Positions 1 to 64,000 of a DNA stretch of 64,000 nucleotides are shown piece by piece (the stretch's first letter is position 1; each line of letters starts with the position of its first letter). Origin of the DNA: Escherichia phage LH01. Under the pieces are notes generated by a model. The model had not been told where the DNA came from, ran no database searches, and was given only the letters and a program-made list of their open reading frames with translations. A program made the translations under genes and the position numbers. Location: sequence record PP434429; one strand, given 5' to 3'.

Positions 1-156
1 ACGGTTCGTTTGATTGAAGCACGCAAAGCAGAAATCGCTTCTCAATTTTTGATTGAAGGCGAAGAACCTGAAGAAGAAAAGAAAGCTAAAGCTTCGGAAG
101 ACGACGCTGATGAAGGCGATGACGACGAAGACGAAGATGATGAGGACGATGAATAA
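1..156 (+). CDS. 67: prohead core protein gp67, C-terminal fragment (5' end outside window)
   Basis: Frame 1 open from position 1 to TAA at 154-156; D/E-rich acidic tail; sits directly upstream of 68-21-22-23 as in T4. Confidence 0.55.
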
Positions 157-581
157 TGTATCTTATCCCTGAATCTTATGAATTGGTACTCGAAAATGTC
201 GAAGCACTTATTCCTGAAGCACAGGGCCGAATCGATGCATTGTCTTCTGCTCTCGATATTGACGATATAAATACTATTATCGAGAACATGCTTGAAACTG
301 AAACAGATTTAGCTGTTGCAATGGCTTCCATTATTAATGAAGAACAGTTAAATGAGTTTATCGTTAAACATGTTTCTTCTCGTGGTGAAGTCACCCGCAC
401 TAAAGACCGTAAAACTCGTGAACGTAACGCGTTCCAAACAACTGGTCTTTCTAAAGCAAAACGTAGACAAATCGCTCGTAAGGTCGTTAAAGCTAAAAAA
501 GCTAACCCTTCAGGCCAAGTTAAAGGCATGCGTAAGCGTAAAAAAGCTCTTAAACGTCGTAAAGCATTAGGATTAAGCTAA
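156..581 (+). CDS. 68: prohead core protein gp68
   Basis: 141 aa ORF, same length and position as T4 gp68; ATG overlaps upstream stop (TAATG); basic K/R-rich C-terminus. Confidence 0.75.
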
Positions 582-1228
582 TGAATAAACCCGAGTTACT
601 TATTGAAACTTGGGGTCAACCCGGTGAGATTATTGATGGCGTTCCAATGTTGGAATCTCATGATGGAAAAGATTCTGGCTTAAAACCAGGGCTTTATATA
701 GAAGGCATTTTTCTTCAGGCAGAGGTTGTTAACCGAAATAAACGTTTATATCCTAAACGCGTTTTGGAAAAAGCAGTAAGTGACTATATTAAAGAACAAG
801 TCGCAACCAAACAAGCCCTTGGAGAATTAAACCATCCACCTCGCGCAAATGTTGACCCTATGCAAGCCGCTATCATTATTGAAGATATGTGGTGGAAAGG
901 AAACGATGTATATGGACGCGCTAGAATTATTGAAGGTGACCATGGTCCCGGCGATAAATTAGCTGCTAATATACGAGCTGGTTGGATTCCAGGTGTTTCC
1001 TCTCGTGGTCTTGGTTCTTTAACCGACACCAATAAAGGGTACCGTATCGTGAACGAAGGATTTAAATTAACCGTCGGCGTAGATGCCGTATGGGGACCTT
1101 CTGCTCCAGATGCTTGGGTTACTCCTAAACAAATATCAGAATCAGAATCAGAAAATTCGGTGGAAATCACCAAAAACAGTGCTGACGAAGCATTTAAAGC
1201 TCTCGCAGAGAGTTTAAAAGCATTATAA
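581..1228 (+). CDS. 21: prohead core scaffold protease gp21
   Basis: 215 aa; near-identical by recollection to T4 gp21 (LLIETWGQPGEIIDGVPMLESHDGKDSGLKPGLYIEGIF...). Confidence 0.9.
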   Translation: MNKPELLIETWGQPGEIIDGVPMLESHDGKDSGLKPGLYIEGIFLQAEVVNRNKRLYPKRVLEKAVSDYIKEQVATKQALGELNHPPRANVDPMQAAIIIEDMWWKGNDVYGRARIIEGDHGPGDKLAANIRAGWIPGVSSRGLGSLTDTNKGYRIVNEGFKLTVGVDAVWGPSAPDAWVTPKQISESESENSVEITKNSADEAFKALAESLKAL

Positions 1229-1231
1229 ATA
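1224..1231 (+). promoter_or_regulatory. late promoter TATAAATA (gene 22)
   Basis: Exact TATAAATA about 30 nt upstream of gene 22 ATG. Confidence 0.6.
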
Positions 1232-1261
1232 ATAATGTAATCTAAACCACAGGACACTAAA

Positions 1262-2074
1262 ATGATCAAAGAACAACTTTTGAAAGAAGCTCAGAACATC
1301 GAGACTTCAGTTGCTCTTAATAGTGTTTTCGAATCAGTAGAACTGTCTCCGGACGTTAAAGCTAATTTCAGCACTGTATTCGAAGCCACCGTTAAGCAGG
1401 AAGCAGTCAAACTGGCTGAATCTCATATCAAAGCCATCGCCGAAAAGGCTGAAGAAGAAGTTGAAAAGGCTAAAGAAGATGCTGAAGAGAAAGCTGATAA
1501 AAAATTGGCTGAACAAGCTTCTAAATTCCTGGACCATCTTGCAAAAGAATGGCTCGCAGAAAACCAAATCGCAGTTGATAAAGGCATTAAAGCTGATTTG
1601 TTTGAATCCATGCTTGGTGGTCTGAAAGAACTGTTTGTTGAACATAACGTTGTTGTTCCAGAAGAATCTGTAGATGTTGTAGCAGAAATGGAAGAAGAGC
1701 TGGCCGAACATAAAGAAGAAACCGCTCGTTTGTTCGAAGAAGTTACCAAACGTGATGCATATATCAATTACGTTCAGCGTGAAACCGCTATTAATGAAAG
1801 CGTAAAAGACCTGACTGAATCTCAGAAAGAAAAAGTTATTGGTCTGGTTGAAGGTATGGATTATTCTGACGCATTTGGTACTAAGTTAACTGCTATTGTA
1901 GAAATGGTTAAAGGTTCTACTAAAGAAGAAGCCGCTATTACCGAAAGTATAAATACAGTTGACAATGACGCTGCCGGTCTTAATTTTGTTGCCGAAGCAG
2001 TTGACACTACCACAACTCAGGTAGAACAGAATTCTAATGTAAGTTTATATGCGAAAGTCGCATCTCGTTTCTAA
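1262..2074 (+). CDS. 22: prohead core scaffold protein gp22
   Basis: 270 aa acidic coiled-coil-like protein between genes 21 and 23; TATAAATA late promoter just upstream. Confidence 0.9.
   Translation: MIKEQLLKEAQNIETSVALNSVFESVELSPDVKANFSTVFEATVKQEAVKLAESHIKAIAEKAEEEVEKAKEDAEEKADKKLAEQASKFLDHLAKEWLAENQIAVDKGIKADLFESMLGGLKELFVEHNVVVPEESVDVVAEMEEELAEHKEETARLFEEVTKRDAYINYVQRETAINESVKDLTESQKEKVIGLVEGMDYSDAFGTKLTAIVEMVKGSTKEEAAITESINTVDNDAAGLNFVAEAVDTTTTQVEQNSNVSLYAKVASRF
1948..1955 (+). promoter_or_regulatory. late promoter TATAAATA inside gene 22 (gene 23)
   Basis: Exact TATAAATA about 137 nt upstream of gene 23 ATG. Confidence 0.5.
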
Positions 2075-2091
2075 TTTAAAGGTTAACACAA

Positions 2092-3660
2092 ATGACTACT
2101 ATCAAAACTAAAGCTCAGCTCGTAGACAAATGGAAAGAACTGCTGGAAGGTGAAGGCCTGCCGGAAATCGCTAATAGCAAGCAGGCTATTATCGCTAAAA
2201 TCTTCGAAAACCAGGAAAAAGATTTCGAAGTATCCCCTGAATATAAAGACGAGAAAATCGCTCAGGCATTTGGTTCTTTCTTGACCGAAGCTGAAATTGG
2301 TGGTGACCACGGTTATAATGCTCAGAATATTGCAGCAGGTCAAACCTCTGGTGCAGTAACCCAAATTGGGCCGGCAGTTATGGGTATGGTTCGTCGTGCT
2401 ATTCCTAATCTGATCGCTTTTGGTATTTGTGGTGTTCAGCCTATGAACAGCCCGACCGGTCAGGTATTTGCTCTCCGTGCAGTATATGGTAAAGATCCTA
2501 TCGCTGCTGGCGCTAAAGAAGCTTTCCATCCGATGTATGCCCCAGACGCGATGTTCTCTGGTCAGGGTGCTGCTAAGAAATTCCCAGCTCTGGCTGCTGA
2601 CACTACCACCGTTGTAGGTGATATCTATACTCACTTCTTCCAAGAAACTGGTACTGTATATCTGCAAGCTTCTGCTATCGTAACACTTGATTCTGGTGCA
2701 ACTGATGCAGCTAAATTAGATGCAGAAGTTAAGAAACAAATGGAAGCTGGTGCACTGGTAGAAATCGCTGAAGGTATGGCTACTTCTATCGCTGAACTCC
2801 AGGAAGGTTTCAACGGTTCTACCGATAACCCATGGAATGAAATGGGCTTCCGTATCGATAAACAAGTTATCGAAGCTAAATCTCGCCAGCTGAAAGCTGC
2901 TTACTCTATCGAATTAGCACAAGACCTCCGTGCAGTACACGGTATGGATGCTGATGCTGAACTGAGCGGTATTCTGGCTACGGAAATTATGCTAGAAATC
3001 AACCGTGAAGTTGTTGATTGGATTAACTACTCTGCACAGGTTGGTAAATCTGGTATGACCCTGACTCCGGGTTCTAAAGCCGGTGTATTTGACTTCCAGG
3101 ACCCGATTGATATCCGTGGTGCTCGTTGGGCCGGTGAAAGCTTTAAATCTCTGTTGTTCCAGATTGATAAAGAAGCAGTTGAAATTGCTCGTCAAACCGG
3201 TCGTGGTGAAGGTAACTTCATTATCGCTTCCCGTAACGTAGTTAACGTACTGGCTTCAGTTGATACTGGTATTTCTTACGCTGCACAGGGTCTGGCTTCT
3301 GGGTTTAATACCGACACTACTAAGTCTGTATTTGCCGGTGTACTTGGTGGTAAATACCGCGTATACATCGACCAGTATGCTAAACAGGATTACTTCACCG
3401 TTGGTTACAAAGGCGCTAACGAAATGGATGCAGGTATTTACTATGCTCCTTACGTTGCACTTACCCCACTGCGTGGTTCCGATCCTAAGAACTTCCAGCC
3501 GGTAATGGGCTTTAAAACTCGTTACGGTATCGGTGTTAACCCGTTTGCTGAAAGTTCCCTGCAGGCTCCAGGTGCTCGCATCCAGTCCGGTATGCCGTCT
3601 ATTCTGAACAGCCTTGGTAAGAACGCTTACTTCCGCCGTGTATATGTAAAAGGCATCTAA
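2092..3660 (+). CDS. 23: major capsid protein gp23
   Basis: 522 aa; N-terminus and internal stretches match T4 gp23 (GGDHGYNAQNIAAGQTSGAVTQIGPAVMGMVRRAIPNLIAF...). Confidence 0.97.
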   Translation: MTTIKTKAQLVDKWKELLEGEGLPEIANSKQAIIAKIFENQEKDFEVSPEYKDEKIAQAFGSFLTEAEIGGDHGYNAQNIAAGQTSGAVTQIGPAVMGMVRRAIPNLIAFGICGVQPMNSPTGQVFALRAVYGKDPIAAGAKEAFHPMYAPDAMFSGQGAAKKFPALAADTTTVVGDIYTHFFQETGTVYLQASAIVTLDSGATDAAKLDAEVKKQMEAGALVEIAEGMATSIAELQEGFNGSTDNPWNEMGFRIDKQVIEAKSRQLKAAYSIELAQDLRAVHGMDADAELSGILATEIMLEINREVVDWINYSAQVGKSGMTLTPGSKAGVFDFQDPIDIRGARWAGESFKSLLFQIDKEAVEIARQTGRGEGNFIIASRNVVNVLASVDTGISYAAQGLASGFNTDTTKSVFAGVLGGKYRVYIDQYAKQDYFTVGYKGANEMDAGIYYAPYVALTPLRGSDPKNFQPVMGFKTRYGIGVNPFAESSLQAPGARIQSGMPSILNSLGKNAYFRRVYVKGI

Positions 3661-3684
3661 TCTTAATTGATTAAATCTTATTTT

Positions 3685-3709
3685 GGGAGACTTCGGTCTC
3701 CCATTTTTG
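3685..3709 (+). terminator. rho-independent terminator after gene 23
   Basis: GGGAGAC-UUCG-GUCUCCC hairpin followed by AUUUUUGG. Confidence 0.75.
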
Positions 3710-3712
3710 GTT

Positions 3713-3982
3713 TTATTTCTGTGCAATTTCGATGTAAGTTTTCAAAATATTTTGCCAATTAGGCATACCTTCTTGGACATATGCCGGAGAACCGTCTTTG
3801 TTTTTGAATGATGCAAGTTTATCAGTGGCCCAATAACCTTTAGCTCGAGCTTCAGAATCAACTTTCATCCATACTTTGTTGAAGGCATTACCATTAACTT
3901 TTGCACCATATTTTTCTACTAACTTAACTGCTTCAGCTTCTAGAACTTTTAAAGTATCTCGTAAGAAACGTGCTTTAGTCAT
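3713..3982 (-). CDS. hypothetical protein (89 aa) between genes 23 and 24
   Basis: ORF with GGAG Shine-Dalgarno and GTTTAC-N18-TACTAT promoter upstream; T4 carries segD at this locus instead. Confidence 0.5.
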   Translation of the reverse strand: MTKARFLRDTLKVLEAEAVKLVEKYGAKVNGNAFNKVWMKVDSEARAKGYWATDKLASFKNKDGSPAYVQEGMPNWQNILKTYIEIAQK

Positions 3983-4012
3983 TTTGTTTACTCCTCTGTA
4001 GTTGATAAGTCT

Positions 4013-4042
4013 ATAGTATCACACGCCAAATACGTTGTAAAC
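4013..4042 (-). promoter_or_regulatory. early promoter GTTTAC-N18-TACTAT
   Basis: Minus-strand -35 and -10 hexamers upstream of ORF 3713..3982; no flanking inverted repeat. Confidence 0.5.
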
Positions 4043-4048
4043 AATCTT

Positions 4049-4056
4049 TATAAATA
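4049..4056 (+). promoter_or_regulatory. late promoter TATAAATA (gene 24)
   Basis: Exact TATAAATA about 28 nt upstream of gene 24 ATG. Confidence 0.6.
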
Positions 4057-4083
4057 ATCTATATCACATAAGGAAAAAATGCA

Positions 4084-5367
4084 ATGAGTAAAATCCAAAA
4101 ATTATTGCGTGAATCTACAACGTCTACTAGCAACTCAATCGGTCGCCCAAATCTCGTTGCTTTGACTCGCGCTACGACTAAATTAATATATTCTGACATT
4201 GTAGCAACACAAAGAACTAATCAACCTGTTGCTGCTTTTTATGGTATCAAATATCTTAACCCAGATAACGAATTCACATTTAAAACTGGTGCTACTTATG
4301 CAGGCGAAGCTGGATATGTAGACCGAGAAAAAATTACTGAGCTCACAGAAGAATCAAAAGTCACACTAAATAAAGGTGATTTTTTCAAATATAATAATAT
4401 CGTCTATAAGGTGTTAGAAGATACACCATTTGCAGATATTCAAGAAAGTGATCTAGAATTAGCTCTTCAGATTGCAGTCGTTCATTTAAAGGTACGGTTA
4501 TTTTCAGATGCAGCGGTAACAAGCAAATTTGAAAGCTCTGATAGCGAAATTTCTGATGCAAGATTCCAGATTAATAAATGGCAAACTTCAGTCAAATCTC
4601 GTAAACTTAAAACTGGCCTCACGGTCGAATTAGCGCAAGATTTGGAAGCGAATGGATTTGATGCCCCTAACTTCTTAGAAGATTTGCTTGCTACTGAAAT
4701 GGCAGATGAAATTAATAAAGATATTATTCAGTCTTTAATTACTGTATCGAAACGTTATAAAGTTACTGGAATTACTGACACCGGATTTATTGACTTGAGT
4801 TATGCATCAGCTCCAGAAGCAGGTCGTTCATTATATCGAATGGTGTGTGAAATGGTATCACACATTCAAAAAGAGACAACTTATACTGCAACGTTTTGTG
4901 TAGCCTCAGCTCGTGCAGCTGCTATTCTTGCTGCTTCCGGTTGGTTAAAACATAAGCCGGAAGATGATAAGTACCTTTCACAAAATGCTTATGGATTCTT
5001 GGCAAATGGATTACCTCTTTACTGCGATACCAACAGTCCGTTAGATTATGTTATTGTGGGTGTTGTAGAAAATATCGGCGAAAAAGAAATTGTAGGGTCC
5101 ATCTTTTATGCTCCATACACTGAAGGAGTAGATTTAGATGACCCGGAACATGTCGGTGCATTTAAAGTTGTAGTTGATCCGGAAAGCTTACAACCGTCTA
5201 TAGGTTTATTGGTTAGATATGCTTTATCAGCAAATCCTTACACAGTAGCAAAAGACGAAAAAGAAGCGAGAGTAATTGATGGTGGGGACATGGATAAAAT
5301 GGCAGGACGTTCAGACTTGTCTGTTTTACTAGGTGTTAAATTGCCTAAAATTATTATAGATGAATAA
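4084..5367 (+). CDS. 24: capsid vertex protein gp24
   Basis: 427 aa, gp23 paralogue; TATAAATA at 4049-4056 upstream; same size as T4 gp24. Confidence 0.95.
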   Translation: MSKIQKLLRESTTSTSNSIGRPNLVALTRATTKLIYSDIVATQRTNQPVAAFYGIKYLNPDNEFTFKTGATYAGEAGYVDREKITELTEESKVTLNKGDFFKYNNIVYKVLEDTPFADIQESDLELALQIAVVHLKVRLFSDAAVTSKFESSDSEISDARFQINKWQTSVKSRKLKTGLTVELAQDLEANGFDAPNFLEDLLATEMADEINKDIIQSLITVSKRYKVTGITDTGFIDLSYASAPEAGRSLYRMVCEMVSHIQKETTYTATFCVASARAAAILAASGWLKHKPEDDKYLSQNAYGFLANGLPLYCDTNSPLDYVIVGVVENIGEKEIVGSIFYAPYTEGVDLDDPEHVGAFKVVVDPESLQPSIGLLVRYALSANPYTVAKDEKEARVIDGGDMDKMAGRSDLSVLLGVKLPKIIIDE

Positions 5368-5370
5368 ACG

Positions 5371-5401
5371 AAAAAAGGGACCTTACGGTCCCTTTTTTTT
5401 T
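5371..5401. terminator. bidirectional terminator between gene 24 and rnlB
   Basis: GGGACC-UUAC-GGUCCC hairpin flanked by A6 upstream and T9 downstream, so a U-tract follows on both strands. Confidence 0.75.
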
Positions 5402-5402
5402 G

Positions 5403-6410
5403 TTATGATACTAATTCAATCCATGCAGGACGCAGAACATCTTGCACCATTCGGACTAATTCTTTCTTAACAAGATTCGGATTATCAGATGTTGTTAATA
5501 CAATACCTTCACGAGAAGTTTCTTCCAGAATATCTTGAACAGTCAATCCCATCACTTTGCCAAAATCTTTTGGCGTTACAGTCCCAATCTTAGAAATAAC
5601 ATTATTAACACGATTTAATGTAACATAACAAGCTAGAACATCAAGCAAGTTTTTGTCAATTTCGGTTAATGGAACCTGAGTTTTAATAGGCTTATCAGAC
5701 TTTTTCTTTTCACTGAATTTAGAGTTCTTGCACTTAATCGCTACACGAGCACCGTTTGGCAGCCATTTAGGGAAACAAGGCTTCAGAACATAACCTTCTG
5801 CCGTATTATCGCCAATAACATTAGCATCAAATACACAATTATTTGCTTCTACAAGGTCTTCTGACGCAGTAGCATTATAAGCGGCTAAGACGGAATCAAG
5901 GTCATTTGGAATCATGATAAGAGAATCAAATGTTCCACGACCAAGCATTGGTGCCATTTTAAAACCGAATTCATTACAGAAATCTTGCATTTCGTAATCA
6001 CTCATGTAATAAGTATCACCGCTTTCCGTGTTTATGATGATATCGAATACATAGAAATCTTTTTCACCGTAGTCAACACCTTTCTGAATTCCACCACCAG
6101 CGAATTCACCAAAGATTTGATATGTCACTGGCACTGAAGTTGAAATACTGCCCATGACTTCTTGAACACCTTTAATAGCCTTATCATACTTCTTGAGTAC
6201 GATTTCATAACCATAAAAATCTTCTGCTGGAAGAATAGGGCCTGTGCGCTTGGCGCATGTGACGTTGTCACGTTCAATTATTAACGAGAAGTTGGTCCCG
6301 TGGATTTTCTCACGTGCTACCCAAACACCAGTAGTCAAACCATTAGTGTAGAGTTTTTCAATAAACTTAGAGTTGTAGTGGTTTTCAAGACTGCTGTATT
6401 TCTTAAACAT
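5403..6410 (-). CDS. rnlB: RNA ligase 2 (Rnl2)
   Basis: 335 aa; nucleotidyltransferase motif I KIHGTN; N-terminus [21 protein letters not shown] as in T4 Rnl2. Confidence 0.93.
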
Positions 6411-6436
6411 AAATCACCATTATAAATAATAATATC

Positions 6437-6468
6437 AAAATAATTAGCAGAGACTCTGTCTCTGACCA
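6437..6468 (-). terminator. terminator after ORF 6530..6781
   Basis: CAGAGAC-aga-GUCUCUG hairpin followed on minus strand by U-rich CUAAUUAUUUUGAU. Confidence 0.5.
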
Positions 6469-6529
6469 GATGTTTAATTTGAATGGATAGAACCTAGATT
6501 CATTATACCATCAAAAAATGTAAAGCATA

Positions 6530-6781
6530 TTAGAACTTGATTTCTATCCAATGACCATCACGCTGGTCGTGATTAATTTTGTACTGAAAGCCGTTATCAC
6601 GAAGCCATTGACCGACTTGTTCAGTTATAGTTAAATCGTTCTTTGACGGGTAGTATGTAAATTGTGTCTGGCCTTTGTCAGCGGCTTTCTCTGCCATCAC
6701 AGAGAAGTTAGTAATAAAATCACTCAACAAATTGGCTTTAGTGGCCAGAGCCCTTTCTCTTAATTCCTGTGCAAAACTCAT
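6530..6781 (-). CDS. hypothetical protein (83 aa, 24.2-like position)
   Basis: ORF followed by hairpin CAGAGAC-aga-GTCTCTG; translationally coupled to upstream ORF. Confidence 0.5.
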   Translation of the reverse strand: MSFAQELRERALATKANLLSDFITNFSVMAEKAADKGQTQFTYYPSKNDLTITEQVGQWLRDNGFQYKINHDQRDGHWIEIKF

Positions 6782-6978
6782 TTCTTCACCTTTTTATTAA
6801 TCAGACGTTTACGGTATACAACTTTTTCTTTTGCTTTAAACTTTGACCGAGCTGTCTCGGCTTTAGTCCATAGTAATCCAACTTCTTTAGGTTGTAAACC
6901 GATTTTTTGAGCAATTTCTACGAATGAAAATCCCGCCTCATGTAATGTATAAACTTCAACTTCAGCTCTCATAATCAA
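6778..6978 (-). CDS. hypothetical small basic protein with helix-turn-helix-like segment (66 aa)
   Basis: ORF; segment GFSFVEIAQKIGLQPKEV resembles an HTH; K/R-rich C-terminus. Confidence 0.5.
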   Translation of the reverse strand: MIMRAEVEVYTLHEAGFSFVEIAQKIGLQPKEVGLLWTKAETARSKFKAKEKVVYRKRLINKKVKK

Positions 6979-7040
6979 TCCCGTATTATTTGGTTTGTGC
7001 CATTATATACATCAATCTCAAGTTGTGTTTTGTATGCTTT

Positions 7041-7067
7041 AAAAACGAAGAAAGGGGCCGAAGCCCC
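7041..7067 (-). terminator. terminator after hoc
   Basis: GGGGC-UUCG-GCCCC hairpin followed on minus strand by UUUCUUCGUUUUU. Confidence 0.7.
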
Positions 7068-7073
7068 TTTCGA

Positions 7074-8204
7074 TTATGGATATGTATAGATGATACCAGT
7101 TTCCAAAGCAGTTTTATGGACGATGTATCCATTACGTGATTCTTGAACATCAACTTCTGGGTAGTCTTTCATCATCTTCTGAAGCGTATAACGATGCAAG
7201 TAATACTTACTATCTGGATCGTCAATTTTCCAATCTTTACCTTCTTCAGTCATTTTTTGGATTTCATCCATAACCCACCATCCGCACCAGATGTAAGCTG
7301 AAGTACGATGTGGAAGAGGATGAACATAAGGTAGTTCACCTTCTGGTTCTGGAGCAACTTTATCAGTTACCTGAACTTGACCTTCTGCTGTAATAGTTTT
7401 GCTATCATAATCAGTTGCAGTAACAGTTGCAGTCACTTCAATAGTTTGACTTCCAATAGTAGAAGTATCAACGGTATATACATTAGTTGATCCTTCTACT
7501 GGAGAAGAATCTTTCTTCCATGAATAGGTAATTTGTGCTTCTTCTGGAGCACCAGTCACATTAGCAGTAAATGTAGCTGAAGCATCTTGCTGAACGTTAA
7601 TAGAAGGAGGAGTCAATGTAACCTGTGGATTCATTGTCTTCTTATTAACCGTTAATGACACTTCATTAGAAGTAACTTCCTTTGCATCATAATCTGTCGC
7701 AGTTACTTGGGCTACACATTTAATTCTTTTTACACCACTTGTAGTTGGAGTATAGCTAAATGTAGAGTTAGTTTCTCCACCAACCTGTGAATCATCTACA
7801 TACCACTGATACGTAGCAGACGCTCCAACCGGTTGAGAAGCTAAGGCAGCAGTAAATTGAACCGTGGTTCCAATTACTCCAGCTGAAGGACTATTGGGAG
7901 TTACTGCCAAAGTAGTTGACTGAGTTTTATTTTTAACTGTGATAGTTGCAGTAGTTTCTGCTGTTTCAGCTTCAGCTTCTGGAACTGTATTTGTTGCAAC
8001 TACTTTAATAGTCTTTTGACCGGCAGGTCCTTTTAGTACATAACTAAAAGTTGCTTCAGCTCCATCTTGTGGAACATCATCCACAGTCCAAGCATATGTA
8101 ATAGTTCCACCTTCAGCCTGACCACTAGGCGTGGCAGTAAACTGCTGGGTCTGTCCTATAACTCCAGTAGGTGTTTTAGGAGTTATATTAACTGTAAAAG
8201 CCAT
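7074..8204 (-). CDS. hoc: highly immunogenic outer capsid protein Hoc
   Basis: 376 aa with repeated Ig-like T/V-rich modules and conserved C-terminal capsid-binding region; position after rnlB as in T4. Confidence 0.9.
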   Translation of the reverse strand: MAFTVNITPKTPTGVIGQTQQFTATPSGQAEGGTITYAWTVDDVPQDGAEATFSYVLKGPAGQKTIKVVATNTVPEAEAETAETTATITVKNKTQSTTLAVTPNSPSAGVIGTTVQFTAALASQPVGASATYQWYVDDSQVGGETNSTFSYTPTTSGVKRIKCVAQVTATDYDAKEVTSNEVSLTVNKKTMNPQVTLTPPSINVQQDASATFTANVTGAPEEAQITYSWKKDSSPVEGSTNVYTVDTSTIGSQTIEVTATVTATDYDSKTITAEGQVQVTDKVAPEPEGELPYVHPLPHRTSAYIWCGWWVMDEIQKMTEEGKDWKIDDPDSKYYLHRYTLQKMMKDYPEVDVQESRNGYIVHKTALETGIIYTYP

Positions 8205-8213
8205 AAGCTATCC

Positions 8214-8882
8214 TTATTTTAATGTTACGAAAGAAGAATTACGAGTTTCACGAATTAGAACTGATCCATCGCGATTAATATAATAAATTAAGCTAAATAA
8301 TGTTTGGTGAGCAGAAGCGTGCACAAAACTAGTTGGGCGAGATTTCCAATCTGGTGTTTCGGCTATCCATTGATAAATCCACCAAGGAACAGTAACATAC
8401 CCTGGGCCTTTGCCTAATTTAATGAGTGTAGGACTAAAATTTTCAGGCAGAACAAATTTTACTTCTTTATTTACCTCTGTCTCAGGCTCTTTTTCAGATT
8501 CAACAACCTGAGTAATTGCTTCTTCGAATTTATCATGGTCGAATTCTTTTTCTTGTTCGACAACTTCTAATACTTCAACTTGTTCTGTTGGAGAATCAAA
8601 CAACAGAATAGCTTCTTCTTTAACTTCTTCGTTGGTGAAATTAACACCGTCCACATCATCTGCGGCAGTAATTAAATCGGTGATAGATAATCCATCAGTT
8701 TCAGGTAATGGTTCATCAGCCAGTGCGTTAAGAGCTTCTTCGATATCAATAACAATATTATCGAATGATTTTGTTTTCTTAACACTAATACCAAATTGTT
8801 CCGCATATTCAAACAGTTTAGCTTTGGCTTCCTTTTTATCAGAAAGAGCACGTAACTCTTCAATATAGTCTTTATCGATCAT
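8214..8882 (-). CDS. inh: prohead protease inhibitor Inh-like protein
   Basis: 222 aa acidic protein between hoc and uvsW, the T4 inh position. Confidence 0.65.
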   Translation of the reverse strand: MIDKDYIEELRALSDKKEAKAKLFEYAEQFGISVKKTKSFDNIVIDIEEALNALADEPLPETDGLSITDLITAADDVDGVNFTNEEVKEEAILLFDSPTEQVEVLEVVEQEKEFDHDKFEEAITQVVESEKEPETEVNKEVKFVLPENFSPTLIKLGKGPGYVTVPWWIYQWIAETPDWKSRPTSFVHASAHQTLFSLIYYINRDGSVLIRETRNSSFVTLK

Positions 8883-8896
8883 GATATTTCCTCATT

Positions 8897-8904
8897 ATAA
8901 ATAT
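8897..8904 (+). promoter_or_regulatory. late promoter TATAAATA (uvsW)
   Basis: Exact TATAAATA about 29 nt upstream of uvsW ATG. Confidence 0.55.
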
Positions 8905-8932
8905 AACTATATTTATTACATGGTAATTTGAC

Positions 8933-10447
8933 ATGACTGACATTAAAGTACATTTTTATGATTTTAGTCACGTGCGCATTGAATGCGACGAAAGTACGTT
9001 TTACGAACTTCGTGACTTTTTTAGCTTTGAAGCCGACGGGTATAAATTTAACCCAAAATATCGCTATGGGCAATGGGATGGTAGAATTCGACTTTTAGAT
9101 TACAATCGTTTGTTACCATATGGACTTGTAGGTCAAATAAAAAAGTTCTGTAACAATATGAGTTATTCTGTATGGATTGACCCTAAAATCTTTGAGACCG
9201 AAGACCTTACCAGGGAAGATTTTGACGCATGGCTTTCTAAACAAGAAATTTATTCGGGCAATACCAAAATCGAACCACATTGGTATCAAAAAGATGCAGT
9301 ATATGAAGGTCTAGTTAATCGTCGTAGAATTTTAAACCTTCCGACATCAGCAGGTAAATCACTAATCCAAGCACTTTTAGCTCGATATTATCTAGAGAAC
9401 TATGAAGGTAAAATTCTCATTATCGTCCCTACAACAGCATTGACAACCCAGATGGCTAATGATTTTGTTGATTATCGCTTGTTTAGTCATTCGATGATTA
9501 AGAAAATTGGCGGTGGTGCTGATAAAGCAGACAAATCTAAAAACGACGCTCCAATTATTGTCGGCACATGGCAAACGGTAGTTAAGCAGCCTAAAGAATG
9601 GTTCTCTCAGTTTGGTATGATGATGAATGATGAATGCCACTTAGCAACAGGCAAAAGTATTTCTTCAATCATCTCAGGATTAAATAATTGCATGTTCAAA
9701 TTTGGTTTATCTGGCTCATTAAGAGACGGAAAAGCCAATGTAATGCAGTACGTAGGTATGTTCGGCGAAATCTTCCGTCCTGTTAGCACGTCTAAATTAA
9801 TGGAAGACGGACAGGTAACTGAGCTTAAGATTAATAGTATTTTCCTTCGTTATCCGGACGAATTCGCCATTAAATTAAAAGGTAAAACATACCAAGAAGA
9901 AGTTAAAATTATTACCGGACTAAAACGACGTACAAAGTGGATTGCTCAACTTTCAGTCAAATTGGCTAAGAAAGACGAGAACGCCTTTGTAATGTTTAAA
10001 CACGTTACACACGGTAAAGAAATATTTGAAGCTATTAAAGAGCTTGGATACGAAAAAGTTTATTACGTATCAGGTGAAGTTGATACTGAAACACGTAACG
10101 CGCTTAAAGTCATGGCAGAAAATGGTAAAGGCATTATTATTGTCGCATCATATGGAGTATTCTCTACTGGTATTTCAGTCAAGAATCTTCATCATGTTAT
10201 TTTTGCCCATGGTGTTAAATCAAAAATTATCGTACTTCAAACCGTAGGTCGCGTGCTTCGTAAGCATGGTTCTAAAGCTGTTGCTACAGTTTGGGATCTC
10301 ATCGATGACGCAGGTGTAAAACCTAAATCATTAAATACTAAAAAGAAGTATACTCATCTTAATTACTTGTTAAAACACGGTATTGATCGTATCCAACGTT
10401 ACGCTGATGAGAAATTTAACTATGTAATGAAAACAATTAATTTATAA
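8933..10447 (+). CDS. uvsW: UvsW SF2 DNA helicase
   Basis: 504 aa; Walker A LNLPTSAGKS and DECH box; TATAAATA at 8897-8904 upstream. Confidence 0.93.
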   Translation: MTDIKVHFYDFSHVRIECDESTFYELRDFFSFEADGYKFNPKYRYGQWDGRIRLLDYNRLLPYGLVGQIKKFCNNMSYSVWIDPKIFETEDLTREDFDAWLSKQEIYSGNTKIEPHWYQKDAVYEGLVNRRRILNLPTSAGKSLIQALLARYYLENYEGKILIIVPTTALTTQMANDFVDYRLFSHSMIKKIGGGADKADKSKNDAPIIVGTWQTVVKQPKEWFSQFGMMMNDECHLATGKSISSIISGLNNCMFKFGLSGSLRDGKANVMQYVGMFGEIFRPVSTSKLMEDGQVTELKINSIFLRYPDEFAIKLKGKTYQEEVKIITGLKRRTKWIAQLSVKLAKKDENAFVMFKHVTHGKEIFEAIKELGYEKVYYVSGEVDTETRNALKVMAENGKGIIIVASYGVFSTGISVKNLHHVIFAHGVKSKIIVLQTVGRVLRKHGSKAVATVWDLIDDAGVKPKSLNTKKKYTHLNYLLKHGIDRIQRYADEKFNYVMKTINL

Positions 10448-10472
10448 GGGCTTCGGCCCTTAGGAGATAAAA

Positions 10473-10706
10473 ATGGTACTTGAATTTAAACAATTTTTAT
10501 ACGAAGCATCTATTGACGAATTCATGGGTAAAATTTCTAGTTGTCATACCTTAGAAGGGCTTGAAGAATTGGAAGCTTATTATAAGAAACGTATAAAAGA
10601 AACGGAATTAAAAGATACAGATGATATTTCTGTTAGGGATGCCTTAGCAGGTAAGCGTGCCGAACTTGAAGGCGACGATGATGAGGATGAGGAAGAAGAC
10701 TTCTAA
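10473..10706 (+). CDS. UvsW.1-like small acidic protein
   Basis: 77 aa ORF right after uvsW with AGGAG RBS; poly-D/E C-terminus. Confidence 0.6.
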   Translation: MVLEFKQFLYEASIDEFMGKISSCHTLEGLEELEAYYKKRIKETELKDTDDISVRDALAGKRAELEGDDDEDEEEDF

Positions 10707-10710
10707 TTAA

Positions 10711-10737
10711 AAAAAGGCCCGACCTTTTGGAAGGGCC
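10711..10737 (-). terminator. terminator ending the minus-strand uvsY-25-26 unit
   Basis: GGCCC...GGGCC hairpin followed on minus strand by U7; on plus strand only an A-tract follows. Confidence 0.6.
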
Positions 10738-10763
10738 AAAAACCATAGGCAAAAAAGGTAACA

Positions 10764-10931
10764 CTATAGTAAAAGTTGGGTTTCGTTCAATTGCTCTTCT
10801 GAACTTTCTGAAACCGGCAATTGTTGGACATAATTATAACAAGGACCAGGATGTGCTGGACCTTTGTCTGTTTCAACAACCAATGCAGAATCGATTGGAG
10901 TTTTACAGACAACACAAATCTTATCTGACAT
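10764..10931 (-). CDS. small Cys-containing protein (55 aa; absent from ORF track)
   Basis: Hand-translated MSDKICVVCKTPIDSALVVETDKGPAHPGPCYNY...; GGAGG 6 nt upstream of ATG; followed by hairpin plus U-tract terminator. Confidence 0.4.
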   Translation of the reverse strand: MSDKICVVCKTPIDSALVVETDKGPAHPGPCYNYVQQLPVSESSEEQLNETQLLL

Positions 10932-10963
10932 GATTGCCTCCTAAGTTGAAATTACATATCTAT

Positions 10964-11188
10964 TTATACCACTCGCATGCACATATCGATACCCATATCT
11001 TTTGTATAAAAATACTCGTCGATATACCCAGCAAACTTCCCTTTAATATAAAGGACGTCTTCGCCACAAGGGTGGTCTGCTAGAATACGAATATCCTGGC
11101 GACGTAGACGATACTTTTCCATTAAGAATTTAATTTCAGTTTCAAATTCTTCATCATTATTAAAGGCATCTTCAATTGAATAACGCAT
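10964..11188 (-). CDS. hypothetical protein (74 aa, uvsY.-1-like position)
   Basis: ORF start overlaps uvsY stop. Confidence 0.55.
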   Translation of the reverse strand: MRYSIEDAFNNDEEFETEIKFLMEKYRLRRQDIRILADHPCGEDVLYIKGKFAGYIDEYFYTKDMGIDMCMRVV

Positions 11189-11601
11189 TATTGCCCCGCT
11201 TCAAATTCTCGCATGTCCTGGATATGTTTAAGTGCAAAACTACGAGACTTAACTGCGTCAAGTGCACCACTACAGAACTCAAGTAAAATTCCCCAGTATT
11301 GTAAAGTAGTCTCTATTTTAAGCACATCTTTATCAGCAGCCAGGACAGTTTTCATTTCAGATTTCTCGTATCGGTCCATACTGAATTCATCACCATCACC
11401 TCGTCCCGAGTAGTAGTCTAATCTTGCTTTTAGAGCAGTTTTCTTCTGAGTCTCTATACGCAACATTTCTTTACGAATAAATGAGTGCTTACGTAGCCAT
11501 TTGCTGTATAACTTAACATTATTTGCCGTCTCATATTGCAACTTTGTCGTATCAATAGCTAAGTCTGCGTCTAACTCTTCCTGTAAATCTTCCAGCTTCA
11601 T
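11188..11601 (-). CDS. uvsY: recombination mediator UvsY
   Basis: 137 aa from internal ATG (MKLEDLQEEL...), matching T4 UvsY; the 164-aa track ORF is an upstream extension. Confidence 0.9.
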   Translation of the reverse strand: MKLEDLQEELDADLAIDTTKLQYETANNVKLYSKWLRKHSFIRKEMLRIETQKKTALKARLDYYSGRGDGDEFSMDRYEKSEMKTVLAADKDVLKIETTLQYWGILLEFCSGALDAVKSRSFALKHIQDMREFEAGQ

Positions 11602-11681
11602 AATGTTCTCTCTTTTAACTAATAATCTCCCGGCTGTATCGGAAGGACCTAAAACCATTATACATAGGTTGCCTTGAAGCA

Positions 11682-12080
11682 TTACACTCTATTGCTTGAT
11701 GCTAACTGAAGTTTGATTTGTTCTATATCATCAGGGTTATCTACGACCGAAAATCTAATCTCTACTATAACTGTATAGTCATCATATACTGGCGTTACAC
11801 TTACAGAAAGTTTGTCGATGCGCGGCTCATAGTTACGGACGGCTGCCTGGATATTACGCTCAATCGTATCAGCTGTAAGTGGTGTCATGTTCTCGAAAAG
11901 TTCGTCGACCAAATCGCATCCAAATTCAGGGTCGAAGGGGCGTGAGCCTTTTCTAGTTGTCACTATACCAAGAAGACTATTTTTAATAGAACGAAGTCCT
12001 ACAGAACGAGCAACGTCCTTGTTCCAATCCATACGCATTTCTGGGTCGATATCTGAATAAAGTTTATTGATATTAGACAT
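11682..12080 (-). CDS. 25: baseplate wedge protein gp25
   Basis: 132 aa; matches T4 gp25 (INKLYSDIDPEM..., IEQIKLQLASSNRV). Confidence 0.92.
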   Translation of the reverse strand: MSNINKLYSDIDPEMRMDWNKDVARSVGLRSIKNSLLGIVTTRKGSRPFDPEFGCDLVDELFENMTPLTADTIERNIQAAVRNYEPRIDKLSVSVTPVYDDYTVIVEIRFSVVDNPDDIEQIKLQLASSNRV

Positions 12081-12706
12081 TATAGTAACTCAAAGAATTC
12101 TTTGAGGCCTCGTATTGTGTGAACGTGTGATGCCCCACATTTGGGACATTTAATAGGGGTTGCCAGATAAATTGATGGCGATACCAAAAGATTTTTAATA
12201 TTGATCATGTCATCTTCTGTTATAAGGCCGTAAAGGTCATTTATTTCTGCTTCAGTTAAATCTTCAACAGGGATGGACTCTCCATTGACAAAAACGGCCT
12301 CAATACATGAAGCAATCATTAATGCGATATTTTTATCGTCAAATAATTTAGGTTGACGGAACTTAATTTTAATACCACTAAACGAATACCAGGGATCGGC
12401 CTGTTCATCTAATTGAGTGTGCAATAAATTCATATAGACTTGAAATGAATGCCCACAGGAACAATTCCAGGTGTGTTCTTGATTCACTTCACCTAACGAA
12501 TGTGCCCACAGATTTACCAACAATAGCTCGGCTTCTTGTTTAGTCAAGTTTTTAGCATTAGAGCAATTAGTGATAATATTGTTCACTGCTGATTCAATAG
12601 TACCGGTAGCCCGCGCACCTATGAGTCCTAAATATTCTTTTAAAGTAAAGGCTCTACAATTCACTTCTTTATCGCCTAAACGTACGGTAAACGTATATTT
12701 GTACAT
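12080..12706 (-). CDS. 26: baseplate hub protein gp26
   Basis: 208 aa, same length and position as T4 gp26; AAGGAG RBS. Confidence 0.88.
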   Translation of the reverse strand: MYKYTFTVRLGDKEVNCRAFTLKEYLGLIGARATGTIESAVNNIITNCSNAKNLTKQEAELLLVNLWAHSLGEVNQEHTWNCSCGHSFQVYMNLLHTQLDEQADPWYSFSGIKIKFRQPKLFDDKNIALMIASCIEAVFVNGESIPVEDLTEAEINDLYGLITEDDMINIKNLLVSPSIYLATPIKCPKCGASHVHTIRGLKEFFELL

Positions 12707-12724
12707 GTTAACTCCTTTATTGTT

Positions 12725-12736
12725 TATTTATAAATA
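12725..12736. promoter_or_regulatory. palindromic divergent late promoter pair (gene 26 leftward, gene 51 rightward)
   Basis: 12-bp perfect palindrome TATTTATAAATA holds TATAAATA on both strands, each 20-25 nt upstream of its ATG. Confidence 0.55.
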
Positions 12737-12753
12737 ATAGAAAAGGAGTAATT

Positions 12754-13506
12754 ATGGCTAATATAATTCGTTGTAAATTACCGGATGGTGTTCATCGTTT
12801 CAAGCCGTTCACCGTGGCGGATTATAGAGACTTTTTACTAGTTAGAAATGATATCGAACATCGTTCACCACAAGAACAAAAAGAAATAATTGCCGATCTG
12901 ATTGATGATTATTTTAACGAATACCCTAAAACATGGCAACCATTTATATTCCTGCAAGTTTTTGCAGGCTCTATAGGCAAAACAAAAGTTCCCGTTATTT
13001 TCACTTGCCCTAAATGCTCTAAAGAAAAAACTGCACCATTTGAGATATATCAAAAAGAATTAGTCGAACCTGAACTTGATGTTGCTGGTATAAAAATACG
13101 TTTTTCTTTCCCTGAAAAGTTTTATGACAACAAAGCATTAATGATAAGTGAAAACATAAAAGAAATATATTATAACGATGAATGGTACCCATGGAATGAT
13201 TTGACTGAAGAGAACCAAATCCAAGTAATAGAAGCAATAGACATTGACTCGCTCGAGAAGGTTATTGCTTCTATGAACCCTATTAATTTGACCCTTAGAT
13301 TAGGTTGTTGTGAACGTCATGTTAAAACATATACTGATATCTTAGAGGTTTTTAAATTGTTAGTTAACCCTGATGAGATTTTTACATTCTATCAGATAAA
13401 CCATTCACTAGTAAAGAGTCAATACACATTGGATTCTATTATGCAAATGATTCCTGTTGAACGTGGTATTGCTTTAACATTAGTAGAAAAGGACCATAAA
13501 AAATGA
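12754..13506 (+). CDS. 51: baseplate hub assembly catalyst gp51
   Basis: 250 aa; divergent from gene 26; late promoter TATAAATA at 12729-12736. Confidence 0.88.
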
Positions 13507-14675
13507 CAGTATTCCAACGTCCAGGATATCCTAACTTAAGCGTTAAATTATACCAAGATTATTCGGCTTGGCAAGAAAATAGATACGTTGAACTCGCAGC
13601 AACAATAACAACTTTAACCATGCGAGATTCGCTATATGGAAGAAATGAAGGGATTCTTCAATTTTATGACACTAAAAACATCCACACTAAAATGGATGGT
13701 AGACAGATAGTCCAAATCTCTGTTTCAAATTCAAACACACCTCTCCAAGTTAGAACTCGAATTTACGGATGTAGACATTATTCTGTGTCTGTGGACTCAA
13801 AAGGTGACAATATTATTGCAATTGAGCTTGGAACAATACATTCTATAGAGAACCTTAAATTTGGGCGACCATTCTTCCCAGACGCAGGAGAATCTATACG
13901 TGAAATGTTAGGTGTCATATATAAAGACCGTACATTAATTACTCCGCCAATAAACACTATTAATGCTTATGTTCCTGATATTCCTTGGACAAGCACATTT
14001 GATGATTATTTGGCATATGTCAGAGAATTAGGACTTGCTACAGCGAGTGATAAGTTCGTATTCGTATGGCAAGATATTTTAGGCGTAAACATGATTGACT
14101 ACGATACTCTTATTGGCCAGGAAGGCATTAAGATGATTGTAGGCGAGCCAAATACCGTAGGCCAGTATATTCAAGAGCTTGAGTATCCATTAGTATGGGA
14201 TTTCACCTGGATGACTAAAGCTAACCAATTTACAAGAGACCCTATTAAAAACGCCACGATATTCGCCCATTCATTTTTAGATACATCTATTCCGGTTATT
14301 GTTACAGGCGATGGTGATAATGCTATTGTTGTGTCAAGATCTGGTGGATATTCCGAAATGACCTATCGTAATGGATTTGAAGAAGCAAGTCGTCTTCAGA
14401 CAATGGCTCAATATGACGGATATGCTAAATGCACTACTACAGGTAATTTTAACATAACGCCTGCTACTAAAATTATATTTGTTGACCAAAAGAACCAATT
14501 CAAATCCGAATTTTACGTGGATGAAGTTATTCATGAGTTATCAAATAACAACTCACAAACTCATCTATACATGTTTACCAACTCAATGGTGTTAGAACCT
14601 GTTAACCCAGTTAAGGTTAAAAATGAACTTAAATCTGATTCTACCTCTAAAGAAAATAATTCTACCACAGTCTAA
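13503..14675 (+). CDS. 27: baseplate hub protein gp27
   Basis: 390 aa; overlaps gene 51 stop; T4 gp27 size and order. Confidence 0.92.
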
Positions 14676-15156
14676 TAAAAAGGTAATGATTCCTAAATTA
14701 GGGCTCAAACATTATAATCTTTTAAAGGACGTTAAAGGTCCTGACGAAAACATGAAAATCTTAGCTGATTCTATTTGTAAAAATATGAGTCCTGCTGATT
14801 TTGATTTTGCATGTCTACACATATTGGAATTTAATAACAAACTTAAGTCTGAAGTTGAAAAAGACGGATTCACATATAAGCTAGATGACGTCTATGTATG
14901 CCAACGAACAGAATTCCAATTCCAAGGCAATACCTTTTATTTTAGACCTCCAGGCAAATTTGAACAATTCGCTACAATCAGTGAAATGCTATCAAATTGC
15001 TTAATAAAAGTTAATGACGAAGAGAAAGAAATTTCTTTCCTTGAGATGCCTGCTTTTGTAATCAAATGGGCAGAAGACCTTTCGACAACTATTGCTATTC
15101 CAGGCCCTAATGGTCCTATTAAGGGTATAGCAGAAATTATTGGATTGCTTGAATGA
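14623..15156 (+). CDS. 28: baseplate hub distal subunit gp28
   Basis: 177 aa; overlaps 3' end of gene 27 as in T4. Confidence 0.85.
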
Positions 15157-16925
15157 AACCTGAAGAAATGAAATCCATGCGTAGAAATAAGGTCATTGCC
15201 GATAATAAACCACAAAAAGTAGCTGCAACAGCAGCTACTGATTCATTAGAAGCATTGAATGATATTTCATCAAAACTAGACGATGTCCAAGCCGCGTCTG
15301 AACTCACATCACAAAGTGTAGAAGATAAAGGCAATGGAATTATTGAATCAATTGGAGACTTAAAGAATTCGACAGATAATACTGCTGAAGGCACAGAGCT
15401 TATCGCAGAAGTTATTGAAAAACAAACTGAAGTCACTAAAAGTATAAACGAAGTTTCTAATGCAATAAACTCTAAGTTAGACCGATTAGCTACATTATTA
15501 GAGCAAAAATTACAAACATCTACCGCTATTCAAAATACAGGAGGCACCTCTCTTGAAGTAATTGAGAACGCAATACCTGTTAAAGTGGTTGAGAACGAAA
15601 CTTCTGATGAGTTGTTTAAAGCATTACCTACACCTGAAAAGATTGATAATAAGCCAGACGAAGATTTCTTCCCAGCCCCGGTTCAAGAAAGTGCTAATTC
15701 TACTTCCGATTCTAAAGGCGGAATTAGCTTTAAATTGAGCGATAAAATTGCAATGCTCACCAAAACAGTTCAAACCGGGTTTAATAAATCAATATCAATT
15801 TCAGACAGAATTGCTGGAATGCTTTTCAAATACACTATAACGGCTGCTATTGAAGCAGCAAAAATGGCCGCACTTATTCTTGGTATTGTTATCGGTATTG
15901 ATTTATTGATAGTCCATTTCAAATATTGGACAGACAAGTTCACTTCTGCCTGGGATTTATTTGATGAAAACTTTACTAAATTCTCCGATGAAGCTAAAGA
16001 GTGGGGTAAATTCTTAAGTGATATATTCACTTCTATTGACTCGATAAAACAATTGTGGGAAGCTGGAGACTGGGGTGGTTTAACCGTTGCTATTGTCAAA
16101 GGTGTAGGAACAGCATTAATGAACTTAGGTGAACTAATTCAATTAGGAATGGCTAAACTCTCTGCGTCTATATTGCGTGCTATAGGTTTTGGCGATACCG
16201 CAGACGAAATAGAAGGACGTGCTTTGGAAGGATTCCAAGAAACTACTGGGAACAAATTAAAGAAAGAAGACCAAGAGAAAGTCGCTAAATATCAAATGAA
16301 GCGTGACGATGGGGAATTAGGAACCGTTTCTAAAGGTCTTGATATGTTACAACGCGGCAAAACATTCGTTACTAACTGGGTTCGTGGTAATGACAATAAA
16401 GAAGAGTTTAGTACAAGTGATGAGCGCGCTGCGGAATCAGCAAAATTAAAAGAGTTACCTGAAGAGGAGCGTAAAGAGGCGTATATAAAAGCTAATGAAA
16501 CTCGTGCGGCACTAGTTAGATTTGAGGATTATATCGATAAAATCGATATGACTAATCCGGAAAATGCTAAAAACGTCGAGAAGTCTTATGCTGATTTAAG
16601 TAAACTTATTAAAGACCCTGAACTTAATAAAACTCCTGTTGTTAAAAAGGAAATAGATGCTAGATTTGAAAAGCTAAATAATAAAATGGCTGAAGCCAAA
16701 AAGGCTCAGACAACAGTTAAGCCTGAATCTTCAACTAAATCTCCGGAAGCAAAACAAGTTCAGTCAATAGAGAAAGGACGTGCTTCTGAATCTAAACAAC
16801 AGCAACCGGTAGCGGCTATTAGTAACACAAATAATGTCGTCAAAAAGAATACCGTAGTCCAGAATATGACCCCTGTAACAAGTACAACGGCTCCTGGAAT
16901 TTTCCATGCCACCGGTGTTAATTAA
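15153..16925 (+). CDS. 29: baseplate hub / tail length determinator gp29
   Basis: 590 aa; alpha-helical with internal hydrophobic segment; T4 gp29 size and order. Confidence 0.9.
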   Translation: MKPEEMKSMRRNKVIADNKPQKVAATAATDSLEALNDISSKLDDVQAASELTSQSVEDKGNGIIESIGDLKNSTDNTAEGTELIAEVIEKQTEVTKSINEVSNAINSKLDRLATLLEQKLQTSTAIQNTGGTSLEVIENAIPVKVVENETSDELFKALPTPEKIDNKPDEDFFPAPVQESANSTSDSKGGISFKLSDKIAMLTKTVQTGFNKSISISDRIAGMLFKYTITAAIEAAKMAALILGIVIGIDLLIVHFKYWTDKFTSAWDLFDENFTKFSDEAKEWGKFLSDIFTSIDSIKQLWEAGDWGGLTVAIVKGVGTALMNLGELIQLGMAKLSASILRAIGFGDTADEIEGRALEGFQETTGNKLKKEDQEKVAKYQMKRDDGELGTVSKGLDMLQRGKTFVTNWVRGNDNKEEFSTSDERAAESAKLKELPEEERKEAYIKANETRAALVRFEDYIDKIDMTNPENAKNVEKSYADLSKLIKDPELNKTPVVKKEIDARFEKLNNKMAEAKKAQTTVKPESSTKSPEAKQVQSIEKGRASESKQQQPVAAISNTNNVVKKNTVVQNMTPVTSTTAPGIFHATGVN

Positions 16926-16933
16926 GGATTATT

Positions 16934-18043
16934 ATGATTAGTGTAAAAGAAATAGTAGTAGATGCAAAGGATTTAAATAAAGCAATCCCAGTCTCAGAAA
17001 GTGCTGGGCAAAGCACTAAAACCGAAACAACTACTAAAACTTATGTTGCTCAATTTCCTACAGGAAGAGCAGCCGGAAATGACTCCACAGGAGACTTCCA
17101 GGTAACAGACCTTTATAAGAATGGATTATTATTTACCGCGTACAATATGTCTGCACGCGATTCAGGATCCCTCAGGAATTTACGTCCGGCATACGCTGGT
17201 ACTTCATCTAATGGTATCATATCAGATTTAACTGATAATGTGAAAGATGCAGTGACTAAATTCTCTAATGGGTTGCTTCCTGCTGGAGCTAATAAGTCTA
17301 CTATAAATAAAACTCCTGTTGCTAATATACTTTTGCCACGTTCTAAATCTGACGTCGATACAACTTCACATCGTTTTAATGATATCGGTGATAGCCTTAT
17401 TACTAAAGGTGGAGGTACTGCTACAGGTGTTTTAAGTAACATTGCTTCTACTGCAGTCTTTGGTGCATTAGATTCTATTACCCAAGGGCTTATGGCTGAT
17501 AATAACGAACAGATTTATACGACTTCTCGTAGTATGTATGGTGGTGCTGAGAACCGTACTAAAGTCTTTACATGGGATTTAACTCCACGTTCAACTGAAG
17601 ACCTTATGGCTATTATAAACATTTACCAGTATTTTAACTATTTCTCATATGGTGAGACCGGTAAATCACAGTACGCCCAAGAGATTAAAAGTTATTTAGA
17701 CGAATGGTACCGTTCAACGTTTATTGAGCCTATGACGCCAGATGATGCAGTAAAAAATAAGACATTGTTTGAAAAGATTACTGCGTCATTAACAAATGTA
17801 TTAGTTGTAAGCAACCCTACAATTTGGATGGTTAAAAACTTTGGTTATACATCTAAATTTGACGGGTTAACTGATGTATTTGGCCCATGTCAAATTCAAA
17901 GCGTACGTTTTGATAAAACTCCAAATGGACAATTTAATGGTCTCGCTGTTGCTCCTAACTTACCGTCAACATTTACGTTAGAGATAACAATGCGAGAAAT
18001 TATTACATTAAACCGTTCTTCACTTTATGCGGGGACTTTCTAA
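16934..18043 (+). CDS. 48: baseplate tail-tube junction protein gp48
   Basis: 369 aa; position and size as T4 gp48. Confidence 0.9.
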   Translation: MISVKEIVVDAKDLNKAIPVSESAGQSTKTETTTKTYVAQFPTGRAAGNDSTGDFQVTDLYKNGLLFTAYNMSARDSGSLRNLRPAYAGTSSNGIISDLTDNVKDAVTKFSNGLLPAGANKSTINKTPVANILLPRSKSDVDTTSHRFNDIGDSLITKGGGTATGVLSNIASTAVFGALDSITQGLMADNNEQIYTTSRSMYGGAENRTKVFTWDLTPRSTEDLMAIINIYQYFNYFSYGETGKSQYAQEIKSYLDEWYRSTFIEPMTPDDAVKNKTLFEKITASLTNVLVVSNPTIWMVKNFGYTSKFDGLTDVFGPCQIQSVRFDKTPNGQFNGLAVAPNLPSTFTLEITMREIITLNRSSLYAGTF

Positions 18044-19005
18044 TGTACTCTTTAGAAGAATTTAATAACCAAGCTATAAATGCAGATTTCCAACGAAACA
18101 ATATGTTTAGTTGTGTATTTGCTACTACGCCATCGACCAAATCATCTTCACTAATTTCGTCAATTGGTAGTTTTGCTTATAATAACTTAGGGTTGGATTC
18201 TGATTGGTTAGGATTAACTCAAGGTGATATCAATCAGGGCGTAACAACCCTGATTACAGCAGGAACACAGAAATTAATTCGAAAATCAGGTATAAGTAAA
18301 TATCTGATTGGAGCAATGAGCCAACGTACGGTACAAAGCTTGTTAGGTGAGTTCACGGTAGGATCTTATCTGATAGACTTCTTCAATATGGCATATAATA
18401 ATACAGGTTTAATGATTTATTCTGTAAAAATGCCTGAGAACCGATTATCTTATGAAACGGATTTCAACTATAACTCCCCGAACATCCGAATTACCGGCAG
18501 AGAAATGGACCCATTAGTAATAAGCTTTAGAATGGATTCCGAAGCATCTAACTTTAGAGCAATGCAAGACTGGGTAAACTCGGTCCAAGACCCTGTAACA
18601 GGACTTCGCGCTTTACCACAAGACGTCGAAGCAGATATTCAGGTTAATTTACATGCGCGAAATGGTTTACCACATACCGCTGTCATGTTCACTGGATGTA
18701 TTCCTGTTAGCGTCTCTTCTCCTGAGTTAACGTATGATGGTGATAATCAGATAACAGTTTTTGATGTAACATTTGCTTATCGCGTTATGCAATCAGGTGC
18801 TGTAAATAGACAGGCTGCTTTAGAATGGCTGGAATCAGGACTTATTAGTAGTGTTTCAGGAATGTTTGGAAATAATCAGAATGATTCTGGTCTAGGAAGT
18901 GCAGTATCAAGACTTTCTAGATTAGGTGGGACTGCTGGAGGTGTGTCTAATATAAACACATTGACAGGTGTGGTGAATTCTGCGTCAAGAGTTTTAGGAC
19001 TATAA
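18043..19005 (+). CDS. 54: baseplate tail-tube initiator gp54
   Basis: 320 aa; ATGA-coupled to gene 48; followed by bidirectional terminator. Confidence 0.9.
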   Translation: MYSLEEFNNQAINADFQRNNMFSCVFATTPSTKSSSLISSIGSFAYNNLGLDSDWLGLTQGDINQGVTTLITAGTQKLIRKSGISKYLIGAMSQRTVQSLLGEFTVGSYLIDFFNMAYNNTGLMIYSVKMPENRLSYETDFNYNSPNIRITGREMDPLVISFRMDSEASNFRAMQDWVNSVQDPVTGLRALPQDVEADIQVNLHARNGLPHTAVMFTGCIPVSVSSPELTYDGDNQITVFDVTFAYRVMQSGAVNRQAALEWLESGLISSVSGMFGNNQNDSGLGSAVSRLSRLGGTAGGVSNINTLTGVVNSASRVLGL

Positions 19006-19036
19006 GAAAAAGGGAGACGTTGTCTCCCTTTAGGGG
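19004..19036. terminator. bidirectional terminator between gene 54 and alt region
   Basis: GGGAGAC-guu-GUCUCCC hairpin with U-tracts on both sides. Confidence 0.7.
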
Positions 19037-19037
19037 T

Positions 19038-19331
19038 TTATTTACGGAATGAAAGGAATGCTGGTGCTCTGAATGGAGTATCATCTTTAGAGTATTTAAC
19101 TAATACGACCATTGGTACCTCTGTTTCTAAATGACCTGTCAGTACACCGATAAAAATTTGATCAGTGTGTTCAGGGTCACGAAAGTTTTTAAGAGGTTCC
19201 ATAGCAATATGGAATGCACCTGGGAATACTCGATTCAATTCGTCAATCACAGCTTCGTTAAAAACATCATCCGCTGGGATAGCATCTTCAACTACTAGTT
19301 CTTGACCATTAAAGCGAAGCATAGATTTCAT
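19038..19331 (-). CDS. hypothetical protein (97 aa, alt.-1-like position)
   Basis: ATG at 19331 with GAGGAAAA RBS; track ORF to 19403 is a TTG-initiated extension across the promoter. Confidence 0.5.
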   Translation of the reverse strand: MKSMLRFNGQELVVEDAIPADDVFNEAVIDELNRVFPGAFHIAMEPLKNFRDPEHTDQIFIGVLTGHLETEVPMVVLVKYSKDDTPFRAPAFLSFRK

Positions 19332-19360
19332 AACGTTTTCCTCATGTTGTTGATGGGATG

Positions 19361-19390
19361 ATAGTATCACACATCCATGTGCTTGTAAAC
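19361..19390 (-). promoter_or_regulatory. early promoter GTTTAC-N18-TACTAT
   Basis: Upstream of ORF 19038..19331; -35 abuts alt stop codon; imperfect inverted repeat in spacer. Confidence 0.5.
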
Positions 19391-21477
19391 TATCCTTGAA
19401 CAAATTTAAACGGAACCGATTCCAAATCCATTAAAGATGCTAACAGTTTCAATCCTTTAGGAGCACTAGTTTTTTCTACAAATGAGGAGAACGATACCGG
19501 CTCATCTGATTCGATTTCACCCGTCATAGCAACCACCTCGCCTGTTTCCATGAGAACATCACCATCGTAAATGACAGCTTCATCCAACTGGTCTGAGGAC
19601 ATGACTTCAGCTTGAATAAATTTAAGGTTGGATTCTAAACCTGCACCAGTGTCAGATGACGCATCTGTAATTTTATTTATCTGCAAGAGAATGCCTCTAG
19701 GCAAAATAATTTCTTGCTCATTAGGGTGATTACTCAACTGTCCTGGATAAATCACGTTAACTTTATGGGCGCCATCAATAGCCCATCCAACGTTAACACG
19801 GATTTGTTCTGGTGCATGCATAGCTGTTCTTACTTGACTAGGAGAAATAGTAACACCTTCGTCATTATTGTCAATGTTAAGCTCTTTGCGAACTTCTTCA
19901 GGAGCAAGTCCAAGGGCAACGTTCTCTTTAAACCCACCGAAAATAATAGGAGCTAGTGAAGTGGAAACATAGTTTCTGAAGTAGAATACCTTATTTTTAA
20001 CCATTGCTTCGTAAATAGGCATTCTGATAGACTGAGCTCTATATAACGTTAGTCCTTCAGGTAAACGGTCTCCATTTAAAAACGCCGAATCAAGACCATC
20101 AATAGCGCGTTTAACTTCATCTTCATCTGCAACATCGTAAAAATCTGGTTTATAACGACCTAACAACATATTATTGATATCGGTATACGCAGAAGAGGCA
20201 TATTCACGAATAGCTCGTTTTTCAGCAACAGAGTATTGTTTAGGGTCCCGATTCATTGTTATATTAAAGGTGCCTCTAGCCGATTCTCGTGCATAAGTAT
20301 ACATCACATTAGACAAGAACGCTGATTTACGTTGTTTCCAAGTTCTTTCAGATACTTCAGCTAAAACATCGTCAGGCAGTTGGAAATTATCTCGTCTAAA
20401 ATCTTCAAACCATTCGTCTCTAATAGAGTCTGCAATTTCGTTTGCAGCTTCAACAAAAGCAGCTAATGCTTTAACAGATGTTGTTTTTTCAGTTTTAATT
20501 TTCTTAGCAAACTTTTCTAAAGTCGGCTTAATAACGCTACCATAAGAAACTTCATCAGCAAATTTAAAGGATTCATCAATACGATTATAAATCTTATTTT
20601 CGATATCAGCAACTAAAGTGCCTTTTGCTGTGGACGATGCTTGGGCTAGTACAATTTCATATGCTTCAGGAAGTAATTCGGCTGTAGCTGGGCCACTAAC
20701 TTCTTTAGCAGAATTTTCGTATTTCTGGAATAGCTCACCTTCTTGGCGGTCAGCTTCTAAAGATTGACTTGCTGCAATAGCGCGACGAGAAATTTTAGTA
20801 CGAGCAATAACAGGCTTATCTTTACGTTTTTCTTCTACAGCAGCAATAGAACCCGCGATAGCCGTTTCTTTGGTGACTTTTTCGCCAGTCTTTTTACTCA
20901 CATAAACTTCACCAACATCAGAATCTACTTTCGTGTACAACTCTGTGTTAATGTTAGGGATGCCTTTAATATCTTCAATGTTGGCATTTTTACGAACCAT
21001 CATCACATAGGTGTGTTTACCTGTGAATTGATACATTGCCGACAACACTTTAAAACGACCGCCAGTTTTAGTAGAAACTAAACGAGCAAGAAGAGTTTGA
21101 AGCTGCTGTCCACGTCCTTTCAATTTCTTGGTAGGGAATCGGAACAGAACTGCATCCATACGAAGAGCTTTAACCTGTTCATATACTGTATTGAAAATAG
21201 TGTTGATTGCATCAATAGGAGCAGGACCAAGGCCATTTTTCAATTCAGCGAGATTACCCTTTTCAGACAGACTCATAATAACAACATGAGCGTATTTGTC
21301 GCCAAGTTTAACTTGTTTTACAGCGTCGCCTTCGGAAAGGTAAGAGAATAAACGAACTACAATATTTGTATCGATATCACCAATTTTCCAGACTTGTGGA
21401 ACTTTAGCTTTAGGGTTCAAATTGACGACAGGAAGACTGCCTTCAGATTCAAACACTTCATTTAATTGTTCAGACAT
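19390..21477 (-). CDS. alt: Alt ADP-ribosyltransferase (packaged, modifies host RNA polymerase)
   Basis: 695 aa; ART catalytic R-S-E pattern: YRAQ, YVSTS, EQEIILPRG; position between 54 and 30 as in T4. Confidence 0.87.
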   Translation of the reverse strand: MSEQLNEVFESEGSLPVVNLNPKAKVPQVWKIGDIDTNIVVRLFSYLSEGDAVKQVKLGDKYAHVVIMSLSEKGNLAELKNGLGPAPIDAINTIFNTVYEQVKALRMDAVLFRFPTKKLKGRGQQLQTLLARLVSTKTGGRFKVLSAMYQFTGKHTYVMMVRKNANIEDIKGIPNINTELYTKVDSDVGEVYVSKKTGEKVTKETAIAGSIAAVEEKRKDKPVIARTKISRRAIAASQSLEADRQEGELFQKYENSAKEVSGPATAELLPEAYEIVLAQASSTAKGTLVADIENKIYNRIDESFKFADEVSYGSVIKPTLEKFAKKIKTEKTTSVKALAAFVEAANEIADSIRDEWFEDFRRDNFQLPDDVLAEVSERTWKQRKSAFLSNVMYTYARESARGTFNITMNRDPKQYSVAEKRAIREYASSAYTDINNMLLGRYKPDFYDVADEDEVKRAIDGLDSAFLNGDRLPEGLTLYRAQSIRMPIYEAMVKNKVFYFRNYVSTSLAPIIFGGFKENVALGLAPEEVRKELNIDNNDEGVTISPSQVRTAMHAPEQIRVNVGWAIDGAHKVNVIYPGQLSNHPNEQEIILPRGILLQINKITDASSDTGAGLESNLKFIQAEVMSSDQLDEAVIYDGDVLMETGEVVAMTGEIESDEPVSFSSFVEKTSAPKGLKLLASLMDLESVPFKFVQG

Positions 21478-21511
21478 AGTGTTTTCCTTTTAGTAATAAT
21501 TTATATTTATG

Positions 21512-21533
21512 CCAAAAAGAGCCCGAAGGCTCT
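21512..21533 (-). terminator. terminator between gene 30 unit and alt
   Basis: AGAGCC-UUCG-GGCUCU hairpin followed on minus strand by UUUUUGG. Confidence 0.6.
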
Positions 21534-21742
21534 TAATCCACAATCGGAAGCAAAGTACGATAAACTTCAAAATTAGGGCCTTTTTCGTACTTATCAAAAT
21601 TGTCCATAAAAATATGATAGGAATCGTTATTAGGAAAATCTAATACAATTTGGGAACAAGAGGTGGAAACATCTCCACCATCCTTCTTAGCTACAATAAC
21701 TGTTTCTAAATAAGCTTTCATTATAAACCTGTCTGGGACCAC
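21533..21742 (-). CDS. hypothetical protein (69 aa track ORF, likely shorter)
   Basis: ORF between gene 30 and alt; 5' end overlaps gene 30. Confidence 0.45.
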   Translation of the reverse strand: MVPDRFIMKAYLETVIVAKKDGGDVSTSCSQIVLDFPNNDSYHIFMDNFDKYEKGPNFEVYRTLLPIVD

Positions 21743-23214
21743 GGTCCAAATACGTCTTCAAATGAATCCGCTTCTGTTTTATCAAAACGGAACCCTTTAA
21801 TAATTGGAAGGAAAATACCTACAGTGCCTTCACGTCCTTTAGAATGAACCCAACCATTACATTCGCAATCAGCAATACGTCCGATCAATTTACCTTCGCG
21901 AGCTTCGGTCATTAATCGTTCACGGTCTAAATCATGACGCTCATCTAAAGGAATAAGAACCTTTACACCATCAACTGTTTTATGAGTTGTATCTTTAAAC
22001 CCTGAACCACAATCGGTTGTAATACGACGACAACGTGATACGAGTTCGACACCACCTAATTTGTTAGGGTCTTTAGAGTGTTCATAGTATCCTACAACTT
22101 CCAAAGCGATATCAATAACTTCTTTAAATTTAATTAGGTTCTTAGAGCGTTTGTTTTCCCAGTATGAATCACGGTTTTTAAGGATAATACCTTCAAGACC
22201 TTGGTCAACATATTTTTTATAAACCACTTTAGCTTCATCAAGATTACGAACTAACTGGTTTTCGATAGGTTCAATTCGTTTAAAGCCTTCAGCCATATTT
22301 TCAAGAGCAGCAAAACGAACATCGTATTTCTGGCCTTTAATTTTGCCATCAGAATAGACTTCATCTAAAGGAACATAGTCCCAGGCTTGAAGAACCATAC
22401 CTTCAGCTTCTTTAGGAGAAATAGTCCCTTGAAGAGATTTATTTGCTAAACCGTTTGAAGTGCTACGGTCTGCAACTTGTACTTCTTCGGATTCTTCATT
22501 ATCGCCAAATAAGAACGACAGGTCATTTCCTGAGCTCACGGCCTTTTTAATATCAAATGAATGATAAACTAATTCACCGTCGATTAAAACCCCATTAGGG
22601 TGTCTTTCACGGGCTTCTTTAGTCATTTCCATTAGTTCATCTGCTAATAGGGTAAGACCATGGTATTCGTTACCAGCACGAGAAAAGAATTGAACGCCAT
22701 CATCGCGAACTTCAGCGAAACAACGAGCACCATCTGCCTTTAATTGAGCAAATGCAGGCCATTTAATATTTTTAGTAATCAATTTCTCATCATATGCAGA
22801 TGCTAACATCTGTGGCTGCAATTGAATAAGTCCAGGCCACACCTTATTCGCGATAGACACTGAAGCACCTACTTCAAGGTCTCGCATCATTACACGACGA
22901 AGGACTTCTACATCATCAGGTTTACCGTCAGCGATATAACCCATGAGCTCTTTAATTGCAGCATTACCAGTGAGTTTACGAGTGGCTAATGTGAACTCAA
23001 TAAAATCCAACATGTCATCTAATTCAAGAAGGCCATACGCTTGAGACCTTTCACCTGGACCTGGCCATTTCTTAATATAATACTGGATGCCACGCGCATA
23101 CGTTAAACGATATACACGTTCAAGTAATTTGTTGTCCTTATTTTTCTTAAGGATTTCTTGTTTTGTTTTAGTAGAACCGATCGCAGCTATTTGGTTTAAA
23201 ATATCTAAAATCAT
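21721..23214 (-). CDS. 30: ATP-dependent DNA ligase gp30
   Basis: 497 aa; adenylation motif KADGAR; matches T4 DNA ligase N-terminus (MIL.ILN.IA.IGSTK.KQ). Confidence 0.95.
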   Translation of the reverse strand: MILDILNQIAAIGSTKTKQEILKKNKDNKLLERVYRLTYARGIQYYIKKWPGPGERSQAYGLLELDDMLDFIEFTLATRKLTGNAAIKELMGYIADGKPDDVEVLRRVMMRDLEVGASVSIANKVWPGLIQLQPQMLASAYDEKLITKNIKWPAFAQLKADGARCFAEVRDDGVQFFSRAGNEYHGLTLLADELMEMTKEARERHPNGVLIDGELVYHSFDIKKAVSSGNDLSFLFGDNEESEEVQVADRSTSNGLANKSLQGTISPKEAEGMVLQAWDYVPLDEVYSDGKIKGQKYDVRFAALENMAEGFKRIEPIENQLVRNLDEAKVVYKKYVDQGLEGIILKNRDSYWENKRSKNLIKFKEVIDIALEVVGYYEHSKDPNKLGGVELVSRCRRITTDCGSGFKDTTHKTVDGVKVLIPLDERHDLDRERLMTEAREGKLIGRIADCECNGWVHSKGREGTVGIFLPIIKGFRFDKTEADSFEDVFGPWSQTGL

Positions 23215-23480
23215 TTGATGTCCTCGATTTTGGTTACGGTTCTATTATAAGCCACTTCGTCTAGAAGCGATTTCAGCGTTTTCTGATAAGTGGTAATCCA
23301 TTTACCAAGTCCTTCAACATAGTATTCTGAAATGTAGATGAACCCTTGTTCAACACACTCTTTAAATATTTCTGCGTCTTTTACTGAACGAAACACCGGC
23401 CAGTCTCGAAAGAACATGTTAACATGACCGTAGTCACGTGTGGTGTTTTTGCCATCTGTAATATCATGAACTACAAACAT
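23211..23480 (-). CDS. hypothetical protein (89 aa)
   Basis: ORF coupled to gene 30 start. Confidence 0.5.
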   Translation of the reverse strand: MFVVHDITDGKNTTRDYGHVNMFFRDWPVFRSVKDAEIFKECVEQGFIYISEYYVEGLGKWITTYQKTLKSLLDEVAYNRTVTKIEDIK

Positions 23481-23489
23481 AATTAACCC

Positions 23490-24314
23490 TTAACAATTTA
23501 TAGACCAAGTCCATTTAGACGAATCTAAAGGAAAGTTTTGAATCGTCCACCATGGCTGCATATCGGTTGGTCCTGGGGTTCGCCAGGTATATGGAGTACG
23601 TGTTGTCGAGGGGCCGCCAATTTGATTAGGCCATGCACCTGGACTTGTTGCACCAGATTCTTTAAGCAAATCAGCCAATCGTTTTAAAAGGTCTTCACGA
23701 TCTGAATCTGAATTATTCTTAGGCAGAACCAAACGAGATTCAATATCATCCCATGTGTGTACACGTTGTGCAGTGCGAGGAATGGCATCACGTTCACCAC
23801 GAGCCAACCAATAAATTGGTACATTAAGAATTTCTGCCGCATGGTCACAGTGATGAGCTAAATCATCAACATAACAAATCACGTTATATTTTGTTTTGGC
23901 TAGTTCGAATAATTGTTCTTTTGAAGAATCATGACCACACATCATTACTTCAGAGAAAGCGCCTGGGAACAAAGCATTCAAATTAAATTGTCTATTCAAT
24001 CGAGCATCAATTGAATCACCTAGCGCCGTCACGGCTACAAAATTATAGTCTTCTTTTAGTTTATTGATAACTCGAAGAGCATCCGAATAAGGCGCTAAGT
24101 AACGAATAAAATCAGAGCGATTATATTTTTCTATTAATTGTTTACCAAGGTTATCGTCAGTATTGAACAGTTTACCAGGAGAAATAAATTTTTCGTCCTG
24201 AATCATTTTTAAAATATGTTCTAATGGAAGATTATATTTTTGGGCAAAATAAGGAAGTCCAGATTGCCAACTTAAACATACACCATCAATATCAGTCAAA
24301 ATAGTAGGCTTCAT
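23490..24314 (-). CDS. HAD-like hydrolase / putative nucleotidase
   Basis: 274 aa; N-terminal HAD motif I ILTDIDGVCL; unusual Trp/Pro-rich C-terminal 55 aa. Confidence 0.55.
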   Translation of the reverse strand: MKPTILTDIDGVCLSWQSGLPYFAQKYNLPLEHILKMIQDEKFISPGKLFNTDDNLGKQLIEKYNRSDFIRYLAPYSDALRVINKLKEDYNFVAVTALGDSIDARLNRQFNLNALFPGAFSEVMMCGHDSSKEQLFELAKTKYNVICYVDDLAHHCDHAAEILNVPIYWLARGERDAIPRTAQRVHTWDDIESRLVLPKNNSDSDREDLLKRLADLLKESGATSPGAWPNQIGGPSTTRTPYTWRTPGPTDMQPWWTIQNFPLDSSKWTWSINC

Positions 24315-24778
24315 AAAGAGTCTCTTAATAGGTTTAACACATCAACAAATTCAGTTTCGGTTAGTATTGTATCATCTTTTGTTAGGTGGCTAGCCATGCT
24401 GTGCTTCAAAATTTTTCCTTTAGAGGCTTGTAAGGCATCACGAAACCCCTTATTTTGGATCGCGGCTTCAAAATATGCATTTGTGTATAATTCTTTCCAT
24501 GCTTCAGAGTATCTTGAAAATGGAACTCCTAACCAGAAGAGAGTCCCACGGTCCTGAGCTCTTGCATAAGACCTTCCAGCTTGCTGTGCAGCCAATCCAG
24601 ACAACCCAAATATACGTCTTTGCTGTTCAACATTTTTCACCTTACATCCTTGGAGAAATCCTTCAAGACCTCCGAATTGAATACCATCCATAACAAAAGG
24701 CCATTGAGCAAAGTTACTTAATGCACATGACGGCCACTTGAAATTACTTCTTATTTCTAATTCAGACATCTTTAACAC
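24311..24778 (-). CDS. NADAR/YbiA-like (DUF1768) domain protein
   Basis: 155 aa; core LSNFAQWPFVMDGIQF parallels E. coli YbiA FSNFAAWPIKVDGKTW. Confidence 0.65.
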   Translation of the reverse strand: MLKMSELEIRSNFKWPSCALSNFAQWPFVMDGIQFGGLEGFLQGCKVKNVEQQRRIFGLSGLAAQQAGRSYARAQDRGTLFWLGVPFSRYSEAWKELYTNAYFEAAIQNKGFRDALQASKGKILKHSMASHLTKDDTILTETEFVDVLNLLRDSL

Positions 24779-24974
24779 TTATAATTTCAACATCAGCCCA
24801 ATGACCGTAACTAGGCAGACGGTCTTCAATAGATAAACCACCGTCATTTTTAAGCATTTTAATTGTCTTGATAAACGGTTCATCCTGTGGATGAATAGGC
24901 GAGCAGTCAGTCACACGATAAGTAACTTCAACCATTTCCGTGCCTAACAATTTCTGGATTAATTTATTCAACAT
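24762..24974 (-). CDS. hypothetical protein (70 aa)
   Basis: ORF in early-gene cluster; overlapping start/stop with neighbours. Confidence 0.45.
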   Translation of the reverse strand: MLNKLIQKLLGTEMVEVTYRVTDCSPIHPQDEPFIKTIKMLKNDGGLSIEDRLPSYGHWADVEIISVKDV

Positions 24975-25161
24975 GTTTCAACCCTTTAATAGGAGATAAC
25001 TCTTTACCCATACGTATGTCAGAAGTCCAATCAACCCATTGAACAGCATACGCTTCATTGATAATTCCAGCGGCGGTTTTAAATTCAGGGAGAACTTTAA
25101 AAATCACCCCAGGAATTCCAACACCTTTTAATTGGACTGTTTGTGCTATTAAAAATTTCAT
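24964..25161 (-). CDS. hypothetical protein (65 aa)
   Basis: ORF in early-gene cluster. Confidence 0.45.
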   Translation of the reverse strand: MKFLIAQTVQLKGVGIPGVIFKVLPEFKTAAGIINEAYAVQWVDWTSDIRMGKELSPIKGLKHVE

Positions 25162-25215
25162 ATTTTTCCACTTACTAAAGAAATCATTATACTCTAATCC
25201 GTCCTTGGATGTAAA

Positions 25216-25830
25216 CTACTTAACGAAATTAATTTCTACCGGATGAACAACAGGTTGAGCAGTGATATATTGAGTAATTGCTTTCATGACTAGAGCTTCA
25301 GAACCAGGATTTTTCTCAACGAATTCACGTGCTTGGTTATGAGCTTCAAGTTCACTTAGTAAACCACTTCGTTGGCATCCACGGTCTTGAGTACCCTGTT
25401 CAGATAAAAAGACGACGATGTATTTTTCATCGTCATAAGGTTTAGACGGTTGAGCAAATGTTCCTTTACTTCCAAAAGGAGAGTTATGACGCCACATCAC
25501 GCCGTGAGGAGTTTCAACCTTCGTATATTCGTGCGGTCCATTTTTCTTAATTTCTTGATGTGGAACTTCATAGACCTTAGGGTTAGGACATTCAATAAAA
25601 TGCTCATCTAAATCAGTCGAGAATATTAAAGTAAAACAATTACTGAATTTACCGACACCTGCCTGATAAATTTTACCTTCAGAAGTTCTAATTTCACAAA
25701 CTGAGCCGGCATCAGTAACTTCTAAAACTTCAAAAGGCTCGATAAGGTCATATGAGAACATGTTTTTAAGGCGTGGAGTAATATCCCCATTTTTAAAATT
25801 CATTTTATAAAAAGTATTAACTTTAAACAT
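25216..25830 (-). CDS. hypothetical protein (204 aa from ATG at 25830)
   Basis: GAGGAAATT RBS before MFKVNTFYK...; track ORF start at 25860 would read through an upstream hairpin. Confidence 0.55.
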   Translation of the reverse strand: MFKVNTFYKMNFKNGDITPRLKNMFSYDLIEPFEVLEVTDAGSVCEIRTSEGKIYQAGVGKFSNCFTLIFSTDLDEHFIECPNPKVYEVPHQEIKKNGPHEYTKVETPHGVMWRHNSPFGSKGTFAQPSKPYDDEKYIVVFLSEQGTQDRGCQRSGLLSELEAHNQAREFVEKNPGSEALVMKAITQYITAQPVVHPVEINFVK

Positions 25831-25865
25831 AATTTCCTCAGTGGGAGCTTCGGCTCCCAATTAAT

Positions 25866-26231
25866 TTAGATATCAAATTCGTTAAGAACTACATCAAAGA
25901 TTGCTTCGAGATGTTCAGGTTTAGCTCGGTTACTCAGGATATGACGAATCCAAGTTTTAACCAGAAGTTTACGATTAACACCATTCCAGCAAGGATGAGT
26001 ACCTAAATCACGCTGACGGAAATCATCATCTAATGCAATTTTAAAATTTGAACCTTCCATCGTGATTGAAACCGTGATACCATTTTCAAATCGCATATAA
26101 ACGTAATTAGGAGTCATGCACTGTTCGATTTCACAAACTGTACCGTTTTCGTGTTTCCATAAGCAAATAACTTCAGAAGAACCAGCGATACCGTTAGAAA
26201 CATATTTGCGTTCGAAGTTGGTGTAGTTCAT
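25866..26231 (-). CDS. hypothetical protein (121 aa)
   Basis: ORF with GGAGAAT RBS and own GTTTAC-N17-TATTAT promoter. Confidence 0.5.
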   Translation of the reverse strand: MNYTNFERKYVSNGIAGSSEVICLWKHENGTVCEIEQCMTPNYVYMRFENGITVSITMEGSNFKIALDDDFRQRDLGTHPCWNGVNRKLLVKTWIRHILSNRAKPEHLEAIFDVVLNEFDI

Positions 26232-26272
26232 TTTATTCTCCGGATGTTTAAGTTGTTTGTTGGTACAGGTCT

Positions 26273-26301
26273 ATAATAACATAACCTGTACCAAAGTAAA
26301 C
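26273..26301 (-). promoter_or_regulatory. early promoter GTTTAC-N17-TATTAT with inverted repeat
   Basis: Arms TGGTACAGG 26261-26269 and CCTGTACCA 26285-26293 (9/9) flank the -10. Confidence 0.5.
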
Positions 26302-26305
26302 TGTT

Positions 26306-26674
26306 TTATGCAACTTTAATCCAATTGTCTAAATTTAAAACACCTTTGGCTTTCATTTTTTCGATCAGGTTATCTGCTGTAATGCGTCCATTTTGATACC
26401 ATGTAACATCTTCAGAGTAACCAGTTTCTTCGTCAACATATGTTTCTGAACGAATTTTACCGGTAATAATAGTTTTTAATTCGTATGTGTCACCTGTGAA
26501 AAAGTTTGCTAACACAATTTTCCAAGAGAAATCATCAGAAGGACCTTCAGGGGTCATACAACCTACGAACTCAAATTGCTCTTTGTATAACATCCACTGG
26601 AATTCTTTAATTTCGATAGCTTTATAACCATCGTGGTCTTTACATTTGATGTATGAGTTCAGATTGATTTTCAT
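26306..26674 (-). CDS. hypothetical protein (122 aa)
   Basis: ORF with GGAGAAC RBS and own GTTTAC-N17-TACTAT promoter. Confidence 0.5.
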   Translation of the reverse strand: MKINLNSYIKCKDHDGYKAIEIKEFQWMLYKEQFEFVGCMTPEGPSDDFSWKIVLANFFTGDTYELKTIITGKIRSETYVDEETGYSEDVTWYQNGRITADNLIEKMKAKGVLNLDNWIKVA

Positions 26675-26716
26675 TTTGTTCTCCAGGTTGTTTTATTGAT
26701 TAGATGGTACAAGTCT

Positions 26717-26745
26717 ATAGTAACACATCCTACAGGAGAGTAAAC
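26717..26745 (-). promoter_or_regulatory. early promoter GTTTAC-N17-TACTAT
   Basis: Homologous to the 26273 promoter but complementarity of arms is lost. Confidence 0.5.
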
Positions 26746-26770
26746 ATCTTTTTAAACTTTTTCTGCCCTA

Positions 26771-26799
26771 AACGCACAAAAGGGAGACCGAAGTCTCCC
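26771..26799 (-). terminator. terminator after small basic ORF 26805..26984
   Basis: GGGAGAC-UUCG-GUCUCCC hairpin followed on minus strand by UUUUGUGCGUUU. Confidence 0.65.
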
Positions 26800-26804
26800 T
26801 AAAA

Positions 26805-26984
26805 TTATGCAACAACCTTTCCAAAACGAGAAGCATCATCTCGAAGAACTGCACGTGCTCTGCGCATGATCTTCTCAACTGTTTGATTAATACGAGAGTT
26901 CGACCCACGCTTGTATCCAGCGCGTTTAGAGGTACCATCAACTTTCTTTTCAACTGCTTTCTTTGCTTTAGCTTGTTTTGCCAT
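26805..26984 (-). CDS. small basic protein (59 aa; absent from ORF track)
   Basis: Hand-translated MAKQAKAKKAVEKKVDGTSKRAGYKRGSNSRINQTVEKIMRRARAVLRDDASRFGKVVA; followed by terminator; the 61-aa track ORF 26768..26953 is an alternative frame. Confidence 0.4.
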   Translation of the reverse strand: MAKQAKAKKAVEKKVDGTSKRAGYKRGSNSRINQTVEKIMRRARAVLRDDASRFGKVVA

Positions 26985-27278
26985 TATAAATTCTCTTTAA
27001 ATGAAAATGCAGGACTTATTGACATTGCCTGCGCAAGCCCTCAAGGGGAACATAGGTTTTGGATATTTAACGACAGGATAACCATAAACCCGTCATCATA
27101 CCAACCACGACTTAGACAGATAACCTTTTTCTGACGCGTGATAGTATAAAATACATTCAAGAGGTACACCGTAAAACTGCCGGGGTCTTAAAACTATAAT
27201 GATTCGCAAATCATTAATCAGACAGTTCGACGGCTCCTCGATTTTCTAGCCGCACTAAGGTAGCGAATCACCTAAAAC

Positions 27279-27527
27279 TTATTTAAGGGTAATAACAAAA
27301 TGACGAACTGCTTTGCGTGCTGCAGAAGCCAGAGGCTTAGCATATTTCAATTCATCTTTAGCTTCCAGTTCAGAAGCCAGAGTAGCCTGAGCAGGATTCA
27401 GATGTTTGAAATATCGCAGGATTTCCAGTGCTTCGGCTTCAACATCAATTGAAGCGCCGTAGTTTTCGTGACCGTTATTCCATGCGTTGCGTTGCAGTTC
27501 AAGAGCGTGTTGTAATTGTTTAATCAT
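27279..27527 (-). CDS. rIII: rIII lysis-inhibition accessory protein
   Basis: 82 aa; matches recalled T4 rIII (MIKQLQHALELQRNAWNNGHENYGASID...). Confidence 0.75.
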   Translation of the reverse strand: MIKQLQHALELQRNAWNNGHENYGASIDVEAEALEILRYFKHLNPAQATLASELEAKDELKYAKPLASAARKAVRHFVITLK

Positions 27528-27643
27528 TTTAAATTCTCAATTCGAGATAATATTTAGTAGCCACGTTCGTCTGAATTTCACCTTCTTTCGACAAGTCTCT
27601 CAGTTGTAGGCTACCGCTTAGAAGAGTGTTCTCTTCATATAGT

Positions 27644-27651
27644 TATTTATA
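27644..27651 (-). promoter_or_regulatory. possible late promoter (rIII)
   Basis: TATAAATA on minus strand just after gene 31 stop, about 117 nt upstream of rIII ATG. Confidence 0.35.
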
Positions 27652-27984
27652 TCACTTATAAAGACACGGAATAGCTTTATAGTGGCATGTTACGAATTTC
27701 TGTTTAATTTCTTTAGGTTGTTTAAGTCCCAAAGCCACAAATGGATGTGGAACATTTCGAATTTGTCCAACTGGTAGTGGAGTCAAATCACCGACTTCAA
27801 CAAAACCTTCAGGAACATCAGGACCTACAGAATGAACTACGCATAGTTCAGGAACTTCACCTTGAACACGTTTACCAATCACAAGTCCTGATTCGGTAAC
27901 TTCTTCATCACCTGCTTGAGCGGGTTCAGAAACCAGAATGACATATTCACCAACAGCACGAATTGGGAGTTGTACTTCAGACAT
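27652..27984 (-). CDS. 31: co-chaperonin gp31 (GroES analogue)
   Basis: 110 aa; matches T4 gp31 ([27 protein letters not shown]...KAIPCLYK). Confidence 0.92.
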
Positions 27985-28041
27985 CTTATTTCCTTGTTGT
28001 TTGACGATAGATTAATAATACCACACTATTCGTAAAGCATA

Positions 28042-28350
28042 TTACATAAGAAGCAAACGTTCTACCGGAGTACCATCAACCGAAATTACTTTATCAAGGC
28101 GGAAAGAACGCCACTGGCCTAACTTGGTATCGAATGCTCGAACTGATTCACGAGGTTCATAACGAACTTCTGTTGCCGGATTGTTATTTTCATATTTGAC
28201 TTCAAGTTCATCGCGCGAAGCAAACATAGTGCGTACATCACCGTTAGCCTTTTCAAATACAACACAATGAACGCCTACAGACAGAATAGTTTTAATACGT
28301 TCACGAAGAACCATAGTTTCTCGTTCAGTTAAAATCATATTATTCACCAC
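28042..28350 (-). CDS. hypothetical protein (102 aa, 31.1-like position)
   Basis: ORF overlapping cd start. Confidence 0.5.
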   Translation of the reverse strand: MVNNMILTERETMVLRERIKTILSVGVHCVVFEKANGDVRTMFASRDELEVKYENNNPATEVRYEPRESVRAFDTKLGQWRSFRLDKVISVDGTPVERLLLM

Positions 28351-28921
28351 AAAAGTTTCGGATTTGTTCCCAATTCAGAGAACGAAGATTATTACGAGAG
28401 TACTGAATTACTTCAATACCAGCTTGTTTAAGAATGTCTGCCCAGTTTTCAGGAGATCTGTCGTATAATTCTGCGTATACGACCTTTTTAATACCTGACT
28501 GCGTAATAGCTTTAGTGCAATCAGGACATGGAGAAAGCGTCGTATATAACGTAGCACCTTCAATAGAATTACCTTTACGAGCGGCAAACAAAATTGCGTT
28601 CAATTCTGCATGGATTTCATTATTAGCAGACCATGCACTATGAGCAGCTCGATGTTCTTTGGCTAAAACAAAATTATCTACCCGTCCAAATGCTGTAGTG
28701 CCTTCTTTATGTCCAGCAACGATGACTGGGATTGGTTTATTCTTCAACCAACCATTTTCAGATGCATGTTCGCAACAGTTAACGCCACCTGCAGGTGAAC
28801 CGTTATATCCAGTAGAGATAATGCGTCCATCTTTTTCAATGACGGCACCAACTTTCCATGAACAACATTTTGATTCTTGAGAAATCAGATATGCAATCTG
28901 AAGGTATGTGCTAGCTTTCAT
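28340..28921 (-). CDS. cd: dCMP deaminase
   Basis: 193 aa; zinc-binding motifs HAELNAI and SPCPDCTKAI; size as T4 Cd. Confidence 0.92.
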   Translation of the reverse strand: MKASTYLQIAYLISQESKCCSWKVGAVIEKDGRIISTGYNGSPAGGVNCCEHASENGWLKNKPIPVIVAGHKEGTTAFGRVDNFVLAKEHRAAHSAWSANNEIHAELNAILFAARKGNSIEGATLYTTLSPCPDCTKAITQSGIKKVVYAELYDRSPENWADILKQAGIEVIQYSRNNLRSLNWEQIRNFCGE

Positions 28922-29913
28922 TATTGAACCTTATTAATATAAGTTAACAGCTCTTTAGTTTGTTCCCAACTGATGCACGCATCGGTAACGGAAACGCCAT
29001 AGGACATATTATCAGAAATTTTTTGATTTCCTTCATGTAGGAACGATTCTATCATAATTCCTTTGACCAAATCATTAGCTGCTAATTTTTTACCAATACC
29101 AATTTGATTGCTATAATGCCCATCAGCGTTTGCATGGCTACAGTCAACCATTACATAATGATTCAGACCTACTGCCCTTGCTTTGTTAGAAGCTTCTTGA
29201 ATATCAGAAGAATGATAGTTCGGGCCGTTGGTCCCGCCACGCAATACGATATGCGTATTCTGATTACCTTCAGCTTCAACAATGCCTACAGTACCATCGA
29301 CGTCCATACCCATATACCGATGAGGCCAGGCGGCACTATACATCGCGTCTGTAGCTACTTTAATAGAACCATTGGTTGCGTTCTTGAAGCCTACGCACAT
29401 CGGTAGACCTGAAGCAATTTCACGATGTGTCTGACTTTCAGTCGTACGTGCGCCAATAGCAACCCATGAGAAAATACCAGAAAGATACTTAATCGTGAAT
29501 GGGTCTAATACTTCAGTTGCTAATGGAAGTCCCATACGTAGAAGTTTACGACACAATGTTCGTGCAACTATAAGACCGTGGTTCATATCAAAACTTCCGT
29601 CAAGATATGGATCATTTACAAGACCTTTCCAACCTACGGTAGTTCGAGGCTTTTCAAAATAAACGCGCATCACTAACAGAACATTAGGAAGACGAGTTTG
29701 AAGTTCAGCCAGACGTTTGCCGTATTCAACAGCAGCAATAGGGTCATGAATTGAACAAGGACCTACAACAATAAGTTTGCGTGGGTCTTCACCGTTCATA
29801 ATCGAATTAACTTGTTCGCGATGAGAAGCCACTTGTGATGCGTAAGCTTCCGACAAAGGAATAATCTCAGCCAGTTCTTTTGGAGAAATAAGTTTTCCGA
29901 CGACAGGTAACAT
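28921..29913 (-). CDS. 3-deoxy-D-arabino-heptulosonate-7-phosphate (DAHP) synthase, class I (AroG/F/H-like)
   Basis: 330 aa; motifs VVGPCSIHD, RVYFEKPRTTVGWKGL, IGARTTESQTHRE, MVDCSHAN, ESFLHEGNQ, VTDACISW align with E. coli AroG; stop/start overlap with cd. Confidence 0.9.
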   Translation of the reverse strand: MLPVVGKLISPKELAEIIPLSEAYASQVASHREQVNSIMNGEDPRKLIVVGPCSIHDPIAAVEYGKRLAELQTRLPNVLLVMRVYFEKPRTTVGWKGLVNDPYLDGSFDMNHGLIVARTLCRKLLRMGLPLATEVLDPFTIKYLSGIFSWVAIGARTTESQTHREIASGLPMCVGFKNATNGSIKVATDAMYSAAWPHRYMGMDVDGTVGIVEAEGNQNTHIVLRGGTNGPNYHSSDIQEASNKARAVGLNHYVMVDCSHANADGHYSNQIGIGKKLAANDLVKGIMIESFLHEGNQKISDNMSYGVSVTDACISWEQTKELLTYINKVQ

Positions 29914-30033
29914 AACAATCCTTAGGAGATATAAACAGATTCTGATTCAACAATACCTTTAACCGGATTAGATAGGCTAAGTTGGTAGTGCTCAGATTTA
30001 TGACCATTCTCGATAGTAATGAGATAGCTCTCA

Positions 30034-30270
30034 TTATAGTGTTCCATATACTCGAGTTGCTTCAACAAGACCATCACTGCCTAATTTAAGATTAGTAATT
30101 TGGTCACCATCTTTAGGATTAACGATTATGAGAAAAGAACGTGGAGATTCTTGAATAACTCGTAATGTTGCATCCTGGAAACGTTCAGACACTTTATTGA
30201 TGAGTGCTTGAGCAAATTCTTTTACTTTAATCTGAAATTCGTGTACTGTAATTGGGTTTTCACTTAGCAT
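30034..30270 (-). CDS. hypothetical protein (78 aa)
   Basis: ORF with GAGGAAATAG RBS and GTTTAC-N18-TACTAT promoter. Confidence 0.45.
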   Translation of the reverse strand: MLSENPITVHEFQIKVKEFAQALINKVSERFQDATLRVIQESPRSFLIIVNPKDGDQITNLKLGSDGLVEATRVYGTL

Positions 30271-30298
30271 TTCTATTTCCTCATTTGTTGGTAGAGTT

Positions 30299-30328
30299 AT
30301 AGTATCACAACTCCACCATGTTGTAAAC
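30299..30328 (-). promoter_or_regulatory. early promoter GTTTAC-N18-TACTAT with inverted repeat
   Basis: Arms TGGTAGAGTT 30289-30298 and AACTCCACCA 30309-30318 (9/10) flank the -10. Confidence 0.5.
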
Positions 30329-30330
30329 CA

Positions 30331-30606
30331 TTAAATTGCTTTGCATTCAATTTTTTGTGTACCGAAATTGATATCACACTGGATAACTAAATCACCATCA
30401 AGATCAAATACCACTATGACGTGCGCAGACCCAGGGAGAAGAGTAATAGCAATAGAATCTACTTGGTCTGGGAGCAAAGCATTGAGTACATGAGTTAGTT
30501 GAGCATGAACTCTGAGTTCGGCTGCATTATCAAGCACTTCAAACATATTATTAGCAATAATCTGACTGAAGACTACCTTTACAATTTCAGAATATTTAGG
30601 GAACAT
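30331..30606 (-). CDS. hypothetical protein (91 aa)
   Basis: ORF in early cluster. Confidence 0.45.
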   Translation of the reverse strand: MFPKYSEIVKVVFSQIIANNMFEVLDNAAELRVHAQLTHVLNALLPDQVDSIAITLLPGSAHVIVVFDLDGDLVIQCDINFGTQKIECKAI

Positions 30607-30613
30607 AATTACC

Positions 30614-30838
30614 TCAGTGCACAGTATTTACTTTAACTCGAACAACAAATCGCTCGGTTGGTTCACCTACAGGAACAAACTCTACATGATATTCGCCTTT
30701 GTATCGAGTATTCAGGTCATTACGAATTCCGGCGAGTTTGTTGATTAATGTAGGACTCATACTAAGTCCCACTAGTTTACGAAGCATTTTGTATGCTTCA
30801 TCTTCGATTTCATGATGTTTATCGTACATAGTTTTCAT
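30614..30838 (-). CDS. hypothetical protein (74 aa)
   Basis: ORF in early cluster. Confidence 0.45.
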   Translation of the reverse strand: MKTMYDKHHEIEDEAYKMLRKLVGLSMSPTLINKLAGIRNDLNTRYKGEYHVEFVPVGEPTERFVVRVKVNTVH

Positions 30839-31009
30839 TTAACCATTCAATTGCCTGGTCGACGTTATCAAATATACCGCCGTCCAAACGTTCTTCATGC
30901 TCATAGTCCAGCACATCAATACCGAACTGTCCATTTACTAAAGGCCAGGCTACAAACAAATATTCTTTATGCTGTTCGATGGCCTCAATCACTTCATATA
31001 ATCGTTTCA

Positions 31010-31010
<1 letters not shown>
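30819..31010 (-). CDS. hypothetical protein (63 aa)
   Basis: ORF coupled to pseT stop. Confidence 0.4.
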
Positions 31011-32096
<1,086 letters not shown>

Positions 32097-32097
<1 letters not shown>

Positions 32098-32396
32098 TAT
32101 TTTATTCCTAAGAAAGTTTCAAGAATACGAATGTTATGCTCGCGCCGGTCTTTATTAATTTCAGCAACGTTTTTATTAATTGACGTACTTCTAACGTTTG
32201 AAGAAATAAATTTAATCATATGACTTTTGAGTTGTTGCAAATCCATCCCTTTTTCTTTAGCAGCTTTACGAAGAGCTTTACCTGCTTCATCTAGTGCCTT
32301 TGCTGCATCTTTGTCATAATTGCCAAGTGACATTCCACGACAGATATCAATATACTCATCAGACCGTTTGATGTAATTCTCTAGTAATGTTTTCAT
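32097..32396 (-). CDS. hypothetical protein (99 aa)
   Basis: ORF. Confidence 0.5.
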
Positions 32397-32453
32397 TTAG
32401 ATTTCCTCAATTATCCATAGGAGCATTATAATCTGCTCCTGAGAGTTTGTAAA

Positions 32454-32678
32454 CTATTTTACTAAAGATTCAATATACTCGTGAAGAGCTTTAGTCGCTA
32501 CTGCCCACTTATTCTGATATTCATTTTTCAGATTAGCACGAGACTGAACTAACAATCGGTCATTAGTCGGAGGCAAAGATTCTAATCGTTGAATCTGGCG
32601 CCCATAAATCATAGCCGCCATTTCAGATTCATAGATAAGCCCTTTAATGTATTCATGCTGTTCTTTAGTCATTGGCAT
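32454..32678 (-). CDS. hypothetical protein (74 aa)
   Basis: ORF. Confidence 0.45.
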   Translation of the reverse strand: MPMTKEQHEYIKGLIYESEMAAMIYGRQIQRLESLPPTNDRLLVQSRANLKNEYQNKWAVATKALHEYIESLVK

Positions 32679-32959
32679 TTTTCCTCTTTTAAACCACTAC
32701 GATAATAACATATCATAGTTTTCTGGTCATGTACATATCTTTTTACATCGTTTAACCAGATACGAAATTCTTGAGAGTCTTCAAATGGCATTCCAACCCA
32801 TGGATTACCATCAATAACCTTTACTTGCCATTTCTGGTTATATTCAACAATAGATTCAGGCCATGGTGGATGTAAAGTTTCTTTAGGGCTTAAGGGCACA
32901 TCCTTGGCACATCCAGCCAAAATGCCAATAGATAATACAACTGCGGTTAATTTAATCAT
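32669..32959 (-). CDS. o-spanin (outer-membrane lipoprotein, Rz1 equivalent)
   Basis: 96 aa; signal peptide with lipobox LAGC; directly follows the i-spanin-like gene with 4-nt overlap. Confidence 0.65.
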   Translation of the reverse strand: MIKLTAVVLSIGILAGCAKDVPLSPKETLHPPWPESIVEYNQKWQVKVIDGNPWVGMPFEDSQEFRIWLNDVKRYVHDQKTMICYYRSGLKEEKCQ

Positions 32960-33312
32960 TCTGAGAGCTTCCTGAGGTCTTCTGCAAAGGAATCGAAGGA
33001 CCTGTTGATTTGTTTTTCGACCAATCCTGGCTTACTTGCCACCACGTTCTTCTTCTTCGAATCCTGGCGGAGCTTTTCATTTTCAGCCTTAAGTTGGTCA
33101 ACTAAAACACGGTTCTTATAAGTCATTTCTTCGATTGACTGATATTGAACTTTGAAGTCGTCTAATACTTTAGCATTGTTTTTAGCAGCCTCTTTAACAG
33201 AAGCTAATTCAGTATTCAACGAATCAACTTTGTTGTTTAAGACAACTATTGTTACCGTAGAAACTAGAGCAAAAGCTGCTACTATAGCATAAATCGGATT
33301 TACTTTAAGCAT
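32956..33312 (-). CDS. i-spanin (inner-membrane, Rz equivalent)
   Basis: 118 aa; N-terminal TM segment IYAIVAAFALVSTVTIVVL followed by charged coiled-coil. Confidence 0.65.
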   Translation of the reverse strand: MLKVNPIYAIVAAFALVSTVTIVVLNNKVDSLNTELASVKEAAKNNAKVLDDFKVQYQSIEEMTYKNRVLVDQLKAENEKLRQDSKKKNVVASKPGLVEKQINRSFDSFAEDLRKLSE

Positions 33313-33800
33313 GTTTGAATAATCTCAATGATTTCGTCTCGGGATAATCCATTGATAAGAACTGTTTTAGGCCCATCAGTTTGGATTTTGTAGGTCTCAA
33401 ACATTACACACAACTCTTCTGCTGTATGATATGGACTTGAAATTCCGAGACGGTTGAATTTGTCGGTAAGAGGGTCGCAAATGATGTAGAATTTTATACC
33501 TGCGATATGTACATTTGGTTGACTAATATTAATGAACACATTAGCGTCATATTTAGTTAAATTGTTTTGAAGAAATTCTACCATAGCATTAACTGCTTCT
33601 GGCATCGCTTCGCGTTTCTCTTCAGCGTATCGGGTTGAATACTCTTTTTGCTTTAACTTCTTTTTAGCATTTTTCGCTAGAGTAGTACGAAGGTCCGTAA
33701 GATAACCAACTGGACGGCCTTTCTTAAAGACCCGGATTCCATCTGTAGAATCACCAAATGCTGCCACAACCATATCGTTAGTAATCAATTGCATATTCAT
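33300..33800 (-). CDS. alc: Alc-like protein (host transcription shutoff), 166 aa from ATG at 33800
   Basis: GAGGAGAAAATT RBS before MNMQLITNDM...; position between pseT-region genes and rnlA as T4 alc. Confidence 0.55.
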   Translation of the reverse strand: MNMQLITNDMVVAAFGDSTDGIRVFKKGRPVGYLTDLRTTLAKNAKKKLKQKEYSTRYAEEKREAMPEAVNAMVEFLQNNLTKYDANVFINISQPNVHIAGIKFYIICDPLTDKFNRLGISSPYHTAEELCVMFETYKIQTDGPKTVLINGLSRDEIIEIIQTCLK

Positions 33801-33830
33801 AATTTTCTCCTCGTGTTGTTGATAAAACCC

Positions 33831-33860
33831 ATAGTAACACCATCCTTGGTGTTTGTAAAC
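33831..33860 (-). promoter_or_regulatory. early promoter GTTTAC-N18-TACTAT (alc)
   Basis: Spacer contains palindrome AACACC-aaggat-GGTGTT. Confidence 0.45.
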
Positions 33861-33862
33861 CA

Positions 33863-34996
<1,134 letters not shown>

Positions 34997-35013
34997 TCAG
35001 TTAGTTTTTTTAA

Positions 35014-35043
35014 ATTGTACCACAATCCTTGTGGTATGTAAAC
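35014..35043 (-). promoter_or_regulatory. early promoter GTTTAC-N18-TACAAT (rnlA)
   Basis: Spacer contains palindrome ACCACAA-gga-TTGTGGT; -35 overlaps denA stop. Confidence 0.45.
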
Positions 35044-35453
35044 TACTTTTTCTTATGTTGGATATTCCAAGGCGGGTTGAACTTTTTGATAAAAAGTGGT
35101 TCTTCAAGGTCCATTGTTGCGATGGTCATTGAACCAAGTTCGTTGGTGACTGAAAGGTCAAAACATTGGCGGGCCCAGAATTCAACCTTTTTGCCTTGCA
35201 TTAAGGCATCCAAAATCATAAGTGATTTTCTTGAATCTGAAGTCTGGTCTTTTCGATTTATGGCTGTTCGATAGTAGTTAATGCGTTTCTTTAAATTCTT
35301 GGTTTTACCAATATACACAAGTTCGTCATCTACAGCAATAGCGTATATGACATTTTTCTTATTAGAGACATCAACTGTTTTAATTGTTGCATCTTCTAAT
35401 AGCTCCAATTCTGTATATTTAATAAAGGAATATTCGGCGGCAATATCTTTCAT
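35043..35453 (-). CDS. denA: endonuclease II (GIY-YIG)
   Basis: 136 aa; GIY-YIG-type motif VIYAIAVDDELVYIGKTKNLKKRINYYR. Confidence 0.9.
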   Translation of the reverse strand: MKDIAAEYSFIKYTELELLEDATIKTVDVSNKKNVIYAIAVDDELVYIGKTKNLKKRINYYRTAINRKDQTSDSRKSLMILDALMQGKKVEFWARQCFDLSVTNELGSMTIATMDLEEPLFIKKFNPPWNIQHKKK

Positions 35454-35479
35454 AATAAAGTGGGACCGAAGTCCCGTCC

Positions 35480-36658
35480 TTAGAAATATTTTTTGTATGA
35501 ATTGATTACATTTTGGTCTACATCATTATCAATTTGTGCGACAAGATAAGAACTGATTTCAACTTCCTGAGGAGCTGCTTGAACTAAATCAGAGTTCAGA
35601 TATTCACGAATCCAAGGATACGGATGCTTGGACGGAGCATCAGTGATTGGGCATGGCAAACCGCACTGTTTCATACGAGACACAGTCAAGTAATCAACAA
35701 AAGCACACATACTCTGCGTATTGATACCTGGACATGTACCATCTTTAAAGAGGTGTGCAGCCCATTCCTTCTCTTGACTATTTACTTCCATAAAGATATC
35801 TACTGCTTCTTGCTCACACTCTTTAGCAATTTGAACCCATTCATCCCCATCAACACCAAGTTGGAGCTGTCGAATAATGTACTGAGTGCCTTTAAGGTGG
35901 AGTTGTTCGTCACGAGCGATGAACTTCATAATCTTTGCATTACCTTCCATGATTTCCATGTTCTTATGGAAGTTGAAAGTACATGCAAATGATACGTAAA
36001 AACGAATAGCTTCTAAGGCGTTAATAACGTGTAAGCAGAGATAAAGAGACTTCATTAATGCACGTTTACATTCTTCCACATGCATAAGACTATTTGAATA
36101 TGCATCCAAATCATATTCATTTTCGGAAAAACATTTAAAAATTTCTTTAGCATTTTCCCATTCACGTGTTTTAACTAGAACATCATCATAATATTTGCCG
36201 ATTGATTCCGCACGTTTCATAATTGCTTCATCTAATACAATCTCATCAAATACCTTCGATGGATCAGTATAAAGATTTCGCATGATATGAGTATATGAAC
36301 GAGAGTGAATGGTTTCACTGAATGTCCATGTAGCAACCCATGTATCTAATGAAGGGTCGGAAAGCAATGCCATAAGTACCGCAGATGGTGCCCTGCCTTG
36401 GATAGAATCCAATAATGATTGATACTTAAGGTTGTTCGTAAAGATGTTCTGTTGGAACTGTGGAAGCTTATTGAACTGCGCAGAGTCCAACATCAAGTTT
36501 ACCTCTTCAGGGCGCCAAAAAAACGACAATTGCTTTTCAATAAGCTCTTCAAAAACTTTATGGCGTTGAATATCGTAACGCGCAAGGCCAAGACCGGAAC
36601 CAAAGAACATTGGTTCATTCAAAACATCAACTTTTTGGGTATTAAAAACTGTACTCAT
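35480..36658 (-). CDS. nrdB: ribonucleotide reductase beta subunit
   Basis: 392 aa uninterrupted ORF; di-iron/tyrosyl-radical R2 protein; no intron. Confidence 0.95.
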   Translation of the reverse strand: MSTVFNTQKVDVLNEPMFFGSGLGLARYDIQRHKVFEELIEKQLSFFWRPEEVNLMLDSAQFNKLPQFQQNIFTNNLKYQSLLDSIQGRAPSAVLMALLSDPSLDTWVATWTFSETIHSRSYTHIMRNLYTDPSKVFDEIVLDEAIMKRAESIGKYYDDVLVKTREWENAKEIFKCFSENEYDLDAYSNSLMHVEECKRALMKSLYLCLHVINALEAIRFYVSFACTFNFHKNMEIMEGNAKIMKFIARDEQLHLKGTQYIIRQLQLGVDGDEWVQIAKECEQEAVDIFMEVNSQEKEWAAHLFKDGTCPGINTQSMCAFVDYLTVSRMKQCGLPCPITDAPSKHPYPWIREYLNSDLVQAAPQEVEISSYLVAQIDNDVDQNVINSYKKYF

Positions 36659-36708
36659 TATATTCTCTCAATAGTGACTCATCCATGAGTCAATTATAAA
36701 CAAAATTC

Positions 36709-38964
36709 TTAAAGCTTACAAGCGGAGCAATCTTCAGCTTTAGGCGTTTCTAACTCATAGTCATCTGTACCAGAACCATCTCGAGTGTTATGATAGTAAA
36801 GGTTCTTACCACCAAAGTACCAGAAGTAAAGCAAGTCATCAAGCATTACAGACATTGGCACTTTGCCTTTCTCAAAGACTGAAGGGTCGTAGTATGTATT
36901 AGCAGAAGCAGATTGGCACACCCATTTTAACATGATAACAACTTGTGTCAGATAAGGCTTATTACCTTTCTTAGCGAGTTTCCACGCATAGTCATAAAGA
37001 CCCATGTTGTGTTCAATATTAGGAACAACCTGTCGGAAGTTGCCTTCTTTAGATTCTTTAATACTTACAGGTCCACGAGGTGGCTCTATACCGTTTGTGC
37101 TATTTGAGACTTGACTGCTTGATTCGCATGGCATGAGAGCACTAAGTGTGCTGTTACGAATTCCATGTTCTTTGAGTTCAGCTCGAAGTTCTTCCCAGTC
37201 ACAGACGTAGTTCGGGGCTGCGATTTGGTCAATCTTTTTATTGTACCAGTCGATAGGTAATTCGCCTCTAGACCATTTAGTGTCTGAATAATACTCACAA
37301 GGTCCTTTTTCTTTGGCGAGTTTGATTGAAGCTTTGATAAGGCCATATTGCAATCTCTCAAACAATTCATGAGTCAAATCGTTAGCGTCTTCATATGAAG
37401 CAAAGTTAGAAGCTAACCATGCGGCATAGTTCGTCACACCAACACCGAGATTTCGACGCTTTTTAGCTTTTAAAGCTTCTGGAACCGGATAATCTTGATA
37501 GTCTAACAAGTTATCAAGTGCACGTACTTGTACTTCGGCCAGTTCATTAATTTTATCTTGGTCTTGCCAATCAAATTTATCTAATACAAAAGCAGATAAC
37601 GTACATAAACCAATTTCAGCATCAGGACTATTAACATCATTAGTTGGAATAGCTATTTCACAACATAGATTGCTCTGACGAATAGGAGCTTTTTCACGAA
37701 TAAATGGAGTGTAGTTATTCGTGTTATCAACAAACTGTGGATAAATTCGAGCAGTACCAGAACGTTCAGTCATGAACAATTCAAAGAGTTCTAGTGCTTT
37801 GATTCTTTTCTTTCTGATTGTTGGGTCTTTTTCAGCTTTCTCATAAAGTTCACGGAATTTATCTTGATCTTCAAAGAACGAGTAGTATAGTTCGCCTGAC
37901 ATTTCGTGAGGGCTAAATAAAGTAATATAATCATTTTTACCAAGGCGTTCCATCATGAGGTCATTAATCTGAATTCCGTAGTCCATATGTCGAATACGGT
38001 TTTCATCCACACCTTTGTTATTTTTCAGAACTAATAGGTTCTCTACTTCTAAGTGCCACATCGGATAATACGCTGTAGCAGCACCACCACGAATACCACC
38101 TTGAGAACAAGATTTTACTGCAGTTTGGAAATGTTTCCAGAATGGAATAACACCCGTATGTCGAACTTCACCCATACCGATCTTAGAACCTTCTGCACGA
38201 AGCATACCAACGTTGATACCGATACCAGCTCGTTTAGAAATATATTCAATAATTGATGCTGAAGTTTTGTTAATAGATTTTAACGAATCACCGGCTTCAA
38301 TAACTACACAACTAGAGAACTGGCGAGTTGGAGTACGAGCACCTGCCATAATTGGGGTTGGCAATGAAACTTGATGAGTAGAAACGGCATCATAAAAACG
38401 AATAATATGTTTCAAACGGTCATGAGTTTCGTCTTGATGTAAGGCCATGCCAATAGCCATGATAGCAAACTGTGGAGTTTCATAAATCTTCCCAGTTGTT
38501 TTATCTTTAACTAGATATTTTTCTTTAAGCTGCATAGCACCAGCATAAGTCAGGTCAAAGTCTCGTTCATGTTTAATCTGTGAATCGAGATAAATGATTT
38601 CTTCTGCTGAATATTGAGACAACAGCTCAGGGTCGTATTTGCCTTCATTAACACAATAAGAAATATGGTCGATAAAAGCAGGCGGTTCAAACTGCCCATA
38701 CACATCTTTACGAAGTGCAAACATTAATCCTTTAGCGGCAACATATTGATAGTCAGGTTCTTCGACAGAAATCAAGTTAGCTGCAACTTTAATACAAATC
38801 TTCTGGATATCTTTGGTACTCATCCCATCAACCAGATGAGTCTTAATTTCTTCATACAATTCGTATGGGTCGATTTGTGTTCCTTCACACTGCCAAGTTA
38901 AGACTTGAATAATTTTCTGTGCATCAAAATTTTGGGATACACCACTGCTCTTAGTTACTTGCAT
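36709..38964 (-). CDS. nrdA: ribonucleotide reductase alpha subunit
   Basis: 751 aa; class I RNR large subunit with ATP-cone N-terminus and active-site NLCCE-type motif. Confidence 0.95.
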   Translation of the reverse strand: MQVTKSSGVSQNFDAQKIIQVLTWQCEGTQIDPYELYEEIKTHLVDGMSTKDIQKICIKVAANLISVEEPDYQYVAAKGLMFALRKDVYGQFEPPAFIDHISYCVNEGKYDPELLSQYSAEEIIYLDSQIKHERDFDLTYAGAMQLKEKYLVKDKTTGKIYETPQFAIMAIGMALHQDETHDRLKHIIRFYDAVSTHQVSLPTPIMAGARTPTRQFSSCVVIEAGDSLKSINKTSASIIEYISKRAGIGINVGMLRAEGSKIGMGEVRHTGVIPFWKHFQTAVKSCSQGGIRGGAATAYYPMWHLEVENLLVLKNNKGVDENRIRHMDYGIQINDLMMERLGKNDYITLFSPHEMSGELYYSFFEDQDKFRELYEKAEKDPTIRKKRIKALELFELFMTERSGTARIYPQFVDNTNNYTPFIREKAPIRQSNLCCEIAIPTNDVNSPDAEIGLCTLSAFVLDKFDWQDQDKINELAEVQVRALDNLLDYQDYPVPEALKAKKRRNLGVGVTNYAAWLASNFASYEDANDLTHELFERLQYGLIKASIKLAKEKGPCEYYSDTKWSRGELPIDWYNKKIDQIAAPNYVCDWEELRAELKEHGIRNSTLSALMPCESSSQVSNSTNGIEPPRGPVSIKESKEGNFRQVVPNIEHNMGLYDYAWKLAKKGNKPYLTQVVIMLKWVCQSASANTYYDPSVFEKGKVPMSVMLDDLLYFWYFGGKNLYYHNTRDGSGTDDYELETPKAEDCSACKL

Positions 38965-39051
38965 ATATTCCTCAGTATAGGTTGATAGACATTACTCCAA
39001 ACGGGATAGTATTTATCCCGTTAATTTATTATACACTTTTAAACTGAAGCG

Positions 39052-39306
39052 TTAATTATCCTCAGCAATAATTTCTTCATATTCTTTAGGAGTCAAGACT
39101 GTAATATCGAAATAAACCAGAGGCTCTTTTTCCATACCGAATCCACCACAGAATTCACGATATTCATAAATTCGTTCATGTGAATGGCAAATGAATCGTT
39201 CACCTTTAACTGTGATTTCACTATTCGGTGAAGGGATATCCAGTTCACTTGGATTTTTCATTTCAAAAATTGTGGTGCCATATGAATTAATAAAACGTAA
39301 AATCAT
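39052..39306 (-). CDS. hypothetical protein (84 aa from ATG at 39306)
   Basis: ATG immediately after td stop; track ORF to 39369 overlaps td. Confidence 0.45.
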   Translation of the reverse strand: MILRFINSYGTTIFEMKNPSELDIPSPNSEITVKGERFICHSHERIYEYREFCGGFGMEKEPLVYFDITVLTPKEYEEIIAEDN

Positions 39307-39307
39307 T

Positions 39308-40168
39308 TTATACCGCCATTTTAGCTTTGATAGCTGGATGTGATTCGTAATTTTTAAGAATGAAATCACTCGGATTCATATGCTCTGTTACCCAATGAAG
39401 CTGTAATGTCGTGCTCCAATCAGAGAATCCTTCAGGCCAATCAATTTTAAGTTCACACAGTTCTTTAGGCTCACGACGAAGAACTTCTTTGCATTGTTCT
39501 ACATGATTGCTGTAGATATGCGTGTTGCCGCCTGAGAACACTAAATCGCCCGGGATAAGATTACACATCTTAGCTACAATATGAGTCAAGGCAGCGTACG
39601 AGGCAATGTTGAATGGCAAACCCAAGAAAACATCAACACTTCTCTGGTACCATTGTAAATCAAGATGACCATTACGCACATTGAACTGATAGAACATATG
39701 GCAAGGAGGAAGAGCCATTTGATTTATTTCGGCCGGATTCCATGCAGAAACTATTTGACGACGATCATTAGGAAGAGCTTTAATGCGGTCGATAGTTTTG
39801 ACCAATTGGTCTACACCGCCAAAATCACGCCATTGCTTACCATAAATAGGACCAAGTTCGCCGCTATGATATCCAAGGTCTTTTGCCTGATTTTCATAGT
39901 TGTCGTCCCAAATAGTTTTACCTTGAATAAGACTACCGTGAGTACGAATACGTAAATCATTAACATTGGTAGAACCAGACATGAACCACAGTAACTCGGC
40001 AATACAAGCTTTCCATGCTAATTTCTTAGTTGTTACTGCAGGGAATCCTTTAGTCAGGTCCCAACGTAATTTAGTTCCGAACAGGGCAATTGTTCCTGTG
40101 CCTGTACGGTCGTCTGTTTCGTAGCCATTTTCTAGGATATCATTAATCAGGTATTGGTATTGTTTCAT
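39308..40168 (-). CDS. td: thymidylate synthase
   Basis: 286 aa uninterrupted; matches T4 Td (MKQYQ.LI.DI.ENGYETDDRTGTGTIALFG); active-site PPCH; no intron. Confidence 0.95.
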   Translation of the reverse strand: MKQYQYLINDILENGYETDDRTGTGTIALFGTKLRWDLTKGFPAVTTKKLAWKACIAELLWFMSGSTNVNDLRIRTHGSLIQGKTIWDDNYENQAKDLGYHSGELGPIYGKQWRDFGGVDQLVKTIDRIKALPNDRRQIVSAWNPAEINQMALPPCHMFYQFNVRNGHLDLQWYQRSVDVFLGLPFNIASYAALTHIVAKMCNLIPGDLVFSGGNTHIYSNHVEQCKEVLRREPKELCELKIDWPEGFSDWSTTLQLHWVTEHMNPSDFILKNYESHPAIKAKMAV

Positions 40169-40752
40169 TTATATACGCTCTCAGTAATTTCGGTGAGTTC
40201 ATCGATTCTGTAGTAATGAGATTCTACCATAGAACGTTGAAGCATAATATCTTGGATGAAATCTTTATCAAGTTGAACGTCTGAATTAACACGACATTTC
40301 TTAATGATTTTAGTCATCACAATTTCATCAGCATAAGGCAGTGCTTGTTTTAATAGAGCCGGGCCACCGATAACAGATACATCAACATGTTCAGTAGAAA
40401 GTTTAAATGGTACGTCTGTTGAAGGGCCGAACAAGTTAATTTCACTACCAGTCACCAGGGTAATAAATTCTGCTTGGGTGATATAGAACCGTGCAAGTTC
40501 GTCGCTTTTAGTCCTAGGCAGTTTTCTAGACATATCGGTGACAACTACATGAGTACGATCTGGGAGTAGACGAGGTAATGATGCAAAAGTCTTAGCACCC
40601 ATAACCATTACAGTGTTTTTAGTGCGAGCAACAAAGTTACTCATATCTTGTTTGATATGCTTCCATGGAAGTCCATCACCTAATCCAAAAGCATATTCCA
40701 GTTTATCATCAACTGTTTTAGACGGGGCACATGCAAATACTAATTTAAGCAT
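40165..40752 (-). CDS. frd: dihydrofolate reductase
   Basis: 195 aa; coupled to td; conserved GLGDGLPW and VIGGPALL. Confidence 0.9.
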   Translation of the reverse strand: MLKLVFACAPSKTVDDKLEYAFGLGDGLPWKHIKQDMSNFVARTKNTVMVMGAKTFASLPRLLPDRTHVVVTDMSRKLPRTKSDELARFYITQAEFITLVTGSEINLFGPSTDVPFKLSTEHVDVSVIGGPALLKQALPYADEIVMTKIIKKCRVNSDVQLDKDFIQDIMLQRSMVESHYYRIDELTEITESVYK

Positions 40753-40990
40753 CTTTAAGCCCTTTAATAACTTTTTGGATTTGTGATTTTGATGAAACTA
40801 AATCACACTGGATTTGGCAACCATCGGCAGGGTCAAATGTTGTAACGCAAACACGTGCTGGCATGGTGTATTCGTCAGACAAATCGAATGCATCAGCAAT
40901 ATATTTGGCTAAATCCGGGTGGTCTAAATTGACCGAAGTATAAACTTCATATCCGTCATCACCCTTGGAGTATTCAACAACAATAATCAT
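40745..40990 (-). CDS. hypothetical protein (81 aa)
   Basis: ORF coupled to frd. Confidence 0.45.
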   Translation of the reverse strand: MIIVVEYSKGDDGYEVYTSVNLDHPDLAKYIADAFDLSDEYTMPARVCVTTFDPADGCQIQCDLVSSKSQIQKVIKGLKDA

Positions 40991-40992
40991 TT

Positions 40993-41184
40993 TTATTTCC
41001 TCAGATATTTTTTGACCATATAGTATTGGAATTCAAACATTCTTGAATCAATAACAAAAATTTGTTTTCTTGGGCATTCATTTAATCGTACAGCTGAACA
41101 CCCAAACGCAAGTTCATGATATTGTTTCTTTTCTATTTCTGAAAGGAAAGTTCTAAGATAACGGAAAAATAGACAGTTAATCAT
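40993..41184 (-). CDS. hypothetical protein (63 aa)
   Basis: ORF. Confidence 0.4.
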   Translation of the reverse strand: MINCLFFRYLRTFLSEIEKKQYHELAFGCSAVRLNECPRKQIFVIDSRMFEFQYYMVKKYLRK

Positions 41185-41186
41185 AA

Positions 41187-41435
41187 TTATTTCCTCAGAT
41201 TTTTCTTAACAACTTTCCAATCGGCTTTAAACGATTCAACATCAGAATGGTGAATCCAGAATCCTGCGCTTTCACCATCTTCGTAGAGTGGACATCCATC
41301 ACATTCTTCATTCCAACCCATTTCACGTAAAGATGTTTCAGCTTGTTCAAGGAGTTCAGCATCTTTATCAAGGATGTTGAAGTACCATTTGCCTTTAACT
41401 TCAGAGTCGTTAATGCTTTGGCGTTGTAATTTCAT
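41187..41435 (-). CDS. hypothetical protein (82 aa)
   Basis: ORF with promoter carrying a 10-bp inverted repeat. Confidence 0.45.
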   Translation of the reverse strand: MKLQRQSINDSEVKGKWYFNILDKDAELLEQAETSLREMGWNEECDGCPLYEDGESAGFWIHHSDVESFKADWKVVKKNLRK

Positions 41436-41471
41436 TTTATTCTCCGTTGCTTCATTTGTTTTGACAGGGTA

Positions 41472-41501
41472 ATAGTATCACACCATTACCCTGTTGTATA
41501 C
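41472..41501 (-). promoter_or_regulatory. early promoter GTATAC-N18-TACTAT with 10-bp inverted repeat
   Basis: Arms ACAGGGTAAT 41464-41473 and ATTACCCTGT 41485-41494 (10/10) flank the -10. Confidence 0.45.
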
Positions 41502-41863
41502 TATTTTATTCCAAAAATTTCTTTAATTTCTGCAATCACATCTCGAGCATTTTCCGTAGTCACTTCAAAGATGAGTGATTGTTTAGAAATAGACTCTGGA
41601 GATACCTCGATGAAGTGTTTAAACTCATCATCATAAAGCTCAAAATATGAACCTGGCTTACCATCAAAACCGAATTCAGTACCGTCTCGCATAGTTACAC
41701 GGGTTACACATTTATCATCATCATAATCTGTGTTCATGTCTTTTACAACAAAACTAGGACCATGAAGCTCAATCAAAGCCAGCATATCGGCGTTTTGTGG
41801 GCATTCATTGGCGAAGATAGCTTTACATTCTGGATTGATGATATAAGTTTTTCCAATTTTCAT
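41501..41863 (-). CDS. hypothetical protein, paralogue A of tandem pair (120 aa)
   Basis: Shares N-terminal IGK.YIINP...FANEC...HGPSFVV and VTRVTM.DGTE with adjacent ORF. Confidence 0.5.
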   Translation of the reverse strand: MKIGKTYIINPECKAIFANECPQNADMLALIELHGPSFVVKDMNTDYDDDKCVTRVTMRDGTEFGFDGKPGSYFELYDDEFKHFIEVSPESISKQSLIFEVTTENARDVIAEIKEIFGIK

Positions 41864-41895
41864 TTTGATTTCCTCTCATTTGTTTTGATAGGACT

Positions 41896-41925
41896 ACTAT
41901 AACATAGCCCTATCTGATTGTACAC
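41896..41925 (-). promoter_or_regulatory. early promoter GTGTAC-N18-TATAGT with inverted repeat
   Basis: Arms TAGGACTA 41889-41896 and TAGCCCTA 41905-41912 (7/8) flank the -10. Confidence 0.45.
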
Positions 41926-42311
41926 TACTTTTTAAAAGTTTTTTGCAAAAGTTTGATGATTTCGTCGACGTTGGTTTCATCTACGATACAATGGATTTTT
42001 GTTACACCTAAAGTTATACCTTCGTTAGTAGATTGAGGCTTTTCTAAAGTTACCTCAGTAAAGTATTTGAATTCTTCAGAGTAAATCTCAAAATACGTCT
42101 CAAGTGGGCCACCAGCCATGTATTCAGTGCCGTCTTCCATAGTTACACGTACCACACAGTCACCAGCACAATCATCACTTTCCATTTCATCTACAACAAA
42201 ACTAGGTCCGTGCTTCTCTATTAAATTTAGCATCATTACATTGCAACGGCACTCGTTAGCAAAGTCATCTTTAAATAAAGGGTTAATGATATAAGATTTT
42301 CCGATTTCCAT
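41925..42311 (-). CDS. hypothetical protein, paralogue B of tandem pair (128 aa)
   Basis: Paralogue of 41501..41863; own GTTTAC promoter. Confidence 0.5.
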   Translation of the reverse strand: MEIGKSYIINPLFKDDFANECRCNVMMLNLIEKHGPSFVVDEMESDDCAGDCVVRVTMEDGTEYMAGGPLETYFEIYSEEFKYFTEVTLEKPQSTNEGITLGVTKIHCIVDETNVDEIIKLLQKTFKK

Positions 42312-42340
42312 TTTGATTTCCTCATGTTGTTGATAGGTTT

Positions 42341-42369
42341 ATACTAACACATTCAGGGAAGAAGTAAAC
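42341..42369 (-). promoter_or_regulatory. early promoter GTTTAC-N17-TAGTAT
   Basis: Upstream of ORF 41925..42311; lies between gene 32 terminator and the ORF. Confidence 0.4.
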
Positions 42370-42392
42370 AACTTTTTCAGCAATTTACAGAT

Positions 42393-42418
42393 ACTCAAAA
42401 GGGAGACCGAAGTCTCCC
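42393..42418 (-). terminator. terminator after gene 32
   Basis: GGGAGAC-UUCG-GUCUCCC hairpin followed on minus strand by UUUUGAGUAU. Confidence 0.7.
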
Positions 42419-42424
42419 AATTTA

Positions 42425-43324
42425 TTATAGACCAGCTAACAGGTCATCGAGGTCGCCATCGTCAGAAGACGAGGAACTCATGAAGTCATCTTCAGTTTTT
42501 GCAGAACCAAAGGCTTCCATGTCTTTATCAAAATCGTCGAGGTCAGAAGCAACTTTATCTGCAACAGAAGCTGCTGCGGCTGCTGCACCACCGAGAGCGG
42601 CAGTACCAAGAACCTTAGCGAAAGATTCATTTAATTTTTCAAAGGACTTGAACTGGTCTTTAGCCGTCAAAGTAGTAAGGTCTACCATCTGGTCATATAG
42701 TTCTTTCTGGAATGCTTCGTCATTAATACGAGGAATTTCAGATTGACCCAAGAATTTAGATTCGTCATAGTTGCTAAAACCAGAAACCTGCTTAGCTTTC
42801 AGAACGAAGTTGGCACCTTCAAACGGGCAAGTAACATCAACCGGAGTTTCACCCATTTCGGTATCAACAGCAATCATTGCATTGATTTTGTCCCAAATCT
42901 TTTTACCGAAACGATATTTAAATACTTTACCTTCGTTATCTGGAGCTTGAGGGTCTTTAACAACCAGAATATTAGCCCAATAAGAAGTTTTACGTTTCAG
43001 TTGAGAATATTCAGTTTTGTTGGTATTGTACAGGTCATTTTTACTAATGTACTGACATACAGGACAAGAGTCGTAATCACCATGTGTAGAAGAGCAATTT
43101 TCAATATACCATTTACCATTTTTCTTGAAACCGTGGTTAACAAGAATTGCAAATGGTAGTGCGTCATCAGTTTTTGCTGGCAGGAAACGAATTACCGCTT
43201 GACCATTACCTGATGCATCTAGCTTCAGCTTCCATTCGCCTTTATCTTCTGAAGAGAAACCTTTGTTACCGTTCAGTTTAGCCATTTGAGCAGCGAGGTC
43301 AGCAGTAGATTTACGTTTAAACAT
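42425..43324 (-). CDS. 32: single-stranded DNA-binding protein gp32
   Basis: 299 aa; matches T4 gp32 ([35 protein letters not shown]); acidic C-terminal tail. Confidence 0.95.
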
Positions 43325-43400
43325 TATATTTACCTTTATTTAGATTATTTAATTTATTTACAGTTGGTTGCTACGACACTTATACCTCGTAGCTGGTATG
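43325..43400 (-). promoter_or_regulatory. gene 32 autoregulatory translational operator
   Basis: 5' leader with stem GCUACGA...UCGUAGC (43370-43376 / 43387-43393) then AU-rich UAAAUAAAUUAAAUAAUCUAAAUAAAGGUAAAUAUA before the ATG. Confidence 0.5.
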
Positions 43401-43403
43401 ATT

Positions 43404-43411
43404 TATTTATA
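43404..43411 (-). promoter_or_regulatory. late promoter TATAAATA (gene 32)
   Basis: Exact TATAAATA on minus strand about 80 nt upstream of gene 32 ATG. Confidence 0.5.
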
Positions 43412-43440
43412 AAGTAATTTTAACACACAAGAAATAAAGC

Positions 43441-44094
43441 TTAATACTTACATGATTTGATTGTTTCTATGAACAATTTCTTAGCAGCATTTCCATCGAT
43501 TTGAAGTATTTTTCGATATGCCTTTAATTTGGTAGAATAATTTTGCCAGACTAAATTGTCAGTAAGTTCGTCATGCTTATCTATAATATTCAAGAATGAA
43601 TCCAACAACAAGAAGGTTTCAAATGAAATTATATTGCTTTGTAGCAATTTAAATATGTAGCTCGACTGAACTTTATTATTATAATAAAATATCTCTTGAA
43701 GCGCACTAACTTCCACTTTCTTACTGAAATAGTAGATGTTACGTACGTCTTCAGCAAACGTCTCCTTGGCTTGTTTGAGACGTCCAATATATTCCCTATA
43801 GAAAACTAATGCATCAGCGTCTGATATCTCACCAATCCATGCGTCTTGGTTAGCAACTAAGTTGCTTATGAATATCAAGGTGAGTTCCTTCAATTTATAT
43901 TTCTCTGCTAGTTTTTCAAAGAAATATTTATCTCGGCGTTTTTGATACGCATTATCCGAAACACGCATGCACCAGTTATATTTGATTACGTCATACCGAC
44001 CATTAAAGTGTTGTTTGCACATCAAGTATAGTTTGTATACCGATTTTCCGTTAATATAACGTTCTCCATCAGGAGGCATGCGTATTTTAATCAT
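43441..44094 (-). CDS. 59: helicase loader gp59
   Basis: 217 aa; matches T4 gp59 (YKLYLM.KQH.NG.YDVIKYNWCMRVSD). Confidence 0.93.
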   Translation of the reverse strand: MIKIRMPPDGERYINGKSVYKLYLMCKQHFNGRYDVIKYNWCMRVSDNAYQKRRDKYFFEKLAEKYKLKELTLIFISNLVANQDAWIGEISDADALVFYREYIGRLKQAKETFAEDVRNIYYFSKKVEVSALQEIFYYNNKVQSSYIFKLLQSNIISFETFLLLDSFLNIIDKHDELTDNLVWQNYSTKLKAYRKILQIDGNAAKKLFIETIKSCKY

Positions 44095-44429
44095 AATAAG
44101 AAATCTAACGTATTAGTTTTTTCACCACGAGCAACTGATGGGCGAAGCATGTTTTCGTCAATTGCTTCGCTTGTAATTTTTTCAACAATTCCTGTAGGAA
44201 TAAATTTAGCAAATTGTGTTTCTGGAATAGAATTTTCTTCCAAGAAAGCAGTTGTTGCTTCTAAATAAGACATACCAAATTGTTCAACCATGGATTCGAT
44301 AATGAATCCGTTTTCTTGCCGGTCAAGCAATTTAGCGATATCATCTTTATCATGTTTTACTGCTAATTCTTGTTCAGATAAACCGGCCTCATCAACTGGT
44401 TTAATATCACTTAGTGAAAACTGTGTCAT
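44091..44429 (-). CDS. 33: late transcription co-activator gp33
   Basis: 112 aa; matches T4 gp33 (MTQFSL.DI.PVDE.GLSE.EL). Confidence 0.85.
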   Translation of the reverse strand: MTQFSLSDIKPVDEAGLSEQELAVKHDKDDIAKLLDRQENGFIIESMVEQFGMSYLEATTAFLEENSIPETQFAKFIPTGIVEKITSEAIDENMLRPSVARGEKTNTLDFLL

Positions 44430-44676
44430 AAAGCTCGACTACCTCTTCGTTTTCAGCTTCAAATTGATCACGAGCGTCTTTATGATAAAGAGCTAACAAA
44501 CGATTAAACATTTTTCCATCGACACCAAGCTCTTCTTTAGCACGAGTACGAATGTCTTTAATCAGTTCATTATAACCAGAAATTTTAAGTTTGTTATCGG
44601 AAGCTTCCTTGACTAGTTTAGCCAGTTCTTCACCATGCACATCTTGATTAAATTCAACTGCTTCTTTCTTAGCCAT
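44407..44676 (-). CDS. dsbA: dsDNA-binding protein DsbA
   Basis: 89 aa from ATG at 44676 (MAKKEAVEF...) with GAGGTAAAC RBS; track ORF adds 6 N-terminal codons. Confidence 0.7.
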   Translation of the reverse strand: MAKKEAVEFNQDVHGEELAKLVKEASDNKLKISGYNELIKDIRTRAKEELGVDGKMFNRLLALYHKDARDQFEAENEEVVELYDTVFTK

Positions 44677-44683
44677 GTTTACC

Positions 44684-45601
44684 TCAGAATTCATTAATTA
44701 CACTTGTTAATTTAGAAAGACCAGATTTTACAAAGTATGAATAAATCTTGCCTTTAGGTTGTTGTTTATACGAGTTATAGTACTCTATAATGGTTGAAGC
44801 AATATTATCAGGGATATAATCAAAATCAATGAGAACCAAATTTTCTTGATACCGTTTATATTCTTCTGCACTTAATAATACTTCAGCTTGAGAACGGTCG
44901 TTAGCAATTGATTCAATAATTGATGTTTTCATGCTTGGAGTTCGTTCACCTTCAACTCGAGTAAACCAGAAGTCACCACGAACTCGAACAGATGCGACAC
45001 CATCCTTACGGTCACCTTTAAGAATTTTAGTCATGCAATCAATTTCAGCAGAACCGTTCTTAATTTTAACCCATTTTTTCTGTGGTGGCGACCACTGTTT
45101 AACGTTAGGATATTTGTGTAATTGTGTAAAGTCACCATCTGATGCAACAATACATACCTTATGACCAGCTAATGACAAATATTTAGTTAATACACCGATA
45201 TGGTCATCCGCTTCATACTTGTCAATATCCATTACAACGTATGGCATGTATTTCTTAATCTCATCAACAACTTGATGGAGTGCAGTAAAATATCCTTCCC
45301 AATCCCACTTTGAAGCTTCACGATCGGTTTTACGATTTTTCTTGTAATAGTAAGCAAAATCACGTCGCCAATAACCTGAAGTAGCATTATCCATACACAA
45401 TACAAATTTTGTATAGCCTTGCTTACGGAACATCACGACGTTTTTACGAATTGAATTCAAGATTACATGGCGAACCATTGGTACCGTAATTTTATCGCCG
45501 TCTTCAAAGTTGTTTAATGCGGCTGCCAACGCAATGTTACTAAAGTCGGCAAGTGCAATACCTTCTTTGTAATCTTCATCCAACATCATTTCTAAATCCA
45601 T
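44684..45601 (-). CDS. rnh: RNase H (5'-3' flap exonuclease)
   Basis: 305 aa; matches T4 RNase H (MDLEMMLDEDYKEGI..., WSP..KKWVKIK.GSAEIDCMTKILKGD). Confidence 0.93.
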   Translation of the reverse strand: MDLEMMLDEDYKEGIALADFSNIALAAALNNFEDGDKITVPMVRHVILNSIRKNVVMFRKQGYTKFVLCMDNATSGYWRRDFAYYYKKNRKTDREASKWDWEGYFTALHQVVDEIKKYMPYVVMDIDKYEADDHIGVLTKYLSLAGHKVCIVASDGDFTQLHKYPNVKQWSPPQKKWVKIKNGSAEIDCMTKILKGDRKDGVASVRVRGDFWFTRVEGERTPSMKTSIIESIANDRSQAEVLLSAEEYKRYQENLVLIDFDYIPDNIASTIIEYYNSYKQQPKGKIYSYFVKSGLSKLTSVINEF

Positions 45602-45666
45602 ATGAACCTCTTGTTCAGTTAGTCAACTTGTCTATAGTAACACACTCATTTGAAAGCGTAAACTGG

Positions 45667-45674
45667 TATAAATA
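45667..45674 (+). promoter_or_regulatory. late promoter TATAAATA (gene 34)
   Basis: Exact TATAAATA about 30 nt upstream of gene 34 ATG. Confidence 0.6.
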
Positions 45675-45704
45675 AGTATTATTGAAACAATAAAGGAAAA
45701 ACGA

Positions 45705-48700
45705 ATGGCCGACATCAAACGTAAGTTCAGAGCCGAAGACGGTCTGGACGCCGGTGGCGACAAGATTGTTAACGTAGCATTAGCCGACCGTACAGTAGGT
45801 ACTGATGGCGTAAACGTTGACTTCCTGGTACAAGAAAACACCGTTCAAGTATATGATTCTACGCGTGGATATAACAAAGGATTTGTTGTTCTTTATGACA
45901 ACCGTTTATATCAAGCAATAAATGATATCGTGTCTCCTTCCGGGGCATTTAACCTTTTACAATGGCGTGCAGTTCGTACTGATGCACAATGGATAACTGT
46001 CGCTTCTGGGACTTATCAACTTTCTTCAGGTGAATCGATTTCGGTTAACACTGGTGCTGGCAATGATATGGTTTTCACGTTGCCAAATGCGCCGGTTGAT
46101 GGTGATACTGTTGTTTTGGCTGATATTGGTGGAAGAACCGGGACAGTTAAAGTACAGATTAACGCGTCTGTGCAGAGTATTTTAAACTTTAGAGGTGAAC
46201 AAGTTCGTACAGTTTTAATGACGCGCCCACGTTCACAACTATTGTTTGTGTTTAGTAATCGTTTGTGGCAGATGTATATCATTGATTACGGTAAAGAATC
46301 AATCACTGTTACACCTGCGACACCATATCAAGCACAAGCAAATGATTTTATCGTTCGTCGTTTTACTAGTGCAGCACCAATCAACATTACACTTCCACGT
46401 AATGCTAACAATGGTGATATAATCAGCCTAGTCGATTTAGATAAATTAAACCCACTGTATCATACAATTGTTAAAACATTTGATGATACAACGTCTATTG
46501 GTGAAGTCGGGACTCATATTGCTGAAGGCAGAAATGACTCTGACGCGTTTTTTGTTTTTGATGCTGCAAATAGTTTATGGCGTATATGGGAAGGCGACCA
46601 GAAATCGCGTCTTCGTATTATCCGTGCGGATTCAAATATTCGTCCAAATGAAGAAGTTCTTATCTTTGGCACAAATAACGCTACAACCGGAACTATTAAT
46701 CTTACGCTGCCTACCGGAATTTTGAGTGGTGACACTGTTAAAATTTCAATGAACTACATGCGTAAAGGCCAAACAGTAAAAATTAAAGCTGCCGAAGGTG
46801 ATACAATTGCTTCCACTGTTGCATTGCTTCAGTTCCCTAAACGTTCTGAATATCCACCTGATGCTCAATGGGTCTCTGTTACTGAACTAGAATTCAATGG
46901 CACTACTTCATATGTTCCTGTATTAGAATTAGCGTATATCGAAGACACCGTTGCTGGTACACGTTATTGGGTTGTGCAACAGAATGTCCCTACGGTAGAA
47001 CGTGTTGATGCTGGAACTGATGCTACACGAGCTCGTTTAGGTGTTATTGCTCTTGCTACTCAAGCGCAAGCAAATGTTGATTTAGAGAATACTCCAGCTA
47101 AAGAAGTGGCTATTACTCCTGAAACGTTGGCAAATCGTACAGCAACTGAAGCTCGACGTGGTATCGCTAAAATTGCTACAACAGCACAAGTTAATCAGAA
47201 TTCCACTGCAACATTTGTGGATGATACTATTGTTACGCCTAAAAAACTAAATGAGCGTACAGCAACTGAAACTCGTCGTGGTCTTGCTGAAATTGCTACT
47301 CAGGTTGAAACAGATGCTGGTCTTGATGACACAACGATTATTACACCTAAGAAATTGCAGGCACGTCAGGGTTCTGAAACACTATCTGGTATAGTTAAAT
47401 ATGTATCAACTACTTCTGCTACACCTGCCGCGACTCGTGGAGCTGCAGGCACTAACGTTTATAATAAAACCGTAAATAATTTAACTATTTCTCCTAAAGC
47501 CCTTGACCAATATAAAGCAACTTATGCTCAACAAGGTGCAGTAATTTTAGCTGTTGATAGTGAAGTAATTGCTGGTCAATCTCAAGCAGGTTATTCTCAT
47601 GCTGTAGTAACTCCTGAAACACTACATAAGAAAACTTCTACTGATGGACGTATTGGTTTAATTGAAATTGCTACGCAAGCAGAAACTAATGCTGGGACTG
47701 ATTATACACGTGCAGTAACGCCTAAGACGTTAAATGATAGGAGAGCGACGGAAGGATTATCCGGCATAGCCGAACTTGCTACGCAAGTTGAATTTGATAC
47801 TGGAACTGATGATACTCGTATCTCAACTCCACTGAAAATTAAAACTCATTTTGATTCTTCTGACCGTACCAGTGTTAATTCTGATTCCGGACTTATTGAA
47901 GAAGGAACCTTGTGGAACCATTATACTCTTGATATTTCTAAAGCAAATGAAACACAACGTGGTACACTTCGCGTAGCGACCCAAGCAGAATCTAATGCAG
48001 GAACTTTAGATGATGTTCTTATTACTCCTAAAAAGCTTTTAGGGACTAAGTCCACTGAAACGTCTGAAGGCGTAATTAAGGTTGCTACTCAGGCTGAAAC
48101 TGTAACAGGAACTTCTGCTAATACTGCTGTATCTCCTAAGAATTTAAAATGGATTGTCCAGTCTGAACCAACATGGGCTGCTACTACGGCGATTCGTGGA
48201 TTCGTTAAAACTTCATCTGGTTCTATTACATTCGTTGGTAATGATACAGTTGGTTCAACACAACCTTTAGAATCATATGAAAAAAATAGCTATGCTATAT
48301 CTCCATATGAATTAAACCGTGTACTTGCTAACTATTTGCCATTGAAAGCTAAAGCCGTAGATAGTAATTTATTAGATGGTCTAGATTCATCTCAGTTCAT
48401 TCGTAGGGACATTGCACAGACGGTTAATGGTTCACTAACCTTAACCCAACAAACGAATCTGAGTGCCCCTCTTGTATCATCTAGTACTGCTACGTTTGGT
48501 GGTTCAGTTTCGGCAAATAGTACATTAACTATTTCTAATACTGGAACGGCAACTCGTCTGATTTTTGAGAAAGGACCTCAAACTGGAACAAATCCTGCTC
48601 AAACGATGACTATCAGAGTTTGGGGAAATGAATTTGGTGGTAGTTCAGATACAACGCGTTCTACTGTATTTGAAGTCGGCGATGAAACATCTAATCACTT

Positions 48701-49580
48701 TTATTCTCAACGTAATAAAGCTGGGAATATAACGTTTAGTATCAATGGTACTGTGATGCCAATAAATGTTAACGCTTCAGGCACGTTAAATGCGAATGGC
48801 GTTGCAACATTTGGTCGTTCAGTTACAGCCAATGGTGAATTCATTAGCAAGTCTGCAAATGCTTTCAGAGTAATTAGTGGTGATTACGGATTCTTTATTC
48901 GCAATGATGGCGGCAGCACATATTTTATGCTTACTGCATCTGGTGATCAGACTGGTGGATTTAATGGATTACGTCCATTATCAATTAATAACCAATCCGG
49001 TCAGATTACAATTGGTGAAGGCTTAATCATTGCCAATGGTGCTACTATAAATTCTGGCGGTTTGACTGTTAACTCGAGAATTCGTTCTCAGGGTACTAAA
49101 ACATCCGATTTATATACCCGTGCGCCAACATCTGATAATGTAGGATTCTGGTCAATTGATATTAACGATTCAGCCACTTATAACCAGTTCCCAGGTTATT
49201 TTAAAATGGTTGAAAAAACTAATGAAGTGACTGGGCTTCCATACTTAGAACGTGGCGAAGAAGTTAAATCTCCTGGTACACTGACTCAGTTTGGTAACAC
49301 ACTTGATTCACTTTACCAAGATTGGATTACTTATCCAACAACCCCAGAAGCACGTACAACCCGTTGGACTCGTACATGGCAGAAAACTAAAAATTCTTGG
49401 TCAAGTTTTGTTCAAGTATTTGATGGGGGTAACCCTCCTCAGCCATCTGATATTGGTGCTTTACCTTCTGATAATGCAACAATAGGAAACTTGACAATAA
49501 GGGATTTCTTAAGGATTGGTAATGTCCGCATTATTCCAGACCCTGTGAATAAATCTGTTAAATTCGAGTGGATTGAATAA
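45705..49580 (+). CDS. 34: long tail fibre proximal subunit gp34
   Basis: 1291 aa; N-terminus MA.IKR.FRAEDGLDAGGDKI.NVALADRTVGTDGVNVD as T4 gp34; TATAAATA at 45667-45674. Confidence 0.95.
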   Translation: MADIKRKFRAEDGLDAGGDKIVNVALADRTVGTDGVNVDFLVQENTVQVYDSTRGYNKGFVVLYDNRLYQAINDIVSPSGAFNLLQWRAVRTDAQWITVASGTYQLSSGESISVNTGAGNDMVFTLPNAPVDGDTVVLADIGGRTGTVKVQINASVQSILNFRGEQVRTVLMTRPRSQLLFVFSNRLWQMYIIDYGKESITVTPATPYQAQANDFIVRRFTSAAPINITLPRNANNGDIISLVDLDKLNPLYHTIVKTFDDTTSIGEVGTHIAEGRNDSDAFFVFDAANSLWRIWEGDQKSRLRIIRADSNIRPNEEVLIFGTNNATTGTINLTLPTGILSGDTVKISMNYMRKGQTVKIKAAEGDTIASTVALLQFPKRSEYPPDAQWVSVTELEFNGTTSYVPVLELAYIEDTVAGTRYWVVQQNVPTVERVDAGTDATRARLGVIALATQAQANVDLENTPAKEVAITPETLANRTATEARRGIAKIATTAQVNQNSTATFVDDTIVTPKKLNERTATETRRGLAEIATQVETDAGLDDTTIITPKKLQARQGSETLSGIVKYVSTTSATPAATRGAAGTNVYNKTVNNLTISPKALDQYKATYAQQGAVILAVDSEVIAGQSQAGYSHAVVTPETLHKKTSTDGRIGLIEIATQAETNAGTDYTRAVTPKTLNDRRATEGLSGIAELATQVEFDTGTDDTRISTPLKIKTHFDSSDRTSVNSDSGLIEEGTLWNHYTLDISKANETQRGTLRVATQAESNAGTLDDVLITPKKLLGTKSTETSEGVIKVATQAETVTGTSANTAVSPKNLKWIVQSEPTWAATTAIRGFVKTSSGSITFVGNDTVGSTQPLESYEKNSYAISPYELNRVLANYLPLKAKAVDSNLLDGLDSSQFIRRDIAQTVNGSLTLTQQTNLSAPLVSSSTATFGGSVSANSTLTISNTGTATRLIFEKGPQTGTNPAQTMTIRVWGNEFGGSSDTTRSTVFEVGDETSNHFYSQRNKAGNITFSINGTVMPINVNASGTLNANGVATFGRSVTANGEFISKSANAFRVISGDYGFFIRNDGGSTYFMLTASGDQTGGFNGLRPLSINNQSGQITIGEGLIIANGATINSGGLTVNSRIRSQGTKTSDLYTRAPTSDNVGFWSIDINDSATYNQFPGYFKMVEKTNEVTGLPYLERGEEVKSPGTLTQFGNTLDSLYQDWITYPTTPEARTTRWTRTWQKTKNSWSSFVQVFDGGNPPQPSDIGALPSDNATIGNLTIRDFLRIGNVRIIPDPVNKSVKFEWIE

Positions 49581-49588
49581 GAGGTATT

Positions 49589-50716
49589 ATGGAAAAATTT
49601 ATGGCTAAGTTTGGACAAGGATACGTCCAAACGCCATTTTTATCGGAAAGCAATTCAGTACGATTTAAATTAAGCATAGCGGGCTCTTGCCCGCTATCAA
49701 CATCTCCTGCTTATATTAAGTTCCAGGATAATCCACTTGGGTCCCAGGTTTTTTCCGTTGGATTAAACGTTCGTGTAATAAATCCTACAACAGGTGCAGT
49801 AGTTGAATCTAAGTCATATAATTTCTCTACTGAAAACGACGCCACGTCAAGTGCATTTGTTACTTTCATGGACACATATGCTTCAAATTTTATATTTGCT
49901 CTTGTTACTAACGCTAAAACAAACTTTCCACCTGAAGTTCTTGCATGGTTTAATAAAGCCGGAAGTTCTGTTATTCCATTAGCTCAACAAGTTTTAAATA
50001 TAGTGGACATTTCTTATTCGGCATTTTATATTTCTGGTAAGAATGCTATAGCGCTAGAACATATTAAGTATAGTAATAAGAAAACTTCAACCGACTATAG
50101 TACACCACTTGATGTTGTGTACGACACGATCGATGATATTGGTGCTACCGGCTTCCCTAGACGTACGTATGAATCGTCAGACACATTTTTATCTGCCATT
50201 GGAGGTACTAATAACGAAATTAAAAGGATGCCTACAACGTCCCTTATTACACCTCTCGCTGGGTATAAATTGAAGCCTGGAGATTTCCTTTATATGAAAT
50301 TCCAACTAATGGCCGATGCCGATTTGTTAGCACAAGGGACGACACGACTTTCTATTCGTTTCTTTAAATCTCCTTCTACTTCACCTATTTCATTTAAGGA
50401 TATAAACTTTGATGGGAACGCAGGTGAATGGAAGATATATGAAGACTACATAGAAATTCCTGCTGGTGCTGACGGGTTCACGATTTATTGTTATCGTACA
50501 GCTCCAGTCGGGCAAGGTGGATTAAGAAACGTTATATTCACTGAAGTATCATGTAATGGAAGCGTTTCAAAACCTGCCGAGTTTGGTATAAATGGTATTC
50601 GTGTAAATTATGTTTCAGAATCTTTAAGTGCTCCAGACATAATGACATTACCTACTCAATCTTCAACTGATACTGGTAAGGTATTTGGACAAGAATTTAA
50701 AGAAGCATCAGAATAA
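49589..50716 (+). CDS. 35: long tail fibre hinge protein gp35
   Basis: 375 aa following gene 34; terminator downstream. Confidence 0.9.
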   Translation: MEKFMAKFGQGYVQTPFLSESNSVRFKLSIAGSCPLSTSPAYIKFQDNPLGSQVFSVGLNVRVINPTTGAVVESKSYNFSTENDATSSAFVTFMDTYASNFIFALVTNAKTNFPPEVLAWFNKAGSSVIPLAQQVLNIVDISYSAFYISGKNAIALEHIKYSNKKTSTDYSTPLDVVYDTIDDIGATGFPRRTYESSDTFLSAIGGTNNEIKRMPTTSLITPLAGYKLKPGDFLYMKFQLMADADLLAQGTTRLSIRFFKSPSTSPISFKDINFDGNAGEWKIYEDYIEIPAGADGFTIYCYRTAPVGQGGLRNVIFTEVSCNGSVSKPAEFGINGIRVNYVSESLSAPDIMTLPTQSSTDTGKVFGQEFKEASE

Positions 50717-50721
50717 ATTTA

Positions 50722-50746
50722 GGGAGACTTCGGTCTCCCATTTTTG
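50722..50746 (+). terminator. terminator after gene 35
   Basis: GGGAGAC-UUCG-GUCUCCC hairpin followed by AUUUUUG. Confidence 0.75.
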
Positions 50747-50754
50747 TATAAATA
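50747..50754 (+). promoter_or_regulatory. late promoter TATAAATA (gene 36)
   Basis: Exact TATAAATA right after gene 35 terminator, 25 nt upstream of gene 36 ATG. Confidence 0.6.
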
Positions 50755-50778
50755 TGGTATACATATAAGGAGACAACT

Positions 50779-51444
50779 ATGGCCGATTTAAAAGCTGGTA
50801 GTACAACTGGCGGTGCTGTTATATGGCATCAAGGTAATTTCCCTTTAATGCCAGCAGGTGATGACGTCCTGTATAAAACGTTTAAACTCTATTCAGAATA
50901 TAATAAACCACAAGCGGCTGATAACGATTTCGTTTCTAAAGCAAATGGTGGTACGTATGCCGCTCGAGTAACATTTAATAATGGTGTGCAAGTACCTTAT
51001 GCCGTAAATAACACAAATCAAAGTGGTATTTATCCTGGCAATGGCGATGCTGCTACTTTTGATACAGCAAATATTGATATTGTTTCATGGTATGGCATTG
51101 GTTTTAAATCATCACAAGGATCTGCAGGTAGAACTGTTGTTGTTAACACTCGTACTGGTGATATCAGCACTAAAGGTGGTATTTATGCAACTGGTCCTGT
51201 CCGTTCTAACGCTACTGCTCCGGTTGCAGCAAATGATCTCACAAGAAAAGATTATGTTGATGGACGAATAAATATTGTTACGGATAACGCAAATTCCCGT
51301 GTATTGCGTAAAGGCGATACCATGACTGGTACTTTAACAGCACCAAACTTTTTCTCACAGAATCCGGCGTCTGAGGCTAATCATGTTCCTCGTTTCGACC
51401 AGATTGTAATTAAAGATTCTGTTCAAGATTTCGGCTATTATTAA
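50779..51444 (+). CDS. 36: long tail fibre distal connector gp36
   Basis: 221 aa; late promoter TATAAATA at 50747-50754. Confidence 0.9.
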
Positions 51445-51452
51445 GAGGACTT

Positions 51453-54400
51453 ATGGCTACATTAAAACAGATACAATTTAAAAGAAGCAAAGTAGCAGGA
51501 GTTAATCCTACTGCAGCACAATTAGCCGAAGGCGAATTAGCGATAAACTTAAAAGATCGAACTCTTTTTACTAAAGATGACCTCGGTAATATTATTAGCC
51601 TAGGCTTTGCTAAGGGCGGGGATATTAACGGTAATGTAACTCACGTAGGTAACTATACTCAGACAGGTACATTTAATTTAATAGGCTCACAAAATGTTGC
51701 ATCCGGTGGATATATCGAATTTGCTTATAAGGCCACCGGAGTTGGTTCTTGGGCAGGTCAACACACGGCAAAAGCCCCTATTTTCATGGATATTTCCGCA
51801 TCAACCGCTACTTCGGAATATAATCCTATAATTAAACAACGCTTTAAAGATGGAACTTTTTCATTAGGTACTTTAGTTTCTGAAGGTTCGTTGAAGATTC
51901 ATTATATCAATGAATCAGGCGATTCGAAATATTGGACGTTTCGACGTGACGGTGGATTTACTGTTGACGGTGGAGGTTTAGCAGTATCAGGAGGTAGTAT
52001 AACTACATCTGGAAATATTGCAGCTCTCGGAAATATTACTTCGCCTCAGATTAATACTAAAAATATTATTTTAGACACAAAAGCATTTGGACAATACGAT
52101 TCGCAATCATTAGTTCAATATGTTTATCCTGGAACAGGCGAAGAAAATGGTGTAAACTATCTTCGTAAAGTTCGCGCTAAATCAGGCGGAACTATTTACC
52201 ATGAAATCGCTTCAGCTCAAACTGGTAAGAATGATGAAATTTCTTGGTGGACCGGAAATACACTTACTACTAAATTAATGGGTCTTCGTAATGATGGCGC
52301 AATGGTATTACGTCGTTCACTTGCTATTGGCACAATTACCACTGATGAAAATACCAATAACTACGGCTCTCCTACTCCAATGGGAGAAAGATATATTGCT
52401 TTGGGTGATGCTGCCACTGGTTTAAAATACATTAAGCAGGGTGTTTATGATTTAGTAGGTAATTGGAATTCTGTCGCATCTATTACACCTGACAGTTTCC
52501 GTAGTACTCGTAAAGGTATATTTGGTCGTTCCGAGGACCAAGGCACAACTTGGATTATGCCTGGAACGAACGCTGCTCTCTTGTCTGTTCAAACACAGGC
52601 TGATGAAAACACTGCTGGAGACGGCCAGACACATATTGGCTATAACTCAGGCGGAAAAATGAACCACTACTTCCGCGGTACAGGTCAGATGAATATCAAT
52701 ACCCAACAAGGTATGGAAATTAACCCGGGTATTCTTAAACTGGTAACCGGCGCAAATAATGTAATGTTTTATGCTGATGGTGGTATTACATCTGTTAAGC
52801 AGCTTTCAATATATAACGGCGTATATTTAGCAGCTAATAATTCTACCGCTGGGCTAACATTCGCTCCAACTACTACAATTGATGGCACTAAGCAAATTTT
52901 GTGGGAAGGTGGCACTCGTGCTGGGCAGAATAAAAGCTACGTAACTGTTAAAGCATGGGGTAATTCATTTAACGCATCCGGCGATCGTAATCGTGAAACT
53001 GTATTTGAAGTTAGTGACGGGCAAGGATATTATTTTTATTCACAGCGTGTGGCTCCAAGTGGCTCTGAAACTACTGGGCCTGTTGTAACCCAGTTCAATG
53101 GACAAGTTAATGCTAGAGGAAGTATTATTACTGACGGAAGTTTTAAAGTTAATGGATTAAGTACATTATCCGGACAAGTTACTATGGATAACGGGCTTGT
53201 TTTATCCGGCGGTGGTTCTATTACCGGTCAAGTTAAAATCGGTAATACCGCAGATGCTTTCCGTATTTACAATGCTGAATATGGAGCTATTTTCCGTCGT
53301 TCTGAAGCGTCTTTGCATATTATACCTACACTTAAAGATGCCGGTGAAAGTGGTGGTATTTCTAACCTTCGCCCATTGAGTGTTTCTCTTAACAACGGTA
53401 TGGTTCAAATGCGCCATTCTGTTACGCTAGGTGATGATGGCGCTGGCGGTAATATGGTGACCGTTGATAATGATAATAAACTTGTTGTTATAACTAGCCA
53501 TAGTCGCATTTCTCCTAATTACCGTATGCAATTAGGACAATCGGCATATATCGACGCCGAATGTACTGATACTGCACGACCTGCTGGAGCCGGTTCTTTT
53601 GCTTCACAAAATAATGAAAACGTTCGTGCTCCGTTCTATATGAATATTGATAGAACAGATACAAGCACTTATGTTCCTATTGTGAAACAAAGATACGTTC
53701 AAAATAATAGTTGCTATTCTATTGGTACTTTAATTAATGGTGGTAACTTTAGAGTTCATTATCACGAAGGTGGTGACGGCGTTTCTACTGGCGCAATTAT
53801 AAAGGATTTAGGTTGGGAATTTAATAAAAACGGTGATTTTTATTCTCCTGGTAAATTAGGCGCTGGTAATGTTCGTATTGGTACTGATGGTAATATCACA
53901 GGTGGTTCTGGCAACTTTGCTAACTTGAATACCACAATAAATAACCTTAAGACGGATATTGTCTCAAGTTATCCTATTGGTGCTCCGATTCCTTGGCCTA
54001 CTGATACACCTCCTGAAGGTTATGCCATCATGGAAGGTCAAACATTTGATGTCGACTTGTATCCTAAGTTAGCTGCAGTGTATCCTTCCGGCTCTCTGCC
54101 TGATATGCGCGGTCAGACGATTAAAGGTAAACCATCCGGACGTGCAGTATTAAGTACAGAAGCAGATGGTGTTAAGTCACATAGCCATAGTGCAAGTGCA
54201 TCAAGCACAGATTTGGGTACTAAGACCACTTCTAGTTTTGATTACGGTAGCAAAACGACTTCAAGCTTTGATTATGGTACTAAGACCAGTAATACCACTG
54301 GTAACCATAACCATACAGTGAGTGGTAATACTAGTTCCGCAGGAGCTCACCAACACGCGCGTTCAGGTCCTCAGGTCACTGCTGCATGGGCAGACAATTT

Positions 54401-54725
54401 GTTTAGAGACGGGGTTACTACGATAGGTGCAAACTCATATGCTAAAATTAACTCAGGTATCACTGGTTCGACTTTAGCAACTAAGGTCGGTAAAACATCA
54501 AATGACGGTGCCCACACCCATAGTTGGTCAGGAACTACTAGCTCTACGGGTAACCATGCTCATACGGTAGGTATTGGTGCTCATACCCATTCGGTAGGTA
54601 TTGGTGCTCATTCTCATACTGTTGCAATTGGTTCCCATGGACATACAATAACTGTAAATGCCACAGGAAATACAGAAAACACAGTTAAAAACGTTGCTTT
54701 TAACTATATCGTTCGTTTAGCATAA
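51453..54725 (+). CDS. 37: long tail fibre distal subunit / receptor-binding adhesin gp37
   Basis: 1090 aa; C-terminal His-rich HxH repeats (GNHNHT, GAHTHS, GNHAHT, GAHSHT, GSHGHT) and ending [11 protein letters not shown] as T4 gp37. Confidence 0.93.
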
Positions 54726-54731
54726 GGAGAA

Positions 54732-54750
54732 GGGGCTTCGGTCCCTTTTA
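54732..54750 (+). terminator. hairpin after gene 37; also the spacer of the gene 38 split RBS
   Basis: GGGGC-UUCG-GUCCC hairpin followed by UUUUAUAAU, between AAGGAG at 54724-54729 and gene 38 ATG at 54755. Confidence 0.55.
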
Positions 54751-54754
54751 TAAT

Positions 54755-55306
54755 ATGAAACTCTATCACTATTATTTTGACACTAAAGAATTTTACAAAG
54801 AAGAAAATTATAAACCATTAAAAGGCGTAGGATTTCCGGCTCATTCGACACCAAAAAAACCTTTAGACCCTAAAGAAGGCTATGCTGTTATATTTGACGA
54901 ACGCGAGCAAGAATGGGTATATGTTGAAGACCATCGAGGAAAAACAGTATGGACATATGATAAGCAAAAAATTGTTATTGACACTCCAGGTGCTCTTCAA
55001 AATGTTACTACAGAAGAACCTGGTGAATTTGACCTTTGGACCGACGACGGGTGGAAGGAAGATGAAGCATATAAACGCGTAGTTCAACGTGATAAGAAAA
55101 TTCATGAACTCTATAAATTATTCAGTGTTTTAAGTTCTCTTATTGACGCAGAGGTTGCTAATAGAGAAGAAAAACGAAAATTTAAAGAGCTCAAAAAATT
55201 CTTTGCCCTTTTAGAAAAACATGAACATCTTGGCGGCGAATTCCCTAAATTCCCTGACCTTGAAAACAAATCTATTATCAAAGCGATTATAAATATCTTT
55301 AAGTAA
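54755..55306 (+). CDS. 38: tail fibre assembly chaperone gp38
   Basis: 183 aa; matches T4 gp38 (M.LYHYYFDTKEFYKEENYKP, FFALLEKHEHLGGEFP). Confidence 0.9.
   Translation: MKLYHYYFDTKEFYKEENYKPLKGVGFPAHSTPKKPLDPKEGYAVIFDEREQEWVYVEDHRGKTVWTYDKQKIVIDTPGALQNVTTEEPGEFDLWTDDGWKEDEAYKRVVQRDKKIHELYKLFSVLSSLIDAEVANREEKRKFKELKKFFALLEKHEHLGGEFPKFPDLENKSIIKAIINIFK
55288..55295 (+). promoter_or_regulatory. late promoter TATAAATA inside gene 38 3' end (holin t)
   Basis: Exact TATAAATA about 21 nt upstream of t ATG. Confidence 0.55.
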
Positions 55307-55315
55307 GGAGGTATT

Positions 55316-55975
55316 ATGGCAACACCAAAAGTATCATTTTCGCTTAGTGATATTCTATTTGGGTTGCTAGATCGTATTTTCAAAGATAACGCTACTGGAA
55401 AGGTTTTAATGTCCCGAGTAGCGGTAATTATTCTTTTGTTCCTAATGGCACTAATATGGTACAAAGGAAGTATTTTGCTGGATTATTATGTAAGAGCTAA
55501 GTATGATACTTATACTGAAATAATCCAAAAAGAACGAGCTTTACGTTTTGAATCTGCGGCTCTAGAACAACTGCAAATAGTTCATATCTCATCTGGTGCA
55601 GATTTTAGTGCTGTGTATTCTTTCAGACCTAAAAACTTAAATTATTTTGTCGACCTTATAGCTTATGAAGGCAAACTACCTAGCACAATTTCTGAAAAGT
55701 CCCTTGGCGGATTCCCGGTGGATAAAACGACCAATGAATATATAATTCATTTAAGTGGCCGTCATTTCTCATCTAAATCAGAATTTGCATTTTTGCCTAC
55801 AAAATCTAAGACTGCCGAACTTTCTTATATGTATAGTTGTCCATACTTTAATTTGGATAACATCTACGCTGGAACTGTGACGATGTATTGGTATAAGGGG
55901 AGTAATATACTTGAGGAAGATCGCTTAGCAGCTATATGCAACCAAGCGGTCCGAATACTAGGAAGGGCTAAATAA
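55316..55975 (+). CDS. t: holin T
   Basis: 219 aa; matches T4 holin (SDILFG.LDR.FKDNATGKVL, single TM RVAVIILLFLMALIWY). Confidence 0.92.
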   Translation: MATPKVSFSLSDILFGLLDRIFKDNATGKVLMSRVAVIILLFLMALIWYKGSILLDYYVRAKYDTYTEIIQKERALRFESAALEQLQIVHISSGADFSAVYSFRPKNLNYFVDLIAYEGKLPSTISEKSLGGFPVDKTTNEYIIHLSGRHFSSKSEFAFLPTKSKTAELSYMYSCPYFNLDNIYAGTVTMYWYKGSNILEEDRLAAICNQAVRILGRAK

Positions 55976-56248
55976 TTAGTTGTTAGAATACATCGCTAAA
56001 TGACGATAAATATTTTCAAAACCTTCATTGAATTCACTAATCAGTGTTTTCTTTTCTTCGGCAGTTAAATTTGTAATTAGTTTTCTGAACGAATTCTGAT
56101 TTAGCTGCCGACCATCTTTTTTAATTCCAATCTCATTCAAGAAACCGATAAAACTTGCTCGGTCTTCAACAATATCTTCCCTAGAGAATTTAATCAAAAT
56201 AGAAGCAATAGTAATAATTTCGCGTACAATTTCAATGTCTTTATTCAT
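55976..56248 (-). CDS. asiA: anti-sigma-70 factor AsiA
   Basis: 90 aa; matches T4 AsiA (VREIIT.ASILIKFSREDIVE.RA.FI.FLNEIG). Confidence 0.92.
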   Translation of the reverse strand: MNKDIEIVREIITIASILIKFSREDIVEDRASFIGFLNEIGIKKDGRQLNQNSFRKLITNLTAEEKKTLISEFNEGFENIYRHLAMYSNN

Positions 56249-56254
56249 AACGTT

Positions 56255-56455
56255 TTATTCATTCCACTTAGTTGATATGGATATAGTACCATTATCAGTG
56301 TTGATTGTAAACGGCTTTTCTACGCTTTTAACGTAATCAATGTAGTCTTCCTGTTCATACGAGTGTAAGGCCAAGAATGGAACTAATAGTTCATTATAGA
56401 CTAAAGCCTCACGCTCACGTTCGGCCTCTACTACGTTCTGAAGATTATGACTCAT
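56255..56455 (-). CDS. hypothetical protein (66 aa from ATG at 56455)
   Basis: AAGGAA RBS before MSHNLQNV...; track ORF to 56509 overlaps upstream gene. Confidence 0.4.
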   Translation of the reverse strand: MSHNLQNVVEAEREREALVYNELLVPFLALHSYEQEDYIDYVKSVEKPFTINTDNGTISISTKWNE

Positions 56456-56744
56456 ATTGTTCCTTATAACTATCAATGTAGTCCTGTATGTCGAAGAATG
56501 ACATTTCATATTCTAGGGCATTAAGAGCCCGTTCTTCAGTATAGTCAGAACCAAAGACGATAGTGATTTCACCAGGCTTCATATGATTGAAATCGACACT
56601 AAAAGGAATACGAGAACATACTTCGTCTGCCATATCTACGATAACACTACGACACACTTCTCGGTTAACCTGATAAAGCTCTGCAAGTTCTTCACAACGA
56701 ATAACAAGTTCAGTGGCAGGATTTTCTTTGATTTTAGTAAACAT
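56445..56744 (-). CDS. acidic protein, possible Arn (anti-restriction) homologue
   Basis: 99 aa, strongly acidic; next to asiA where T4 has arn; no sequence-level confirmation. Confidence 0.45.
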   Translation of the reverse strand: MFTKIKENPATELVIRCEELAELYQVNREVCRSVIVDMADEVCSRIPFSVDFNHMKPGEITIVFGSDYTEERALNALEYEMSFFDIQDYIDSYKEQYES

Positions 56745-56818
56745 AGTCTTTACCCTTATGTTTTTGTTTGCGTTTAGATTGAAGTTCTGATTTCTTCTTG
56801 TCCTTATGGACAGAAGCC

Positions 56819-57046
56819 TTATTGAAATCGTGTTTTGCTACAAGATTGTTCATAATGATTTATAACCTCGTTTAAACATTTGTCTGTGAAAGAAAACTTT
56901 TTAGCCACAGAACATTCGATAATGTGTTCTTTCAAATCTTTAGAGTCAGTATAACCCATCTCAGTAATAAAGTGGCGAATTAAAGCTTTATTCTTATCAT
57001 TAACAGAATTAAAATAATCTGCTTTAGAATCAATTATTCTCATCAT
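56819..57046 (-). CDS. hypothetical protein (75 aa)
   Basis: ORF in asiA-motA interval. Confidence 0.45.
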   Translation of the reverse strand: MMRIIDSKADYFNSVNDKNKALIRHFITEMGYTDSKDLKEHIIECSVAKKFSFTDKCLNEVINHYEQSCSKTRFQ

Positions 57047-57311
57047 CTAATTTCCTTAATTGATATTGCAACGAGCTAATAATTTCTTCGTTCATTTTAA
57101 TATACATGTCGCGCAAGAAAGGTTTTAACCCATCACGAATAATTGCTAACGTATCACCTTTACATAAATTAACCAAATAAGGATGGTCTAAAGCATCCCA
57201 ACCAGGCTGATTAGCATACATACCATAATTTTCTTCCATCATATGATTAAGACGTTTGATATCTTGGATACGTGATTCAATAGCATCTTTCTGGAGTTGT
57301 TTAATATTCAT
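57030..57311 (-). CDS. hypothetical protein (93 aa)
   Basis: ORF, overlapping neighbours. Confidence 0.45.
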   Translation of the reverse strand: MNIKQLQKDAIESRIQDIKRLNHMMEENYGMYANQPGWDALDHPYLVNLCKGDTLAIIRDGLKPFLRDMYIKMNEEIISSLQYQLRKLDDENN

Positions 57312-57772
57312 TAATACAGGTCCTCTGAATAAAGTTCTTTCTCACTTCCGCCACGTGCAATACGTACCTGTCCAGCATACGTTGCAATAATCATTGCTTC
57401 TTCACGAGTCCAGTAATTAGAGTATTGGTCGATAAAGCCTTGGTCGTCGCCACAAACTTGTTGCGAGACTAATTGAGGACCAACTATATCAAGTACTTCA
57501 GCCATATCTTTAGAGTAATGACGAACTCCAGGAATAACCAGAGTTCCACCGCTCTTCAATTTAAACCTATTAGCTGCACATACTATAACACGTTGAACTT
57601 TTTGGTCATTGTTCCAATAGCACGTTTGCCAACAGATTTCAGGAACTTCATTCATTATATCATCAGCAGAATAATTATAACCGTAGGACTGGAATTTTTC
57701 TGCTAGACTTTCAGGAGTCTCACGAGACAAGGCCAAATCTAATAGCTCTAAACGTTCTTTAAATGATTTCAT
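57311..57772 (-). CDS. hypothetical protein (153 aa)
   Basis: ORF, ATGA-coupled to upstream ORF. Confidence 0.5.
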
Positions 57773-58098
57773 TTAAACCATTCCTTAATACGTTGCCAAA
57801 TAGATTTTTGTGCTTGTTTATTTACACCAATCGAACGAATAACCGGTTGTGACTGCTGATATTCTTTATAATCTTCTTTATAGATTTCGTAAGCTGCATC
57901 AACAAATGAACTGATCGCTGCCATGTAGTTTTTACGAAGGCCAAATGGCGCGTCATTATTTTCACGAATAACCGTATATTGACCTGCTTTAATCTTTACA
58001 ATTGTCCCTAAATAAGCCCCGTGGTACCAAATATCCCATCCTTCCTGAGTAGGTTCTGCACATTTACGAAGTTCGTTAATAATATTCAGCTTATTCAT
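57769..58098 (-). CDS. hypothetical protein (109 aa)
   Basis: ORF directly downstream of motA. Confidence 0.5.
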
Positions 58099-58108
58099 TA
58101 TGTATTCC

Positions 58109-58741
58109 TCACAGTACGTTAGTTACAAGGGTAATGATTTCTTTGGACACATTAGGGAAGTCAATGTAAGTATATTTACCACCGATCTTAATCTTAACAT
58201 CATTTTCAAGAGAAGTAAACAGCTTTGATTCGGTTTCTGACATGTTGTATGCAAAGATTCTAAGAGCGCCATCTCGTCGAATTTCAATTTGGCGAATACC
58301 TAGAACTCGTTTTGCAAATCGAACTTCTAAGTTACTACGGTTTTCACCAATTTCTTTAACTTCAACTTTATCTTTAATATTTTCAAAAACAAAGTTTGCT
58401 AATTCATGCATTTCAGGAGTAACTCCACGTGCTTTTCTGGTGTTACGTTTCTGAAGAAGTTCTGGAGCATTTTCTTGGGCAAAGAGGTCTGCAGCTTTTT
58501 GGATAATATCCATTGCTTCGCCTGTTGCTACAAGTCCATCACCGGATTTTTCGACTAAACCTTTCTTAATCAATACACCAATGTTAGAGTTAACAACTGA
58601 TGCATTGTATTCTGCTTCCAGAGCTTCACGGACATTGGCAGCAGTGGTGAAGTTGTTCTTAATGATATAAACCATTATTGCAGCAGTTTTTTCATTCAGA
58701 GCGTTTTCAGAAGCTTTGATGATGTAAGTAACTTTAGACAT
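58109..58741 (-). CDS. motA: middle-transcription activator MotA
   Basis: 210 aa; matches T4 MotA (MSKVTYIIKAS, SNIGVLIKKGLVEKSGDGL). Confidence 0.92.
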   Translation of the reverse strand: MSKVTYIIKASENALNEKTAAIMVYIIKNNFTTAANVREALEAEYNASVVNSNIGVLIKKGLVEKSGDGLVATGEAMDIIQKAADLFAQENAPELLQKRNTRKARGVTPEMHELANFVFENIKDKVEVKEIGENRSNLEVRFAKRVLGIRQIEIRRDGALRIFAYNMSETESKLFTSLENDVKIKIGGKYTYIDFPNVSKEIITLVTNVL

Positions 58742-58808
58742 TTTATTTCTCCAAATTAGTATTTGTTTTGATAGGTCTATAATATCATGTTTGAAGCAAA
58801 AGTAAACT
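58735..58808 (-). repeat. direct repeat copy A (promoter-leader-start cassette, motA)
   Basis: About 75 bp near-identical to 59054..59129, spanning -35, -10, leader, GGAG and ATGTCTAAA. Confidence 0.7.
58779..58807 (-). promoter_or_regulatory. early/middle promoter GTTTAC-N17-TATTAT with MotA-box-like TTTGCTTCA (motA)
   Basis: -35 GTTTAC followed by TTTGCTTCA, 17-nt spacer, TATTAT, GGAG RBS. Confidence 0.55.
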
Positions 58809-58844
58809 TTATTTTGGGCTCTTTTTCAAAAGCCCTGGTAAAAT

Positions 58845-59060
58845 TTACAAACTCATTTCTTTAATAAGGCTAATAAGTTTTGCCTTTTTAGAACGAAGCT
58901 TTTCTAAATGATACCCGTTTGAACCGCGAACAACTAAAGAATTGATTTCAACTTCTAAGAAATTTAATTCTTCAACAAGTGCTTTACGGGGAGCATTCAT
59001 ACCAGGTTTAACTTTACCGAAACGAGTAGTTGTGTTTTGGGTTAATTTCATTTTAGACAT
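58845..59060 (-). CDS. hypothetical small basic protein (71 aa)
   Basis: ORF preceded by a duplicate of the motA promoter-leader cassette, sharing the first codons MSK. Confidence 0.5.
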   Translation of the reverse strand: MSKMKLTQNTTTRFGKVKPGMNAPRKALVEELNFLEVEINSLVVRGSNGYHLEKLRSKKAKLISLIKEMSL

Positions 59061-59129
59061 TTTATTTCTCCAATTTGGTTGTTTTGTTTTGATAGGTCTA
59101 TAATATCATGTTTGAAGCACATGTAAACT
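59054..59129 (-). repeat. direct repeat copy B (promoter-leader-start cassette, ORF 58845..59060)
   Basis: Copy of the motA cassette with a 3-nt indel and a few substitutions. Confidence 0.7.
59100..59128 (-). promoter_or_regulatory. early/middle promoter, duplicate of motA promoter
   Basis: Near-identical copy (GTTTAC-ATGTGCTTCA...TATTAT) upstream of ORF 58845..59060. Confidence 0.5.
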
Positions 59130-59140
59130 GTTTTGTGAGG

Positions 59141-59170
59141 AAAAATGCACAAAAGGGAGCCGAAGCCCCC
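59141..59170 (-). terminator. terminator after gene 52
   Basis: GGGGGC-UUCG-GCUCCC hairpin followed on minus strand by UUUUGUGCAUUUUU. Confidence 0.65.
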
Positions 59171-59246
59171 TAATCATGTTTGTCCAACCAATACAGCCAA
59201 ATCACTAGTGCAGCTATTGCACTGAGAAATCCTAAGGCTAGGGCAC

Positions 59247-60572
59247 TCAAAGTGCCTCCAAGTCTTTAGTGTACTCTGTCACAACATCAGTAGACTTCCA
59301 ATACTCATTTTCTTCTTTCTTAGCTTTAGCTTCTTCTGCTAGTTTACGTGCTTCATCGGAAGTGATATGGAAGATGTTAAGACCTACCAGTTTATCGACA
59401 TGTTCTTTATACATTTCGATTTGTGCTAGCTCTTCGGTCAAAGCTTTACGAGTCTTGCCTTGAATCACAATTTCGCCACTGATAACTTTTTTGATGAAGT
59501 GTGCCTTAGCAAAAGCAAGTTTAAATGCTTTTTCAGATTCAAGGATTTTGTTGTCAATACGTTTCTGAACGTAAGTCTTACGGACTTCAACAAAATCTTT
59601 GATTAAGTCCACTACGTTATCGTAGACAGCTAATTTACCCTTTTCATTAATCACTGTGATGTTTTGTGAACGACGTTCGATGAGACTAAAATCTTTCATG
59701 ATTTTTTCATGACGTAGCTCTTCATCATCAGGAAGCGAGTACTCTTTACGGAACTTCACCTTAAACCCAAAGCCGTGTTCACCGCAATCATCTTCCCATG
59801 AGATTAGACCTTTGTCTTCCAACGGGTCAAGAACCTTACTCACATACGTTTCACGGTCGAATTTATATGGGATTTCAGTTATCTGCATTTGAGTACGAGA
59901 TGTGAACTTGTATGTTCCGTGAATCTCATAACGCCCATCAACTTCATGCACTTCACCACGGAATTCCGGGAATTCAACTTTTGGCTTAGTGACATTTTTA
60001 CCTTGAAGAGCTTGTAATACAGCCTTTTTTACCGATTTAAAACTATGAGGCAGAATATTTGTTGCGTAACCGGTTGCAATACCAGAGACACCATTCAAAA
60101 GAACTGTCGGAATAATAGGAAGATAGAATTTTGGTGGAATGTGTTCTTTATCTTCATGAGCTGGAGCATATTCAGTATCTTTATATACGTTATAGAAATT
60201 TTTACTTACACGAGCAAAAATATAACGAGATGCTGCAGCTTTTTGGACTGTTCTAGAACCAAAGTTGCCTTGGCCATCTAACAGCGGATAGTTGTTGTTC
60301 CATGTGTTAGCCATTAATGCACCTGCATCTTGTGCAGAAGATTCACCATGGTGATAACCTAAATCTGCAACACCGCCTGCAATTGACGCAAGTTTATGAA
60401 ATTTTTCTTTATTACCACGAGCCAAATCTAACGCACGATGAACCACAAAACGTTGAACCGGCTTAAATCCATCAATCATGTTTGGGATTGCACGGTTTTC
60501 AACGGTGTACATCGCATATGCTAAGGCTTCGTTATCAATAATACTTTTTAGATTACGAGAATTCAATTGCAT
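59247..60572 (-). CDS. 52: DNA topoisomerase II medium subunit gp52
   Basis: 441 aa; GyrA-like N-terminus with catalytic-tyrosine region (AASRYIFAR); matches T4 gp52. Confidence 0.95.
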   Translation of the reverse strand: MQLNSRNLKSIIDNEALAYAMYTVENRAIPNMIDGFKPVQRFVVHRALDLARGNKEKFHKLASIAGGVADLGYHHGESSAQDAGALMANTWNNNYPLLDGQGNFGSRTVQKAAASRYIFARVSKNFYNVYKDTEYAPAHEDKEHIPPKFYLPIIPTVLLNGVSGIATGYATNILPHSFKSVKKAVLQALQGKNVTKPKVEFPEFRGEVHEVDGRYEIHGTYKFTSRTQMQITEIPYKFDRETYVSKVLDPLEDKGLISWEDDCGEHGFGFKVKFRKEYSLPDDEELRHEKIMKDFSLIERRSQNITVINEKGKLAVYDNVVDLIKDFVEVRKTYVQKRIDNKILESEKAFKLAFAKAHFIKKVISGEIVIQGKTRKALTEELAQIEMYKEHVDKLVGLNIFHITSDEARKLAEEAKAKKEENEYWKSTDVVTEYTKDLEAL

Positions 60573-60576
60573 ATTT

Positions 60577-60717
60577 TCACCATATTAATGAACGAATAAC
60601 CATTATAATATCTGAAATGAAAAGCACTACTTGGATTAGTCCAAACATCACACCGTAGTACAGAACCGTAAGCAACAACAAGAGCCCAGAGGCTCCTGCT
60701 AAGATTTTCTTAATCAT
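60577..60717 (-). CDS. small hydrophobic membrane peptide (46 aa; absent from ORF track)
   Basis: Hand-translated MIKKILAGASGLLLLLTVLYYGVMFGLIQVVLFISDIIMVIRSLIW; TAATG-coupled to upstream small ORF. Confidence 0.4.
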   Translation of the reverse strand: MIKKILAGASGLLLLLTVLYYGVMFGLIQVVLFISDIIMVIRSLIW

Positions 60718-60863
60718 TACTCGCCTTTTAACACGTTAAGAAGAGCTAAGACCGCTAAGGTACCTTGTGATACCGCCTGTTGAAATACTGTTGTTTCGCC
60801 TGTAACTAAAGTGTTAACGAATAAAAACGACCAACACAGCAATGCAATAATCCATGCTACCAT
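60717..60863 (-). CDS. small hydrophobic membrane peptide (48 aa; absent from ORF track; ac-region-like)
   Basis: Hand-translated MVAWIIALLCWSFLFVNTLVTGETTVFQQAVSQGTLAVLALLNVLKGE; GAGGTAATT RBS. Confidence 0.4.
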   Translation of the reverse strand: MVAWIIALLCWSFLFVNTLVTGETTVFQQAVSQGTLAVLALLNVLKGE

Positions 60864-60915
60864 TTTAATTACCTCAAAAATAAATTAAAGGCCTAACTTA
60901 ATAGGCCTGTATAAA

Positions 60916-61362
60916 TTAGTAACTCTGCAGAATAAATTTGAAATTATCGGCCAGAAGACGGTTCATTTCAGTGAGTGTTTGATATTCTGATGTATGGTTG
61001 CGAGTGAACGCTAGAGCCAATTGTCCTTTACCATAACCAGTGGTCAGAGGTTTCATGTTCTTAGCTGAAACAAAGATTACATCATATTCAATATTATTAG
61101 TGCCCATGGTACGGGCGAGTTGTGAACGGCCTTGACGAATGTGAGAAAGAATTGCATCCAACCCTTGTTTAGAACGTTGACGTCCTACAAAGAATCGTGC
61201 TGCTACTTGTCGCCAGTCAGATGAACCTTTAACGAAGAAGTAAAAACCTTCACGAGAACGAAACTCTTTAGAAACTTCAGAACCGTATTCGCCATTACGA
61301 ACTACTGCAACAACTTCACCGCCAACTGCCAGAAGGTCTTTACGAGTTAAATATTTGGACAT
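60916..61362 (-). CDS. ndd: nucleoid disruption protein Ndd
   Basis: 148 aa; matches T4 Ndd ([50 protein letters not shown]). Confidence 0.85.
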
Positions 61363-61438
61363 GCTAATTTCCTCAATTGATTAATGTTTTTGTAATCCAT
61401 GAGAGCATTATACTCTGCTCTCAAGAGTTTGTACAATT

Positions 61439-61639
61439 TTATTCGGCTATATCAGAACGTTCAAAAAGCTCTTCAACAGTTAAACATTCAGTGTCATCTT
61501 CAATAAAGAATCGAGTCCAACACGTTGGGGCGATACAGTTATGAGTTTGTCCGGCGATAGAAGCTACACGAATAAGCTGCTGACCATTATTCAGAACAAA
61601 TTTTTCACCAATTTCAACATCTTTAAAAAGCTTAGCCAT
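61439..61639 (-). CDS. hypothetical protein (66 aa)
   Basis: ORF with GAGGAACAC RBS and inverted-repeat promoter. Confidence 0.45.
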   Translation of the reverse strand: MAKLFKDVEIGEKFVLNNGQQLIRVASIAGQTHNCIAPTCWTRFFIEDDTECLTVEELFERSDIAE

Positions 61640-61667
61640 TTTGTGTTCCTCATGTTTCAGTAGGACT

Positions 61668-61697
61668 ACTATACCATAATCCTACCTTGTTGTAAAC
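61668..61697 (-). promoter_or_regulatory. early promoter GTTTAC-N18-TATAGT with inverted repeat
   Basis: Arms TAGGACTA 61661-61668 and TAATCCTA 61677-61684 (7/8) flank the -10. Confidence 0.5.
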
Positions 61698-61889
61698 AAT
61701 TAAATTACATTAAAATATGTTAAAGCCAACCATGTTCCAGTGAACGAACATGCAATGTAAAAACCCGTATCACAAATTGTTCTTAGTACAATAAGAAGTG
61801 CATTTTTCATAAGTACCTCAACACAATTGAAAATATTATACAAATCATTGGGATACTAAGCAACCATATTCCTATCCACATTTTAGAGC

Positions 61890-62153
61890 TCATATCTCAA
61901 CTTCCGCAAGTTCCATATATCCTTTGTTGATAACCTCTTTAAGGTCTTTAGAAAGAATAACATTAAAATGGTCGTTCATATGCCCGTTAACCAGACGAGT
62001 TATTTCGGCTTCAGATGACATATAAGGCACGTCCGAGTCCCAATGAGATAGACCTAAATGAGTATAAATCATCCCTTCGTCGTCTGCAGTGTTGTACATT
62101 GAAACAAATTCGCCTGTTACTTTATGTTTTGCGTAGAAAAATTTAAATTTCAT
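61890..62153 (-). CDS. hypothetical protein (87 aa)
   Basis: ORF with GAGGATAAC RBS and inverted-repeat promoter. Confidence 0.5.
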   Translation of the reverse strand: MKFKFFYAKHKVTGEFVSMYNTADDEGMIYTHLGLSHWDSDVPYMSSEAEITRLVNGHMNDHFNVILSKDLKEVINKGYMELAEVEI

Positions 62154-62180
62154 AATGTTATCCTCATTTAGATAGGACTA

Positions 62181-62210
62181 CTATATCATAGTCCTACTTA
62201 GTTGTAAACA
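62181..62210 (-). promoter_or_regulatory. early promoter GTTTAC-N18-TATAGT with perfect 8-bp inverted repeat
   Basis: Arms TAGGACTA 62174-62181 and TAGTCCTA 62190-62197 flank the -10. Confidence 0.5.
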
Positions 62211-62221
62211 CTTTTATGAAA

Positions 62222-62779
62222 TTAAAGATGAAGATACCAGCCGTTGTAGTTGCTCTTGCGGACGATTTTCTTTAGGTCTTCATGGTCTCCCACGAACTTT
62301 ATAGAATAAGAGAAGACGTCAGGTGAGGTTTCTTTGACATCTAATATAATAATGCAATCTGCGACTCGATGATTAAGGAAGGGCCCTATGTTGATTCCGT
62401 TGCCGCCTGGATAATCACCACTGTATCCTGTTGTAACAGAAATCCATTTAGAATCCATCTGATGTGTCTTGACTTCTACACGAATTCCACAATATTTAGG
62501 ATGGGCTAACACGTCCCACGCATACGTATAAGGGTCTTCAAGATCTTCGATACCGCCATTGACATACCCATCAAGCCAATTAGCGACTACATACTCTGCA
62601 AAGACCGCAACCTTACAACGTCGAACTACGTCTTCTTTTATTTGACCTGGATCTTGTTTCAACGAGTACCGAGCAGTGTCAGCAATCTTCACTTTCATTT
62701 CACTAGTCAAAAACTCATTCGACAGGATAAATGTCGGAAGATTCTTCAGCCTCAACAGTCCCAAGTTCGTCTTTACCAT
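62222..62779 (-). CDS. denB: putative endonuclease IV (DenB-like), 185 aa from ATG at 62779
   Basis: Position between ndd region and rIIB as T4 denB; AGAGG RBS before internal ATG; assignment by synteny and length only. Confidence 0.55.
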   Translation of the reverse strand: MVKTNLGLLRLKNLPTFILSNEFLTSEMKVKIADTARYSLKQDPGQIKEDVVRRCKVAVFAEYVVANWLDGYVNGGIEDLEDPYTYAWDVLAHPKYCGIRVEVKTHQMDSKWISVTTGYSGDYPGGNGINIGPFLNHRVADCIIILDVKETSPDVFSYSIKFVGDHEDLKKIVRKSNYNGWYLHL

Positions 62780-63002
62780 AGATACCTCTGATGTGTAGTT
62801 CGCCAAAATAAATGCGGTCTCCTTCTTCAAGATATTCTGCATCTACAGGCGGGATTTCAATAACAACTTCGTCGCATTCTAACCAGCCGTAGTGTGCATC
62901 ACCAGGATGTTTTACCAATTTAGCACAATAAACTGATTTACACTTATGATGACCACGAAGATTAGCAATTTTGGATTCTGATACGTCAAATGGATGAATC
63001 AT
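62715..63002 (-). CDS. hypothetical protein (95 aa)
   Basis: ORF directly downstream of rIIB; overlaps putative denB start. Confidence 0.45.
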   Translation of the reverse strand: MIHPFDVSESKIANLRGHHKCKSVYCAKLVKHPGDAHYGWLECDEVVIEIPPVDAEYLEEGDRIYFGELHIRGIYGKDELGTVEAEESSDIYPVE

Positions 63003-63010
63003 AATTACCC

Positions 63011-63038
63011 CTAAAGAAAAAAGGGGACCGAAGTCCCC
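63011..63038 (-). terminator. terminator after rIIB
   Basis: GGGGAC-UUCG-GUCCCC hairpin followed on minus strand by UUUUUUCUUU. Confidence 0.7.
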
Positions 63039-63043
63039 AATTA

Positions 63044-63991
63044 TTATTCTGCAAATAATTCAGTAACGTCTGAGATTACTTCATAACGACAAGTACGCAT
63101 CTTAGCATCACCATAGTCAACCGGGATGGATACAACATCACGTGGATGAACTTTAACCTTAACAACTTTATCTGAGCTTGAACCAAAGTGGCGAATATAA
63201 GATTTAGCACAAACATGGAGACCGCGAGAACAGGTTTGAGTATCATCGTCGTTAACTCGAGTACGAGGCATTGAAACAACTTTACCTGGGGAGTTATCAA
63301 ATGTACCACTATAGCAGTCTAAATAGTCCTTACGAACTACTTTCCACGCATAGAAATACCCATCTTCAGTGATTTCAATATCGTTTGCAACCAAGAAGTC
63401 GAATAAACGTTGTACAGCTTTTTCGCTTGGGTTTTCTAACAGGTTTTCAAGGAATGGCAGATAGAATTTAAAGTCTTCACCTTTTTCCATGGAATCAATA
63501 ATACGGTTAACCAGTCCTGAACGAATCTCTATACCTTGATAAAATAAACTACCACCTTCAATAGTAACATTACCATCAACAAACTTAGTAATAGCTTTCT
63601 TGATGTTAATAAGTTCGACAGCTTTACTAAGGTTTCCTGCGACCAGATTAGCTTTAATTTCTTCAAAATTTGCATGACTTGATGGAGTCGCATTGTATGC
63701 TACGCGTCCTTCAATAATTGAAATAAATTTAGATGACGCGTTCCATACGATTTCAGGACGATGTCCGCCGATAATAGGTTCATCATTTTCTGGAACTTCT
63801 TCGATTACATAAGAGGCATCGTTTGCTTCAGGGACAACGCCTTCTGCTTTAAAATTCTTAACAATCTTACGAAGAGTATCTGTTGAAATGTCGAAGTAAT
63901 CGGCAATTTCTTTACGAGTCCATTTGCCTGATTCAACAAGGCCGTAAGCTTCTAACTGTTCTTCTTGGGACAAGCATTTGATATTGTACAT
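63044..63991 (-). CDS. rIIB: rIIB membrane-associated rapid-lysis protein
   Basis: 315 aa; matches T4 rIIB (MYNIKCL, NSPGKVV.MPRTRVNDDDTQTCSRGLHVC.KSYIRHFGSS). Confidence 0.9.
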   Translation of the reverse strand: MYNIKCLSQEEQLEAYGLVESGKWTRKEIADYFDISTDTLRKIVKNFKAEGVVPEANDASYVIEEVPENDEPIIGGHRPEIVWNASSKFISIIEGRVAYNATPSSHANFEEIKANLVAGNLSKAVELINIKKAITKFVDGNVTIEGGSLFYQGIEIRSGLVNRIIDSMEKGEDFKFYLPFLENLLENPSEKAVQRLFDFLVANDIEITEDGYFYAWKVVRKDYLDCYSGTFDNSPGKVVSMPRTRVNDDDTQTCSRGLHVCAKSYIRHFGSSSDKVVKVKVHPRDVVSIPVDYGDAKMRTCRYEVISDVTELFAE

Positions 63992-64000
63992 AATGTTTCC

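Follow-up and report, generated by a model that had tools for sequence, protein, structure and literature searches.

The locus analysed is the gene 52-motA interval of Escherichia phage LH01 (sequence record PP434429), an RB69-like phage of the T4 type, within a stretch of 64,000 nucleotides referred to here as the window; all features described are encoded on its − strand. The order on this coding strand is gene 52, cassette copy B, orf71, cassette copy A and motA. Gene 52 (59247..60572), a 441-aa ORF for the medium subunit of topoisomerase II (Pfam DNA_topoisoIV, 6.5e-78; annotated as gp52 in RB69 and JS98), lies next to the slot upstream and forms its 5' boundary. Next come stem-loop 1 (59142..59171; GGGGGCUUCGGCUCCC then UUUUGUGCAUUUUU), which includes a terminator-like site with a T-rich tail at 59171..59152, and copy B (59052..59130), which comprises the promoter, leader and start of orf71. 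The 71-aa orf71 (58845..59060; phrog_6200, 1.6e-39, no Pfam match) is the cargo between both cassettes. Stem-loop 2 (58816..58835; GGGCUUUU-GAAA-AAGAGCCC) stands directly 5' of copy A (58733..58809), the promoter, leader and start of motA. The motA gene (58109..58741), encoding the activator of middle transcription, was identified by Pfam MotA_activ (2.4e-39) and MotCF (2.2e-8) and by phrog_1345 (4.8e-90); it is located downstream of copy A, outside the repeat-bounded interval. The small ORF, placed downstream of motA in an earlier note on this sequence, is thus actually upstream of it in the direction of transcription. No anomaly is seen in the composition profile over this interval.

In both copies, a stem-loop and an AT-rich stretch precede GTTTAC, which is followed by a 17-nt spacer, TGaTATTAT, a short leader predicted to be unstructured, GGAGAAATAAA and ATG-TCT-AAA. 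In copy B the -35 GTTTAC is at 59128..59123, the 17-nt spacer contains TGCTTCA, TGa precedes the -10 TATTAT at 59105..59100, and the leader is followed by GGAGAAATAAA from 59071, the ATG at 59060..59058 and TCT AAA as codons 2 and 3. The corresponding elements of copy A are GTTTAC at 58807..58802, a spacer with TGCTTCA, TGa and TATTAT at 58784..58779, the leader, GGAGAAATAAA from 58752, the ATG at 58741..58739 and TCT AAA. All of the motifs named in the earlier note (GTTTAC, TGCTTCA, TATTAT, GGAG and ATG TCT AAA) were found in both copies on the − strand.

Comparison of the window against itself, which had been proposed as a check, was performed as a self-blastn. The cassette pair was the strongest internal repeat (59052-59129 against 58733-58808; 78 nt, 91.0% identity, E 1.4e-22), the runner-up being 38 nt in length (E 4e-8). 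The − strand copies, 59130..59052 and 58809..58733, align over 78 nt with 91% identity, in direct orientation and 321 nt apart. A repeat finder resolved them into two blocks, one of 55 nt (91%, spacing 321) and one of 37 nt (84%, spacing 319), from which it follows that the copies differ in length by 2 nt; the near-identity described earlier was therefore confirmed, while the 3-nt indel that accompanied it was not. The copies have in common an exact 37-mer, TGCTTCAAACATGATATTATAGACCTATCAAAACAAA, which occurs at no other site in the window with three mismatches allowed and for which shuffles predict 0 matches, and, after a variable leader patch, an exact 22-mer, TTGGAGAAATAAAATGTCTAAA. Self-blastn and gene assignments agree in placing one copy of a duplicated promoter-leader-start cassette before the 71-aa ORF and the other before motA, as had been suggested. 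An assembly artefact was rejected, as the same arrangement recurs in dozens of independently sequenced phages.

One possible explanation for this similarity is convergence: two strong T-even early promoters with optimised ribosome-binding sites, non-homologous and with no role in recombination. GTTTAC, TAnnAT and, further downstream, a motif resembling AGACCT/AGTCCTATC do recur in other early promoters of the window; over 90 nt, the promoter at 26301 matches copy B at 73% identity; and in T4 the consensus of early promoters is known to extend past the hexamers (PMC2988021). However, while the cassette pair is 84% identical over 90 nt, all 666 pairs of the 37 early-promoter-like sites in the window have a mean identity of 57.5% (sd 5.1), and the next best pair reaches 76%. 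With z = 5.4 among these pairs, the similarity is well beyond the shared promoter consensus, in agreement with the earlier note. The exact 37-mer, moreover, covers the spacer, normally unconstrained, and the +1 region.

The published PeSL elements of the T-even (PST/T4) type combine the promoter TTTACW-N17-TAYWAT with a stem-loop just 5', an AT-rich region, and an SD and ATG on the 3' side (PMC4122927, PMC2839356). At the sequence level, both copies correspond to this description in every respect. The promoter is (G)TTTAC[A/T] with a 17-nt spacer from GTTTAC, TATTAT, and TG at -15/-14 in both copies; the AT-rich stretch, as read from the sequence, is TTTTGTGCATTTTTCCTCACAAAACA before copy B and AAAATAAA before copy A; and the SD and start codon are found as GGAGAAATAAAATG in both. 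The variable ORFans typical of such elements are seen in the short and long forms of Mosigvirus with their three classes of chimeric junction, in the JS10/JS98 replacement and in the Sf21/T4 insertion, all described below.

The stem-loop of copy B, GGGGGCUUCGGCUCCC with a U-rich tail, was detected as terminator-like and forms a 7-bp hairpin in the MFE structure. In phage WFK the homologous site carries a terminator annotation, and stem-loop 1 looks like an intrinsic terminator following gene 52 and gene 52's small downstream ORF. The stem-loop of copy A has an 8-bp stem and a GAAA loop (MFE -13.2 kcal/mol, z -2.98). As stem-loop 2 is without a U-tract, and as the z of stem-loop 1 in its 71-nt context is only -1.4, insulation by these structures may be partial. 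In JS98 and JS10, stem-loop 2 is kept as GAGCUCUU-GAAA-AAGAGCUC; relative to the window, one pair shows a compensatory change from G-C to A-U and a second has gone from U.G to C-G. JS10 retains this stem-loop despite a different upstream ORF. An Rfam scan of 58000-59400 yielded only a sub-threshold preQ1-II match (24 bits compared to a gathering score of 47, E 0.25), which was treated as a chance match. The proposal that motA and the small ORF share an expression module appears reasonable, since both copies carry GTTTAC-N17-TGaTATTAT, a leader predicted to be unstructured and the SD/RegB-like GGAGAAATAAA.

The earlier note had also pointed to GCTTCA as a MotA-box-like element. The box sequence, (a/t)(a/t)(a/t)TGCTTtA, is indeed represented by ATGTGCTTCA in copy B and TTTTGCTTCA in copy A. 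A functional MotA box is located 12 ± 1 bp upstream of a TAnnnT -10, is centred at -30 and replaces the -35 (PMC2988021). In both cassettes, TGCTTCA ends 7 bp before TATTAT, there is no TAnnnT at 11-13 bp from it, and a good -35, GTTTAC, is present instead. Because of this spacing the cassette promoter is not a middle promoter, and that reading of the motif was rejected. The spacer motif TGCTT(C/T)A is conserved in Mosigvirus, in Dhakavirus, in copy A of the Sf21-type Tequatrovirus and in two of the three Merlin copies; neither the motA promoter of T4 nor the other early promoters of the window that were compared have it. The motif might be a MotA box that is out of place and works as an operator, which would make the gene 52-motA slot a cross-genus 'landing pad', but we consider this a long shot. 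If so, MotA bound 5-6 bp out of register would help to shut off motA's early promoter once MotA and AsiA accumulate, as well as the promoter of the sister cassette, whatever the cargo gene driven by it; cargo entering the slot would automatically inherit a MotA-linked early burst regulation.

An additional scenario is that selection preserves the identity of the copies for a trans-acting factor, either RegB/S1 on the leader or MotA at TGCTT(C/T)A, with recombination being incidental. The motA mRNA is a known RegB substrate, cut within the SD (PMC2988021), and GGAGAAAUAAA, kept in both predicted unstructured leaders, matches the RegB/S1 consensus GGAGRAYARAA, which stands for a GGAG in the SD with an A-rich block after it in single-stranded RNA (PMC1702504), in 9 of 11 positions, deviating in positions 7 and 8; the distribution of the spacer motif outlined above would also be compatible with such selection. 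Selection on a factor site nevertheless leaves unexplained the identity of the whole 37-nt core, its lineage-specific co-variation and the chimeric deletion products, and the spacing of TGCTTCA is wrong for activation by MotA, which when free binds DNA weakly (PMC2988021). The two SD/start blocks of JS98 differ, so that co-regulation through the leader is not conserved; and the common descent of the cassettes, together with their transfer, means that the motifs conserved in them do not count as independent evidence. The probability that we assign to this scenario is very low.

Natural variants of the locus were compared among GenBank phage records (an IMG/VR search by MotA gave two loci only). 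Approximately 155 Mosigvirus records match the locus at 95% or above, but only ca. 76 encode orf71; about half of the records, RB69 included, are without exactly one repeat unit. The distance from the gene 52 stop to the motA ATG is 184-188 nt in 12 short forms (including RB69) and 504-508 nt in six long forms, a difference of one repeat unit (319-321 nt). The natural recombinant products can be directly observed in the single cassettes of the 12 sampled short forms, which fall into three chimeric classes. Nine of them keep the B-type sequence through the leader, the switch to motA coming after ATGTCTAAA; RB69 combines the B-flank with the A-leader, which places its crossover in the 37-nt core; and mar005P1 and AV112 display a B-flank, an A-type spacer and a B-leader. 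When sorted by haplotype of the flanking motA and gene 52, long forms are interspersed with short ones. Due to shared ancestry the 12 short forms do not represent 12 independent events, and mosaics like that of mar005P1 are compatible with more than one history. The earlier suggestion that the repeats mediate deletion or duplication of motA thus holds with respect to rearrangement but not with respect to the gene affected: given the gene order on the − strand, a crossover deletes or duplicates orf71 and one cassette and keeps motA. Two copies of orf71, the product expected of a reciprocal duplication, were found in none of the orf71-bearing records; each has it in one place.

Two long-form genomes, NHEP11 and EP32a, show what we read as gene conversion between the copies. 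In NHEP11 a derived -10, TAGTAT, is present in both copies and copy A bears the B leader, and in EP32a copy B bears the A-type spacer. Paralogous promoter cores of one genome are 1-2 nt apart, compared to 4-5 nt for orthologues (window against JS98), and the cores appear to evolve in concert. The Dhakavirus copies have the derived variants TACTAT/TGCTTTA in common. Derived variants present in both copies of one genome, as well as chimeras of both copies in short-form genomes, run counter to convergence on a promoter consensus; given these chimeric junctions and co-varying paralogues, which contradict it, convergence is extremely improbable.

In Dhakavirus the gene 52-motA slot is likewise bracketed, JS98 having a flanking repeat of its own (49 nt, 94%). 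The MotA proteins of JS10 and JS98 are 99.5% identical, yet the slot of JS10 is occupied by an unrelated 75-aa ORF, 97-99% identical to one in ca. 138 mostly Tequatrovirus records. The same slot of Sf21 holds this ORF. The junctions of the swapped 75-aa ORF are just 3' of the -10 (CTATCAA) and at the motA start. A module of ORF, stem-loop and promoter in this slot distinguishes Sf21-type Tequatroviruses from T4, and JS10 from JS98.

The orf71 protein has only eight clusters, all at least 72% identical, among 5.8 billion proteins, and is an ORFan confined to Mosigvirus and Dhakavirus. The presence of the 71-aa ORF in related phages, a further check proposed earlier, was established in 93 phage records, the Mosigvirus ones noted above among them. 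No Pfam, PDB or PADLOC match was obtained for it. The AF2 model (pLDDT 77) has a basic disordered N-terminus followed by a two-helix hairpin (helices 23-44 and 50-70), and a Foldseek search with it returned generic non-significant matches only (0 with E <= 0.001). The 49-aa motA.1 of T4 was rejected as a homologue (14% identity and a different position, overlapping gene 52). The Mosigvirus proteins begin with MSK, like MotA (also that of T4), and the Dhakavirus homologues with MNK.

Between the window and JS98, amino acid identity is 74.6% for orf71, 69.5% for MotA, 78% for Arn.4 and 80.8% for gp52. The similar divergence of orf71 and these three proteins suggests, but does not prove, long residence of orf71 followed by secondary loss; the direction of change, loss or gain, is one that we infer. 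The opposite possibility is a recent gain, with an RB69-like short form ancestral in Mosigvirus and orf71 plus a cassette inserted into it, perhaps in the form of a PeSL mini-circle whose donor resembled Dhakavirus. The mechanism would be unchanged and the polarity alone reversed, with the insertion creating the duplication. The PeSL model is explicitly reversible (PMC2839356), module insertions in this very slot separate Sf21-type Tequatroviruses from T4 and JS10 from JS98, and the B-type leader preceding motA in most short forms could be the original motA leader. However, the Mosigvirus/Dhakavirus divergence of orf71 matches that of its neighbours (69.5-80.8%), in contrast to the 98.7% identity of the JS10 and Tequatrovirus ORFs; the Mosigvirus A-type leader is unlike those of JS98 or JS10; and the A-type leader of RB69 behind a B-type flank is most simply viewed as a deletion product of the long form. 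We regard a recent gain as unlikely.

Taken together, these results indicate that the two segments are probably paralogous T-even-type PeSL cassettes with recombination-driven conversion, excision/insertion and cargo swapping. Copy B would drive the accessory ORFan orf71 and copy A motA, each from a sigma-70-type early promoter predicted to be strong (GTTTAC, 17-nt spacer, extended -10 TGaTATTAT). With a cassette of its own, each gene would be insulated as a unit of early transcription, initiation signals being the same for both, and a RegB-type cleavage site in the SD, probably common to both, would result in a co-ordinated early burst. The exact 37-nt and 22-nt runs, in direct orientation and 321 nt apart, suggest that the copies are used by the phage's own homologous recombination. 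Gene conversion would keep the copies alike, and in Mosigvirus may have spread motA's SD-ATG-Ser-Lys block onto orf71; crossing-over would excise or insert the unit of orf71 and one cassette, leaving motA behind a chimeric cassette; and conserved cassette sequences would serve as junctions for the swapping of foreign ORFs between genera. By analogy with the behaviour of published PeSL and of T4 motA, promoter and terminator activity, RegB cleavage and recombination intermediates such as mini-circles would be expected here. The locus is an ordinary but clear case of the known PeSL gene-shuffling mechanism and not a new kind of element.

The same composite parts make up the PeSL of RB49/phi1 (Arbiol et al. 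2010, PMC2839356) and of T4/PST and KVP40/nt-1 (Comeau et al. 2014, PMC4122927). As here, these elements are intergenic and flank small ORFans, the PST/T4-type promoter being TTTACW-N17-TAYWAT with a stem-loop just 5'; relatives differ by deletion, insertion or replacement of an ORF, a single chimeric element is left, and crossovers occur between the -10, SD and ATG (PMC2839356, PMC4122927). The main text of neither paper mentions the gene 52-motA locus or Mosigvirus and Dhakavirus. In LH01 one of the flanked genes is the essential regulator motA rather than a second ORFan, and the homology reaches the first three codons, probably via gene conversion. Mini-circles and promoter and terminator activity were demonstrated in RB49/phi1 (PMC2839356), whereas the LH01 cassettes are known from sequence. 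The internal-protein (IP) loci of T-even phages have also been described as containing repeats with early promoters and weak AT-rich stem-loops (Repoila et al. 1994, via PMC2839356). Compared by that description, these repeats too lie on either side of small variable genes and restrict shuffling to one particular slot, but the locus and the cargo are different.

Arbiol et al. (PMC2839356) draw an analogy to integron gene cassettes and phage 'morons', which, similarly to the orf71 unit, are small and self-contained, come and go at a defined site, and carry or exploit a local promoter. Unlike in integrons, no dedicated integrase or attC-like site is evident here, and exchange seems to proceed by general homologous recombination at regulatory sequence. 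Morons are not known to move via their own regulatory flanks. The early promoter of T4 motA resembles the cassettes in its GTTTAC, SD GGAG and start ATG TCT AAA, with TACTAT as its -10; it differs in being single-copy and without orf71, and in a spacer and leader that are unrelated to the cassette and lack TGCTTCA. RegB cleavage in the SD of the T4 motA mRNA limits MotA synthesis to an early burst (PMC2988021).

The locus offers a clean natural experiment for the PeSL model in well-sampled coliphage genera: with ca. 155 near-identical genomes that include both states, several crossover points and conversion tracts, break-points within ~80 nt of homology can be read directly. For annotation and engineering, the gene 52-motA gap would be a tolerated insertion site and the orf71 family dispensable cargo, and constructs placed between such repeats should be expected to be lost by recombination. 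Exchange of cassettes can also place an essential regulator under new expression signals: an ORFan in Sf21-type Tequatroviruses now appears to be driven by the promoter native to T4 motA, with motA itself behind an imported promoter and leader.

The source phage is an RB69-like, T4-type member of the genus Mosigvirus. The top match to 58000-59400 was vB_EcoM_G53 (99.1%), and about 155 records matched this region at 95% or more. On the minus strand, gene 52 (topoisomerase II medium subunit; 60572..59247) is followed by orf71, an ORF of 71 aa (59060..58845), then by motA (58741..58109) and arn.4. The earlier note had described two near-identical segments here and an expression module shared by motA and the small ORF, and both points were borne out: a duplicated cassette of promoter, leader and start stands before orf71 (copy B, 59052..59130, minus strand) and before motA (copy A, 58733..58809, minus strand), and self-blastn of the whole window ranked 59052-59129 against 58733-58808 first (78 nt, 91%, E 1.4e-22), the second-ranked internal repeat measuring 38 nt (E 4e-8). 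Read on the coding strand, both copies begin with AGTTTAC, continue with three variable nucleotides (ATG in B, TTT in A) and an exact 37-mer, TGCTTCAAACATGATATTATAGACCTATCAAAACAAA, pass through a diverged short leader patch (ACAACCAAA in B, TACTAAT in A; lengths differing by 2 nt) and close with an exact 22-mer, TTGGAGAAATAAAATGTCTAAA, beyond which they part into orf71 (ATG AAA TTA…) and motA (GTT ACT…). The 37-mer was found at two sites only, even with three mismatches allowed, where chance predicts none. The similarity also exceeds the early promoter consensus, as had been argued: among all 666 pairs of the 37 early-promoter-like sites in the window, this pair agreed at 84% over 90 nt against a mean of 57.5% (sd 5.1; z = 5.4), and the runner-up reached 76%, so that other promoters do not match equally well.

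Both copies carry the -35 element GTTTAC, a 17-nt spacer and the extended -10 TGaTATTAT. On the 5' side of copy B lies GGGGGCUUCGGCUCCC with a U-rich tail, scored as intrinsic-terminator-like in a terminator scan; in phage WFK the annotation labels the homologous site a terminator. Copy A has on its 5' side a stem of 8 bp closed by a GAAA loop (-13.2 kcal/mol, z -2.98), which Dhakavirus retains with a compensatory change at one base pair. The leaders (~35 nt) are predicted to be unstructured. The MotA-box-like motif of the earlier note stands in sequence, TGCTTCA fitting the MotA-box core, but not in function: functional boxes lie 12±1 bp from the -10 and replace the -35 (PMC2988021), whereas TGCTTCA is 7 bp from it, and owing to this spacing it is not a functional MotA box. 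A middle promoter was rejected on the same grounds; the cassette promoter is early. The SD block, GGAGAAAUAAA, agrees at 9 of 11 positions with the RegB/S1 target consensus GGAGRAYARAA (PMC1702504), and RegB is known to cleave the T4 motA mRNA in its SD (PMC2988021). Elsewhere in the window, full matches to this consensus are GGAGAAUAAAA at 26241, 41445 and 53848 and GGAGAACAAAA at 26684 (all minus strand); those at 26241, 26684 and 41445 are SDs immediately 5' of an ATG, which suggests that several early genes of LH01 may be RegB-sensitive.

The two copies repeat in direct orientation at a spacing of 319-321 nt, and the gene they bracket is orf71, not motA as previously stated; motA lies outside. 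A crossover between them would therefore delete or duplicate orf71 together with one cassette, leaving motA behind a hybrid cassette. Short forms and chimeric junctions in related phages uphold the proposal that the cassettes serve as a recombination substrate. Megablast matches were of two kinds, some full-length and others "83% in two pieces". Between the gene 52 stop and the motA ATG lay 504-508 nt in six long forms, which hold orf71 and two cassettes, and 184-188 nt in 12 fetched Mosigvirus genomes including RB69; in the alignment, precisely one repeat unit was absent from these short forms. Their single cassettes were typed by three diagnostic patches (the flank on the upstream side, the three nucleotides that follow GTTTAC, and the leader) and formed three chimeric classes. 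Nine genomes were B-type throughout, switching to motA past ATGTCTAAA, which places the crossover in the 22-nt block; RB69, representing a rare class, joined a B-flank to an A-leader, with the crossover in the 37-nt core; mar005P1 and AV112 combined a B-flank, an A-type spacer and a B-leader. Long and short forms were intermixed with respect to the flanking motA and gene 52 haplotypes.

orf71 was encoded in ~76 of the ~155 Mosigvirus records; since about half of the genomes lack it, these data show that it is dispensable. Its family is narrow (an ORFan), with eight clusters, all at least 72% identical, among 5.8 billion proteins, and searches for family, defence-system and PDB matches returned none. 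A structural model (pLDDT 77) predicts an N-terminus that is basic and disordered, and a helical hairpin; a fold search with it gave generic matches only. Between the window and JS98, amino acid identity was 74.6% for orf71, 69.5% for MotA, 78.0% for Arn.4 and 80.8% for gp52. As the divergence of orf71 resembles that of its neighbours, we favour the inference that it was long resident between gene 52 and motA and was secondarily lost in the short forms; the reverse polarity, with orf71 gained rather than lost, is kept as a rival.

Promoter-early stem-loop (PeSL) cassettes of T4-type phages are composites of a stem-loop and an early promoter, ending in SD and ATG and flanking ORFans; they mediate excision, insertion and replacement via homologous recombination, and chimeric elements stay at the junctions (PMC2839356; PMC4122927). 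Every sequence-level feature defining them (Arbiol et al. 2010; Comeau et al. 2014) can be recognized in the LH01 cassettes. PeSL mini-circles have been shown experimentally in RB49/phi1 (PMC2839356). The main texts of PMC2839356 and PMC4122927 mention neither motA nor RB69 nor JS98. Judged by these sequence features, the gene 52–motA cassettes are PeSLs, not previously included in the main text of either paper. They offer an unusually rich natural set of recombinants, in which the promoter of a master regulator, motA, participates in cassette exchange.

The copies also exchange sequence with each other. In NHEP11 the derived -10 TAGTAT is found in both, and the leader of copy A is that of B; in EP32a copy B has an A-type spacer. 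Genus-specific states are common to both paralogues (TATTAT/TGCTTCA in Mosigvirus, TACTAT/TGCTTTA in Dhakavirus), and promoter cores differ by 1-2 nt between paralogues and by 4-5 nt between orthologues. The JS98 repeat (49 nt) stops after CTATCAAA, and JS98 orf253 starts with ATG AAT AAG (MNK); the Mosigvirus repeat runs on through the SD and ATG TCT AAA, and MotA itself starts with MSK in T4, in Dhakavirus and in Mosigvirus. From these comparisons between genera we infer that the orf71 start in Mosigvirus was overwritten by a conversion tract coming from the motA copy.

Comparison across genera marks the gene 52–motA slot as a point of exchange between them. The MotA proteins of JS10 and JS98 are 99.5% identical, yet the slot ORFs are unrelated (18.7%). 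The JS10 slot ORF (75 aa; 2357-2584 of its locus, L014) shares 97-99% identity with an ORF found in ~138 records, mostly of Tequatrovirus; this far exceeds the usual inter-genus identity and implies a recent transfer into the slot. In Sf21 the order is gene 52, motA.1, the 75-aa ORF (1801-2028 of locus L021), motA; T4 lacks the ORF. The sequences of JS10 and Sf21 nearly coincide from just past the -10, through the ORF, stem-loop, second promoter and leader, to ATGTCTAAA, and their upstream promoter cores are each native to their own genus. T4 equals Sf21 through the T4 motA early promoter to CTATCAA, after which Sf21 has the inserted module (L021 1700-2140 against 2600-2740 of the T4 locus, L015). 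The inserted ORF of Sf21-type Tequatroviruses would thus be under the native T4 motA early promoter, and motA would be driven by the incoming, Dhakavirus-like promoter and leader (GTTTACTTCTGCTTTAAACATGATACTAT…), a swap of the regulator's expression signals. The Merlin (Moonvirus) slot holds three promoter copies and three ORFs. Homologues of the 75-aa ORF (63-73% identity) occur in Merlin, in the same slot (L022), and in the Jiaodavirus Metamorpho (L023), where the homologue sits elsewhere, by a tRNA gene cluster.

Other cassette-like sites were seen in the window. An identical 23-nt sequence at 42396-42418 and 26777-26799 corresponds to the stem-loop GGGAGACTTCGGTCTCCCTTTTG, after which both distant loci have an AT-rich stretch and an early promoter with GTTTAC (42369 and 26745, minus strand); this stem-loop and promoter architecture is that of cassette B, so the genome contains further PeSL-like elements. 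Within ~41838-42420 (minus strand), two promoter/leader cassettes (promoters 41925 and 42369, 444 nt apart) share 38 nt at 92% and 85 nt at 75%, and the genes after them have similar starts, ATGGAAATCGGAAAATCTTATATCATTAAC and ATGAAAATTGGAAAAACTTATATCATCAAT; the pair looks like a tandem arrangement of small paralogous genes that have a cassette each. A duplicated early-promoter pair at 61661-61714 and 62173-62226 (promoters 61697 and 62209, minus strand; 54 nt, 83%, spacing 512) carries the inverted repeat GTAGGAcTATGaTATAGTAGTCCTA across each -10, like the PeSL subclass with a stem-loop over the -10. Inverted repeats over the -10 were also present at early promoters 26301, 32454, 35043 and 41925.

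Several small "hypothetical proteins" are annotated over the cassette or terminator region, in NHEP11 (L017, 1351-1479), EP32a (L019, 1349-1477), a20 (L008, 1163-1252) and FL18 (L010, 997-1131); judging from where they lie, non-coding regulatory DNA has probably been over-called as genes. Mosigvirus loci have two arn.4 haplotypes, with genes of 345 nt and 330 nt, the alignment of the former group to the window beginning at query position 13; each carries both long and short slot forms (L012 mogra, L013 AV112, L018 HX01 and L020 PNJ-6 against the other Mosigvirus loci). A 26-aa hydrophobic mini-ORF, MSALALGFLSAIAALVIWLYWLDKHD (59170-59250, minus strand), is unannotated in LH01 and in RB69, G53 and the other Mosigvirus records inspected. 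It begins at a TTG that overlaps the gene 52 stop (TTGA), its position is that of T4 motA.1 (which overlaps gene 52 and encodes 49 aa predicted to be membrane/periplasmic), and an alignment read by eye places a ~34-aa hydrophobic ORF there in JS98 and JS10.
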